From positions 289,301,402 through 289,365,401 of the forward strand of contig NC_085841.1 in assembly GCF_035594765.1 (NCBI RefSeq): DNA of 64,000 nucleotides. Direction: 5' to 3'. Below the pieces are notes generated by a model, which was not told the DNA's origin, ran no database searches, and worked only from the letters and a program-made list of their open reading frames with translations. Source of the DNA: Anolis carolinensis (taxonomy: Eukaryota). This document shows, in pieces, positions 1 through 64,000 of this stretch (positions are counted from its first letter, which is position 1; each line of letters begins with the position of its first letter). The translations under genes were made by a program, and so were the position numbers.

Positions 1-1462
1 TGGTTCTCCTGGATATCTCAGCGGCTTTCGATACCATCGACCATGGTATCCTTCTGGGACAACTCTCTGGGATGGGGCTCAGTGGCACGGTTCTGCAGTG
101 GCTCCGGTCCTTCCTGGAGGGTCGTTCCCAGATGGTGAAGCTGGGGGATACCTGCTTGGACCCCTGGCCATTGACCTGTGGGGTTCCGCAGGGGTCTATC
201 TTATCCTCCATGCTTTTTAACATCTACATGAAACCACTGGGAGAGGTCATCCGGAGTTTTGGAGGGCATGGCCATCTCTACGCAGATGACACGCAAATCC
301 ACTACTCGTTCCCATCTGACTCCAAGGAAGCCCCTCGGATGCTGAACCAGTGCCTGGCCGCTGTGGCGGACTGGATGAGGAGGAACAAGCTGAGAATCAA
401 TCCCGACAAGACAGAGGCCCTCCTGGTCAGTCGTGCGTCGGATCGGGGCATTGGTTGGCAACCTGTGCTGGACGGGGTTGCACTCCCCCTGAAATCACAG
501 GTCCGCAGTTTGGGGGTCCTCCTGGACTCAGCGCTGACGCTTGAGGCCCAGGTGTCGGCGGTGGCCGGGAGGGCCTTTGCACAACTCAAACTTGTGCGCC
601 AACTGCGACCATACCTTGTGAAGTCTGACTTGATCACGGTGGTACATGCCTTAGTTACCTCTAGACTGGCCTACTGTAATGCGCTCTACGTGGGGCTTCC
701 CTTGAAGACGGCCCGGAAATTACAATTGGTCCAACGCTCGGCTGCCAGATTAATAACGGGGGCAAGTTACAGGGAGAGATCCACTCCCTTGTTTAAGGAG
801 CTCCACTGGCTGCCGTTCATCTTCCGGTCCCAATTCAAGGTGCAGACCATCATCTATAAAGCCCTAAACGGTTTGGGACCCACCTACCTCCATGACCGTC
901 TCTCCCTCCATAAACCTGCCCGATCTTTACGATCATCCGGGGAGGCCCTTTTATCACCACTGTCGTTATCCCAGGCCCGCCTTGTGAGTACAAGGGAGAG
1001 GGCCTTTTCTGTTGTGGCCCCCCGACTATGGAACTCACTGCCTACTGAAATCAGGCAAGCTCCCACTTTGTTAGCTTTTAGGAAAGACCTGAAAACATGG
1101 CTCTTCCGCTGTGCTTTTGGTGAGTAACTTCTGTTATATATTTCTGTGTTACTCCCCCCAAACATCTATCCTCTAAACTGCCCCACTCTCATATGTCCCT
1201 GTACACATTAGAGTACCCCTCTGTCCCTCACACTCCGAATTTTATCTTTGTGTTCATGCGGCCTGCTCTTGTTTGACTGTTTCTTGATTTCTTGATGTGA
1301 TGTTTATTATTATGTATTGTATTATTTTTAATTATGTTATGATATGCTGTTTTATATTTTATTATATTGTATTGCTTTGGGCATGGCCCCATGTTAGCCG
1401 CCCCGAGTCCCTGCTGGGGAGATGGTGGCGGGGTATAAATAAAGTTTTATTATTATTATTAT
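1..1462 (+). mobile_element. L2-clade LINE, 3' part (RT, 3' UTR, (TTA)n tail); 5' end lies outside the window
   Basis: RT motifs LLDISAAFDTIDH, GVPQGSIL, YADDTQ and LHWLP. 3' end gccgccccgagtccc...ggcggggtataaataaa followed by (tta)n. Confidence 0.95.
3..1127 (+). CDS. L2 LINE ORF2 reverse transcriptase, C-terminal part, uninterrupted frame
   Basis: The frame of ORF 72..1127 is open back to base 3 (VLLDISAAFDTIDHGILLGQLSG) and contains the YADD catalytic motif. Confidence 0.9.
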   Translation, partial: VLLDISAAFDTIDHGILLGQLSGMGLSGTVLQWLRSFLEGRSQMVKLGDTCLDPWPLTCGVPQGSILSSMLFNIYMKPLGEVIRSFGGHGHLYADDTQIHYSFPSDSKEAPRMLNQCLAAVADWMRRNKLRINPDKTEALLVSRASDRGIGWQPVLDGVALPLKSQVRSLGVLLDSALTLEAQVSAVAGRAFAQLKLVRQLRPYLVKSDLITVVHALVTSRLAYCNALYVGLPLKTARKLQLVQRSAARLITGASYRERSTPLFKELHWLPFIFRSQFKVQTIIYKALNGLGPTYLHDRLSLHKPARSLRSSGEALLSPLSLSQARLVSTRERAFSVVAPRLWNSLPTEIRQAPTLLAFRKDLKTWLFRCAFGE

Positions 1463-2519
1463 AATGATGCAGCAAGTAGGGCCAAACAATGGGATCCAGG
1501 AAATATTTTCTGTGCAGCCAAAACATAGACTATCCAGAAAGGTGATACAAAGTCATCACAGTAAAGAAACCCACTAGGAATATTGAGAGCCTAATAGGGA
1601 CATCCTAATAGTGAATGTGTGAAAGTACTTCTCTGTCAGCCTGGAAGCTATATTCTGATCTTAAAATCTACACGAGAACTGGAGTGGAGGATTGGGTTAT
1701 GGCAGCTTAGCTAGCATTTCCATCCAGCAGAGAAGTGTGATTTTGTTCCAGAGATGGATTGTGATGCAAATCTGTAAGACGATAGTGTTGAACTGCCATG
1801 GCTTTGGGTCATGCCAGTATGGCGGTAGCTCTTGACAATAAAGATCTTATTGAGGGGAGCGGGAAAGCCAGTCTAACCTGTATTATTTTACTCAGTTACA
1901 TCTCCTTTCTGCATTTTGGGTTGAACTGCTTCCAGCCCTAATGTGCTGCTGAGCTGTTGCCAGTGCGCTTTTTATTAAGCAATGGTCTTAGAAAGCAAAA
2001 CCTGAGTCTTTAATGTGGCCTCTCCTACCTGTTTTAATACTGGTGAGAATAATCTTATATTTCACCAAAACTATGTGTATTTAGTTTCTGGCTTCCTGGA
2101 TAATTGAGGGTTCCTATTAAAAAGACTGGAACAATCCTGGCTATAGAAATAGGACTCTATATAGACCTCCTCTGTTTGGAATTAAAGGTGAAGGTGTTAA
2201 ACCTAGACAATAAAGCTCAGATCAAAGTAGCCAACAGAAGGGGGCTCCGAGAAGAGCAGATTGTCCCTTCGCATCACAGAAGGTGCCACCTCTCTTTTGC
2301 TGTAATTGAATTTCATGAAAGAGGCAAAGCTATTCTTTCCCAGTGTAATTCGACCAGGCTCCTGGCCAGATTGACAAGAGAAGCACCTGCTCCGTTTGCT
2401 TTCAGGTTTGGGCAACAGACCCTGGTAGCCCAATGGGAGTTGGTTAATCCACGGAGGCCATGACAACACCTGTCGGCCAAGCAAACCGTTAACATTATGA
2501 ATGTCTTAATATTATATAA

Positions 2520-2735
2520 GTATAGAGTTAGAAGGGACCACAAGGGTCATCCAGCCCAACCCCATTCTGCTATGCAGAAGGCACAATACTGAGAGATGAC
2601 CGTCCAGCCTTGGTTTTAAAACTTCCAGAGAAGGAGACTCTGCTTTGCTCCAAGGCAGCATATTCCACTGTAGAACAACTACCATCAGGAGGTTTTTTCC
2701 TAATGTTCAGATGGAATCTCTTTTTCTGGAGTATG
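2520..2735 (-). mobile_element. CR1 LINE 3' fragment
   Basis: agagttagaagggaccacaagggtcatccagcccaaccc...ttcctaatgttcagatggaatctc is the reverse complement of a CR1 3' end and matches 19320-19460. Confidence 0.8.
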
Positions 2736-5289
2736 AATTTGTTGCTCTGAGGATGTTATCGGACAAGGCTTGTAACCATGTTGGAGACTCCCTGGCCATA
2801 AATGAAAAAACTTACCATTGAATGATGTTGTCATAAATTCATTGCAAGCTAATATGCAGCTTGTGTTGAAGCAGTTCTTTTTGAAAATAAGGAAAATCCA
2901 TTTTAGGACTGCTAAATATGCATTCCAGGAAACTTTACAAATCTTTTCAGCCATGCCTGTAATCTGAAGTTGCTTCTGTAGTAACTTTGGGACCAGTGAT
3001 GTCTGCTGTGGGTGTGTTATAAGTATTCCTTTTATCTGCTGCAGTTACCTGTTCCCAGTCTGCTACCAATGCCACTTCTGGTTGGCAGACAGAGAAGACC
3101 TCTGGTTGCAAAGCTAGAAATTAATCTTTTCTCCCAGATTGCTTTCTTTTGTTTTAAATTTAGGAAACTGCAAACTTCTGTAATTGTATCAAGCCACTGA
3201 TATGGATTTCACCTCTTAAAGGTTTTCTTTCCTTGCAAGAAATTTTGCAGAACATTCTACTCATGCATTTTTTGCATCACTAAATAAGTTTACAAAATCA
3301 AAACAACATCTCTCATTGCAGAATGCACAAAATTGTAAAATGCTAATTTGTTTTTAAATAATAATTTAAGTGTTAATAGAATATTGAAAATACAAAAGTA
3401 CAGAGGTGGGCAGGGAAAAAGGCAGTCTTCTGAGATTGTGAATTCTTGGAGTTGTACAATTCTCAGAAAAAAAGAAAGAGATGGACAAAGAAGGGGAATG
3501 CACAGTTTAGAAGGAGTTACATCTTTGCAGCTGAGGTAAACTTAATACACCAAGATCCCTGTTTGACAAAATTTGAATTTTGTAGCATTGCTCTAGCTAT
3601 GATGTACATGAGCTGCAGAAGAACCAACTCAAACCCCTAAAGTTATAAAATCTTTTTGTGAATAGGGATGGAGGTTTATTCCACTGATATAATGAAATAA
3701 TTTTCATGGGCAGAAGGGTTTGAGCAATTAAAAATAGTTAAAAGTTGTTGAAGTGTTCTGTTTTTGTGATATAGGAACCTGTATGGAAATTCTTTCCACA
3801 TTGTTTTTGCCTTTTGTTTTTTTTGTTAAGGAAGAAATGTTCTGGAACTTCATTAACTGTGGCATACCTGTAAATTATTTCAAAAACTGTGTTACCACAT
3901 TTCCTTTTTTACTGATGAATCATTGAATATCTGTGTACATATGTGACAACTGGGAATGAATTTTCACACATTCTTGTATGTGAGTCCTGCAGCACAGAAA
4001 ATGTACATACATTATTATTTTTTCTTTGAAAGGTTTGGACAGGTAAACTTTAGTACTGAATGCTCAGCTTCAATGCTTGAAATTTGAGGACTGAAGGAAA
4101 AAAATTACTTTTTGGGGGGTGAGACAGTACTTATCCTTACGACACCCTTTGGCGTTAACCTGTCTGCATGAAAAAAGACACATAGAAAGCATCTGCTAGC
4201 TAAATGGCATTATTCTGGGCTTTTGTATTATATGTGTGAATAATGTATTCCAATATTTCCTTTATTTGTTCTTCTGAGCCTCATTCAAAGATTCAAATGC
4301 TGTCATACAATCAGAGGTCTGTTACCATGAGGGAAAACTGAGGCCAATTTGTAGTTCATGCTTGGGGATGTTTATGCAAATTTTATGTTCCTATCTTTAT
4401 AAGAGTTGTCTGGATTCTGTGTTAAAAGTTTGACTGGGCCCAGAAAAATGTTGTGGAGAACTCCGTACAAGAAAAACAGACCAAATGTTTTAAAATGTAG
4501 ATGAAATGTCAGGCACAGTATTTTCCCCCTTTGGCAAGGCTACCTCTAATTCAGTGGTTACTGCTGGAAGGCTTTTCTGCTTATTCCCCAGTGGGCAATG
4601 CTGGCTGTTGAAATGCAAAAAAGTAATTTTTCCAACCTCTGCCAGTTCACCTCATGGTATCCAAAACATCATAATTAATACAATTGGCAGTATTCTTATT
4701 TAACACATCTTGAAAAGGGACCCTACCTGCTAGACTCTTTCTGCTACAGCTAGTTAGGTTAGATTCGTTAAGTATTAAACAAACATTAGCCTGACTGAAA
4801 GTAAAAATATTTTTACCTGCCTCACTTCATATTTATTCTCATTAGATGCAGAGTTATAGTTCCCACTACAAGACATAGAAAAGGTGTTCACATAGGGCCT
4901 ATTCAACGCAGAGCTTGATGAAGTTATTTTTTAGGACAACAATTCCTGGAATCCTTCAGCCAGCATGTCCAGGGAAGTAGTTGCATAAAACGGTGCTTCT
5001 CAGACTTTGGTCTTTGATAGTTTTGGCCTTCCATAAACTCCCAGGCATCCCAGCCTAATGGAATAGCTGTGTCTTTCCATCTCTGTGTGTCATTCCTTCC
5101 TCCAATTTTCATGTCTTTTTCTTCTGAGTTGAATCCTGCTTTACATGTGATATGTTCCAAAGTAAAAGTAAAACAGCAAAGTAAAACAGATAGGGTAATA
5201 ACATTTTGCCTGTGCTGACCCCCTTTCCCAATTGGAAAGCATTCTATATCTGCATATTTTGTTTTCCTAGCCCTTTGTCCTGAGTAGAT

Positions 5290-6330
5290 GTTACATATCA
5301 GGACAATCAAATATTGTATAATACCCATTTCTTTAAGACATATCCATAAAATTTCATAATATATACCATGTAAATTTTTTCTATAAGCTGTAAAACTCAG
5401 ACTGATTTTTTTTCTGAAATTCCATTGGTGTGTTTCATTGCCCCTAGTGCCTTTTCCTTTGCTTGAATAAATCTGTCATTCTTGCATCTCATTGATATAG
5501 TTCTCTAATATATTGTTTCCATAATTGTTTTATTTTTATTGTGTTATGTAATATGTTTCTTTACTGGTTGTAAAGCATCCTCACACTTGGCTTAAATTTC
5601 TCTATGGGTTCTCAATCTTTTGAGGGCTCTTGTTCTAACTTTTTTTTAACTCACCTTCTATTATCTGCATTGATTATTATAGTAGTTTCCTTGTTCCTGT
5701 GCACAAGTTGCTGAACAGTTACTTTCAGAACTCTGGCTCTATTTCTGTCACCTTTTTTGCCTGCCCATAACTACTTGAAGAGTTTAGTATCTTTTCTATT
5801 AAGGCCCCCTTTCTTTTCTTGTCTGCAGATAGTATCTTTTTGCAGTCCTCCCTGACAATATCTCCGTGTTCATTCCAGAATTCTTCTAGCTCCTGGTGAG
5901 TTAGGCTTAATAGTGTAAATCTATTCTTTACATAATTTTTAAATTCTATTGGTGATATCAGATTGTATTTTGGCAAAACCATTGGTCTGATACTCTATTT
6001 TATCTTTACTGCCATTTTTCATATTAGCAGTTTGTGATCTGCATCACAATATGCTCCTGGTCTTGTTTTTGCAGCAAAAATGGAGCTTCTCTAGATTCTG
6101 CTTTTAATTATGCAATCTATTTGATTTTTATATTGATCACAAATTGCCTCTTCATTGCTTGAAGAATGTGTTTGTGTTGAATAAACTACTGGCCTTGCAA
6201 AATTCAGCTAGTTATTCCCCTGCTTCATTTCTGGATTCTAGGCCAAATTTTTCTCCAATCTTTGATTCTGCTCGGTTTCCTATTTTTGCATTCTAGTTTC
6301 CTATGATCAACAACATGTCATGTTTTGATT
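5290..6330 (-). mobile_element. Old, degraded RTE-clade LINE fragment
   Basis: ORF 5725..5982 (KYNL..IEFKNYVKNRFTLL...EEFWNE..DIVRE..KK) resembles the RTE/Bov-B linker between endonuclease and RT. Flanks are degenerate. Confidence 0.6.
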
Positions 6331-7334
6331 ATCAATTTCCTCCACAGAGTCTTTCAGTTTCATCTTTTTATCTCTGTAGTAAAAGCATAAACCTGAATAA
6401 TGGTTATAATTATGGGTTTTGTCTGATATTATTGAGTCTGACTTTGCAATATACCTTTTGACTGCTTTTCCTAAACATCTCCTCACTGTTAACATTTTTT
6501 TTTCAGATTTTCATTTCTTGAGGAAAATACTGCATAAGTATTTTATTCAAAAAGTTCATGTAATATCTATGTTATTTGTTCACTGCAAGTGCTGCAATAT
6601 TTATTCATTCCATTTCTCATGTTACAATTTCTAAAATCTCCCACATGCTTCCCACTTTCCTTATTCTACTAATATGTGTTATAAAACCTTGAACTTTCCA
6701 TTCATCTCTGAGCACATTAAAAGCTGTAGATCCTTTTGCTTTGTGTTTAGCTACTCAGAATTGTCCTGTGCTGTACCCAAGTAGCTCATTGCATGACATT
6801 TGTCAAGTGAGTGTCATCTTCCGGCACTATCTCTTGCTTCCATTTGTTTTGTCTCATGATAGAGTTTTTACGGTAAAAGACATTCAGTGGTTATCATGCC
6901 TCCTTTTCCACAATACTAACAAATGTTAGTTATGGTGCCACTATTGTTTCCGAGAGATCCTTCAGGAGTGTCATCTCTATTGCTGCTGCTGCTGTCTAGC
7001 AGTAGAGAAAATGTATATCACATGAGCTAGCACTTCTGAGCTATGTATTTTTACTGCCTCAAATGAATTTCTTAAAAACAATCAGATGCCCTCACTAATC
7101 CTGTGTGCACATGGTCATTGTATAGTTTAGCCACTTGGTGGCATCAGACTTCATTATCCGTGTCTGTAGTCTGAGTTTCCTCTTGCTTTTCCATTCTTGT
7201 CTTACTCAACCTCCCAAATTATGTATCTTTAACATGGGTATGGTCACCTGGACTGATTAAGAAACAGAATTCTTAGAGGGAATATGCAGATATGGGCAGG
7301 CTTCGCTGAAAATGGATTATACTACGTTCTATAC

Positions 7335-7469
7335 CAGTGGTTCTCAACCTGTGGGTCCCCAGATGTTTTGGCCTTGAACTCCCAGAAATCCTAACAGCTG
7401 GTAAACTGGCTAGGATTTCTGGGAGTTGTAGGCCAAAACACCTGGGGACCAAAAGGTTGAAAACCACTG
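7335..7469. mobile_element. hAT MITE, 135 bp
   Basis: TIRs cagtggttctcaacct / aggttgaaaaccactg; 8-bp TSD ttctatac/ttctatat. Confidence 0.9.
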
Positions 7470-9398
7470 TTCTATATGCAGTACTTTAGCAAATGAGGGA
7501 CATACCAAAACATGTCATCGGGATCACCAGGAATGAGTGTAAGTTGTGTCAGCCCACTTCTCATTGCCCACAGATGGGACTGTGAGTGGTTTTATGTGGA
7601 GACGGAAGGGGAATAGCCAAGGGTGCTATAGCTCTAATTTTGTTCTTTTAAATGATTGATGCTGGCTTTGATAACTTATTTCATATCCTGAAAGGGAGTT
7701 CCTAACTCTAGTTATTACATTATATGTTTGAAGAACTGCCATGTTAGACTTCTGAAAGGCAAAGCTTTTATTCCTGGCATATCTTGTCTACTTTGTAGTT
7801 TGCCGCATGCTGTTGTTATTATTCTTTCAGTTTTGAATGGTTGCCACAACTTCATTGTGCAAATACCATTATCAGAAAGCAGTCCACATTATGAAGGAAT
7901 ACAGTGTGTTTTTTTTACTGTCACCTAGTTGATGATAGTTATCTCCAGCCATAAGACAGAGCAGGTGCTTCCATCCTATATTCTGAAGGTGCCACTGCAA
8001 TGAAAAGGTCACACAGTTGCTTCATGTCTCCTAGGGATATCATATTCACCAACATCTCACATGTGCCCAAGCAGCATCAGAGGTGGTCAAAATGATGGAA
8101 GAAAGAGCACAATCTATGAGAGATTGTTAGATTTTGCTTTTGAGTTTACAGTGAAAAGGCAAAACTCTTCCTGCTCCTATCCTCTTCCCTTGCTGAGTTA
8201 ATTGAGTGAAAACAACTTTTGTACTTTGAACTCAGCTTACAGCAATTGACATAAACTGAGGCAGAAGGAGAAAATGGGAGGAGAGAGAAACTAGGACTTT
8301 AAAAAATATCTTAAAAGAAGGACAAAAATTATGACTGTCTGCCAAATCAGGACAGTCACGGGGTATGGGATATGAAGAAGTACATTGGCTGTCCTTGGAA
8401 AAGATTGCATGTTGTTCCAGTATGTGGTTGGCACAGCATGTTCTTCTATAGCTATTTCTTTTTAATATATTAAAATGTTGTGCAAATCAAACTTAAATTG
8501 CAGTGCTTCCATGAAACAAAATAAACACACTTGCAACCCAAGTATTTCTGCCTGCAGGGTATATACCAGAAAGAACAGTGAGAAATATTGGTGTAATTCA
8601 TATAATTGTCTTTCTGTCTAGCTGCCAGCTGCACATGAACTTTCTGTACCTTTCTATACATGAAGGCATTTTCACTATCCAAAGCTGTTTTTTGAATAGA
8701 AGGGGGTGTAGCCATGTTGACACTAAACCAGTTTTCAGGGCCTATGATGGGTCATGTAGCAAAAAAAAAAAATAAAATAAAAAAACCCAAAGAAACCTGT
8801 ACAAATGAGTTGGTGCAACTTCTATGAACACAAGCACACATTTTGCTTCTAAGTAGATTGCTTTGGTCAATGTTATTAGCCTAATGGAAGTTATCGCTAC
8901 TTCTAGTACGACCCATAACTAGAATGATGAAAAGTAGCTCTAATCTTTTCTCTTGGACACCGTATGCAGACTATGGGAGCCTCCATCATTCATACTATGA
9001 AGCACTTTACATCACCTACAAGATAGTGATAGAGAGCTGAAACAGAACGTCTGTCATCTTGCAGGCTCTATCTAAAGAGACTGTGACCACAGGTCATCTA
9101 AGTTCAAATTAGAGTCTGTCCTGATAGCTTCTTACCTGGTAAAAAGATGTGGAAATCTGGAATATTTGCATGTTTTGTGATCTTGGCTTTAGACCAGTAA
9201 AGGTCACCCTACTATGATTTGCATGTGGTTATTATAGTTTCCCTTATCAGTCTCACATTCCTCATTGAAGATAATACTTGCTGGATTTTAATTTTTGATT
9301 TTTACCCCGGAAGGGCACAGTACTTCTGTTAGATGTTTGATTGACAAATTTGGGAGGTTTTATTGGTGCTGTTCCAAATTGATCCAAATTGCTTTGAA

Positions 9399-10082
9399 CC
9401 CGTAGTCGACAAACTAAGGGCAAAATGGCCTATCTGTGCTGTGCGCATGCGCACAGCACAGATAGGCCATTTGGCCCTTACTTCCTGGTCGCGCCCGCCG
9501 ATCGCCCGGCGGCCGAGACCAGGAGGTAAGGGCCAAATGGCCTATCTGTGCTGTGCGTATGCGCACAGCACAGATAGGCCATTTTGCCCTTAGTTTGTCG
9601 ACTACGGGCTATCTGTGCTGTGCCAAAATGTTTGTCGACTACGGGCTATCTGTGCTGTGCCAAATGGCCTATCTGTGCCGGGCGATCGGCGGCCGCGACC
9701 AGGAAGTAAGGGCCAAATGGGCTATCTGTGCTGTGCCCGTGCGCACAGCACATATAGGCCATTTGGCCCTTACTTCCTGGTTGCGCCCGCCGGGCGATCG
9801 GCAGCCGCGACCAGGAAGTAAGGGCCAAATGGGCTATCTGTGCTGTGCGCATGGGCACAGCACAGATAGCCCATTTGGCCCTTACTTCCTGGTCACGCCC
9901 GCCGATCGCCCGGCGGCCGAGACCAGGAGGTAAGGGCCAAATGGGCTATCTGTGCTGTGCGCACGGGCACAGCACAGATAGCCCATTTGGCCCTTACTTC
10001 CTGGTCGCGGCCGCCGATCGCCCGGCACAGATAGGCCATTTTGCCCTTAGTTTGTAGACTAAGGGCAAAATGGCATATCTGT
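9399..10082. repeat. Nested palindromic tandem array: five hairpin units with a 112-bp period, grouped into two larger palindromes
   Basis: Hairpin centres at about 9447, 9559, 9739, 9851 and 9963. Higher-order palindromes at 9399-9608 and 9662-10041; a further hairpin at 10028-10082. Confidence 0.95.
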
Positions 10083-10230
10083 TTTCAGCGGTTTGGCGCG
10101 GGCGCAGGGATTGAAGCCCCGCGTGGCCGCGCCAACACCAGGGGCGTCGGTGGCGCTACGGGCTGCTGTCGACGCCTCGACAGCGCCCGAGGCGGCCGCA
10201 TCAGCGGCCTCTTATAATCAACCGGCCCTG
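10083..10230. mobile_element. Terminal and subterminal region of a CAGGGCCGG-type hAT element; partner end not found
   Basis: Ends accggccctg at 10221-10230, the same terminus as 45018-45027. GC-rich subterminal gcgcccgaggcggccgc. Confidence 0.65.
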
Positions 10231-12024
10231 CTGTGTGACTTGAAAGGTCCCTAAGGCATGGCTGATACTGAAAAAAAATAATCTCTTGTTTTCTTGGGAT
10301 ACACGAAGCTGTAATTTGGCTACCAAAGGCAATGTGTCTACATATCTCCACTGTCACAGCTATTTTGGCAGCTGAATGTTCCAAGTCCAGAACAAACATT
10401 CCATCCCACTGAAATATTGAGGCTGTCTGACTTAGTGCTGGAAAAAATGATGTTAATTACTTCTGTGTGGGCATGCCCATTGGCCATTATCAGTCTCTAG
10501 GATGCCACTTGTATTTCAACACAGCCTTTCCAGCTTCATTGGGATAGCCAAGAGTGTGATTTTGAACAATTTGGTCTCAGTGAGAAAGTGGAATCTTTCT
10601 CCAATGAAAAAAGTGGCTGGCATGAGCAGTGCAGTTTGCAAGAGTGGGGCAGCCGGTGGCCAAGTTGGGAAGCAGAGGACAGAAATCAGTGCTTTGATCA
10701 ACTATAAAGCATAACAACAGCTGTGTTGAGAAGGTTTGCTGTGGTTTAGCTGGCATTTATCTCTTTTGCAAAGTGAAGGCATTGTAAACCGGTAAAAATT
10801 AACTGCCAGAGCACAATGCTGTTTTTGTGACTTTGGAATTCAGATAAAGCCTTGCTACTCTTGGCAGGCTGATGAAAAGAACGGAGCATTTGCATACAGG
10901 TGAGGCCAAGGGGGGAATGGAGTTCAGGTCAGTGCCAGGTATGCAAAGTGCCTCCAGCTGTGAGGGCCCTCTTTTAGTCAAGCTGGAGGGCAACCAATGG
11001 CAGCGAGGAGCAGGCATTTTTTTTTCCTTTTGGAAAGGGGCAATACCGAGAAAGGTCATTGGATGGCAGCAAAGCATTTGACACTTGTAAGCTTCGCTTC
11101 AGAGCAATCTCTCCAAGTCCCACATGGTGATTTCCAGGGATTGTCAATCAGCAAGCTGGAGACAGCAGACCTGAGACTATATCCAAGCTTGCAACAAGTT
11201 GGCTCAAAACATCCTGGCATGCCTTTTGAACAGAAGGAGTTCTGAGCTAGCCATTCTCAGACATGATCCCTCTGAACCACTGTTAAATAACTGACTCAGA
11301 CTCTCCATCCCTCCAGTGGAAAGCTGCCACCTTTCTTAAAGGAAGGATTTTGGTGCCTTTAATAACAGCTTCTGGGAATGCCTAACCTGTTGGATTTCTG
11401 CCTTACACACCCCCAGACTCCTGCCAGATAAAACACTTGCACCCCAAATCTGTTTTGTGGTTAAGGTGACAACCCAAAATGCGGCAGTTATACTGGCACA
11501 TCTTCTTCCAGTCTCACACAAGAGGACAAAGATCAAAAACAAAGATAGAGAAGCTCTGTCATGCCATCAGCCACAATCAGAGCTTAGAAATGTTTAATTT
11601 TGGGGACAAACTCATCTTCAAATGACTGTTGGGTACGTGAGGACCTTAAAATGTTAAAATCAAGTCTTTTAGTCTTGTATCATATATGAGCAATTCTTAT
11701 GTAGTGCAAAAAGCATAAAGTAAGCATTAAAAGATTCTGACCCATGAATTCTTTTTGAACATCAGAACTGAATGCACAGATTTTCCATCTAGAAATAAAC
11801 TCCTTCCTCCTGTCCAGCTGTTTTCAGCAGTTGATAGAATGCTGAGAACAGGACTTTGAATGGACTGGTGATGCATGTATTTTAAGAAACAAACTTTTAA
11901 ATTGGTTATTACAATAGTATTTTAATATTGGGATAATTAAGTTATGTCTTAACATTATACCTTTCTTCCCAGTTTTATTTGAACTTGTTTAAACCTTGTT
12001 GTGAGCTACCCTTGATTGCCAACC

Positions 12025-12242
12025 ATATATATCCACATTTCAGAATTATATATTGTTTTGATACCACTTTAACAGCCATGGCTCCATGCTATGGAATCCT
12101 GAGATGTGTAGATTCTTGGTTACGTAGATTCTCTGCTATAGAGTTCCATACCATAGCTATTGGAAGTGCAATAAACAATGTTAGAGCCATAGCAATTTAG
12201 GTGGCCTCAAGCTGCTATAATTGTGTAGTTTGGGTACGCACC
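12025..12242. mobile_element. Degenerate MITE of the gggtgcatctacac type (probably PIF/Harbinger)
   Basis: Inverted arms accactttaacagccatggctc / gagccatagcaatttaggtgg; homologous to 36023-36232. Confidence 0.6.
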
Positions 12243-12324
12243 AGGAAGAAAGGATGTAAAGTCAGCTGGTAGGCTAAGTAGACAGGCTGGTAGATATATG
12301 ACAAATAGAACCTTATACTAATAG

Positions 12325-12660
12325 GAAAAGGCTCATAGTTCAGGGACAGAGCACACACTTTCTATGCAAAAGATCCTATGTTAAATCTCTAACACTTCTA
12401 AATATTGTTGGGAAAGAAAACTGCCTCAAGCACTGTAGACCTGCATAGGCACGGGGAACTTACACAACTACAGAGGTTTTTGGACAGCAAGTCCCATTAT
12501 CCCGTACCATTGGTCATGGAGGCTACGGCTGACTGGAGATGAAGTCCTACAACCTCTGGAAGCCCTCATATTCCCAGGCTGTCCCACCTGGTATAGACAG
12601 TACTGAGCTAGATGGACCAATAGTCTGACACACTGAGAGACTGCTTTCTAGCTTCCTACG
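12325..12660 (+). mobile_element. Old tRNA-derived squamate SINE (Squam3-like), interrupted by a hAT MITE at about 12445-12590
   Basis: Degenerate tRNA head (tagttcagggacagagcac...gatcctatgttaaatc) and the 3' motif gtatagacagtactgagctagatggaccaatagtctgac. Confidence 0.6.
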
Positions 12661-14238
12661 TAATATGGCTAGTACATATCACTTTGCAAACAAAGAGAAA
12701 GACAAACCCTGCCTTGAGGAGCTTATAAATGAAGAAGAGCAAGATTAGACATGGAAGAGTTTAGATAAGGTAGGATTTTAGTATGACTCCATTTCTGGGT
12801 ATGTTTAAGCCACAATTCCTTAACAAGTATGTACAGATTCCTGATTACTATTGTAATTAAAATAGGTGTTCAGCAAAATGTCAAATAGAATAGGAGATTG
12901 ATTATATTCCATTGATAGTTGTCAACCCATGTAGCAACTTTCCCTTCTTACCTGCTGGCTTAGAGAAAACTGTAACAAACAAATTGGTTATTTTAGCTTG
13001 GCACCAAGAGTTGCTGGTTTGGGTCCTGGCAAAAGCAAGCTGGCGGAAATTTCCACAGCTCCATCTGTGAAAGCTCTCCTTTCCAAGTTGCTATTTGAAT
13101 CGGTTGTATGTGAACTTAGAGACAGCCTGGCGGTGTGCAAGGGAAAGATCCTTCCATGGCATAATGGCATAACATTGTGAATGTTGTTTTAAAAATTATA
13201 AAGAAATTGGCCAGATTCTTCACTACCAAAAGAATTATGTGCAAAGCCTACTGATCTTTGGCATTAGCAATGCTTCCTTGATTTCTCATCAATGAAATAA
13301 GTGAAGTACAAATGATTTACAGTTGATGTACAGTACATTTCAGAGTAAAAACAAGGACGCAGGGAGGAGGAAAAATGGGGTAATGTGTTAGCACTTTTAA
13401 GACTGTTTTTTAATTTTTTAGCATGACATTTTGTGGATAGAATGGATATAAACCCATTTCTTCAGATCTAGTAGTACACAGTGAAATTAAGGTCTCAGTA
13501 TAAAGCACATTTATATGCCTGAGACTGCATGCTGTGAGGGAGCACTTTGATGACCTCCAGGAACACAGGCCAGGGTAAAATGAGCTTGACACTGTGTGCC
13601 AAGACACAACACATGCAGGGCTAGAGCTGTGAGCTATTTATGGACTTCATAACAAAAGCCCATGGATTTGTCACACATCGTGGTGAATCCATGGGCTCCC
13701 GGAGGGTTGTGTGGAGAACCCATCACTCCATGCCCTGCATCTCATGACTTACTGTGACCCCCATCCCATAGGGGAAAATGTCACCACTCAGCTTCCCCTC
13801 ATTGCTGGGAAGGCAACATGGGAAGGCTCCCATGTTGTTGTGGCGGTGGTATATGCCTCTTGTTCTCCCCTTTCTGGATAGATCCCAGTCAGAAGTACAC
13901 AAGCATTGTTTAATGGGCTCCATTCTGAAAGATGAGAACAAGTGGCATACAACGGGCCAAGTAGCCCATCTGATGAGATTATAAGATGAGTCCACCCACT
14001 CATGAATCCACTTTGCAGTTCCTGTTTGCAACCCACTCTCCCATACTCAGTCTAGTGTGAGTTTTCCTAGTTGCATTGGGGCTGGGTAGGATTTTTCTCA
14101 CGTTTACTCCATACTGTATTCATGAAAGTTTGATAATTGGTTAAGGGTGATGTCAATAGGCTGTCAATGGCAGGTATTGGGGGAAGAAAATAAGTTTGGT
14201 GCACCCCATTTTGGTGAAGGGCAGAACTGTCTTTAGGT

Positions 14239-14373
14239 CACTGGTTCCCAAGCTTTGGTCCTCCAGGGATTTTGAATTTCAGTTCCCACAATTCCTAATA
14301 GCTGGTAAGCTGGCTGGGATTTCTTGGAGTTGAAGTCCCAAATACCTGGAGGACCAAAAGTTGGGAACCACTG
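14239..14373. mobile_element. hAT MITE
   Basis: TIRs cactggttcccaa / ttgggaaccactg; internal sequence shared with 7335-7469. Confidence 0.85.
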
Positions 14374-14954
14374 CTTTTGGCTGGATGAGGGAGGTTACAC
14401 TTGGAGGCTTGGTCTCTCTTACAGAGTCTTGGGATTTGGAAGGGAGTGTCCTAGGCTTGCTTTCCAGGAAACAACCAGCCAGGGAGGGTGACCTATAGCA
14501 CTGGATTTCCATCAGGATAAGATATTTTGCTTAATGGAAGGCTTAAGAGGTGGTCACAGGTTGACACCTGGCCTCAGACACATATAGGTTTGCTCCCCTT
14601 TACTTTGGCTCATCTGTAGGCACAACTGATTTAAATATGCTCTAGGTCAAATCAAGTGGCCCTTGTCTAACCAAGTTCTCTATGTCTGGTCTTGTTATTT
14701 CATGGTTGGTCATTATTATACCTTGTAGGGAGTGTGATGGAATGTAATAGTATCTATAAAGATGCAAATCATGTTCCTTGCCCTAAATTTTCAAAGGGTT
14801 GGGCAAGGTGATACAAGTCATTCAAGTCTTTACAGTAGTCAGTTAGGACTGGTGTGTGAAAACAATAAATTTATTTACCAAAAGTCTGTTTCCTTGAGTT
14901 CAGAACTTTATGAGAAGATCCTTTTTCTTATATTTGTAGTAGTGAAGTATATAA

Positions 14955-15412
14955 GGGGCCGGGCTGTGGCGCAGCTGTTGAGCAGCTGCCTTAAATCACT
15001 CTGACCATGAGGTCATGAGTTCGAGGCCAGCCCGTGGCGGGGTGAGCACCCGTCAATTAAAAATAAAAAATAGCCCCTGCTCGTTGCTGACCTAGCAACC
15101 CGAAAGATAGTTGCATCTATCAAGTAGGAGATAAGGTACCACTTATAGTGGGGAGGCAAGATTAACTAATTTACGACCTGGAATGAGGAAGTGCCGTCAG
15201 TGTGGATGATGAAGCAGCTGCTCCCCCCTGTGGCCAGAATCAAACATCCCCTCAGAAGGTTAACTTGCCTCTGCGTGTGTCTCTCAGTCTCTGTTTGATG
15301 TGTTTATGGGCATTGAATGTTTGCCCTATGTGTGTTATAATGTGATCCGCCCTGAGTCCCCTTCGGGGTGAGAAGGGCGGAATATAAATACTGTAAATAA
15401 ATAAATAAATAA
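14955..15412 (+). mobile_element. tRNA-derived SINE with L2-derived tail (Anolis SINE2-like)
   Basis: A box tggcgcagctg and B box gagttcgaggcc. Tail ccgccctgagtcccc...gggcggaatataaata(taaa)n resembles the L2 3' end at 1395-1445. Confidence 0.85.
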
Positions 15413-15921
15413 GTTGTGTGTATGCAATAAAGTTTGGTCTTGGAAGGAATGGGATTATATTTTAATTCATCCTAGTGTAGTGTAAGCTTAACTACAACTG
15501 GCAAGGTAAACATGGACTGCCCCAGGATTTTTTACTGAGTGCATGTAGACTAACAAAACTGAGAGAAAAGGGGAAGATAGATAAATTTACCTCACCAGAA
15601 CAGAGATCTATAAGGATGGCCACCAAAATGGAAACCATAAGAGGCATAGAGATTGATGAAAGAAAAAAAAAGATCCTTGTATACATTTTGAAATAAACTT
15701 TGAAGTATTATCTAGGAGATTAAAATGTTTCTATTTATTTATTCAAAGCTTATCTGACCTGGTTGCATTATTTTAATACATTTTGTGTAAATGTCCAGGA
15801 ATACATCTACTTCATTAATGGAGGTTTATCTTTACTATGGCTGATAAACCTCCATCATGATCTGTAGAAAATTCCTCCAGCAGTCCTCATTTAAGGTTCT
15901 CCTAAATACCTCCCTCTGAAT

Positions 15922-16004
15922 GTGTGTATCAGAGAGAGAGAGAGAGAAGGGGGGGGGGAGAAAGGGAAGGGGGAGAGGGTGTGTGCGTGTGCGTGTGTAT
16001 ATAT
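15922..16004. repeat. Compound microsatellite (GA)n/(G)n/(GT)n
   Basis: Read directly from the sequence. Confidence 0.9.
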
Positions 16005-17288
16005 AATCGCGAGGTACCTGTAGACACCCAACATTAATACATTAATACTGTGTAGAATAGACTTATTGAGATTAATGGTATTTATTCATCACCCCTAATG
16101 TCACACCTGTTTCAGTGGCTTCCTCAAGCTAGAACTAGTGCTGGATTTTTCCCAGACTTGCACTTACAAAGTTTGATTTTCTGTAGAGAATTATAAGTTG
16201 ACGTAAGGTTAGATTACTGGTGTTATAGCCAGATCCTTTCACAGTTTACCTAATCAATTCTTCATTCATTTGGAAACCTTGGGTAATTCAGAAACATGCT
16301 TGAATTCCAAGATTCAGGACACACAAGAACTCATTCTCTAGTTAAATGTCTTCCGTCTAGTGTTCAGATAAAACTTGAGCATCGGAAACACTGGATTTAT
16401 TCTGTAGGTTGAGGACAGGACATAAGCTTAGAATGACATATTTTTTTTCATCTAGCCAACAAAGTTGATTAACTTTAATAACATTGCCTCTAATGTTTCA
16501 TTATAATCTTATTTTAAGGAAATGTTCGAGCATTTAGCATTTTTTCCCACAGCACTGAAACAATGTGCCTTTCCTTTCCAAATATCACATTCACAAATAT
16601 CCTCTTCATTGCTGCAACTCAAAGGTAAGTTTGGAAGTTTTCCATCATCCAGCTGCCAACTTACCATCATAGATTATTATCAGGAATCATTTGACTGAAG
16701 CATCTGATATATTGGAGGGTATGTTCCTGGCTCTCTTTGATTTTTGCTGTTGCTCCGATTTGAGTGCCAAATAATATCTTGCTCAATGCATTGTAAGCTA
16801 GCACATGTTGTTGCCTACTGTAGTGTTTTTTTGCATAAAGAAGACACATATGTATGAAAGGGAAATCTCTAAATAGCATTGGACCCAGATGCCTACAGGA
16901 GTGTCATTCCTTATAATTTGAGATCACCAGGGAGAATTTTTTTTCAGGTCCAATGAGTGAACTTTGTATCAATGAGAAACAGAGACTTCTCAGAGTAAAT
17001 ATGGAATGCCATCCTAATTATGAAATACTCTCCAATGGAGATTCAGCTGCACACACCTGGGAACTCATTTTTGTTTTTCAAAGTATTTTAATTGGTCAGT
17101 TTTGTCAGATTTATTGTAAGGCTTTTTGCTGCTGCTTTGATGATATATTTTAGCATTTTCATTACCTTTACATGGTCCTGAATCCTATTCATTACTAGAG
17201 CTTTTGAATTACTGAGTACTGATAAGTAGGTACAAACAGGTTGTTGGCATTTTTTTCCTTCAAGCAAGGACAGTCCACTGGAAAGTTT

Positions 17289-17428
17289 GGCCCCTTCCAC
17301 ACAGCTGCATAAAATCCACATTGTACTGGATTATATGGCAGTGTGAACTCAGATAATCCAGTTCAAAGCAGATATTGTGGATTATCTGCCTTGATATTAT
17401 GGGTTATATGGCTGTGTGGAAGGGCCCA
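17289..17428. mobile_element. PIF/Harbinger-type MITE
   Basis: TIRs ggccccttccacacag / ctgtgtggaagggccc; same family as 48205-48350 and 49465-49601. Confidence 0.85.
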
Positions 17429-17457
17429 TAGTGGTGAGATACTCTCTAGAGATATTA

Positions 17458-17769
17458 CAGTAGGTCCATTACATTTGTGGGTTTAACTTTTGTGGATTTG
17501 ATTATTTGTGGTTTCCAATACACTTCAATTGTCAACTTCTGCAGGAACCATAGAACCAAACTGGAGAACCTAGAAAGAAGACTTCTCTGAGAATCTCTGG
17601 GTCCTCTAGTGCAATTTATAGCCAACTTCTTGTAGACAGACATAGTACTGGAGGACCTAGAGATTCCTTGAAAGGTGTTTTCTCAGATTCAGTAATATAA
17701 TAATTTATGGTTTTTCACTTTTGTGAGGATCCTGGCCCCTAACCACTAGGAATATAGAGGGCTGTCTGT
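17458..17769. mobile_element. Old Tc1/mariner (Tigger-like) non-autonomous element
   Basis: TA-cagtaggtcc...gagggctgtctg-TA termini. Confidence 0.6.
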
Positions 17770-18395
17770 ATTTGTTTGGGGTGCTCACCTTCTGTTTTGC
17801 ATTTGCTATGGTGGATGAGAAGGGGGCAAGGCTAGGAAATATAAACCATATTCTCACTACATCATTTCCTTCTTCCAACAGAACCTGCCTTTGGCTATCC
17901 CATCCATGAGCTCAATTTTCTGCTTGAGCTCTCCCTCTGTGGTACTGCCAGACAAAACTTAATTACAATCATTGTGTCTTCCTCATGCAGTGATATGAGG
18001 TGGTGTCCATACAATAAGCCTGTTGTATTCCTCCCATGTTTTTCAGCTGCCTCTTTCTATCCTAGCCCCACCCCATCCCAGAAAATCCATTAAGGAGCAA
18101 AAAATAGGAATAGCAGTCCAATAAGTTTGCTAGTATGGATAGGAAAAGGAACAAGTGAGGCACAGTAGGAGAATTTGCCAGTGTGCAAGATGGATTATAT
18201 GTACAACAAAACCTCCCTTTTTATTGTTTATTCTACATTTTGTTTTTAATTCTGTTTCATGTTTTATACTAAATGTTTAATAAATTATTGTGGTTTGCTG
18301 AGGGACAATTCAGAAACACATTGCTTGTACATTTTATAGGCAAATTGTGAAGTTGGCTAGAATGGGTTTTGAGAATGGTCTGGATAAGGTTGGTT

Positions 18396-18644
18396 GGTTG
18401 TTTATTTGTTCAGTTGCTTCTGACTCTTCATGACCTCATGGACCAGCCCATGCCAGAGCTCCCTGTTGGCCATCGCCACCCCCAGCTCCTTCCAGGTCAA
18501 GCCAGTCACTTCAAGGATACCATCCATCCATCTTGCCTTTGGTTGGCCCCTCTTCCTTTTTCCTTCCATTTTCCCCAGCATCATTATCTTCTCCAAGCTT
18601 TCCTGTCTTCTCATTATGTGGCCAAAGTACTTCATCTTTGCCTT
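18396..18644 (-). mobile_element. Bov-B (RTE) LINE 3' fragment
   Basis: MKYFGHIMRRQESLEKIMMLGKMEGKRKRG closely matches 54800-55050. Confidence 0.95.
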
Positions 18645-18692
18645 TAGGTTGGGTAGGCCTGTTTATTTTATATTCTTGTATCTTAATTAATT

Positions 18693-19460
18693 ATGTGGCA
18701 GCTATAAAGGTCAATGTGATTCAAGGCTGCATCAATAGGAGTAAAGTATCTAGACAGAGGGGAGTCCCATGACTTCATCAGATGGGGGAAGAATCGGCAG
18801 CATGCTTCACTTTGCTGGCCTTTTAAGCATGGAACCTGCTGGCATCCATTACACAATGCACAACTACTTCCAAGGTTAAAGGGATGGCAACGAGGCGCAT
18901 GCTGCAGCGGCAGCAACACAGGAGACTTCGTGTTTGGCTAGGAAGAATGGCAGGCAGCCAGACAGTCACTTCCCACTCTGGTATGATCAGCTGGATGAAT
19001 TGGGCAATGCATGGTGTGGAGCAACAGATTCCCCATGCTCCCCGACGTGGACCACTGGAATTGCCATACCTTTATGATAAGGTCAATAATCCCACTCTAT
19101 TCTGTGTTGGTCAGATCTCACCTGGAATAATCAAAGGTCTGGAAGCCAAGCCCTATGAGGAGCAGCTTTGGGAACTGGGAATGTTTAGCTTGGAAAAAGT
19201 AGGTTGATAGGGGACATACTACCGATGTTTAAATATTTGAAAGGATGTCACATTAAGAAGGAGGAAAGCCATATAATGTTGTTCAATGCAGTTAAGCTGC
19301 ATTATGAAATTGAATTATGAGGCAGTATAGATGGAGTCTCCTTCTCTGAAGATTTTTAAACAGAGGGTGGCCATTTGTTGGGAGTGCTCTGTCTGTGTGT
19401 TCCTGAATGGCAGGGAATTAGACTGAATGGCCTTTGTAGTCTCTTTTAACTCTATAACTC
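18693..19460 (+). mobile_element. CR1 LINE 3' fragments, split by a foreign insert at 18767-19084
   Basis: Peptides KVNVIQGCINRSKVSR and IIKGLEAKPYEEQLWELGMFSLEK; CR1 3' end at about 19320-19460. Confidence 0.85.
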
Positions 19461-19624
19461 TATACAACAAGGCCAAAAGAAAACACAGCTAACAAACTGA
19501 TGATACAAAAGCTAAAAAAAGAAATTAATTGGCAATTATGTAAAACTGAGACTTTAAAACACTACAGTCATTTAAAAGACATTAACTGTGATGATACAAT
19601 GGTCATCAGTTTCTGTCAACAGTA

Positions 19625-19990
19625 AAGGACTGGATGAGGGCAAATAAATTAATCCAGACAAGATGAGGTACTCCTGGTCAGTCAGAAGTCAGATCAGAGA
19701 ATTGGGATCCAGCCTGTACTGGATGGGGTCACACTCACCATGAAGACACAGATCTGCAGTTTGGGGGTCCTTCTGGATTCAGCATTGAATCTGGAGGCCC
19801 ACATATCGGAGGTGGCCGGGAGGACATTTGCACATATTAAAACTTGTGTGCCAACTGCGCTCGTTCCTTAAAAAGTCAGATGTGGCCATGGTGGTACATG
19901 CCTTAATTACATCCCATCTGGCTTACTGTAAGATGTTCTACGTGAGGCTGTCTTTGAAGAGTGCTCGAGAACTTCAGCTTGTCCAAAGAG
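19625..19990 (+). mobile_element. L2 RT fragment, degraded
   Basis: Collinear with 368-740 (gactggatgagg...ccagacaagatgagg...ggtacatgccttaattac). Confidence 0.9.
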
Positions 19991-20821
19991 AATGAAATAG
20001 CTGATCATATATCCAGGGCATTCTGAAAATGCTGCTTCCCTCCATCAAGGAATAAGCATTAATCCTGAAAGCTGCCTTTAGCTGCCTTAATGTCAACTAA
20101 CCAACCAACCAATTAACAAGTCTGCCTCAAACATCACAGGGCCAAGTGCTTAAATTCTTGAAAGTAATATATGTGACGTGGCTGCATATGTATTCTACAA
20201 AGTTGTGGGAAGGACAGATGCCTTAGTATAGGACCAAGCAATAACAGCCCCTTACCACATGGCTTCATATGCATAACTTAACCACCAAATCATTTACAAA
20301 ATGGCTTTAACATGTGGATGTGTGGGAATTTTGACTACTAACCTGACACAAATCATTGCCACTTCTATTTCTACTCTAAATTTTTCTATGCAAAATTTGC
20401 AAAATTTAGCCATATATTATAGAAAAAATATTAGTGGATTCTTAAGTATATAGTTTAAAATTTATTGAAACCTAAAGGAAAATCAGAATCACTGGGTTTA
20501 CAGGTGGGAGAAACAGAGGTCAGCAATAAATAGGAAGGCCTTTCTGACCATGTTTCCTTCTGACAACTCCCTTATCCTTTCAGTAGATACTATAGGATAT
20601 GTTTTATTATAATGTTTATAATGGATACAATATACAACGATTAAATAAAAATGTAAGTATTTCTCGATCAATGTGATGCTTGTGATTAATGACTAGACAC
20701 AAGCTTTTTAAAATATCTGGTTCTATTGCTATGAGGGATAACCGAAAATCACCTCTGTCCATTTTGTTAAGGTGCTTTCATGTTAGGCTGAGTAAATGAT
20801 TCATATGACTGAAACCCAATA

Positions 20822-21144
20822 CAGTAGAATCTCACTTATCCAACACTCGCTTATCCAATGTTCTGGATTATCCAACGCATTTTTGTAGTCAATGTTTTCA
20901 ATACATCGTGATATTTTGGTGCTAAATTCGTAAATACAGTAGTTATTACATAGCATTACTGCATATTGAACTACTTTTTCTGTCAAATTTATTGTATAAC
21001 ATGATGTTTTGGTGCTTAATTTGTAAAATCATAACCTAATTTGATGTTCAATAAGGTTTTCCTTAATCCCTCCTTATTATCCAACATATTCATTTATCCA
21101 AAATTCTGCCGGCCCTCTTATGTTGGATAAGTGAGACTCTACTG
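20822..21144. mobile_element. Tc1/mariner MITE, 323 bp
   Basis: TIRs cagtagaatctcacttatccaaca / tgttggataagtgagactctactg; TA TSD; three full copies in the window. Confidence 0.95.
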
Positions 21145-21419
21145 TACCACCAAATACAAAGTAGAAAATGCCATGAAAAACTATCCCAAAGCTAAGGAAG
21201 CTTTTTAGATATTCTACTCTTTATCCAAAAATGATTTTTTCCTTAATTCTCACTTCTCTCTGTAGTCCCCCAATCTCATTCCATGCCCCTCTTTTATGCT
21301 ATCTTCACCTGTGCCCCTTGGAATATCCTGTGATGCCCCCGAGGAACATATGGCCCCAAGTTGAAGACCTCTGCCCTAGAGAACAGACATCATGCACGTT
21401 TGATGGTGTAGGTCTATAC

Positions 21420-21596
21420 CAAGCATGGGCAAACTTTGGCCCTCCAGGTGTTTTGGACTTCAACTCCCACAATTCCTAACAGCCTCAGGCCCCCTCAGGC
21501 TGTGGCTGAGGGGGAAAAGGAAGGGACCTGAGGCTGTTAGGAATTGTGGGAGTTGAGGTCCAAAACACTTGGAGGGCTAAAGTTTGCCCATGCCTG
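21420..21596. mobile_element. hAT MITE, palindromic
   Basis: TIRs caagcatgggcaaact / agtttgcccatgcctg; TSD gtctatac/atctatac. Confidence 0.9.
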
Positions 21597-22494
21597 ATCT
21601 ATACAGTTTGATCCCCTTATCCACAGATTTCATATACATGGTTTTACTTTCCCATGTTTTTTAAAATTCCTCCAAAAGTGTTTGAGGGCATCTCTGGGTC
21701 CTCCAGTGCGACTCTATGATATGCTTCCAGACCAAGCATAGTCATAATATAAGGTATCCCTGGCTTCAGGCATTTGTGGGTGACATAGAGGTTGTACTGT
21801 GCCATCTTTGTCTCATTCACATCTGCTAAATGTTCATGTATCCTACTTTCTCAGTGTCTAAGTATCAAATACAAAGAACTAAAATAGTATACTGTGCACG
21901 GGGAGTGAAGTTCACATGGTATTAAAACCAGCCCCTAGTATTAATGCTGAAGTAACCAATCTTTTAGTTCAGACAGACCTTTGGAACATTCCTCAGCTCC
22001 TGACCTGATGTAGGAAGAATCAGTTCCCAAAATTAGCATATAAATTGAGCAGAGTTAGCAGCCCTTTGCAACATTATCTTTCTTTTGCGTCATGGCAAAC
22101 TTGCTATTTTTGTTTATTTTTCTAATTAATGGAGGTGACAGGAGGGGAATTATCCACTTTCCCAGCCACTTGGCCTGGCATTGCTGAGAGGGAATATTGG
22201 GAAAGTTGCATAAAATACCAGGAACTTTAATTGAGTATTAAATTCATTACAAAGGGATAGTGTATTTTGGAAAACACAGGAACACCTGTGATGTCCCAGG
22301 AATAATAAAAAAGCAAAAAAGAGAGGTGGTATCTGCTTTTAAAATTTATTAATGAATAGTCATACACAAATTATTAACAGGGTTTTCTTGTTTTATTTTA
22401 CATTTTAAAAGGCATATTCTCCCACTTTAAGAACAGCCTGACATTCCTCTAGCAATGTAATTTGGTTTCCCCTTTGATGCTTCAAGAATAATAG

Positions 22495-22625
22495 AGGAGT
22501 CAAACCAGTGGTTTCAGCTCAGTATTGCCTCCATTGACTGGCAGTGGCTTCTCCAGGTTTCTAGAGATGCTTGGACCAAACTTATGATGTTCTACCTACA
22601 AAGTTGCTCAACCACTGAGCTACCT
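22495..22625 (-). mobile_element. Squam3-like SINE remnant
   Basis: agctcagtattgcctccattgactggcagtggc...ccactgagctac is the reverse complement of the family at 12325. Confidence 0.5.
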
Positions 22626-24585
22626 GCAAAGTACTGTCTTTTTGATGCTCATATGAATTCTCAACTCCAGGAATGGAGAAAATGCAGCCAACATTTCACA
22701 GATGAACCCTAGGATAAATACGAGCAAGCAGCATCACAGTGTGGTTAAGATGGTAAAAGAAAGGAAAAATGCACATGCTTGGGGAGGCTGCAGAATTTTG
22801 CTTTTGCCTGAGCCTAAAGAAAATGACAAGTTGAGACCCCATCTATCTTCTTGCCACTGTTAATGAACTAAGTTTTCAACAATTGAAGTAAGTGGAAGAA
22901 AAAAAGTAAGGGAGGTAAGAAAAACCAGGATCTTTTAAAAACAGCTGCAAAGTGGGTTGGCAGAGGATCAATTGCTGTCAAATGGGACCATATGAGGGCT
23001 GTATGGATCCCATTTCAACCCTCTAGTTCCAACATGCATTTTTTGTTTAAAAAACCCAGTGTTTTGATGTAAAAGGCTCCTCTTCCTCTCAAGTGGCAAC
23101 GGAGGTCAATTTTACAACATTGTTCTCTCTCCAGTCTATTTGATCATGCGACCTGGGCACCTGCACAGCCTGTTGTCCAGTTATTCCCACATTAAGGCTC
23201 TGTTTGTCCTCTCGTGGGCCTTTATATTTAAACTGGATGTGAGCTGTTCAGCCTTTTAGACACACAATATGTTCAACAAAGGTATGCCAACTATCAGACA
23301 GGACACGTGTACCAGAAGACCTCTTCACTGAATCGATCACTAAGTCAGCCAATTATCTGATTGCAATTGAAGGGAACCATAGATTTTAGTTAAAAGGTAT
23401 AAAAACAGTGACAGCAATACAATACTATCTGCTAAGACTCCCAATTTTTTATTTCTTGATTTCACTTCTTTCTTCTTCATGCCCCAGCAAGATCTATCCA
23501 AACATCTTCTCCCTCTTTTTCTTTCTTCCTCTTTTGTCTTCCTTTTTTTTTTGCCCCCCCCCCTTTTTTTTAACTTACGGCAGTTTTAAATCTCTCTTTA
23601 TTCTCTAGCTTGTCTTCTTCTCTCTTTCTTATCCTTTTTCTTTACTTTTATATCTCCTGTCCAAATAATATCTCTGACATTGTCTTCTCCCTCCTTCCCG
23701 CTCAGTCTTTTCCCCATTCATTTTTGTGCTTTCCAATCAGGGGACTATTTTCTTATTTGTTAGAATTCTATTTTGTTGAAATGATATGCTCTGACTTTAG
23801 AGGGGGGTTATTTAAAGTCAGAGAAAGATTCCATACTCAAATGTTACATCTCTTTTTTCTGTTTAATTTTGTATATAACAGAAACATAGATAGGCATACA
23901 TATCTGTATGTATTCAGATTATGTGTATAAGATAGGTCCCTACATTAAGATGCCTTTCCATTAATGCTTGGGCTAGTGGGAAATGGTCTGGATTTGCATT
24001 TCATTATTATTATTATTATTATTCTGTTTTCTTCTCTTAAACAAGACTGAAAGTGCCTCACAACACTACAAGCAACACAAATTACAATTTAATGCTATAA
24101 CATATTAGCATTAAAATAGAATTAAACATAGAATAATTAAATCAAGTCATTAATAATCACCTAAAACCATTACAAATTGTAAAAATAGTTAAAATACTAC
24201 ATAGCACTGTTGGCTTGCTCCTAAACTCATTCTTCTTTAAAAGTCTGCCTGAATAGAAAGGTTTTAAGAAAACATCCATTTTGCATCTCATGGAATAGGA
24301 GGTATGTTGCCTCATAAATCCTTAATTTTTGAGTCTTGTCCTGAGGTTGGAGGGAAAGTGTGAACAAAACCAGACAATTCAAAGAACAGAAAGAAAGCAT
24401 TAGTGGGAAATGAAGTTCAACCAGAACAAGATTGTCAGATTTTTGTATATCTATTTCTAATAGGCCAGTCAAGTTTAAAAATAATTATGGCCCTTCACTC
24501 ATTGGTTGGAGAAGAGTTTAGCCTCTACTTTACCCTCAAAATAGATATTAGCCATTCCTGAACTGCAGCATGATCTGTCCTAGAT

Positions 24586-24720
24586 CAGTGGTTCTAAACG
24601 TGGGGTCCTCAGATGTTTTTGGCCTTCAACTCCCAGTAAGCCTAACAGCTGGTAAACTGGCTGGGATTTCTGGGAGTTGTAGGCCAAAAACATCTGGGGA
24701 CCCCAGGTTGAGAACCACTG
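24586..24720. mobile_element. hAT MITE
   Basis: TIRs cagtggttct / agaaccactg; near-identical to 7335-7469; flanks gtcctaga/gtcttaga. Confidence 0.9.
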
Positions 24721-26809
24721 GTCTTAGATAAAGCCAGCGAGTTGTGTTTTCTTTTGATAGTTTCTCTCACATGTGACTGAGATGATGGAGAGGTATTTTG
24801 AAAAACCTTTTCTGTTCTCAGTTTTAGAATGTTAACTTTTTGTATTATTAGTGTTGTTGTTGTTTTTATTTATTCATTTGTTTATTCGTATCCTGCTTTT
24901 ATCTCTGTGCTAGAGACACAAGGTAGCTTTTAACTCCCAGAATGCCATAAGCAATCATTCAAAAAATAATTCCCCTTACAAAATTCCCTCCTTTGGTGTT
25001 TATTTGATTACTTAAACCTCAAGTGATACATTAGAGCAAGAATATCCAGGGTATAGCTCATAGATTAATTTCAGATGTTCTCTGACAAAGAACAGTCCAG
25101 ATCCCTTGTAAAGATGATTTTTTCCTCAATTGGAAACCTGATGAGCAAGGAATATGTGTTTGAGGAGAGAGAAGGAAAGCTGTCAGTTCCACCCACTGGT
25201 TCTGGCCCTGGCCATAGCTGACTTCTGCCCACATTTTGGCAGGATGAGCCCTGACAGATTCCCATCAAGGGAATGCAGCCCTCAAGGGAAGAAATGTTGC
25301 CCACCCATGCATTAAAGTATGAAATAATAAATAAGTATATTCTTGTCCTTGCTTCAAGTGAACAGTTGTAAGAAAAAGACATCATGTCCTTCAGTTTTGA
25401 ACTCTAGAAGATTCAATCCAACATAATTGATTGGCATTTGGTTTCCCCCTGAACATCTGAGTTGCCAAATGCTATTTGTGCAAGCAAAAAAAAAAATGAC
25501 TCCTGGCCTCATTTAATATGCTTGCTGGCTTTGGCTTGATAAATGACTTTGCTGGAGATGTTCTTCAAGCGTATCAGCGCATCTTAGTCTAGACCTGTTG
25601 CACTTTTGCTGTTTATGGCCTTTCCCCTTGATGAGGATGAATCAGCTGAGATTGTGGTTGAACGTGGTGGTGGCTGGCATCTTTTAAATCAAATGGGTGG
25701 GCTGTGGAATTTGCTCTCCAGAACAACCCTTGGAGGTAATGGTAATCAGTGCAATGTGTACTTTGACTTTGTTTTGATCGGATTCTTGCAATCCTCACTC
25801 CCCTCCACTCCCCAGAAAGAAATTAAAGTGAAAATAGTGTCCCGAGGACATGACTTCTGATAGGCTATCAGGAGCCTGGCTGCTGTATGACGGATCCACG
25901 AGCTGTCAGCAAGACTGCGGAATGGGTTGCCAAGAAGGTGAGATGCCAAATACCAGGTGAACATCTTTGCCAGCTTAGCACCTCCGAGCCATGTGACGGC
26001 CGCCTGGCAAACAGTTGCTTTTATGCTGCTTGCAGGAATGGAAAAACAAGCGTGCTGCCTGCATTAATGTGTCTCCTCAAGCAAGATGATGATTTACATG
26101 GAGACTCTAAAATGCCGAGTTAGGCATTTTGCAATTTGGCATTTGCTGTGGATCCACAGCAGCTGTGCAAGGGACTGGGATGATGCATCCCACTGTAGTT
26201 ACTACTCAAATGTCTGGATCTGAGCAGATAAAGCAGGCTGGAGATACTCAGGGCCAAAGTGAATATCACCTGAAAGATTTGTGACTGGCCTTTCATTTTT
26301 ATTTGAATACAAATGTAGAGATTCTTAAAATGTTCAAAACAGAAATATATAGCAATGGTAGGTCAGTCTGTCTTGGACTACAGTTTCCAAAACCCTTTGC
26401 CATTGCACATGCTTCCTGAAGATTTTTAGTGCTGAAGCATGAACTATATATTCAAAGGAGGCATTCTGTTTGCCCTGGTGTTCTAGGGAATGTAAACCAC
26501 GGGGATACCTATGGGACAGGGAGAAAACGAAGATATTGCCCTTCAAACAAGAATTTTGTTTTCCCATGAAATGAGATACAGAAAAATGTTTGAACACAGC
26601 GACATCCTGATTTTACTATTTGCTGATTTTGTTTGTTCTGAGGTCTATGCTGTCTTGGATTGCCTTTCTTTTGCTTTGAGAAAGAGTTATCTTCTCACCA
26701 GCGATTAAGTCTTCTTATGTGGAATCTACCACAGACTCTTGAATACCCAAACTCATTTTAATTATTTTTTTTTATTTTCTCCTAGTGAGGTGCAGGATTC
26801 AGTTTTATC

Positions 26810-27055
26810 TTCACAATTTTCCCTGGATGCAACAGTACACAAACTTTAAATGTGAAAAAGCACTCCTGGCTATCACAGAAAGCTGGTCCTCTAGGTTCAA
26901 AGCTGAGTCCAGAGTACACCCAAACTGTGGACCTGTGTTTTCAGGGAGTGTGAAACCCAATCTAATACAGGCTCTATGCCTTGATCTACCTTTTATCCAA
27001 TCTGTCTTCTGTAAATTAAGTGTCAATTTGTTTGCCTTCACCCAGTCCAATTACT
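26810..27055 (-). mobile_element. Old L2 RT fragment
   Basis: DWVKANKLTLN...LDSALNLEDQLSVIARSAFSHLK is homologous to ORF 72..1127. Confidence 0.8.
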
Positions 27056-27351
27056 GATGAAAAACACTATTTCAGGACTAAATGTTCTCCAGCCTATCTT
27101 GAAATCTTGGTAGACCCCTGTGAAAATGAATGTTCCATCAAAATCAATTCCTTTATTAATGAGGACTTGTCTCTTGGTGACCTTCAGACTGGGTATTAAT
27201 TAAATAATTGCCAGAGTCCCATAAGTACCTCCAATACATTGTCAAAACTATTCTCAGTTTTAGAGGAAGTTCAGTAAAACAGACCTGGGTCCAAAACCCT
27301 GTATTACAAATGTTTGGTCAAAGCTGCCTGCATGAACTGTTAGCTATATCT

Positions 27352-27471
27352 ATAATAATATGCAGTGTGCATAGGAATTTGTTTATAGGTTTTTTTTCAA
27401 CTATAGTCTGGCCCTCCAACAGTCTGAGGGACCGTGAACTGGCCCCTGTTTAAAAAGTTTGGGGACCCCTG
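27352..27471 (+). mobile_element. hAT-Charlie 3' end, OposCharlie1 (OC1)-like
   Basis: actatagtctggccctccaacagtctgagggaccgtgaactggcccctgtttaaaaagtttggggacccctg matches my recollection of the OC1 terminus. Confidence 0.65.
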
Positions 27472-28280
27472 CTCCAAGGTATGCATTCATAACTGCCCAA
27501 TGGGGTTTTGGCCTTAAAGTATTTCTGAAAATTTTGAGCAATTTCCAGTGCATGGTTTATTATCTAGTTCTATCATTTCATTACCAGACATGCTTATTTT
27601 CTCAGTTGCTAGCAATTGTATTTCATATTCCCAAATAGATAAACTCACTAAATCAATTGTTGAATGATGAATCAATCAATTGGCTAAATCCCACTGATTA
27701 AATGGGTGTATTCTATTTGAGATTAGTAATATGATTCAGGACTCAGTATAATGTTTGTCCTTCTCAATATCCCCCAAAACATGCCTCCCAAAGTTTAAAG
27801 TAGATGACGTTCATGTTCAGCATAACTGTGATTTCATTCATTAAATGTGCATATGAGCTGAACAGAGGGAAACTGATTCAGTGGAACAGTCACAACATAA
27901 TCCTAACACATATGCTTAAAAACAAGTCCCATGGTATTGAGTGGACCTTTCTCCCAGGAAATTGGGTGTAGAATTGCAGTATGAAATGTTCGATGTGTAG
28001 TCTGAGCCGACCACTTATGGGATATTACATACCATTGATTACTCCAAGAAATGCGAGTAAATCCGTGTTGATGTATTGAGTATTGAGGAACAGCTGTTCT
28101 GTCTGTGATCTTAACTATATAGTACCCCATAGGAATAAAAAATGTACTTACAGGAGTGTGAAAAAACAGACCAAGGCATTGGCTGGCGACAGACAACAGA
28201 TTTTGTAGAGAATTGATAACAGTTTGAAAGAATGATGACTGTTCCAAGTGTGCATCTCAAAATTGTGCTAGTGTTTAAAC

Positions 28281-28468
28281 NNNNNNNNNNNNNNNNNNNN
28301 NNNNNNNNNNNNNNNNNNNNNNNNNNNNNNNNNNNNNNNNNNNNNNNNNNNNNNNNNNNNNNNNNNNNNNNNNNNNNNNNNNNNNNNNNNNNNNNNNNNN
28401 NNNNNNNNNNNNNNNNNNNNNNNNNNNNNNNNNNNNNNNNNNNNNNNNNNNNNNNNNNNNNNNNNNNN
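28281..28468. other. Assembly gap
   Basis: Run of N. Confidence 1.
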
Positions 28469-30025
28469 GTCAGTGGAGCAGAATAGGCATGTATGGACAA
28501 TTAATGCCAAAAATGACCGTTCCTCTCAAGCTGTAGATTGAGACACTTAAGTGAGGGTATCACTCTGCATAAGTCTCTGACAAAATTACTGTCACTCAAC
28601 CTGAACCCTTGAGAGTGACTGTGTGTCAATATATCTGAACCTGGAAAAATTACTTTTTTACTGTAGTTCTCACAATTCCTCAGGAAGCTCAGTGTGCTGA
28701 CTGAAGGATACTGGGAGCTGGAGTCCTACAAAGCCCTCAAGGTTTCCAAACACCACTATACAGTAGAAATATCTGATAGCAGTTTGGAAAGTGAGTACTT
28801 TGCTCCCCTCTGAGCCCTGCTCAGATCATTGTATACTTCCAGAGCCAGCAAAGAGGAGGTTGGGGGGTGGGGGGCAAGGAAGGGGTCTTGACAAAAGGCC
28901 AGCCAGGAAGCCAGTTGCAGCCACAGATCCTGCTACCACTGAATACAACCTGCCTCTTGGCACCCAGTTCTTGCAGCTGCCAGGCACTCTTCTTATGTGG
29001 TCACTGGTGTTGGCTCCAAGGCAAGAGCAGACAGAGGAGGAGGGCGAAGGGGAGCACATTCATCCCTGCCAAGAAGGAATGGAGGCCGTGCCAAGTAACT
29101 ATGTAACTAGGCACCTGTGCCAATGCGCTCAGTAATTGGATTGCTATTTGAAAAATTAACATGGTCTTTAGAACCTTTGCCTTTAATGTAAGAAGTTCTG
29201 CAGTTGCAAATGGCAGAGTGAGCAGAAAATGGGTAGGAGGACTCCACATTCACTGCTTAGAGAAGGATTGTTGTTGTTGTTGCTTAGAAGAAGTCATTTG
29301 GTCACCTTCCAGAAAATTATAATGCTGCTTCTGAATCCACTCGGCTGTGCTGGCAGATGCGAGAGACAAAGGACAAAATGCAGTATGTCCGAAAGCTGGG
29401 GTACTCCTGCTTCCTTGAAGGAATAATCAGCTTCCATGCTGCAATCTTTCAGCAATGCAAACATGACATTTAAAAAAGAAAAAGAAAAAAGTATCTAATG
29501 TATTTGGCATATTTGTCTCCCTGAAGGAGACAAAATGCAAATAGACATTAGATGCCAATTCCTGTGGGCTGAATCAAGATTATTCTGCCACAGGATTATA
29601 TTTAATGCACTTACGTCTTCATTGGCTCCTTGGACAGGGGATCTGAAGGTCTCCAACCTGAATTGTGTTTCCAGTTCCCATTTTGTCCAAGTGCATTCAA
29701 TTTGGGGCCAAGAAGCTTCAATAAGGCTGGAGACTGCTGAAGGCATCATTTCTTTCATACTTTCCCCATTTCCTTGGTTGCGTTTGGCAAAGCAACTTTG
29801 GATGGCAGTGGAATAAGCTGTTTAACTATTTTACACCAACAAATAGACTTTTAGAGAAAAAAAATAAGTATTTTAAAAGTTCACTACATTGTTTATCTTA
29901 ATGGTGTTCCTTAAAAAGTGTTTCCAAGGTGATTTACACACTGAGTAACAAAGCATAATTACACAAAGTAAGAAAGCAAGCAAAGATAACAGCAAAGATA
30001 ATATTGAGCTGTTAAAACTGGTAAA

Positions 30026-30354
30026 GGAACCCTTGTGGCCAAGTGTGTTAAAGCACTGAGCTGCTGAACTTGCAGACCGAAAGGTCCCAGGTTCAAATCC
30101 TGGGAGTGGAGTGAGCGCCCACTGTTAGCTCCAGTTTCTGCCAACCTAGCAGTTCAAAAACATGCCAATGTGAGTAGATCAATAGGTACCGCTCCAGCAG
30201 GAAGGTAATGGCGCTCCATACAGTCATGCCGGCCACATGACCTTGGAGGTGTCTACGGACAACGCCGGCTCTTCGGCTTAGAAATGGAGATGAGCACCAA
30301 CCCCCAGAGTCAGACATGACTGGACTTAACGTCAGGGGAAACCTTTACCTTTAC
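30026..30354 (+). mobile_element. Sauria SINE, full length
   Basis: tRNA head (ggttcaaatcc B box), (acttt/accttt)n tail and a perfect 14-bp TSD ttaaaactggtaaa. Confidence 0.95.
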
Positions 30355-31364
30355 TTAAAACTGGTAAAAAGATTAAATAACCAGCAACAGTAGTTTGGGA
30401 GTGAGTAAAAATGATTTTTAAAAAAATAAAGATCTATTTAATAAATTTAGACTGCCTTTCACTCTGACAGATTTCAGGATTGCATACACAAACAAGAGAA
30501 TATAAATTAACCCAAGAATATAAATTAATGATAAGCAATCTCAAATTCAAATCTTGAATATTAGTACTGGTGAAGGATGTTCACACGCAATCAGGTCACA
30601 GGAACTCAAAAGTCTCCATACAGAGAGCCTAAGTCTGGAAGTGACATTGAAGAGTACATAATGCCCATCTTAAAACAGTACTAGGATGTTGAGAAATACA
30701 AGAATGTTTAGTCTCTGTTTCTGAAATTGTGACACCTCAAAACATAGAACAGCTTGAAAGACAGGGGCTGGGAAAAATAGGAGGAGATAAGAAGAAATTT
30801 CTGCCCCTAGATGGAGTATTCTGCACACAGGAAGTTTTGAACATTTTGGGAGAACACAAGCAGCAATATGTTGAGAGGCCTTGTTGATATTCCTTCTTTT
30901 TAAAGAACTATCCCCTTTTCTTTGATATATTATGATATATATTCATTTTACTGGATGTGAGAAAGGGGTCCATCTTATTTCAGTTGTTTGCTGTATAATG
31001 AACCCTATAGGAATATTATTTTTTATATGTTTACATGACACATTGCTGCCCTAGCAACAAGAGCAGAAATAAGATGGCAATGTTATCATTTCACGGCCTT
31101 GTCTGATTTATGTTGCTGACATTCCATAGGAAACAAGAATTTTTAAAGGTTTTCTTAGCTTCGATCAGGTGGGCAAAAAACCTGGATGCCACATTGTGCG
31201 ATTCAGGAAACTAAAAATCTTGGTTCATTAGAGTTAATAGAATTATAGGCTTGGAAGAGACCACCAGGGCCACCTAGTCCAACCCCCTGCCATGCAGGAA
31301 CACTGCAGAGCTTTAGCTTTCCCATGTCCCAGATCTTGCTTCTTTGGTTCACTGTGTTTTCACA

Positions 31365-31953
31365 TGTTGGATGTCATCATGGACTGCACAAGTCTCAAGT
31401 AGTTAGGTAGAGGATAGGATTAGACTGAGGGAACCCTCTCTGTATTCCCATGCATGCCTAGATAGGCCTTTGCTGTTTTCCCTCTCATGCTTTCCTGTAT
31501 ACCTTCACTTCTTCACCTTGTTTTTGTAGTAATGCAACCCTTTAGGGATGAGGTAACTTCCTCTATCTATTGGAATGTTAATTGCCCCAAGGCTTAGACC
31601 ATTTGGTCAGCCCCATTTTGTCTCCTCTTCCTCCTTTGTCTTCAACCTGAGAAGGCCACATTTTGTCCTCTCTCCTGGCAAAATGTAGCTATTTTGTTAT
31701 TTTTACCTTCTTACCTTCCATAGTGGCTAACCTAGAGAGCTAGTTAGCTCCAAGTACCTTTTCTATCTACAATGTATTTCTTTTTACTTCAATAAATGAT
31801 TTTGAAGTTTTATTGAGACTTTTGCAATCTTTTGCCATCCTAAGGATAAGTTTCTGCAGTTTATGAAGTGTGCGTCTGCCACTCTGCTGTATTTTTGAGG
31901 AATCACCCCAAAAGAGGGTTATTTGAGTCTAACCGCTCAATAGATTCCCAACA
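31365..31953 (+). mobile_element. Solo LTR, 589 bp
   Basis: tgttgg...ccaaca inverted termini, 5-bp TSD tcaca/tcaca and aataaa at about 31791. Confidence 0.75.
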
Positions 31954-33242
31954 TCACATAATTCAGTGTCTACACCTATCATAGGTCCCTATTATCAGTA
32001 CATACTGAAAGGCTATGCAGGAGCGTCACAAGCTTAACTTCTTACACTGGCTTTTCAGATGTCTAGTATAGGGAATATATTCACATCTCACATGCTGATG
32101 AGATGCCCCTGATCTGGTGGAAAAAACATTAACTTTTAAATTGTGAGGCCAAGAATCACCCAGACTCAGTAATTCTGGGAGGTATGGTACAAAAAGTAAC
32201 CCGCTACAAAGAATTATTCCATGATCTCCTCCAAATGCTAAGAAAACCCTTGCAGAGATGAGATAAAATGAGATAAAATGTTCAGCCTTCCTCTCCAGAT
32301 GTTTCATTGCATTGGTGGTTCAAGATAATTATTGCACAAGAAAGGATACAGACTGCTGGGATTCGGCTTTGTTGACTACGAGTAACAGTCGGCATCATTC
32401 CGAATGTTCCAAAGCATTAGATTCATGTTCTACTCCTATCATGTGAAGAATATTCCTGTTTTTGTGTGAACATGCTGTACACTTGTTATTTCCATGTTTG
32501 ATCCTCTATATGTTTTGGACTTCAGTTCCCGGAGGCCCCAGCCAGCTCACCAAATAGTTAGGAATGCTGACAGCCCAGGTCCAAAACATCTGGAGGACCA
32601 AAAGTTGGAAACTACTGCTCTATATCATCTTTGCATTCCATTCAATCTCTGTATCCATTGATTTTGCATTCACTGATTAAACCATTCACTGCTTGAAAAT
32701 ATCTCCCCTTAAAACAATTCTCAAAAGCAAAGCTTTATTTTGCTATTTTATGTAAGAGGCATCATCTTAACTACACCACTGAATATAATGGGATGAGGAT
32801 CCACAGATTTGGTATATACTGGGGGCCCTGGAAACAAACCCCAGCATATACCAAGGGCCCACTGTAGCTGGTCTTTATGATATGGTCTTTCTACATGGCA
32901 ACAAGGTTTATCTGCTCCTGGTGATAGTGTTCATGGTGGGGGGAAAGGGGGCTTTTAATGGCTCATGAACAGGCCCTTATGCAATTATTTAAATCAGCCC
33001 GGAGTCCGCCAGTATTTGGATAGGTTTGCACCCCCTCCCCATCCCAGCAATTGAGAAAACTGCCCCTCTGGCAGGTATTTTTCTGCTCACTAACAGGGAC
33101 TGAATTGTGGGGAAATGTGCCTTAATTCAGCTAATGATTGTCTAATGGGGCTTTTCAAAATCCTCTGCATCTTGCCAATGGTGCCACCGGGTTCTTGTTG
33201 TGAAGGAGGTGTATTCATCTCAGGGACAGAACATGGGTCTTG

Positions 33243-33850
33243 ATGGGTTGCTGTGAGTTTTCTGGGCTGTATGGCCATGTTCCAGAAGCATTCTCTCCTG
33301 ACTGACTCCTGACCCACACCTATGGCAGGCATCCTCGGAGGTTGTGAGGTCTGTTGGAAACTAGGCAAGTGGGGTTTATATATCTTTGGAAAGTCCAGAG
33401 TGGGAGAAAGAACTCTTGTCTATTGCAATTTATCACCTTGATTAGCATTTAATGGCCTTGCAGATTCAAAGCTTGGCAGCGTCCTGCCTGAGCGAATCTT
33501 TTGTTGGAAGGTGTTAGCTGGCCCTGATTGTCCCATGTCTGGAATTCCCTTGTTTTCTGAGTGTCATTTTTTAATTTACTGTCCTGATTTTAGAGGGTTT
33601 TTTTAAAAAAATAATGATTTTGTTCATTTTCATGGTTTCCTCCTTCCTCTTGAAATTGTTCACATGCTTGTGGATTTCAGTGGCTTCTCTGTGTAGTCTG
33701 ACTTGGTGGTTGTTGGAGTGGTCCAACATTTCTTGTTCTCCAATAATATACTGTGTCCAGGTTGGTTCCTCCAGTGCTCTGCTGTGGCTGACTTCTCAGG
33801 TTGAGTTAAGTCTGCAGTGCCTTTTATGTTCCTTCATCCCTGTTTGGGCA
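33243..33850 (-). mobile_element. Penelope-like retroelement 3' fragment (GIY-YIG end plus terminal repeat)
   Basis: SAQTGMKEHKRHCRL on the minus strand; reverse complement of 34850-35790. Confidence 0.9.
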
Positions 33851-34160
33851 CTCCCAACAAAGGATTCCCTCAGGCAGGAAGCAGCCAGGCTTTGAATCTG
33901 CAAGGCCATTAAGTGCGAATCAAGGTGATCAATTGCAACATTCACACCTGCCTCAAGCAGGCAAGAGTTATTTCTCCCACCCTGGACATTATTCCACAGA
34001 TATATGAACCCGACTTGCCTAGTGTAGTTTCCAACAGACCTCACAACCTCTGCCATAGATGTGGGCGAAACGTCAGGAGAGAAGGCTTTTGGAACATGGC
34101 CAGACAGCATGGAAAACTCACAACAACCCAGTGATGCCGGCCATGAAAGCTTTGGACAAC
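33850..34160 (+). mobile_element. Penelope terminal repeat (pLTR), inverted relative to the adjacent copy
   Basis: ctcccaacaaaggattccc...gaaacgtcaggagagaag...ccatgaaagctttggacaacac. Confidence 0.9.
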
Positions 34161-34212
34161 ACTCTTTCCTTTCTTCCCTCCCTCCCTTTTACCTTATTTC
34201 TTTCCTCCCTTC

Positions 34213-34362
34213 NNNNNNNNNNNNNNNNNNNNNNNNNNNNNNNNNNNNNNNNNNNNNNNNNNNNNNNNNNNNNNNNNNNNNNNNNNNNNNNNNNNNNNNN
34301 NNNNNNNNNNNNNNNNNNNNNNNNNNNNNNNNNNNNNNNNNNNNNNNNNNNNNNNNNNNNNN
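34213..34362. other. Assembly gap
   Basis: Run of N. Confidence 1.
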
Positions 34363-34800
34363 CTCGCCCGCCCCCTGCCAACCGCAACCTGCCCTCTCCC
34401 CCCCTCTCTCCCCTTTGCGCCCTTTGTTTCCGCGGCGGCGGGGCCAGCCTCGCAGCTGTTGTCCGGGGCCGCTCCGTCCGCCTGTGATCAGTCAGCTGCG
34501 AAATCCGGCCTGAACAACTCGGCATTCAGGGCGCTAATCGGGCCAGCGGACGGTTTCCTCCTCCGGGGCCGTAAATCTCGCTCCCCGCGCTCCGCCCGCC
34601 CTCCAGCCAGTGGCGCCGGCCCTTTGGGCGCTCGCTCCCTTTCCCAGCGGAGCCGGCGGCCGCGGCGCGTGTGCGCGGAATGCTAAGCGCCGGGCGCCCT
34701 CCTCGCAGGCAACTTGGGGGGCGAGGCGGGGAGAGCCCGGCCTGGACGGAGGAGACCCCGGCCCCGCCGCTGGCTCCCCTCCCCCGCCTCCCCCACATCC
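34363..34800. promoter_or_regulatory. CpG island, candidate host promoter or first exon
   Basis: Very GC- and CpG-dense and not recognisably repeat-derived; GC box ccgccc; cctttgtt SOX-type motif. Confidence 0.6.
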
Positions 34801-34804
34801 CCTG

Positions 34805-35820
34805 ATGGACAAGGCTCCATCGGGACCACCAAACGCAGCCATGCCCAATCGCGAATCAAGGAACAGGAAAGGCACTGCAGACTAACTCAACCAGCCATAG
34901 CAGAGCACTTGATGAACCCACCTGGAGACAGCGTATTATTGGAGAACGCACAAATGCTGGACCATTCTCACAACCACCATGCCAGGCTACACAGAGAAGC
35001 CATTCAAATCCACAAGCATGTGGACCATTTCAACAGAAAGGAGGAAACCATGAACATGGACAAAACCTGGCTACCAGTATTATAAAAACTCTAAAATCAG
35101 GACAGTAAATAAAGAACAACACTCTGAAAACAGAGGAATTCCAGGCTAGAAACAATCAGGGCCAGCTAACACCTCCCAACAAAGGATTCCCTTAGGCAAG
35201 AAGCAGCCAGGCTTTGAAGCTGCAAAGCATTTCAATGGTAATCAAGGTGGCCAATTGCACCATTCACACTTGCCACAAACAGACAAAGAATTCTTTCTCC
35301 CACCCTGGACATTATTCCACATATATACAGTAGAGTCTCACTTATCCAACATTCGCTTATCCAACATTCTGGATTATCCAACACATTTTTGTAATCAATG
35401 TTTTCAATACATAATGATATTTTGGTGCTAAATTAGTAAATACAGTGATTACTACATAGCATTACTACATTTTGAACTACTTTTTCTGTCAAATTTGTTG
35501 TATAACATGATGTTTTGGTGCTTAATTTGTAAAATCATAACCTAATTTGATGTTTAATAGACTGTTCCTTGATCCCTCCTTATTATCCAACATATTCACT
35601 TATTCAACATTCTGCTGGCCTGTTTATGTTGGATAAGTGAGACTGTACTGTATATACAAACCCCACTTGCCTAGTTTCCAACAGACCTCACAACCTCCGA
35701 GGATGCCTGCCATAGATACGGGTGAAACGTCAGGGAAGAATGCTCCTGGCACATGACCATACAGCCCAGAAAACTCACAGCAACCCAGTGATTCAGGCCA
35801 TGAAAGCCTTCCGACAACAC
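34805..35820 (+). mobile_element. Penelope-like element 3' part (GIY-YIG endonuclease remnant plus pLTR), with a mariner MITE inserted
   Basis: GQGSIGTTKRS..SRIKEQERHCRL..AIAEH...REAIQIHKH..FNRKEE matches the PLE Uri/GIY-YIG domain. Confidence 0.92.
35328..35650. mobile_element. Tc1/mariner MITE nested in Penelope
   Basis: Same TIRs as 20822-21144; inserted at a TA in the Penelope atatata run. Confidence 0.95.
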
Positions 35821-36022
35821 ATCTCCTGATGGTTTTGCACAGAGGTGTGCCAGCCTGGCCTCTCCAAGGAGCAGAAAGATGCTTGTCTCTCTGTTTCATA
35901 TTTTACCCATATATTTTTACCCATATGAAGTTAATGACATGGTTGTCTTCTACCCCCCCCCCCCCCCCCCCAATTCATTCCCCTTCAAGGCAGAAAGAAA
36001 GAAATGGCTGTTTCTAAACCTT

Positions 36023-36232
36023 GGGCATATCTACACCATAGGAATCAATGCAGTTTGAGACCACACTAGTTGCCCGGGCTCTGTGCTATGGAATACTGAA
36101 AGCTCTAACAAGGTCTCGACTTCCCTGCCAAAGGATGCTGATGCCTCAACAAACTACAACTCCCAAGATTCCATAGCTTTGAGCCAAGGCAGTTAAAGTG
36201 GAATCAAAGTGCATTCTAAAGTGTAGAGAACC
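36023..36232. mobile_element. MITE, probably PIF/Harbinger
   Basis: TIRs gggcatatctacac / gtgtagagaaccc, with internal inverted arms. Confidence 0.7.
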
Positions 36233-36290
36233 CCTTGTGGGAAGAGTGTTTTCCAGTTTTTTTTGGGCCAAGGATGGGGATTTATATTTA

Positions 36291-36660
36291 TCATGTCAGA
36301 AACAAACCGAGTTGTAATGTATTTAAAAACACACACAAAGCAAAAAAAAAACTGGCATTATACTCAATGTCTTTTGACCAGTAGCTGGCCGCTTGGAGTA
36401 CCTCTAGTGTGGCTAAGGTCCCCCAATTGTGCATGTGGCAGGGCTTACACTGCATTGTAATAGGTGGTCTGTGGTTTGCTCTTCTCCACACTCGCATGTC
36501 GTGGACTCCACTCTGTGGCCCCATTTCTTAAGGTTGGCTCTGCACCTTGTGGTGCCAAAGCGCTGTCTGTTCAGAGCCTTCCAAGTTGCCCAGTCTTCTG
36601 TGTGCCCAGGAGGAAGGCTGAGGATGAACTCTTCTGACAGATGAGAAACCGAATACCAAA
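36291..36660 (-). mobile_element. Vingi (Ingi-related) LINE 3' fragment
   Basis: LPPGHTEDWATWKALNR...KKWG..STTCECGEEQTTDHLLQC (CCHC motif); 3' end ttctgacatga. Confidence 0.85.
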
Positions 36661-37775
36661 ACATCTTGACAAAAAATGGGTGCAAGCACTTGTGCGACCA
36701 CAGATTCAAACCTATCAGCAGGCCTCATTGTGTGCATTTTTCAATCTCTTGAATTTGATCCTCACATTTCTTTCTTTTGGGGAGGGGTGAAGTCTGTGTC
36801 CTGTTTCTAAAAAGTGTTTTACCACACAGTGGTTAACTGTTTAGTTAGAAGTGGCTGCTGAAGCAAGCCATAGTGGTGCTGTGGCTTCAGTCTTGGAGAA
36901 AGACTGAGGGAGAGGAGGGTTTGAATTTTTTGTTCAAATGTGGAAACCAACTTTAGAAGGCCATTCTTCATGTATGGAATCTACTTACCAGAGGTTGGAA
37001 AAGGTGCATATTTGGACTGAATCTTACAGAATCCCTTACTGAGCATGGCTGTACTCACTGCGGCAGTTTGGGAATTGGTTCGATTATAAAACAAAGTATA
37101 ATACAATGAGAGAGATTCATGCCTGCCAATTCACTCTAAACATGTTAGTGAATTGTGGCAGTGTGCAATGGGACACTGCATGCAATGATTCATTTGCAAT
37201 GGGAGCTCTCATTGTTCAATAGCACTGTGCCTCAGGAATTTTTCTTATCAGGACAATTGTGTGACTGCCATACTGGTGGTTCAACTCTTGCAATGATCCT
37301 GACAGCATAGCTACATCTATGCTCCCCTTCTAGGAACACCAACATTGCACCATGGTGCAGGTGAACTTAATGCAATTGTTAGCCAGTTTACAACAATGCA
37401 ACTTCCCACAGGATGACAGTCATTACTAATAATACTGCTGATTACGCTTGTCCTGTACTTGTTGCACAGGTTCACAAACTATTTGTAAACTAGAGCAATA
37501 AGTACAGAATAAGCATAATACTCAGCAGTATGTACCCAGAAAACAATCTGGCCACTGTATATTGTGCATTGGTTGATTTTGAATACAGTTCCATGTAAAG
37601 CATTTTGTATCGGCCTAAATGGACAATAATTGAATTTGAGTGGGCAAAGTGTAGCTTATAGGACACATGCAGATCTTCTGAGGTTCCTCAGAAACATGCT
37701 ACCTCTACATCCCAGACCATGACAGTTTCAAAATTGTTTTTCATGCCAATTTTGAGGTCATTCTTGCCCAAAAAA

Positions 37776-38101
37776 GGAGCCCCTGGTGGTGCAGTGGATT
37801 AAACCGCTGAGCTGCTGAACTTGCTGATTGAAAGGTCGGCGGTTCGGATCCGGGGAGCGGCGTGAGCTCCTGCTGTTAGTCCCAGCTTCTGCCAACCTAG
37901 CAGTTCAAAAAAATGTAAATGTGAATAGATCAATAGGTACCACTCCAGTGGGAAGGTAACGGCGCTCCATGCAGTCATGTCGACCACATGACCTTGGAGA
38001 TGTTTACGGACAACACCAGCTCTTTGGCTTAGACATGGAGATGAGCACCCACAGCCAGACACGACTAGACTTAATGTCAGGAGAAAATCTTTACCTTTAC
38101 C
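37776..38101 (+). mobile_element. Sauria SINE, full length
   Basis: Collinear with 30026-30354; TSD tcttgcccaaaaa/tcttgaccaaaaa. Confidence 0.95.
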
Positions 38102-40257
38102 TCTTGACCAAAAACTGGCCTAGAATTTCCAAAGCTGCCTTCCAATGTGATGGTTTACTTATCCTAGCTCCAGAACCTCCCCAAAATTGGCTGAAAACGA
38201 GACAGAATGGTGGCCAGGAGTGATGCCCATCCGTGGATTCAGGCATGGAGTACTGGAAGACCAGTTGAAACTGGGCAAAGGCTCTCTTGGTCATAGTAAC
38301 CATTGGAGCCTTCAAGCAGTGCATGGACAAATATATTAAATTCAGTGTGTCAGAGGATGGAAGCTTTTTCCACAGTTAATTGTTGCCCAGTCTTTGATTC
38401 ACTTATCTTTTGTATCTTTGTATGTACATGTGCTTCTCTAATAGAAAATAAACAGTTCTGTATTGCCCAGGTTTCAAAGTAGAGTTTCCAGATCTCATTG
38501 CTTGATACCTCTTTTCCAGTCCTTGGTGAAGGAATGTAAAGGGTGCGAGTGCTCCCTTGAAAATTTGTGTATATGAGCTCCCCGTGACATTACAAGGAGA
38601 TGTCCCCAGATAATAGGTTTGATGCTAAAATCTCAGTGCCTGGGGTGGTTCAGACCTGGCAACACTCTTTCCAATTTGTGCATGGAGGTTCACTACTGCC
38701 TGCACTTGATTGTTGACAATATATATATATATAACCATCAATTTGCACTGTGCTTTCCAAGCCTGCCGTCATGCTTACAATCTAACCAAGACATGAATGA
38801 CACAAAATGAAATGGAACTGATAGTGTGGAGAGGTTAAGTCCAGCAGATATTGCCTCTACTCTCCATCTGAAGCAGTTGGAACGGAAGGAGGACCTTTCA
38901 TCTGCTGTTGGGCCTCATCATGATGGAGCCCAACCTGCTCCTTCGCTCCCTCTGAGGCCAGAACAGTGGCAGTTGGGATGGATGGAGGGCATTTCATCTT
39001 CTGGGCCTATACTTGATGGAACTGTGTCTGCCTCTTCTTCTTTCTCTCTGGGGTCAGGGCAACAGCATTTGAGATGGAAGGGGGGAGCCTCTACTCTGCT
39101 TGTGGGCATAGGCATTCACAAATGTCTAGTTCATCCTGAAAATATGAAACATATTAAGGAATGCATTAAATTAAGGAATGCATGGGGAATGCATGGGGAA
39201 TTTATGAATGGATCCATGTGACCACCCCCCCTGCACAGCCCTTCAGTTGAAATCTTGTTTCACATGGCTAACTTAAGAAAGAGGAAGAAGGAATCATGCA
39301 AAGCTGGTTATTTTCCCTACTGGGTATTTCTTTAATTAAGCCCCCCCCCCCTGCCCTCATTAGGTCATCTCCTATTTTTCTCCAAAGAGCCCTTGTTTTG
39401 CATGGTGATGAAGCATGTTCATGTTTATGCTCAGATTATGCTGCAGTGATCACTTCCTTCCTTTCGCAAATTGTCTTTAGAAATCTTTTCAGTGCCTACA
39501 TAAAAGAATAACCACATAGAATGCCTTTTGCCACAACACTTGCTCCTCTCTGTGGAAAATAAAACATCCTGTCGTCTGAGTCCCCCCTCCCCTTCCCTGT
39601 TTTGGCCTTCTTACAATCCAAATGCATCATCTTGTCTCTTCAGCCTCCTGGATCAATTAAAGGTGGTCCTATTGAGAAGCCATGGCTAAGACAAACCTTT
39701 CTTTATTCATTCTTTTCCTTTTAAGCATCTGTTATCACAAAAAGTTGTGGAAGCTGTCAGGGGATGTCACTGTTTGTTTTTCTTTTTAAAAGGCATTGTG
39801 TTAAGATCAGCAAGTATTTTATTTAGCTGCAGCCAGAAAATGTTTTCGTTTATAATGTGGACACAGTTACATTTCATTTATTTGATGGATTTTATAGGTT
39901 CTCAAAGATAATGGAGTGTCCTTTCATGAGTGTGACGCTCATTCAGATGTGCCCTTTCACCCAAAACCAATACAACGTGCTTCCTGCTTTCCCAGAACAT
40001 TCCTGGTTAGTCAATTGCCCGATCAGCCAGAGTAAAGCTCCCTATCAATTTTCACCTCTCAGAGACTGGCACTGTGATGTTGTTGCTACAATTCTTTAAA
40101 TGGACGGTCACTTTCCTTCCTTTTTAAAAATTACTTTCTATGCCAAGGTCATTGTAAAAACTATTTAGAGCAGGAATGAGCAATGTGTGGGCCTGCCAGA
40201 TGTTAGGGAGTTGGGATTGGTGATTGTATGATGGATCATTTTTGGGCATATTGCAGA

Positions 40258-40392
40258 NNNNNNNNNNNNNNNNNNNNNNNNNNNNNNNNNNNNNNNNNNN
40301 NNNNNNNNNNNNNNNNNNNNNNNNNNNNNNNNNNNNNNNNNNNNNNNNNNNNNNNNNNNNNNNNNNNNNNNNNNNNNNNNNNNNNNNNNNNN
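40258..40392. other. Assembly gap
   Basis: Run of N. Confidence 1.
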
Positions 40393-40619
40393 CCATTTTT
40401 TTTCTGGGTCTGGCAGTTTGGGAGTTTTAGGGGCACAAAAAAACCTGCATGTTGTCTGCAGGCTGCAGTTTTCCAACCCCTATTGCACTACACTTCCCAC
40501 AACCCCTCGTCATTTGTAAGATGGCTACAGCTAATAGGAGCTTCTATCCAGCAATATCTACCCCAATTTGAAAAAGTAGCAACTTTTGGAATAAAAATTC
40601 CACAGCCAGTATAGCCACA

Positions 40620-41208
40620 AGTAACAGCTTTGCATTTAAGTAGGGGGACTGAGATTGATGAGCTGGTTCCTTGGACAATATTAACTTCTCCTGGCTTTAA
40701 CCTTCCTCCTACATTTGGTGACTGTAAAAGAGATAGTGTGGATCATTTTGGGAGGTGTTTTGACATCAGCCAGTGCGCTGCTTTCTAAGATGGCTGGGAG
40801 GGGTAGGCGAAAAGCCTCTCCTCTGCTCCCACCAAGCCTTTAGTGAGGTCATGGCTTGGCACAAGGCACATCATGTGGGTGTCAACAGTTGGCTAGGGGA
40901 CCGCCATCCCATGTCCCCAGGTCATCTGAGTTCAGGAAGTGAAGCTGTCTGTCTGTGGCTAGTTCTACTTAGGAAACCCCCCTGACTGCTTTGACATCCC
41001 GTAACTTGGGGGACAATTGGAATCCTACCTTGGGATTTGGGTTTCTTCTTCAGTTAAGCTGGATCGGCCCCGGGTGGGATCATGTGGGAAAGATTTGTTA
41101 CATTTGTGCAAATCTGGAGAACCCTGGCAGGTCACAAAAAACACACTTTGCTTACTCGAATAAAGTTCTGCCTTCTGAAACCTACTTTTAAGAAGAATTA
41201 ATGTCACA
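40620..41208 (+). mobile_element. Possible solo LTR
   Basis: Starts (a)gtaac, ends tgtcaca, with aataaa about 45 bp before the end. No clean TSD. Confidence 0.35.
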
Positions 41209-41679
41209 ATATGTTGAAGCTATCTATAATTGAGCAGTCAATAATTATTCCAGCATATCATTAGTACTAATTACATCAATTCTTAAAAGTCGCTTTACAA
41301 GCTATGCTTTAAAGTTGGGCTGGATTAACTTTCCTCTTCCCTCTGCATGCTTTTCATCTAGCAATGTCTTTTCATCTCCACCAATGCAAGTCGCAACTAT
41401 ATAGTATGACCTTTTATTCATGGATTCATTATCTATGTTTTCATTTGTCAATGCTCCAAGAAATATCACCCCTGCAAATGTTTGTGAGCCTCTTTAGGAT
41501 TTTTTTTGGTATAATTCTATGATATTCTTCAAGCTAAAGTGTAGGGTTCGCTATTATCCATAGTTTCAGGAATCCATTGAGGTTCTTGGAATATATCCCC
41601 TGCAGATATGGGGTTCATGCTGTATCACATATTAATCATTTGGTAGCTAGCCTTCTAGTAACAATACCCTCTGTATTTT

Positions 41680-41880
41680 TTTTCCATGTCAGGAGCGATT
41701 TGAGAAGCTGCAAGTCACTTCTGGTGTTAGAGAATTGGACGTCTGCAAGGATGTTGCCTAGGGGATGCCCAGATGTTTTACCATCTTGTGGGAGGCTTCT
41801 CTCATGTTCCTGCATGGGGAGCGGTTCAGTGGATCTGAACCACTGACCTTTCACTCAGCAGTCCTGCCAGCACAAGGGGG
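41680..41880 (-). mobile_element. tRNA-derived SINE with Vingi-like 3' tail
   Basis: Reverse complement of the 59373-59605 family; ends cgctcctgacatgg-A-run. Confidence 0.8.
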
Positions 41881-42751
41881 AGCCTCACCCTCTGTAGGTT
41901 ATTCCTCAGATGTATACAATCTTAACTCTGAAATGGTACTGAAATCTTTCCCTGTTTCTGGAGCCTGATAGAGGATAACCTCCAGAAGTTCAGGGCTACC
42001 TATCTACTGCCATGGGGACACAGTAGGATTTTGTGGAGGAATAAATACCAGTATATAGATTTAAAATGCCTGATTCCTCTCTCCCTCCCTCTCACCAGGG
42101 ACCTCTCACCTACATGTTGTATGTCAGGAAGGTGAGGACAGGGTGACTGCTTATTATTTTGAATGGACCCCTTTTGCCTCTGTGGGTCAAAGTCCAAGTA
42201 GCTGATTCTTTGGGGCTCCCCTATGATGAAAACAAATGTTGAGAATGAAGCTAGTGAAACCTATGGCACATCTACATTGAAAGTTGGTGTGACCTAAGAT
42301 CAGCCCCGGAACAGTGAAGCTCCACACAGCTTTCTTCCTGGATACGTTAACTTAGGGAAAAACCTGAATCCCGAGCCAGGAGTTGGGTTGTCCCCAAAGT
42401 TAAGGGTATCAAGACAGTGGGGCCGGTTCCTAACCTTGAGAGCCACTCTATGATCCCCAGGGCCGGCCCTAGGAAATTTTCAAGTGTAAGCAAGCAGTAA
42501 TTTTGGCACCCCCCCCCCCGACAAACCAATCACTGAAAAATAAAAGGTAGAAGGTAGAGGTGACTAGAACACACACACGGCACATATGGTCCCTGCATAT
42601 GTGTTTGTATGTGTGTTTGTATGTATCTTATATATACATACACATACACACAATGTGGAAAATATGTGGCAAGGTAGATAGATAGGTAGGGAGCCACAGC
42701 AGAAGAACCCTCCCTGGAGCAAGGCCTAATAATAATAATATTAATAAATCA

Positions 42752-42972
42752 TCCCAACAAAAGAAGGAAGCAGCCAAGCAACTGAAACATTTATACCTGC
42801 CTCCAACAGACAAGAGTTCTTTCTTTCTCCCATCCTGGACATTCTGCAGATATATAAACCCCACTTAATTAGTTTCCAACCTCTAAGGATGCCTGCCATA
42901 GATGCAGACGAAATGTCAGGAGAGAATGCTTCTGGAACATGGCCATACAGCCCAAAAAGCTCACTGCAACCC
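42752..42972 (+). mobile_element. Penelope pLTR fragment inside the hAT element
   Basis: tcccaacaaa...acaagagttctt...ggatgcctgccatagatgcag...caaccca. Confidence 0.85.
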
Positions 42973-43294
42973 ACTTGTCTTTACTGTATTACACAAATGT
43001 AATGTGCACCTCACTTTTGGAATAGTCATTTAGGCAAAAAAGGTGTGGCTGAGATTGATGTAATATGGTAATTTTGGCCTTCTTACTCTGATAGAAGCTT
43101 CAATAGGGCTACAGTAACTAGGGTTTGGCATTTTAGAGAATATACTCAGCATGATAACTATGGTGCTTATCCTCTGCTGAGCATGAGAATGATGAGCAGA
43201 CATTGTTTTCAACCTCTGACAACTCTGATGGCAAAGCTGGGGTGATTTACTTGAAGTGGGGACAAACTTAGTAGATGTGGGCGAAACGTCAGTA

Positions 43295-43617
43295 CAGTAG
43301 AGTCTCACTTATCCAACATAAACGGGCCGGCAGAACGTTGGATAAGCAAATATGTTGGATAATAAGGAGGCATTAAGGAAAAGCCTATTAAACATCAAAT
43401 TAGGTTATGATTTTACAAATTAAGCATCAAAACATCATGTTATACCACAAATTTGACAGAAAAAGTAGTTCAATACACAGTAATGCTATGTAGTAATTAC
43501 TGTATTTACGAATTTAGCACCAAAATATCACAATGTATTGAAAACATTGACTACAAAAATGTGTTGGATAATCCAGAACGTTGGATAAGCAAGTGTTGGA
43601 TAAGTGAGACTCTACTG
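43295..43617. mobile_element. Tc1/mariner MITE inside the hAT element
   Basis: Same TIRs as 20822-21144; TA TSD. Confidence 0.95.
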
Positions 43618-43619
43618 TA

Positions 43620-44670
43620 TTTTAAAAACTCTAAAATCAGGACAGTAAATAAAGAACACCACTCAGAAAACAAAGGAAACAATCAGGGCCAGCTAACACC
43701 GCCCAACAAAAGATTACCACAGGCAGAAAGCAGCCAGGCTTTGAAGCTGCAAGACTATTTAATGCTAATCAAGGTACCTCAGACAAGAGTTCTTTTGCCC
43801 ACCCTGAACATTCCACAGATATATAAACCCCGTTTGCCTAGTTTCCAAGAGACCTCACAACCACTGAGAGAAGAAGGAGGGAGAGAGGGAGGGAGGAAGA
43901 AGAGGGGGATCCTCAATCAGGGCAAGCTAACACATCCCAACAAAGGATTACCCCAGGCAAAAAGCAGCCAGGCTTTGAAGCTGCAAGGCTATTTAATGCT
44001 AATAACAGTGGCCATTTGCAACATTCACATGTGCCTCAGACAAGAGTTCTTTTCCCCACCCTGAACATTCCACAGATATATAAACCCCACTTGCTTTGTT
44101 TCCAACAGACCTCACAACCACTGAGAGTGCCTGCCATAGATGCAGGCGAAACGTCAGAAGAGAATGCTTCTGGAACATACCTATAAACTCACCAGAGACT
44201 GGGAAAACTGCCAATGAATGTCCATNNNNNNNNNNNNNNNNNNNNNNNNNNNNNNNNNNNNNNNNNNNNNNNNNNNNNNNNNNNNNNNNNNNNNNNNNNN
44301 NNNNNNNNNNNNNNNNNNNNNNNNNNNNNNNNNNNNNNNNNNNNNNNNNNNNNNNNNNNNNNNNNNNNNNNNNNNNNNNCCAGGGGATCCTCAATCAGGG
44401 CAAGCTAACACATCCCAACAAAGGATTACCCCAGGCAAAAAGCAGTCAGGCTTTGAATCTGCAAGGCTATTTAATGCTAATAACGGTGGCCATTTGCAAC
44501 ATTCACATGTGCCTCAGACAAGAGTTCTTTTCCCCACCCTGAACATTCCACAGATATATAAACCCCACTTGCTTTGTTTCCAACAGACCTCACAACCGCT
44601 GAGAGTGCCTGCCATAGATGCAGGCGAAACGTCAGGAGAGAATCTTTCTGGAACATTGCCAGATAGCCCA
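43620..44670 (+). repeat. Three tandem Penelope pLTR units (about 43620-43870, 43905-44185, 44380-44670)
   Basis: Repeated caatcagggc(c/a)agctaacac...cctcacaacc(a/g)ctgagag; units 2 and 3 differ at only a few positions. Confidence 0.9.
44226..44379. other. Assembly gap
   Basis: Run of N. Confidence 1.
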
Positions 44671-45427
44671 TGAGCCGCCATCTTGATTGGGCCAAGCGCG
44701 GGCTAAGGAGGGGGCGGGGCCGAAGGGCACTTCCAAGGCACTCCTTCGGAAGCAGGAGGCGTGGTCTCCTGGGAGGGGTGTGCCCTCTGTGCCCTTAGGC
44801 CCCAGCCCTGCCCCCTCCGCAGCCTCAAAGCCTGGCTGCAAGGCAGAAAGGGAGAGCAGGTAAAAGAGGAAGGAGGGAGGGAAAAGAGGGAGAAGAGGGA
44901 GGGCGCTTTTGGGCGATGGTGCTGTGCGTGCACGTTGGTGCACGCACAGAATTAGGCCTCAACAGCGCCCCCTTCCACGTGCGCCCAAAGCCGTGGCTTC
45001 ATCCGCGTCAACGTTGGACCGGCCCTGATGATCCCTGAGCTCTCTTGTCCTCTCCCAGTGTCATAGCTGGTAACAGCCACAATACACCTATCTACCTTCT
45101 GTTGGGAGGTCTGGTTGCTGTCAACTAAACTGCAGCCTTACTAAGGAGGCTGGGCAGGGGAATGTGGTTGTTGTTGTTGTTGTTGTTGGTTTCCCCCTTC
45201 TTAACTGCCATAGTGAGAGAGAGATAACATCAGCCAGTGCACCCCAAGATTCAGGTCTATGGGTGTGTCATGGCTGCTTCCAGCTGTGACATGAGGGAGA
45301 ACTTTTTGGGTGGCTGCCCAGTGGTGCTGCACTATGTTCAGAACTGTGTCCCCTAACAGGCTGCCAATCAATGCAGCGGTTGGGACACTGAATAGAGCCT
45401 GCTTCAGCTGTCTGTGAAGAACCCCCC

Positions 45428-45459
<32 letters not shown>

Positions 45460-46859
45460 AGTTAACTGAGATTTGATTCTACTGAATTTTGACATACAGC
45501 CACAAGCTATGCAAGCATATTTTGATTCATCAGAATGCTGGACAGTTTACACAAAATCCTTCCAGTATATAACCACAATTTGGAAAATTTCCCTGGTAGG
45601 GCACTTGACCACACAACCATTGTGCCTTTGTCAGCCCCCCTCCCTTCCCCATCACAGCATGTATAACCCCTCCTGAGTTTAAATAGTGTGAAATTTCTTT
45701 TGAACTTCTTCTGTTTATTGGCTTCTTGTTTTGTTCCTCATGCTAGTTTCTTTCTTTTTCCTGAAACAACCTGTGCTGCCTATAGATTCCTCTTTCTCAG
45801 TCTTTTGCTTGCCTTATGTGTTACCATCCTCCTTGATTCTGGCATTGCTGTCCCTTGGCTTTTGTACCTCCCAGGATGCCTTCTCAGTCATCAGCTTTTC
45901 CCTGTAGGAGATTTTCGGCCCAGCCACACTGACAATTCCCGTCCCCCCAAACCCTCAGAGAAATCGGACTTACAAGCTGCTGTGTTCCTTCAGGAAATGA
46001 ACATTCCTTTCCACCACATCATCTCACAGTGAATTGGCATCACAGGCTTCAGTGATATGATTCAATATAGATTTGAATAATATAGGGAAAAATGAACTCT
46101 TTTGAATCTGAGAAAGAGCTACCCTTGCATGGTCTCTCCTTTAAATCCCATCAATGCTGGATTGTTCTCTCAGCACTTTTGTGATCACTTTCATTGCTGC
46201 ATACTAAATAACAGCCATGTGGTCTATGCCCTTCTGGGCACAATGTAACATTGAGATAACTTGGAGCATGCCTATAATCACAAGGTCTTCAAGCAGTTAT
46301 TTACTTGGTCAACATTTCAGATTTTGCCCTTTAAAGATAAAAATCCTTGATTTGGCTTTTAACAGGACTCTCCTAAAAGGTGGTATTGTTTCCATTTAAT
46401 TGTACAGGGAATTGTGGGACCTTAAGTAAATATGCTGAAATGAGATGCCTTTACTTTTCCAGCCTGATCAATGCAGGAAACATGTGATTCTAAGAGATAA
46501 GTATTGGTCATCTGCTGTTTGTTTTTTAAAATACCCTTGTAATAAAGAACCTTATTGCATTTCTGCTGGTCTCTTTTGTGCTTCCCCTGAGTATGTGACT
46601 CAAAAAGTAAGTCAATTATACTGTTTCCTTCTTCTTTAGGTTATTTTTATCAGTCTTTTCATGCTATTTATTGTCAATCAAATTGAGGCAATTTAAACAT
46701 TATTTTAATTATTTCTTATTATATTTGATTACAAAATCTATTGTTACTCTATTCTATGCGCACACTCAAGGGATGTAGGGCAGCATATAAATATTTAGTT
46801 TAAATAATTTGATAACTGGGAAATTATGGATCTATAGTTTATTTAATGTATGTAATAAG

Positions 46860-47092
46860 TCATGGCTGCCTAAATACTCTAAATGCACCCAAACTATTCA
46901 GATCTTGGATGCTAAGTGGCATCAGCTCTGGTTAGAATTTTGATGGGAGATCGCTAATGAATACCATCTGCTGTAGGCTATGTTTCAAAGGAAGGAAAAG
47001 TGAGGAAACCATTTCTGAGTATGCTTTGCTTAAGAAAACCCTTCAAAATTCATGGGGTCTCTCTAAGTAGACATCCAAATTGAAGGCACATA
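46860..47092 (+). mobile_element. 5S rRNA-derived SINE (SINE3) with RTE-like tail
   Basis: gatcttggatgctaag..tggttagaattttgatgggagatcgc..gaatacc..tgctgtaggct aligns to 5S rRNA; tail catggggtc...ttgaaggcaca. Confidence 0.8.
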
Positions 47093-48001
47093 TATATGGG
47101 CACTATGCCATAGTTTATTATCTCTTTCTAGTTGATACTGAACACCAAGATCAGCAACAACCCACATACCCACTGCAAATCGATAGTTACCTAAAATGTA
47201 CTGATTATATTTGAAACAATTATTTATTCAGGAATCTACCTCCTTTTAAAAGGGCTATTGTTTGATGTGAGAATACAATAACCCTAATCTGTTAAAAATT
47301 GCATGTAGCAGAAAAGTCTACAAGATTTATATGGATATCAGAATTAAAGTGACACATGCATAACAGGCTGGCATTCCATGAGTGACATATGCAAGTGCAG
47401 CTCCACCTTATGCTTGTGAGAGTTTTTGTTGTTTTTTCAAAGCTTGGTATTCCCTTTACAATAATATTCCCCTCAGTTGCCATCTAATTGTGATAGCTGA
47501 CCCCAATAACCATTTTCTCACTGGTGGTGGACTGGAAAAATACCTGCTGAGATCTCCACAGAACCATGGGAGACTGTATCAATTGATGTCCTTGGTCTTC
47601 ATCTGGCTCCTCCAGTTGCCTTTGAGGGAACACTACTGCAGCAATGTAGAGAAGGGAGTTGAAGAGAAGGAAGTCAGCGTGGAGTTTTGCAAGCAGGACT
47701 TTCATATTCATGTCCAACAAGGATCTCAGCCACTGACAGTGCCCATTGCAGTCAGGAACCTGACATGCACGATAATTTTGAGGGCAAGGGAAGGACAAAC
47801 TCTCTCTCCCCACATTTAATTCTTATGCCTTCTTTGTAATGCCTGAAGAAAGATTGTGTAATGCATAGCATTCTAGTCATCAGATCTCCTTTCCTTTCAT
47901 TTGTTTGCCTGATTGTCCTATGGTAAATTTGGTGCTCCAGCACTAGTCTTTGCTTGGAAGTTTTCTAATCATACATGTTTCCTAATCCAGCAAAAGAGAT
48001 C

Positions 48002-48120
48002 TTGGTTCTCAATCTGTGGGTCCCCAAGTGTTTTGGCCTACAACTCTTAAGAAATTCCAGCCAGTTTACCAGCTGTTAGGATTTCTGGAAATCGAAGATC
48101 AAAACATCTGGGGACCACTG
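48002..48120. mobile_element. hAT MITE, degenerate
   Basis: tggttctcaatctgtgggtcccc...ggggaccactg; same family as 7335-7469. Confidence 0.8.
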
Positions 48121-48204
48121 GTCTAAGCTCATTCAGTATACTGGTTGAGTGGAACCATCAAAAAGGCTAGCAATTGTATCTGATTATGTCAAATACACAA
48201 TTTA

Positions 48205-48350
48205 GGGCCCTTCGATACAGCCATATAATCCAGAATATCAAGGCAGATAATCCATATTATTTGCTTTGAACTGGACTATCTGAGTCCACACTGCCATATA
48301 ATTCAGCAAAGCTGATAATGTGGATTTTATACAGCTGTGTGGAAGGGGCC
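48205..48350. mobile_element. PIF/Harbinger-type MITE
   Basis: TIRs gggcccttc / gaaggggcc; TTA TSD on both sides. Confidence 0.9.
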
Positions 48351-48391
48351 TTAGTGAAGCCATTTTATTTGAACTTAGTGACTTTATGATT

Positions 48392-48700
48392 ATTTATTCG
48401 CGACATTTATATCCCGCCCTTCTCACCCTGAAGGGGACTCAGGGCGGTTTACAAGTTATATGTACATACAATATATTATATTATTAGCATAGCACAATAT
48501 AAGCATTATATATTACTATATTGTACTATAACACTATATTGCAATATTATTAGTAATATTACATGTAATATAAATATACAATTATAATAATATATTATTA
48601 TATTGTATTACATTATAATATTATTATATGTATTTACAATATATTATATTATTAGTATAGCATAATATGAGTATTATATGTTATTATATCATTATATTGA
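48392..48700 (-). repeat. SINE2/L2 tail fragment followed by an AT-rich low-complexity tract
   Basis: cccgcccttctcaccctgaaggggactcagggcgg is the reverse complement of 15346-15380; then an attat-rich tract. Confidence 0.75.
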
Positions 48701-49464
48701 CACAGGAGACATGGTGGAATAATGTCTTCCTGCCCCCCTTCTTCACTCTGGCCCAGAGTGGCAGTTAGTCCTTGGTAAAGGTACGCAACACACAAAAACA
48801 GATATTTTATAATAATTATCTCCTTCAAACATTTAAGAATGCACATTTAAATATAAAATTCAGGGATAGCTAGGGAATAGCAACTCTCCTGGCAGCAACC
48901 AGTGAACTTTGATCTTGGTGTGGAGGGAAGGAGTCTATTTATCCAGAGGAAGGAAATGAAGTAACAAAACCCTTTTTCCTCCAACATGTTGCTTTCAAAG
49001 AAGTGAGGCATTCCTTCAGCATCTTCAATGCCAAATATCTGTAGAGACTCAATGGGTGAACCTGCCTTTGCATAAAATTCTTTTGCTTGCCAAAAAAAGG
49101 AATCCATTTGATTTTACTGAAAATGTGGTAGATAGTTGTCCCTCACCATTACAGATTTGTAGTGGCATTTTATTCTTTTAACATTTACTAATATTCACCC
49201 ACCATTAATCAAACTAGACTTAGTTCTTCTATTCCACTTTGCTGCAAATAAAATCCATCTAACACAGAGACGCAAACACCAGCCTTCCAAGAACTCTTTT
49301 TCTTGAATAGTTTTTGTTACGCTGAGTTCTGCAAAAACAAGTAGCCTCTACTGTTAAACTGTTTAACATACTGATTGAAAGACATGGTTTCCCAAAGAGA
49401 AAGCAAGCATTTCCACTCCCACCACCCACCTATCTCTTTCCTAGTCATGGGATTGACTCTCATG

Positions 49465-49601
49465 GGGCCCTTCCACACAGCCATATAGCCCAGAATATCA
49501 AGGCAGATAATCCACAATATCTGCTTTGAAATGGCTTATGAGTCCACACTGCCATATAATCTGGTTCAATGTGGATTTTACACAGTTGTGTGGAAGGGGC
49601 C
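49465..49601. mobile_element. PIF/Harbinger-type MITE
   Basis: gggcccttccacacag / ttgtgtggaaggggcc. Confidence 0.85.
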
Positions 49602-52289
49602 ATGGGCACTTTTGCATGTGGCTGTGTATTAAGCGAGGAGCAATGCATTGTAGGAGACTTTCTTTGCTCTGATTTTTCCTTTCCCTTTTCTCCCTCCCTC
49701 CCTCCCTCCCTCCCTCCCCCTTTTTAATATGTCTAGGAAAGGAAAAGAGAAGAGAGTGAAAGAGAAATCTTTTCCTGCCTTGTTTCCTGCAAAGACTGTT
49801 CTCAAGAGCCCGTTGGACAGCGAGGGGGCTCTTGAAGTGATAGCTCACTGGCCAAAGAAAGGCTCCAATTGTCTTGAGGGGCCTGGAAAGTGCTGCGTGT
49901 GCTTCTGAAAAGGCCCAGGGAGAAGGTGCCCGGTTTCGCTAAGCAGCTGCTGTTGGAGATGTTTGGAGATTACATCAGCATTGGAAGAGGGAGCTGAAAA
50001 AAGAAGTCTAACTTCAGAGAGAGGGAGTGTGTGTGTTTATGGAGTTTTGCCTCCCCCCTTCCCTTCTTCCCCTTCCAAAGATCTTCTGACAATACTGTCA
50101 TTGTCAATATGAGGGTTGTTAATTCTTTATGAATAGTACATGGGGCCTCTTGCCTAAATAGTACATTACATGTCCCAAATCTGTCAGCTGGACTCTTCTC
50201 TCACATGCTAGTGAGATCACTTTGATTGGAATGTTACAGGAATGGTTCAGTTTGCCACCCAGACTTGAATACATTATATAATTAGAATTAGATCTCCCAA
50301 AATAGTGGTAGAGCAGGAGAAGCAATACTTCTGCATCCCTCTCCATTACTTCATTGTTTTAGTTTAAATATGGGATCAGACCCTTTGATGATTTTGTTGG
50401 TTGTAATTATATTAACGCGATTCATTTTGTGGTCCTGTTTCAGTGCTTATTTAGATTACAAACTGGCTCGTAGGTTTCCTGAAAAGAGGAAGGAATCTTG
50501 AAAGAGCTTGTATGCATTTTGAATGAACAAATGGAGCTTTATTGGACTGTTTCCTAGAACAGGAGAATTTTCTTTTTATTTCTCAAAGGGGCTAGTTAAT
50601 GGTTCCCTTTTTTTTTTTGGTAGAATTAACCATGTTTGGGGCCGTTTTTAAAGCTATTGAGCATTTAATAAGCAGCTGATTGCCAAGTAGTTAAATTGTG
50701 TCTTACAAATTTTTTTTTGCTAGAGCAAACCTGTATTGCTTTGGGGATTAAATGTTTTAGGATATCTGAACGTAATCCAATGAAGAATCTAGGTAGTCAA
50801 TCTGACACTTTAACTCTCCTAACAAGGGGGCTATACCTGTGGAACAATTCACTGAACTATGGCCTGCAGTTACAATCACTGAATTGCAAAGACTGGCATC
50901 TTTTTAAAATAGTGATTTTCAACATCCTAAAACATACACAGAAAATATTTTTTCTCTTGAGCATAAAGGGTTTATCCATTCCTTCCAACCTGATATGAAT
51001 CTTGGTCTGGAGACATGGTTCTTGAAAACTACTGTAATTAAAAGAAGGCCAACAATGGTTCTTGTTCAAGTTCAGCCAGTGGGTTTCTAATAAGTGGGGA
51101 TTTGAACTCTGGAGCCCTAGTCTGGCACTGGCTTTTTAGCTTTATTATTTTCCTATTCAAAGTGTTCTATATTGTTTGAAATTTAAGTATGATACTAATA
51201 GTTTTCCTGTCTCGGATAGCATTTGATGTTACTTAATTCTATTTGTAATTACATATTGTATTGTTTTTGTCTTTCCATCTTTTTATAATTAAAAGAATGT
51301 GTATTATGTATGATGGTTTCTAAACAATTTACATAGTCAGTAGATGGTGTCACTATACATTACACAACCAGAAATAGTAGGTGCCAGTGTACCTCCCAGA
51401 AAGAAAGCTAAAATGAGGATGAGTTCCCCCATATGTGCTAAACATCTGTGTTTTTGCAATTGAGATATAAAAGCTACCATCAGTAAATCTTCTCACTCTC
51501 TACATTGGTCACTAAATCTGGGACCAGTTCCAGAACATTTATCATCTGGACTCACTATGGCATGACTGTGATGGCAGCCACAGGCACCAAGTTTGTGAGA
51601 CAACATTAGCTCTCCTGGACCATCACCTCTCCCTCTGTGTTGCTGCCCCTCCTAACTGGCCATGGAATTCTGTCCAAGTGCCTGGCCATGGCTTGTGGTG
51701 TTTGTGAAATCATAATGGGGTGCCTGTGCAACTAACAAGAAGGAGGAGGTATTAACTCTTATTTCTTGCTGGTTACGGATGCCTCATTCTGACATCAGAG
51801 CTAGGTGCTTAGATGGAGGCCCACTGCCGACGGGGAGCAGTGGGAGCAACACTGGGATGAAGCATCGCCTTTTCCTGCACTGACCAATGCAGAGAAAATA
51901 TGATGGCGCTGTGTCCATTTGGACAGTGGATTGGGCTAAATCTCATCTAATCCAATTGCCCAGATTGTTTCATAGTTCCAGGATGATCTGGAGTTCCCAC
52001 CAAACTTATACGTATTTCCCAGCTTTTCCTAATGTAGAGCAAGTCAGAGTGAAGCAAGAAAATCTGGAATAGACATAGGAAGTTGGTGTATCATAGGGAT
52101 AGAAGATTGGATTGGAGGGGAGACAAATCTACAACATTTTTGGAGCCAAGGGTAGTTGCATGCTTAGACACCCACCCACCCACCCACCCACCAGTGATCC
52201 ACTTTCTTCATTAGGAGCAAGTAGAAAGATTTCAACCTATACCTAGCAAAAAATAAGGACAATCTGTTAAAAATTGGTAGGATAATGAT

Positions 52290-52585
52290 GGTGGTAGGCA
52301 GCTGATGAAAAGGTTCTCTGGGTGGTGGCTGTCAGATGGGTTCTGGCAGGCTGGAGCAGATGCCTCACAGAGGACCTCAGTTTTCGGGGTAGATTGTATG
52401 GAAGAAGGCAAATCTGTAACCTGGATCCAAACCATATAAGGCTTTAAAGGTCAAAACCAACACCTTGTACTTTGCCCAGAAACTAATTGGCAGCCAGTGG
52501 AGTGACTTTGGGATAGGGGTGATATGCTCACTCCTGGGTGTTCCTGTAACCCATCTGGCTGCTGTATTTTGAACCAACTAGAGCT
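52290..52585 (-). mobile_element. L2 fragment; continues at about 55058-55095 after the Bov-B insertion
   Basis: LVQNTAARWVTG..SEHITP..KSLHWLP; the upstream YIGLPLYQVQKL is at 55060-55095. Confidence 0.85.
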
Positions 52586-55057
52586 GCAAGGCAGACTCCA
52601 GCAATACATGGAATGAGAGTTGCCAGATGTACAAGTTGGGTTTAGAAAAGGCAGAGGAACGAGATACCAAATTGCCAATATCCAATGGATAATAGTGGAA
52701 GGCAGGGAGTTTCAGAAAAACATCTATTCCTGTTTTATTGAGTACTAGCTGTGCCCGGCCACGCGTTGCTGTGGCGTTGTCTGGTGGTGTTGGTGAGAAA
52801 TTGTTGAGGTAGTGGTGGTATTGAATGTCTGTTGTATGGTTGTCTTTATGTTGAGTATGCATTTGGTTGTTTGTGTACTGTGAAAGTGGTGAGGGTAGAG
52901 GGGGTCTATGTCCCTGTGTAGTATTGTATAGTATTTATACGTTGTCCATGTGTTGTGAATGCTTGGATTGTGTCCTGCTGCATAGTAGAAAGGGTTGGGC
53001 TGGATGGCCCTTAGGGGTCTCTCCAAACTCTTGTGCCTGTCCCCTGGGCTGAGTGGGTTGCTAGCAGACCAAGTGGGTGGAACTTAGCCTTGTAACTGGC
53101 AGCAATTGGATAAAAACAATTATTCCTCTCCCTCTAATTAGGACTTTATTTTTCTTTTCTTTTTGTTGTATTAACCTAGAGCCGTGGCCACGCGTTGCTG
53201 TGGCAAAGTGGTGGTGGTATTGGTTAAAAGTTGTTGTGGAATTTTTATTTGACGTTATTTGTATTTTTTTAAATTAATTTTATTGTAACTTATCTTTTTT
53301 ATTTATTATATTTTATTATTTTGTTGTATTATTTTTAGTTATTTTGTTAATAGTATTTTATTGTATTAATTTTTTGAGTGTTTTTAATTATTTTTATTGT
53401 ATTATTTGTATTTATTTTATTTTTTTATTCTTTTATTAACACTGGGCTGAGTGGGTTGCTAGGAGACCAAGTGGGCGGAGCTTAGCCTTCTAACTGGCAG
53501 CAATTGGATAAAAACTATTATTCCTCTCCCTGTAATTGGGACTTTATTTTTCTTTTCTTTTTGTTGTATCAACCTAGAGCCGTGGATGATGGGTTGTGTT
53601 GTCAAATTTCGAGGTTGGGGGGCCTGTAGTTTTGTTGTTTTGTCCACTGCCCTGATGCCATCACTCTCATATATATATAGACTAGCTGTGCCCGGCCACG
53701 CGTTGCTGTGGCGAAGTATGGTGGTAAGGGAAATAAAGTATTGAGGAATTGGTGGTAGTTAAGGTAAAGGGTCCCCTGGGCTGAGTGGGTTGCTAGGTTG
53801 CTAACTGGCAGCAATTGGATAAAAACAATTATTCCTCTCCCTCTAATTAGGACTTTATTTTTCTTTTCTTTTTGTTGTATCAACCTAGAGGCATGGATGA
53901 GGGGTTGTGATGTCAATTTTCGAGGTTGTGGGGTGTTTACTTTTGTTGTTTTGTCCGCTGCCGTGATGCCATCACTCTTTTATATATATAGATTCTAAAG
54001 CCTTCGATCATGTGTGGATCATAATAAATTGTGGCAAGTTCTTGGTGGTATGGGGATACCAAGTCACCTTGTCTGTCTCCTGAGAAATCTGTATAAAGAC
54101 CAAGTAGCAACAGTAAGAACAGAACACAGAACAACAGACTGGTTCAAGATTGGGAAAGGAGTACAGCAGGGTTGTATACTTTCACCCTACCTATTCAACT
54201 TGTACTCAGAACACAACATGCAACATACGAGGCGTGATGAATCCAAGGCTGGAGTTAAAATTGCTGGAAGAAACATTAACAACCTTAGATATGCAGATGA
54301 TACCACTCTGATGGCTGAAAGTGAGGAGGAGCTGAGGAGCCTTATCACCAAGGTGAAAGAAGAAAGTGCAAAACCTGGGTTGCAGTTAAACCAAGATGAT
54401 GGCAACCAGACTGATTGATAACTGGCAAATAGAGGGAGAAAACGTGAAGGCAGTAACAGACTTTATATTTCTAGGCACAAAGATTACTGCAGACACAGAC
54501 TGCAGCCAGGAAATCAGAAGACGTTTACTTCTTGGGAGGAGAGCAATGGCCAACCTCGGTAAAATAGTGAAGAGTAGAGACATCACACTGGCAACGAAGC
54601 TTCACAAAGTTAAAGCAATGGTATTTCCCGTAGTAATTTATGGATGCGAGAGCTGGATCATAAAGAAGGCTGAGCGAAGGAAGATAGATGCTTTTTAACT
54701 GTGGTGTTGGAGGAAAATTCTGAGAGTGCCTAGGACTGCAAGAAGATCCAACCAGTCCATACTCCGGGAAATAATGTCCGGCTGCTCACTGGAGGGAAGG
54801 ATATTAGAGGCAAAAATGAAGTACTTTGGCCACATAATGAGAAGACAGGAGACCTTGGAGAAGAGAATGATGCTGGGGAAAATGGAAGGAAAAAGGAAGA
54901 GAGGCCGACCAATGGCAAGATGGATGGATGGTATCCTTGAAGTGACTGGCTTTACCTTGAAGAAGCTGGGGGTGGCGCCGGCCGACAGGGAGCTTTGGCA
55001 TGGGCTAGTCCATGAGGTCACGAAAAGTCAGAAGTGACTGAACGAATAAACAACAGC
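52584..55057 (+). mobile_element. 5'-truncated Bov-B (RTE) LINE, interrupted by a Helitron
   Basis: LQGRLQQYME..GFRKGRGTR; TTDWFKIGKGVQQGCILSPYLFNLY; NNLRYADDTTLMAESEEEL; MKYFGHIMRR. agagct is duplicated at both junctions; frameshifted. Confidence 0.95.
52745..53992 (-). mobile_element. Non-autonomous Helitron multimer
   Basis: Minus strand reads 5'-TCTATATATA...gccacagcaacgcgtggc hairpin...CTAG-3'; inserted at A|T with no TSD; internal CTAG|TC junction at 53682/53681. Confidence 0.92.
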
Positions 55058-55332
55058 AGAGCTTCTGAACTTGGTATAAAGGTAGCCCAATATAAATTGG
55101 TTTTTTTTTCTTGTTTGTTATAGTTTTTTTTTTTTCAGGGACAAAAAGAAAAGAGGAACTGTTCATCTCTTTTAGTTTCTAAGTGAAGGGGGCATGGAAA
55201 GTGTCTTAAAATAGAAGAAAAACGTCATGGTAGGTTGATTGGTTTCCTTTTACTACTTCAATTGATTGCATTTCATGGGAAATAAACATCTGCAACTATA
55301 TGCCATCTCACATGAGTACTTTTTGTTTATAC

Positions 55333-55646
55333 AATTTGAACATCCCTTATCCAGAATTCCGTAATCCTGTCCACATGGGTGGCTGAGAAGGCGATATCTT
55401 TCTTTTCTGATGGTGTTTCATGCACAAAATTATTAAAATGTTGCATATCACATGGCTTTCAGGCTAATTTTATAAGGTGTATATACAGTATAAATGAATT
55501 TAGTGTTTCGACATGGGTTCCATCTCCAAGATATATCATTATGTATGCATGTGCACATATAGGTATTCTAAAATAAATAAAAAAATATTCTGAAATCCCA
55601 AACACTTCTGGTTTCAAGCATTTCAGATAAGCGGTACTCAACCTGT
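55333..55646. mobile_element. Tigger-like non-autonomous element
   Basis: TA-caatttgaacatcccttatc / gataagcggtactcaacctg-TA. Confidence 0.75.
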
Positions 55647-57019
55647 ACCATGTTACTACAAGATCATTTCTCCCTGCTGCAGTTAGACCATCTCATATGA
55701 TTACAGAATGATGGCAATGAAGCCTAGGTCACTCATAAGTTGCTTTGCATGCAGATCTTGCTTAAAATCCTTTGCTCTATATCTAGCACAGGAAATGTTC
55801 GATATGATTTATAGCTGTTGTTTCTGACCTTCATTTTCCTTCAGAGAAGTATATGAACCCCTATTAAAGATACCATTCAAATAAGAAAATGAACAATAGA
55901 GCTCCATGAAAATTTCCTAATCTTAGATTGTGGTGTTAAATAACAGGTTAGTGAGGCATGCGGGCTTCTTCCTGAGCCATGGCAGCAAATTTCCCACATG
56001 GGCAAAACAAACGACCATTTGATATCCCATAAACTTGGAATGCAGTTTGTGTGACAAATGGCCTTCGGATTTAGTTATCTGTTGAATTGGCAGACACATT
56101 CCTCTTTGATCCATCCCATCCTGTCTCCAATTTTCATCCTTACTAATGATTTTGGCAACATCATTTAACACGCTTCAGGAAATATAGTCAATAATAAACA
56201 GTGATCTTTTAGTGAAAACTGTAGATATATTCAGTGTTGAATGGAGATTTGCATTTTGATATCTACTCCAAGAACTCTGTGTTTGAAGCATACATTTATG
56301 AAAGAAATAATTTATTTTGAATTTTGTTGCCTCTTGTAGTTGTATGGCATGATGAAAATTGGCATCAGGACCTGGATAGGAGTTAATGGCTACTAACTGC
56401 AGACTAACTCTGAAACATATATTCTGTTACCGTGCTTGAGATAAACAAATCCACAACTTTATTTACATTGTCATGACTGTGGCATCCTCCTAAACAATGA
56501 CTGTCAAGCCATGGAACCAAGTGTTTAATGGGCCTTCTATAAACAGAATTGGCGATGCAACAGGTGGCTCAATTACTTTAGGTATGCCCATTACGGCAAC
56601 TAACAACAAACAGCAAAGAGAAGGCAAAGATGCTGGAGGGGGGAAGAGCTGTAATTATGTTGACTCACAGAAGGAATCTGAACAGCTGGGGGCCCAGGAC
56701 CTTGTCCGCCAAACTGCTCCGTCACAAATGAGAGCTTAAGGAGAAAATGCTGTAACTGACAAGAGCTGCTATATCACATGGAAAATGCTGTTCATGCATA
56801 TGTCATCTAAAAGACATGAAAAGACAAGCAAGGAGATGCTAGTATCACATCATAATGAAGATCATAGTGTTTAATGCTTCTTCTCTTTATCTAAGATTTT
56901 TGTAGGTTCTCCTTATCAGCTATAAAGAATGGGATATGAGAGATACAACTATATTGTATGGAAATTTAGGGACAGGGCCAACAAATAACATGAAAAATAA
57001 TATCTATTTTTTCAAACGG

Positions 57020-57131
57020 ATAGAATTATATTTCAAAGAGACCTCAAGGATCATCTAGTCCAAGCCATGGTCATGAAGGAATACACAACTAAAGCATTTC
57101 TGAAAGATATCCATCTAACTTCTGTTTAAAG
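57020..57131 (-). mobile_element. CR1 3' fragment
   Basis: agagacctcaaggatcatctagtccaa...ccatctaacttctgtttaaa. Confidence 0.6.
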
Positions 57132-57865
57132 ACAGAGCCCTTGGCAACCTCCTCCTACTTCCAAAAGCTCAAGGAAGTTTCCATGACTTTGTTTTTTGGG
57201 GTGCATAAGTTGGGGCTGAAGTAGGAAGGGGAGGTGGCCCAGCCTTCTGATTCCACTGTTAAAAGCCGTTCTCTTGGTGGGTGTCTTCCCACAGGATTTA
57301 CATCATTATATCCAATATACAACTACACATTCCACCAAGAATAAGTGATTGCATTCTTACTCTTTTACGGAATAAATTAACTCATTTAGTGCTTTTGTTT
57401 CTTTCCAAACATTCTTAAGATTTTACATAAATTTCCAGCTGTCACACTGTAATAAAATTATCAAAAGGCATGCAGATGCAAAGCCACATTCATTCTTGTA
57501 TCATTTTGCAAACTTGGAACACCAAAACTTCACCTGGCCATGAAATGTAGCCGTCAGGCAGCTGATTCACAGATAAAGGTGCTGCCTCATTTCCTTCATG
57601 CAATTGTGTGCAAACATGCACATGCTAGGTTTCTATACTAGGAGTGGAAATCATGCAGTGCTTCCCCAAGGTTTCTTTTAGCTAGAAAATATTTTAAATA
57701 TAGAGGGATTTTCTTTGAGGAAACACTGCAAGTGGTGTAACTTTGTACTTACACGCTATTTCAGGAGTTCCACAGCAAAAAAATTACCTGAAAATTGAAT
57801 GGAAGTGATTGAAATAGAGTCTCTTTTCTGAATTTTGACCAATGTTTAACAGAATGTTCAATAAA

Positions 57866-58168
57866 GATGGAGTATCCCTTATCCAAAATGTTTGGGACCA
57901 GAAAAAAATGGATTTTGATTTTAGGAAGGGAGGAGGGCAATTTTGTAACACATATGTAATGAGATTTCGAGGAGATATAAACTTCATACACATAGCCTGA
58001 AGGTAATTTTATACACAATATTTCAAAATAATTTTGCACATGAAACAAAGTTTATGTGCATTGAACCACCAGAAAGGAAGGGTTCCATGATCTCAACTGC
58101 ATTTGTGGGCATTTTTGCATTTTGGTTATTTTGGATTTCAGAATTCCTGATGAATGATGCTCAACCTG
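57866..58168. mobile_element. Tigger-like element, same family as 55333-55646
   Basis: gagtatcccttatccaaaatgtttgggaccag...gatgctcaacctg. Confidence 0.7.
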
Positions 58169-59372
58169 AATCATAATAAATTTATGCCCGGGTCTTTCAC
58201 TGGAGTATAAAGTTCTGCTCTGGCAGAACTATGCTCCGTCTGCCTCTTTTCCCATGTCACTTAGGCACCTTTGTTGATATCAGCAAAGGTGCCCATTAAC
58301 AGCCAGGTTCTATATGGAGCTGTATGACTGACTGCCAGCCCAGATAAGTCCTTCTCTTTTCCCTGCATTCATGAAAAAGAAGATGGTGGCACTGCTCCAT
58401 GTGGGCGATGTACCTGTTTGAATCAAAACTGGTTCAGCTATTAACACAAATGTCAAAGTGTGGGGTTGCTGTTGGGTTTGGAGAAAACTCCAGAGCATTC
58501 CCTGACTTTTGCTACAATGGGGCAAAATGTGCTCCAAGCATTTTGGACAAGGGATATTTTTACCCTGTGATATTGTTCCTTCATATGTGGGAAAAGGAAC
58601 AAGCAAGTAGTTTGTTGTTTTATAACTGGTTCCCTCTAAGTTTGCTTTCCTTGGCTACTGGCTTAGTTTATGCCTTCTGTTTTCTGACACTTGGTTTTAA
58701 ATTTTGATTGTTGTCTGCAGCCCAAATCACGTCCTTAACATCTCCCCACAAAAGCAAAGACATGGAGGACTTTACCAGACAGAAATAGGAATTGTCTATG
58801 ATAAATGAGGCTAGTTGCAATACAGGCATGATGTAATTGTTAGTTATCTAGTCATCTCATGATTCAAATGTGACTAACATCCCTCCGGCCATTCTAAGGA
58901 ATAAGATAATGTACACTGGTACATCAGCCAGCAGCATGTTACTTCTGGGACTTATGAGGGGGGAAAAATCAAAACGTAACAGGAAGCATTCCTCATTAGC
59001 CATATAACACACCATTGTAGCTCAGTTAATTTTAGTTAATTACTGAGGGCGCAATACATTTTTCTTACTTTTGTCATTAAAAGCAGGTTAACCCATTCTG
59101 TGCCAGAGACTGCCCCTGTTGATAACTTCTTGACAGTGATACAACATCGTCTAACTATAAAATGCAGAATGTTGTTAAATTTTCTAACACAGCACAGTCT
59201 ATTACAACTGATACACTTTGCTGTTTTTAAATTTGAAACAAAGACAGCATTATTCTATTATGTATGCACAATTTTGCAATAATCAATCCTGGTGTTAACT
59301 ACAGAATTGGAATTGGAGGCCAGTCTTTATCTTATAAAGATTAAAATTGTACTACAATACAAATTGTACTAC

Positions 59373-59605
59373 AGGGTGCAATGGTTTAAACCCTTGTGCT
59401 GGCTGAAGACCTGCAGTTCGAATTTGCGAGATGGGGTGACCTCCCGTTTGTCAGGCCCAGTTTCCCATGCAGGGACATGAGAGAAGCCTCCCACAGGATA
59501 GTAACACATCTGGGCATCCCCTGGGCAACATCTTTGTAGATGGCCGATTCTCTTACACTAGAAGCGACTTGCAGTATATTCTCAATCCTCTTCTGACACG
59601 ATTTT
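59373..59605 (+). mobile_element. tRNA-derived SINE with Vingi-like 3' tail
   Basis: B-box-like agttcgaat; 3' gaagcgacttgcag...ttctgacacga resembles the Vingi end at 36291-36301. Confidence 0.8.
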
Positions 59606-59682
59606 TAAGAAAGCTGGCAATATGAACATCTGCAAGGAGAAGAGCAGTTTAAGAAGAGCAATCTGGAGAACAGGGTTATACA

Positions 59683-60501
59683 CAGAGGCGGTCCATCGGC
59701 GAGGCCAATTAGGCGGTCACCTGTAACGCATTGTTCCCGGGGGTGCCTGGAGGCGCTCCCGCAGCGGCAGTGGCCCAAAAAGCGATCCCCATGCCATTTT
59801 TCTGCTTTGCAGAGTGGAGATCGCCTTCCTGGCCAGAAGGAAGGCGATCCCCACTTTGCCAAGCAAAGAAACACAGCTTTTCTTCTTGGTGAGGTGGGGA
59901 TCGCCTTCCTTCTGGCCAGAAGGGAGGTGATTCCCCACTTTGCCAAGCAAAGAAACGCAGCTATTCTTCTTGGCGATTGTGGGGATTGCCTTCCTTCTGG
60001 CCAGAAGAGAGGTGATCCCCACTTTGCCAAGCAGAGAAACCCCACTCTGGAGCCCACGTCGGACCTTTCGGTGGGCCAGGCGGGCCTTCCGGAGCCTACG
60101 CTGGGCCTTCTGGAGTCTGCTGCCGTCTGTTGGAAGCAAGGCATGTGGGGTTTATTTGTCTGTTGAATAATGACCAGGGTGGGAGAAAGAGCTCTTGTCT
60201 ATTAGGAGGCAGGTGTGGATGTTGTAATTAATCACCTTGATTAGCATTTAATGGCACTGTGGCTTCAAGGTTTCCTCTTGCCTGGGAGAATCTTTTTTTG
60301 GGAGTTGTTAGCTGTCCCTGATTGCTTCCTGTCTGGATTTCCCCTGAGTGTTGTTCTTTATTTAGGCTTTTCCTTAATCCCTCCTTTTTATCCAACATTT
60401 TCATTTATCCAACGCTTTTATTTTTCAGTTAATTGTTTTTTTTGGGGGGGCACCAAAATTTCTATTTGCCTATACTTGAAAATTACCTTGGACCTGCTCT
60501 G
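59683..60501 (-). mobile_element. Composite hAT element of the same family as 42458-45027, with palindromic array, Penelope and MITE fragments
   Basis: Reverse complement of 60440-60501 (cagagcaggtccaaggtaattttcaagtataggc..aattttggtgcccccc) matches 42458-42520; other end cagaggcggtcc; TSD degenerate. Confidence 0.8.
59806..60045. repeat. Palindromic minisatellite, three units of about 84 bp
   Basis: gtggggatcgccttccttc-tggcca-gaagggaggtgattccccac; centres at about 59832, 59915 and 60000. Confidence 0.9.
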
Positions 60502-60825
60502 GATACATTTTGCCCTCTCTTTAAAGCTGCTTAAGGAAAATGCTTTGTCAGGATTTCATTATGCATTAGCCTAAATTCTCCACGGTCTCTCTCCCCCCCA
60601 CTCCTTCCTTTCCTTCTCTTATTTTCAGTATTCATAACTCATCCTTCACTCAAAAAGGTTCCTAGGATGCATCTACACTGTAGAATTAATGTTGTTTGCT
60701 GTCACTTTAACTGTCATGGCTCAATGCTTTAGAATAATAATGCTCTGAAATTCCTAGAGTTGTGATATCATCCTATTCATCATGTGATCTCTGACTGGAC
60801 GTAATCATTCACATGAGTAGTCCAG

Positions 60826-60870
60826 GAAAGAAGAAGAAGAAGAAGAAGAAGAGGGATCTGAGAAGAAGAG
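60826..60870. repeat. (GAA)n microsatellite
   Basis: Read directly from the sequence. Confidence 0.9.
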
Positions 60871-61394
60871 TAGCAAGAAAAATGCAAAAAGAAAATTAAA
60901 AAGCGCTATATGAAACTATAATGTGTGGACTGTGCTATAAATGGGAAACAAATGTTCATTCATTGCACTGCAAAATAAAATACAGAAAGATTATTTGATA
61001 TTTTAACTTTATGGCTCACACTATCCATAACATGGCTGTTTTCCAGAAATGAAAATACCTCAAAAACACAATTTTATAATATGTGTGTGTGTCACTGTGG
61101 TTGCATCTATTGCAGTAATTTGGCAGGATGTAGGCTAATGTATGCAACGCTATGGAAAATATAATTGAATAAAAAGGTAAAACTTTACTAGCTTTCCTGA
61201 TAATCACCTCTTCCTTTGGGCATATGTGCCTTTGATTATGTTTTATGTATTTTGTTTATATGTTGCCTTTCTCTCAAAGTGGGACCCAAGGCTGCTCATA
61301 GTTAAAATTAGTTAAAGCAATGCAGCTAAAAATAAAGCAAAACAAAAAAGGACATTCATATAGGGAGATGTGGTTTATCAGACAGCTAGGATTT

Positions 61395-61622
61395 AAAATT
61401 TCAAGTGACCTGTCAACTTATGGTAACCCCATGGATTTAATGTTTTTTCCCCCCTTAGGCAAAGAATACTCAGAGGTAGTTGGCCATCATCTTCCTCTGA
61501 AATATATCTCAGGTGCCTACAGATCCTAGTATTCCCTGGCACCCTATCATCCTGCAACTAACCAGGCTTGGTCCTTTTTAGCTTCCAAGATCAGATGGAA
61601 TCTAGTGCCTTGGGGTACTTGG
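61395..61622 (-). mobile_element. 5S rRNA-derived SINE
   Basis: gcctacag..tagtattccc..actaaccaggc..ttagcttccaagatcaga is the reverse complement of 5S rRNA; body homologous to 46980-47090. Confidence 0.8.
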
Positions 61623-62658
61623 ATCTCCTCCTCTTCTTTTGCTCCCTTTTGAAGTAATAAAGAAGAAAAAGGAGGAGGAAGAGAGGAAGGGACAGAGGGG
61701 CAGGGAAGAGGTGAGGAAAACTATGGATGCATTTCTGGATAATCATCTCTGGAATCACTAGGGCTAGTGTAAAATTCTGAACCTCACCATTCTCAAAGGT
61801 TGTTAGAGGACTTTGTTTATTTTCTTGTTAGTAAAAGATGAAGTGGGTTACAGAGGAATAATATTTTCAGGACTCTGATGAGTTCTCAGAGTGTATCTGA
61901 AGAAGTGCATTGAAATCAATGAAAGCTGATGTTAAAATAAACCAGTTAGTCTCAAGGGTTTTCCTAGATTCTTTCCTCCATATCACACCTCACCTCACCT
62001 CACCCTCCCTTAAATGGTTCTATCTGTTTGCTACATTTAAAATAAATAAATTTAAAACCTCAAGTTTTTAAAAACACTGCCCAGAATTTACTAATGCAGT
62101 TATGAACCCATAATTTCAAATGCATTTGTCACTGGTTTGTAGTCATAATCTCTTTGTTTTTACTGTTTTAGAAAATACATAAGGACTCCAAAAGTTCCCT
62201 GACCCTCAGTTATTGGGCAGCAGTGAGTAAACTATTTCAATGGCCATGTCATACTCCCAAGAGATATAAATGTAGAATTAGTCCATCAAAAAAGAATTTA
62301 GCCAGTGGTGTAGTGAGATAAGTCAGAGATGATCTTAGTGTGCAACAAATCATCTTTGCTATGTAATTACCTTAAATTATGTATCTAAATTCCATCTCCT
62401 GACCTAGACCCTCTTTAATTCTGACTTAGCAGCAGCAACTGCTTCAAGTGATGGGAGTTTGTTCTATTGATTGAGATGGCACAGATGATGTCCCCACTCC
62501 TCCCTCTAACAAACTCTGGTACAAATAAATTATGGACACATCGCTTTGGATTATACATTTGCATTATGAGTTCCAGCCTTTCTCTTTATCATGATTTGGA
62601 TCACTTTCCCAAAATGAGAACAATCAAATCAGGCATTTACCTTAACAAGCCTCTACCT

Positions 62659-62774
62659 CAGGCATAGGCAAACTTGGGCCATCCAGGTGTTTTGGACTTC
62701 AACTCCCACAATTCCTAACAGCCACAGGAGTTGAAGTCCAAAACACCCTGATGGCCTAAGTTTGTTCATGCCTG
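62659..62774. mobile_element. hAT MITE
   Basis: caggcataggcaaact / agtttgttcatgcctg; same family as 21420-21596. Confidence 0.85.
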
Positions 62775-64000
62775 CACTATCTTTTCCAGTGATCTTCTTT
62801 CTTCAGAATAGCATCATGAGGTGGCTGAGCATAGGAAAAATAAATTGCATGGAGAGGGTGCACTATTCTCTCTATGCCTTCTTTCTGTATTCCTAAATTG
62901 GTCCTCCATTCTTTCTCCTCCCTCCGTTCTTTCCCCTGCCTCTGAAATGGTTCCCATCCTTGTTCCTTGCACTCTGCTGTTGGATCACCTACCTCTTTCT
63001 CACTTCGTGACACCACATCTTTCTCTCATGCCTATTTCTCTGGTTCCTTTCATGCTGCCCCTGAACCTCTTGTTTTCTTCTTTTCCCTTCTTACTTCCTT
63101 CTCCTATCTCACCCTTCAATATCTCACTTGGTGCATTTTTCTTACCAGTTACGCTCACTGGACCCCCATCTCTCCTATCCCTGCCTATCATCGCCTCTAT
63201 AGTATGCCTCTCTCTTGCTGCCTGCACTCATCTCTCTGACCTCCTCCTTGCCTCACTTCAAATATAAAATGACATTTTACTTCTTATTTATAATTTTTAT
63301 ATTCATGTATTTCAGTGTACTACTTTTTGGGCAATATGCTATATCAGCAGTACTTACATTTGCATCTACTCCTGGCAAGGAAGTAGATATATTCCTGGGC
63401 TTTACCTCTTTAACAGAAAACTTGATACAGGCAATAAGCTAACATGGGAAGAATAGTGATCCTAGGTTATTTTCTTCTTTCAACAGATTCCATTTTTATG
63501 GTTTCCATTTTAGTTTAAAGGCTTATAGATCTATGTTTCTTTCAACATGCCAGGGTAGCTGGTGAAGCAGCTGATCTGCTTTTCTCTTTTCATGATACCT
63601 TCTTCTTTACACATACTCAATAAGTGATTCTGTTGCACGTAAACACACACAGCTACAGTAGGATCACCAGATTGGATCTTCATTTTCCCAGGTCCTCCTT
63701 CTCCCCATGCAGCTGATACCTGATGAAATATGTGCGTATGAGGGATAACGTGATTGTGGCATACATACAGAACAGGTACACAACTAAAATGTGGCACATT
63801 CCAAGAACTGTCACTTTTTGTAACTGTGCAATTCTGATTCTAGCAATTGTGATTTCATTCCAATGTTTGATAGTCTATTTGAAATAGGTTTTGGAGCACA
63901 CATTATTTCTGGAAGCACTGTTGTTTTATTTTCCTAAGTTCCTTGAATTTCATTTCATAGGTCTCAATATTTCATAATCTTTTCCCTGTGCAATCTTGGG

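What the first reader, a model, noticed from the sequence alone, without database searches (positions are those of the whole stretch)
9399..10230. Nested palindrome array built by successive fold-back duplications at a hAT end
Seen: an ~84-bp hairpin (gaccaggaagtaagggccaaatggNctatctgtgctgtgc-tip-reverse complement) plus a GC spacer repeats every 112 bp. Units 1-2 form a 210-bp palindrome (9399-9608) and units 3-5 form a 380-bp palindrome (9662-10041). The tip variants of unit 3 (gcccgtgcgc) and unit 5 (gcgcacgggc) are mirror images, so the inversion came after that mutation. The spacer plus the ggaggtaag variant is duplicated in direct orientation (9491-9530 vs 9895-9935), and a direct duplication of about 37 bp joins the two blocks. 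CpGs are largely retained, which suggests it is young or unmethylated. One hAT-type terminus (accggccctg, 10230) is present, but no partner end or TSD. Inference: repeated template switching, or resolution of the flanking-DNA hairpins that hAT excision is known to create, amplified the hairpins. The DNA could extrude alternative cruciforms or yield long dsRNA.
Basis: partly seen in the sequence, partly recalled or inferred. Interest (0 to 1): 0.8.

Follow-up and report, generated by a model that had tools for sequence, protein, structure and literature searches.

The report
Truncated hairpin-array hAT transposon fragment
This is an 832-bp, one-ended, non-coding piece of a very abundant young cut-and-paste (hAT-type) transposon of the green anole, with an interior made of stacked DNA hairpins; the structure is real and striking, but the kind of element is ordinary.

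Summary
Window 9399-10082 is a CpG-rich stack of hairpins: a 210-bp palindrome, a 386-bp palindrome, a 112-bp x3 array and a 37-bp tandem duplication. A GC-rich 148-bp tail follows and ends in CAGGGCCGGTTG (read on the minus strand) at 10230. No second end and no target-site duplication are in the window.

It is a truncated, immobile copy of a non-autonomous hAT family. In three independent green-anole read sets, k-mer depth over the element is about 20-700 times that of the single-copy flanks. Both junctions with unique DNA recur in other individuals. Two other elements with CAGRGSCGG ends in the same window also carry hairpins just inside a GC-rich end.

The fold-back idea is partly right. 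Asymmetric loops and tips are flipped across the big palindrome. However, all but one mismatch lie in its inner half; the outer arms are an exact 91-nt inverted pair, and the joining segment is a mosaic of 6-22-nt templated pieces. This fits template switching or snap-back synthesis on inherited hairpin modules. It does not fit resolution of hAT flank hairpins.

Unit number across the palindromes is not independently confirmed. This scan had already noted the same kind of element at several other places in this genome. Interest is low to moderate.

The parts
9399..10230 (-). One-ended fragment of a non-autonomous hAT-type transposon, read from its retained GC-rich end on the minus strand. It is non-coding.
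   Evidence: It has a terminal CAGGG motif. High-copy k-mer depth is confined to 9331-10298, with single-copy flanks on both sides. ORFs only run through the repeats. There is no related sequence elsewhere in the window.
10219..10230 (-). Terminal motif CAGGGCCGGTTG, the only end of the element that is present.
   Evidence: The same 9-nt CAGGGCCGG ends both sides of the element at 42458-45027, which has an 8-bp target duplication ATGATCCC. The right junction 10205-11600 is present in contigs of X1, X2 and X10 (table 8).
10083..10230 (-). GC-rich subterminal tail (GC 70%, CpG o/e 1.15) with short GC hairpins.
   Evidence: It resembles the GC-rich end type of the elements ending at 59683 and 45027. 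Depth is about 330-640 times the flank.
10027..10082 (.). Innermost small hairpin next to the tail: 25-nt arms around the TTGTAG loop.
   Evidence: I21: 25-nt arms, 96% complementary, 6 nt apart. Also.
9659..10044 (.). 386-bp palindrome of three 86-bp hairpins (units 3-5) and their spacers, centred on the tip of unit 4.
   Evidence: I1: 193-nt arms, 94% complementary, 0 nt apart. Spacer loops and tips are flipped across the centre. There are 11 mismatches, 10 of them in the inner half.
9662..9752 (.). Left copy of an exact 91-nt inverted duplication; its partner is 9951-10041. It is probably the copied arm.
   Evidence: longest exact repeat in the region; P about 0.008. The right partner runs on into the canonical tail, whereas the left copy abuts the mosaic joint. 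Which arm is the copy is an inference.
9951..10041 (.). Right copy of the exact 91-nt inverted duplication; probably the template.
9687..10026 (.). 112-bp x 3.0 periodic array (an 86-bp hairpin plus a 26-bp GC spacer).
   Evidence: The eight 40-nt arms differ from their consensus at 7 of 320 positions.
9593..9664 (+). 37-bp tandem duplication inside a mosaic joint. The stretch 9609-9661 is pieced from 16-, 6-, 15- and 16-nt exact copies of nearby element sequence, direct and inverted.
   Evidence: A contig 9593-9659 with no differences at single-copy depth (6.05) is present in run X2 (record 28).
9399..9608 (.). 210-bp palindrome (units 1-2) centred on a spacer, with exact 50-nt outer arms.
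   Evidence: I6, and (9399-9448 ~ 9559-9608). A contig 9480-9554 with no differences at depth 6.0 is present in run X1 (record 6).
9391..9399 (.). Truncation junction: unique flank ...GCTTTGAA joined to CCCGTAGTCGAC inside a small hairpin. There is no terminal motif and no target duplication.
   Evidence: A contig 8000-9432 without differences is present in X1 and X2 (records 1 and 25). The left flank is single-copy and has no repeat in the window.

Best explanation
Window 9399-10230 is a dead, one-ended remnant of a non-autonomous hAT-type DNA transposon. The family is abundant, young and CpG-rich in the green anole, and its members carry arrays of GC-rich hairpins just inside one (GC-rich) terminus.

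The copy inserted by cut-and-paste, which explains the precise CAGGGCCGGTTG end at 10230. It later lost its other terminus and the adjoining target duplication, either by a break and end-joining inside a hairpin or by abortive excision or repair. It can therefore no longer move.

The hairpin modules themselves were inherited from the source copy. Their nested-palindrome arrangement comes from strand or template switching during replication or repair synthesis. A nascent strand that has copied one arm of a hairpin can fold back or jump to the complementary arm of the same or a neighbouring unit and copy backwards. That produces inverted duplications whose switch points are hidden in identical modules. 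The exact 91-nt inverted pair is the youngest such event.

Iterated microhomology-primed synthesis (SD-MMEJ / polymerase-theta style) gives the mosaic joint and the 37-bp tandem duplication.

Shown: the structure, its copy number, the junctions in other individuals, the flipped asymmetric markers and the mosaic composition.

Inferred: the order of events, the enzyme pathway, and whether the last events happened at this locus or in the donor copy.

At this locus it most likely does nothing beyond being a potential cruciform-forming, fragile, CpG-island-like stretch.
For: Structure.

Abundant family: summed k-mer depth over 9331-10298 is 121-3,468 against about 7 on the flanks in X1, 55-2,754 against about 8-11 in X2, and 1,500-34,073 against about 46 in X10 (table 2). 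The change is sharp at both edges.

Same modules in other orders in other copies: joints that skip 193, 225, 227 and 291 nt or go back, with inserted letters (tables 5 and 5c).

Locus real in other individuals: left junction contig 8000-9432 in X1 and X2; right junction 10205 onward in X1, X2 and X10; internal contigs 9480-9554 and 9593-9659 exact at single-copy depth (table 8).

hAT identity:
- The CAGGG terminus fits YARNG.
- In the same window, the element 42458-45027 has CAGGGCCGG at both ends and an 8-bp duplication ATGATCCC.
- The element at 59683 begins with CAGAGGCGGTCC, which matches the published anole hAT-N6/7/8 TIR CAGAGSCGGYCC. Those families have about 1,000 or more copies, 0.6-2.4% divergence and no known autonomous partner (PMC3014272).

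Shared architecture: an 84-bp x 2.7 hairpin array lies about 130 nt inside the GC-rich end of the 59683 element. A hairpin lies about 85-115 nt inside the GC-rich end at 45027. The end types are compared.

Species: the TIRs and lengths of hAT-N1_AC (135 bp, at 7335-7469) and TcMar-N7_AC (323 bp, three copies) match the published anole tables.

Inverted copying: flipped spacer loops and tips, and a mirrored idiosyncratic junction.

Two-phase palindrome and mosaic joint.

Mechanism precedent: secondary-structure-driven snap-back or loop-out synthesis and consecutive rounds of annealing and synthesis (PMC5728401; PMC2943611).

Youth: CpG o/e is 0.82-1.15 against 0.12 in the flanks.
Against: - No other full copy of this exact family could be fetched, so I could not check directly that a consensus carries the same array. 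Depth summed over contigs at 85% likeness or more is only a rough copy number.
- The terminus CAGGGCCGGTTG matches the published CAGAGSCGGYCC at only 8 of 12 positions, so membership in hAT-N6/7/8 is not shown.
- With one end and no target duplication, hAT membership of this copy rests on the terminal motif and on relatives.
- Short-read contigs cannot span the palindromes, so the number of units is not independently confirmed.
- The single-copy-depth contigs at 9480-9554 and 9593-9659 show that part of the arrangement is specific to this locus.
- No empty-site allele was seen. The related species' contigs do not align across 8551-10316, so the original target site and the extent of the deletion are unknown.
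Confidence: 0.75

Rival explanations
1. A single hairpin next to a hAT end was amplified at this very locus, after insertion, by successive fold-back duplications, so the whole nested array is a local product.
For: Flipped loops and tips and the mirrored junction show inverted copying. The exact 91-nt inverted pair and the 49-nt direct pair look recent. Contigs 9480-9554 and 9593-9659 sit at single-copy depth, so those stretches are locus-specific.
Against: The module k-mers are tens to hundreds of times more abundant than the flanks in three individuals, and other copies join them in other orders. Other CAGRGSCGG elements in the same window carry hairpin arrays at the same position. Mismatches are not spread as nested single fold-backs predict.
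Confidence: 0.12
2. The hairpins derive from opening and repair of the hairpin-capped flanking DNA that hAT excision creates.
For: hAT excision does make DNA hairpins (PMC5499845), and the array adjoins a hAT end.
Against: Those hairpins cap the donor flanks, outside the element, and repair leaves small footprints at the donor site. From general knowledge of hAT and V(D)J repair, opening such hairpins adds only a few palindromic nucleotides. Here 86-bp hairpins lie inside the element, 150-830 nt from the end, and are high-copy genome-wide. The flank beyond 10230 shows no palindrome.
Confidence: 0.02
3. Assembly artefact: collapsed or mis-joined repeat copies, or a fold-back chimera, produced a palindrome that does not exist in the genome.
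For: Palindromes and high-copy repeats are hard to assemble. The window has N gaps elsewhere. No independent contig spans the array, and the unit number is unverified.
Against: Both junctions with unique DNA are reproduced without differences in runs from different studies, as are two internal locus-specific stretches (9480-9554, and 9593-9659 covering the 37-bp duplication), the latter at single-copy depth (table 8). No N run lies within 18 kb of the array.
Confidence: 0.06
4. A functional hairpin-RNA or miRNA-cluster locus: the 86-nt hairpins are transcribed and processed into small RNAs.
For: The hairpins have pre-miRNA-like size, and Rfam miRNA models align to them.
Against: All Rfam matches are far below the gathering scores (for example 103 against 137, 51 against 84). 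They hit many unrelated families on both strands, as any perfect hairpin would. No holder run is on record as RNA. The modules are transposon sequence.
Confidence: 0.05

Closest known systems
Anolis carolinensis orphan non-autonomous hAT families hAT-N6_AC, hAT-N7_AC and hAT-N8_AC (Novick et al. 2010, PMC3014272)
   Same: Same genome. They are non-coding, very young (0.6-2.4% divergence) and have about 1,000 or more copies. Their 12-nt terminus CAGAGSCGGYCC shares CAG.G.CGG with this end. No autonomous partner is known. A canonical member lies in this window at 59683 and also holds a hairpin array.
   Different: The terminus here is CAGGGCCGGTTG (8 of 12 positions match). The interior sequence is unrelated to the 59683 element. 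The paper does not mention hairpins or palindromes. This copy lacks one end and the target duplication.
Fractured or one-ended hAT copies such as fractured Ac (fAc) of maize (from general knowledge; not checked in a paper here)
   Same: One genuine transposon terminus plus part of the interior, joined to unrelated DNA without a target duplication. The copy is immobile on its own.
   Different: fAc derives from an autonomous element and was defined genetically. Here the parent is a non-autonomous hairpin-array element, and the breakpoint lies in a hairpin.
Foldback-type transposons with long, internally repetitive inverted repeats, such as Drosophila FB and Galileo (from general knowledge)
   Same: The element body is dominated by palindromic or inverted tandem repeats that can snap back. 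Repeat number varies among copies.
   Different: In those elements the repeats are the terminal inverted repeats themselves, and the superfamilies differ. Here the array is internal, beside a short hAT terminus.
[quoted passage not shown]
   Same: Snap-back and loop-out priming at hairpin-forming sequence, several consecutive rounds of annealing and synthesis, and short direct and inverted templated pieces. This matches the mosaic at 9609-9661.
   Different: Reported templated insertions are usually a few to tens of nucleotides. The 91-nt inverted copy here is longer and may instead reflect replication-fork strand switching.
Flip/flop hairpin termini of parvoviruses (a structural analogy only)
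   Same: Asymmetric loops occur in both orientations (GATCGCCC and GGGCGATC; T3 and T5).
   Different: No terminal hairpin, no replication protein and no linear genome. Inversion of a palindrome with an asymmetric centre gives the same pattern without rolling-hairpin replication.

Membership tests
hAT superfamily (non-autonomous member) | Terminal motif YARNG at the element end | tested here: met
   The end reads CAGGG... on the minus strand at 10230. The rule is as stated in PMC3014272.
hAT superfamily (non-autonomous member) | Pair of short terminal inverted repeats | tested here: not met
   Only one end is present in 64 kb. The copy is truncated at 9399.
hAT superfamily (non-autonomous member) | 8-bp target-site duplication | tested here: not met
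   CTGTGTGA beyond 10230 has no partner on the + strand. The 8 nt left of 9399 are GCTTTGAA. An element with the same 9-nt terminus at 42458-45027 does have an 8-bp duplication, ATGATCCC.
hAT superfamily (non-autonomous member) | Dispersed multi-copy family in the genome | tested here: met
   Summed k-mer depth is about 20-700 times the flank in three individuals, with sharp edges at 9399 and 10230. This is a rough measure.
hAT superfamily (non-autonomous member) | Mobilised by a hAT transposase with matching ends | not testable with these tools
   There is no transposase ORF in the fragment. The literature names no autonomous partner for CAGAGSCGG-type ends (PMC3014272).
hAT-N6/N7/N8_AC of Anolis carolinensis | 12-nt TIR CAGAGSCGGYCC | tested here: not met
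   CAGGGCCGGTTG differs at positions 4, 10, 11 and 12. This is a related group, not these families.
hAT-N6/N7/N8_AC of Anolis carolinensis | Sequence similarity to the family consensus | not testable with these tools
   Repbase and Dfam consensus sequences are not on hand. The one canonical member in the window (59683-60502) shares no interior sequence with this fragment.
Known miRNA / hairpin RNA families (Rfam 15) | Score at or above the family's gathering threshold | tested here: not met
   The best match is MIR1858 at 103.3 bits against a gathering score of 137. All 37 matches are below threshold.

The most novel reading that the evidence does not exclude
The hairpin-array hATs of the anole may form a distinct, self-expanding class. 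Each round of transposition-linked gap repair or replication through the array would add or invert units by snap-back synthesis, like an accordion. Copies would then differ in unit number and orientation, and long perfect palindromes such as the exact 91-nt pair here would be continually created, break the element (as at 9399) and possibly feed hairpin RNAs that silence the family. This fragment would be a caught intermediate of that cycle.
Probability: 0.2. Interest if true: 0.5.

Novelty: new member of a known kind. Interest (0 to 1): 0.27.

Why it matters
The finding shows that a spectacular nested palindrome in a vertebrate genome is one broken copy of an abundant transposon family, not a unique locus-level invention. 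The fine structure is a clean natural record of strand switching on hairpin DNA: flipped loops, an exact 91-nt inverted pair, and a mosaic of 6-22-nt templated pieces. The family could serve to study how palindromes grow and break in vertebrate germ lines. The published survey of anole DNA transposons does not mention hairpins or palindromes, so a family-level description might still be worth a short note. This single copy adds little beyond that.

Tried and rejected
- Partner end or target duplication in the window: none found.
- Rest of the element displaced elsewhere in the window (nested insertion): blastn found only 12-15-nt chance matches.
- Other copies in public collections: exact 26-mer scans of metagenome and viral contigs gave 0 hits. 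Those collections are not expected to hold lizard DNA, so this says nothing.
- Earlier notes of this scan by sequence: blank.
- Rfam: only sub-threshold hairpin look-alikes.
- Coding capacity: ORFs only read through the repeats.
- Literature search on the terminus strings returned only primers and unrelated matches. A search for anole + hAT + hairpin + palindrome gave nothing relevant.
- RNA evidence: no holder run is on record as RNA, so the dsRNA idea stays untested.
- Empty-site allele: no contig in X1, X2 or X10 skips 9399-10230.
- The related species (X19) aligns only to 8000-8550 and 10317-11556, so the ancestral site could not be read. The hole in X10 over 8484-9330 proves nothing, by the tool's own caveat.
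- An early guess that only about 170 bp are missing (a symmetric element) was dropped. The three related elements in the window turned out to have two different end types.

Full report
**What is there**

Reading 9000-10700 shows AT-rich, CpG-poor unique DNA up to 9398. From 9399 to 10082 lies a GC-rich block built almost wholly from one about 31-nt module (TAAGGGC[C]AAATGG[C/G]CTATCTGTGCTGTGC) in alternating orientation. A 148-nt GC-rich tail (10083-10230) follows and ends ...ATCAACCGGCCCTG. After it the DNA is unique and CpG-poor again.

The module meets its mirror image at three kinds of centre:
- a tip (GCGCATGCGC and variants);
- a 26-nt GC spacer flanked by GACCAGGAAGTAAGGG;
- a small loop (AGTTTGTMGACTA).

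- a 210-bp palindrome, 9399-9608, 96%;
- a 386-bp palindrome, 9659-10044, 94%, with no gap between the arms;
- a 112-bp x 3.0 period, 9687-10026;
- a 37-bp x 2 tandem duplication, 9593-9664.

The 22-nt core occurs 14 times against 0.00 expected. As single-stranded DNA the stretch folds into two giant hairpins at -453 kcal/mol, z = -48. CpG observed/expected is 0.82-1.15 inside against 0.12 in both flanks.

**Which genome, and what kind of end**

Earlier notes of this scan name the green anole. I checked this independently. The window holds elements with exactly the TIRs and lengths published for Anolis carolinensis (PMC3014272): hAT-N1_AC (135 bp, 7335-7469 and 24586-24720) and TcMar-N7_AC (323 bp, three copies).

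The end at 10230 reads CAGGGCCGGTTG on the minus strand, which fits the hAT terminal rule YARNG. Two relatives lie in the same window:
- 42458-45027 has CAGGGCCGG at both ends and a perfect 8-bp target duplication, ATGATCCC.
- The element at 59683 begins with CAGAGGCGGTCC. That is the published TIR CAGAGSCGGYCC of the orphan families hAT-N6/7/8_AC. Those families have about 1,000 or more copies each, 0.6-2.4% divergence and no known autonomous partner.

The fragment itself has only this one end. No second CAGGGCCGG-like end faces it anywhere in 64 kb. The 8 nt beyond the end (CTGTGTGA) have no partner. No other part of the element lies elsewhere in the window. It holds no credible ORF.

**Family or local invention**

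I laid the contigs of four public runs on 8000-11600. Three were green-anole individuals from three studies, and one was a related species.

In the three green anoles the flanks sit at single-copy depth (about 7, 8-11 and 46). Summed k-mer depth over 9331-10298 is 121-3,468, 55-2,754 and 1,500-34,073. The change is sharp at both edges. The tail, which occurs once per element end, is about 330-640 times the flank.

Contigs from other copies join the same modules in other orders. They skip 193, 225, 227 or 291 nt, or go back, sometimes with a few extra letters (tables 5 and 5c). The modules and the tail therefore belong to an abundant family with variable internal arrangement. The tool warns that summed depth is not a copy number, so I use it only as an order of magnitude.

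Independent support comes from the window itself:
- The 59683 element carries an 84-bp x 2.7 array of alternating hairpins about 130 nt inside its GC-rich end.
- The 45027 end has a hairpin about 85-115 nt inside.
- An alignment of the five ends shows two end types, AT-rich (GGAAATTTTCAAGT) and GC-rich. This fragment keeps the GC-rich type.

Hairpins just inside the GC-rich end are thus a shared trait of this group of anole hATs. Four earlier follow-ups of this scan reached the same view on other copies. I list them as agreeing, not as evidence.

**Is the locus real**

- X1 and X2 each hold a contig 8000-9432 without a single difference, which covers the left junction.
- X1, X2 and X10 hold the right junction (10205 onward).
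- X1 holds 9480-9554, and X2 holds 9593-9659 (most of the 37-bp duplication). Both are exact and at single-copy depth (table 8).

This argues against misassembly of the junctions. It also shows that parts of the arrangement are specific to this locus. Short-read contigs cannot span the palindromes, so the number of units remains unverified.

No contig skips the element, so no empty allele was seen among the three animals. The related species aligns only to 8000-8550 and 10317-11556, and its contig runs on unlike the window left of 10317. The ancestral site cannot be read. The hole in X10 over 8484-9330 is left unexplained (note 3).

**How the palindromes arose**

A tandem array of perfect hairpins is automatically palindromic at every scale, so I used the asymmetric markers.

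- The spacer loop reads GGGCGATC at the two spacers left of unit 4 and GATCGCCC at the two spacers to its right.
- Tips T3 (GCCCGTGCGC) and T5 (GCGCACGGGC) are reverse complements.
- An odd junction, where a spacer is cut short and joined to CACAGATAGG, occurs in mirror image at 9669-9689 and 10014-10035.

The 11 mismatches between the 193-nt arms are not spread evenly, however. Ten lie in the inner 99 nt. The outer part contains an exact 91-nt inverted pair, 9662-9752 ~ 9951-10041. A clean run that long has P about 0.008 given 11 mismatches. Three of the inner mismatches recur at the same relative positions in the 210-bp palindrome. They are therefore an old asymmetry of the spacer module, not decay after a fold-back. 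A single fold-back at the tip of unit 4 does not fit. A later inverted copy of about 91 nt, with its switch point hidden inside identical modules, does.

The segment joining the two blocks is a mosaic:
- 22 nt, inverted copy of 9399-9420;
- 16 nt, direct copy of 9722-9737;
- 6 nt, matching 9422-9427;
- 15 nt, inverted copy of 9399-9413;
- 16 nt, direct copy of 9722-9737 again;
- then the 91-nt inverted copy.

By my reading of the junction sequences, the pieces overlap by only 1-3 nt. This pattern matches iterated snap-back or loop-out priming at structure-forming sequence, as described for SD-MMEJ (PMC5728401; PMC2943611). It would also fit fork-associated strand switching. The pathway is my inference.

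hAT transposases put the hairpin on the flanking donor DNA, not on the element (PMC5499845), and repair leaves small footprints at the donor site. Here 86-bp hairpins lie inside the element and are high-copy.

**The missing end**

The break at 9398|9399 falls at the base of a small hairpin (CCCGTAGT CGACAA ACTAAGGG). I take it as a deletion or abortive excision-and-repair event that removed the other terminus and the target duplication. Palindromes are known break sites (general knowledge). How much was lost cannot be said, because related elements have two unlike ends.

**Function**

Nothing indicates one. Rfam gives only sub-threshold matches of many unrelated miRNA models to both strands, as any perfect hairpin would. 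No run holding the stretch is recorded as RNA. The CpG richness fits youth: the eight arms differ from their consensus at 7 of 320 positions. By my reading of the mismatch contexts, only about three CpG-to-TpG/CpA changes are visible (9782, 9803, 9895). Hypomethylation cannot be excluded.

**Verdict**

This is a real, striking structure, but it is one truncated copy of an abundant, known kind of element (non-autonomous hAT). The scan has met this kind several times in this genome. Local construction of the whole array and the flank-hairpin idea are not supported.

Noticed in passing
window 59683-60502: A non-autonomous hAT whose left end, CAGAGGCGGTCC, equals the published hAT-N6/7/8_AC TIR. 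Its right end is a decayed GGACCTGCTCTG. It holds an 84-bp x 2.7 array of alternating hairpins at 59814-60040. I could not read its 8-bp duplication cleanly (GTTATACA against GATACATT).
   Followed up: partly
window 42458-45027: A 2.57-kb hAT with CAGGGCCGG at both ends and the 8-bp duplication ATGATCCC. Its two ends are of unlike types (AT-rich left, GC-rich right). It holds a TcMar-N7_AC copy (43295-43617) and an N gap (44226-44379). An earlier first-reader note (s1-603534) calls it a cargo carrier.
   Followed up: partly
window 7335-7469 and 24586-24720: Two 135-bp copies of the MITE hAT-N1_AC (TIR CAGTGGTTCTCAACCTGTGG), matching the published length and TIR.
   Followed up: yes
window 20822-21144, 35328-35650, 43295-43617: Three 323-bp copies of TcMar-N7_AC (TIR CAGTAGAGTCTCACTTATCC), each exactly the published length.
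   Followed up: yes
window 8121-8362: A short high-copy repeat (about 8191-8261) in the left flank. Its summed depth is 530-4,170 against 7-46, and it is also abundant in the related species (570). It was not identified.
   Followed up: no
window 8484-9330: Run X10 (same species, right flank 46x) has no contig laid here, while X1 and X2 cover it without differences. The related species also stops at 8550 and resumes at 10317. This could be the tool's filter, a haplotype difference or divergence.
   Followed up: no
window 10317-11556: The right flank is better conserved in the related species (57 differences and 16 gaps over about 1,240 nt) than the left flank 8000-8519 (56 differences over 520 nt). 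It may be a conserved non-coding or exon-bearing stretch; I did not examine it.
   Followed up: no
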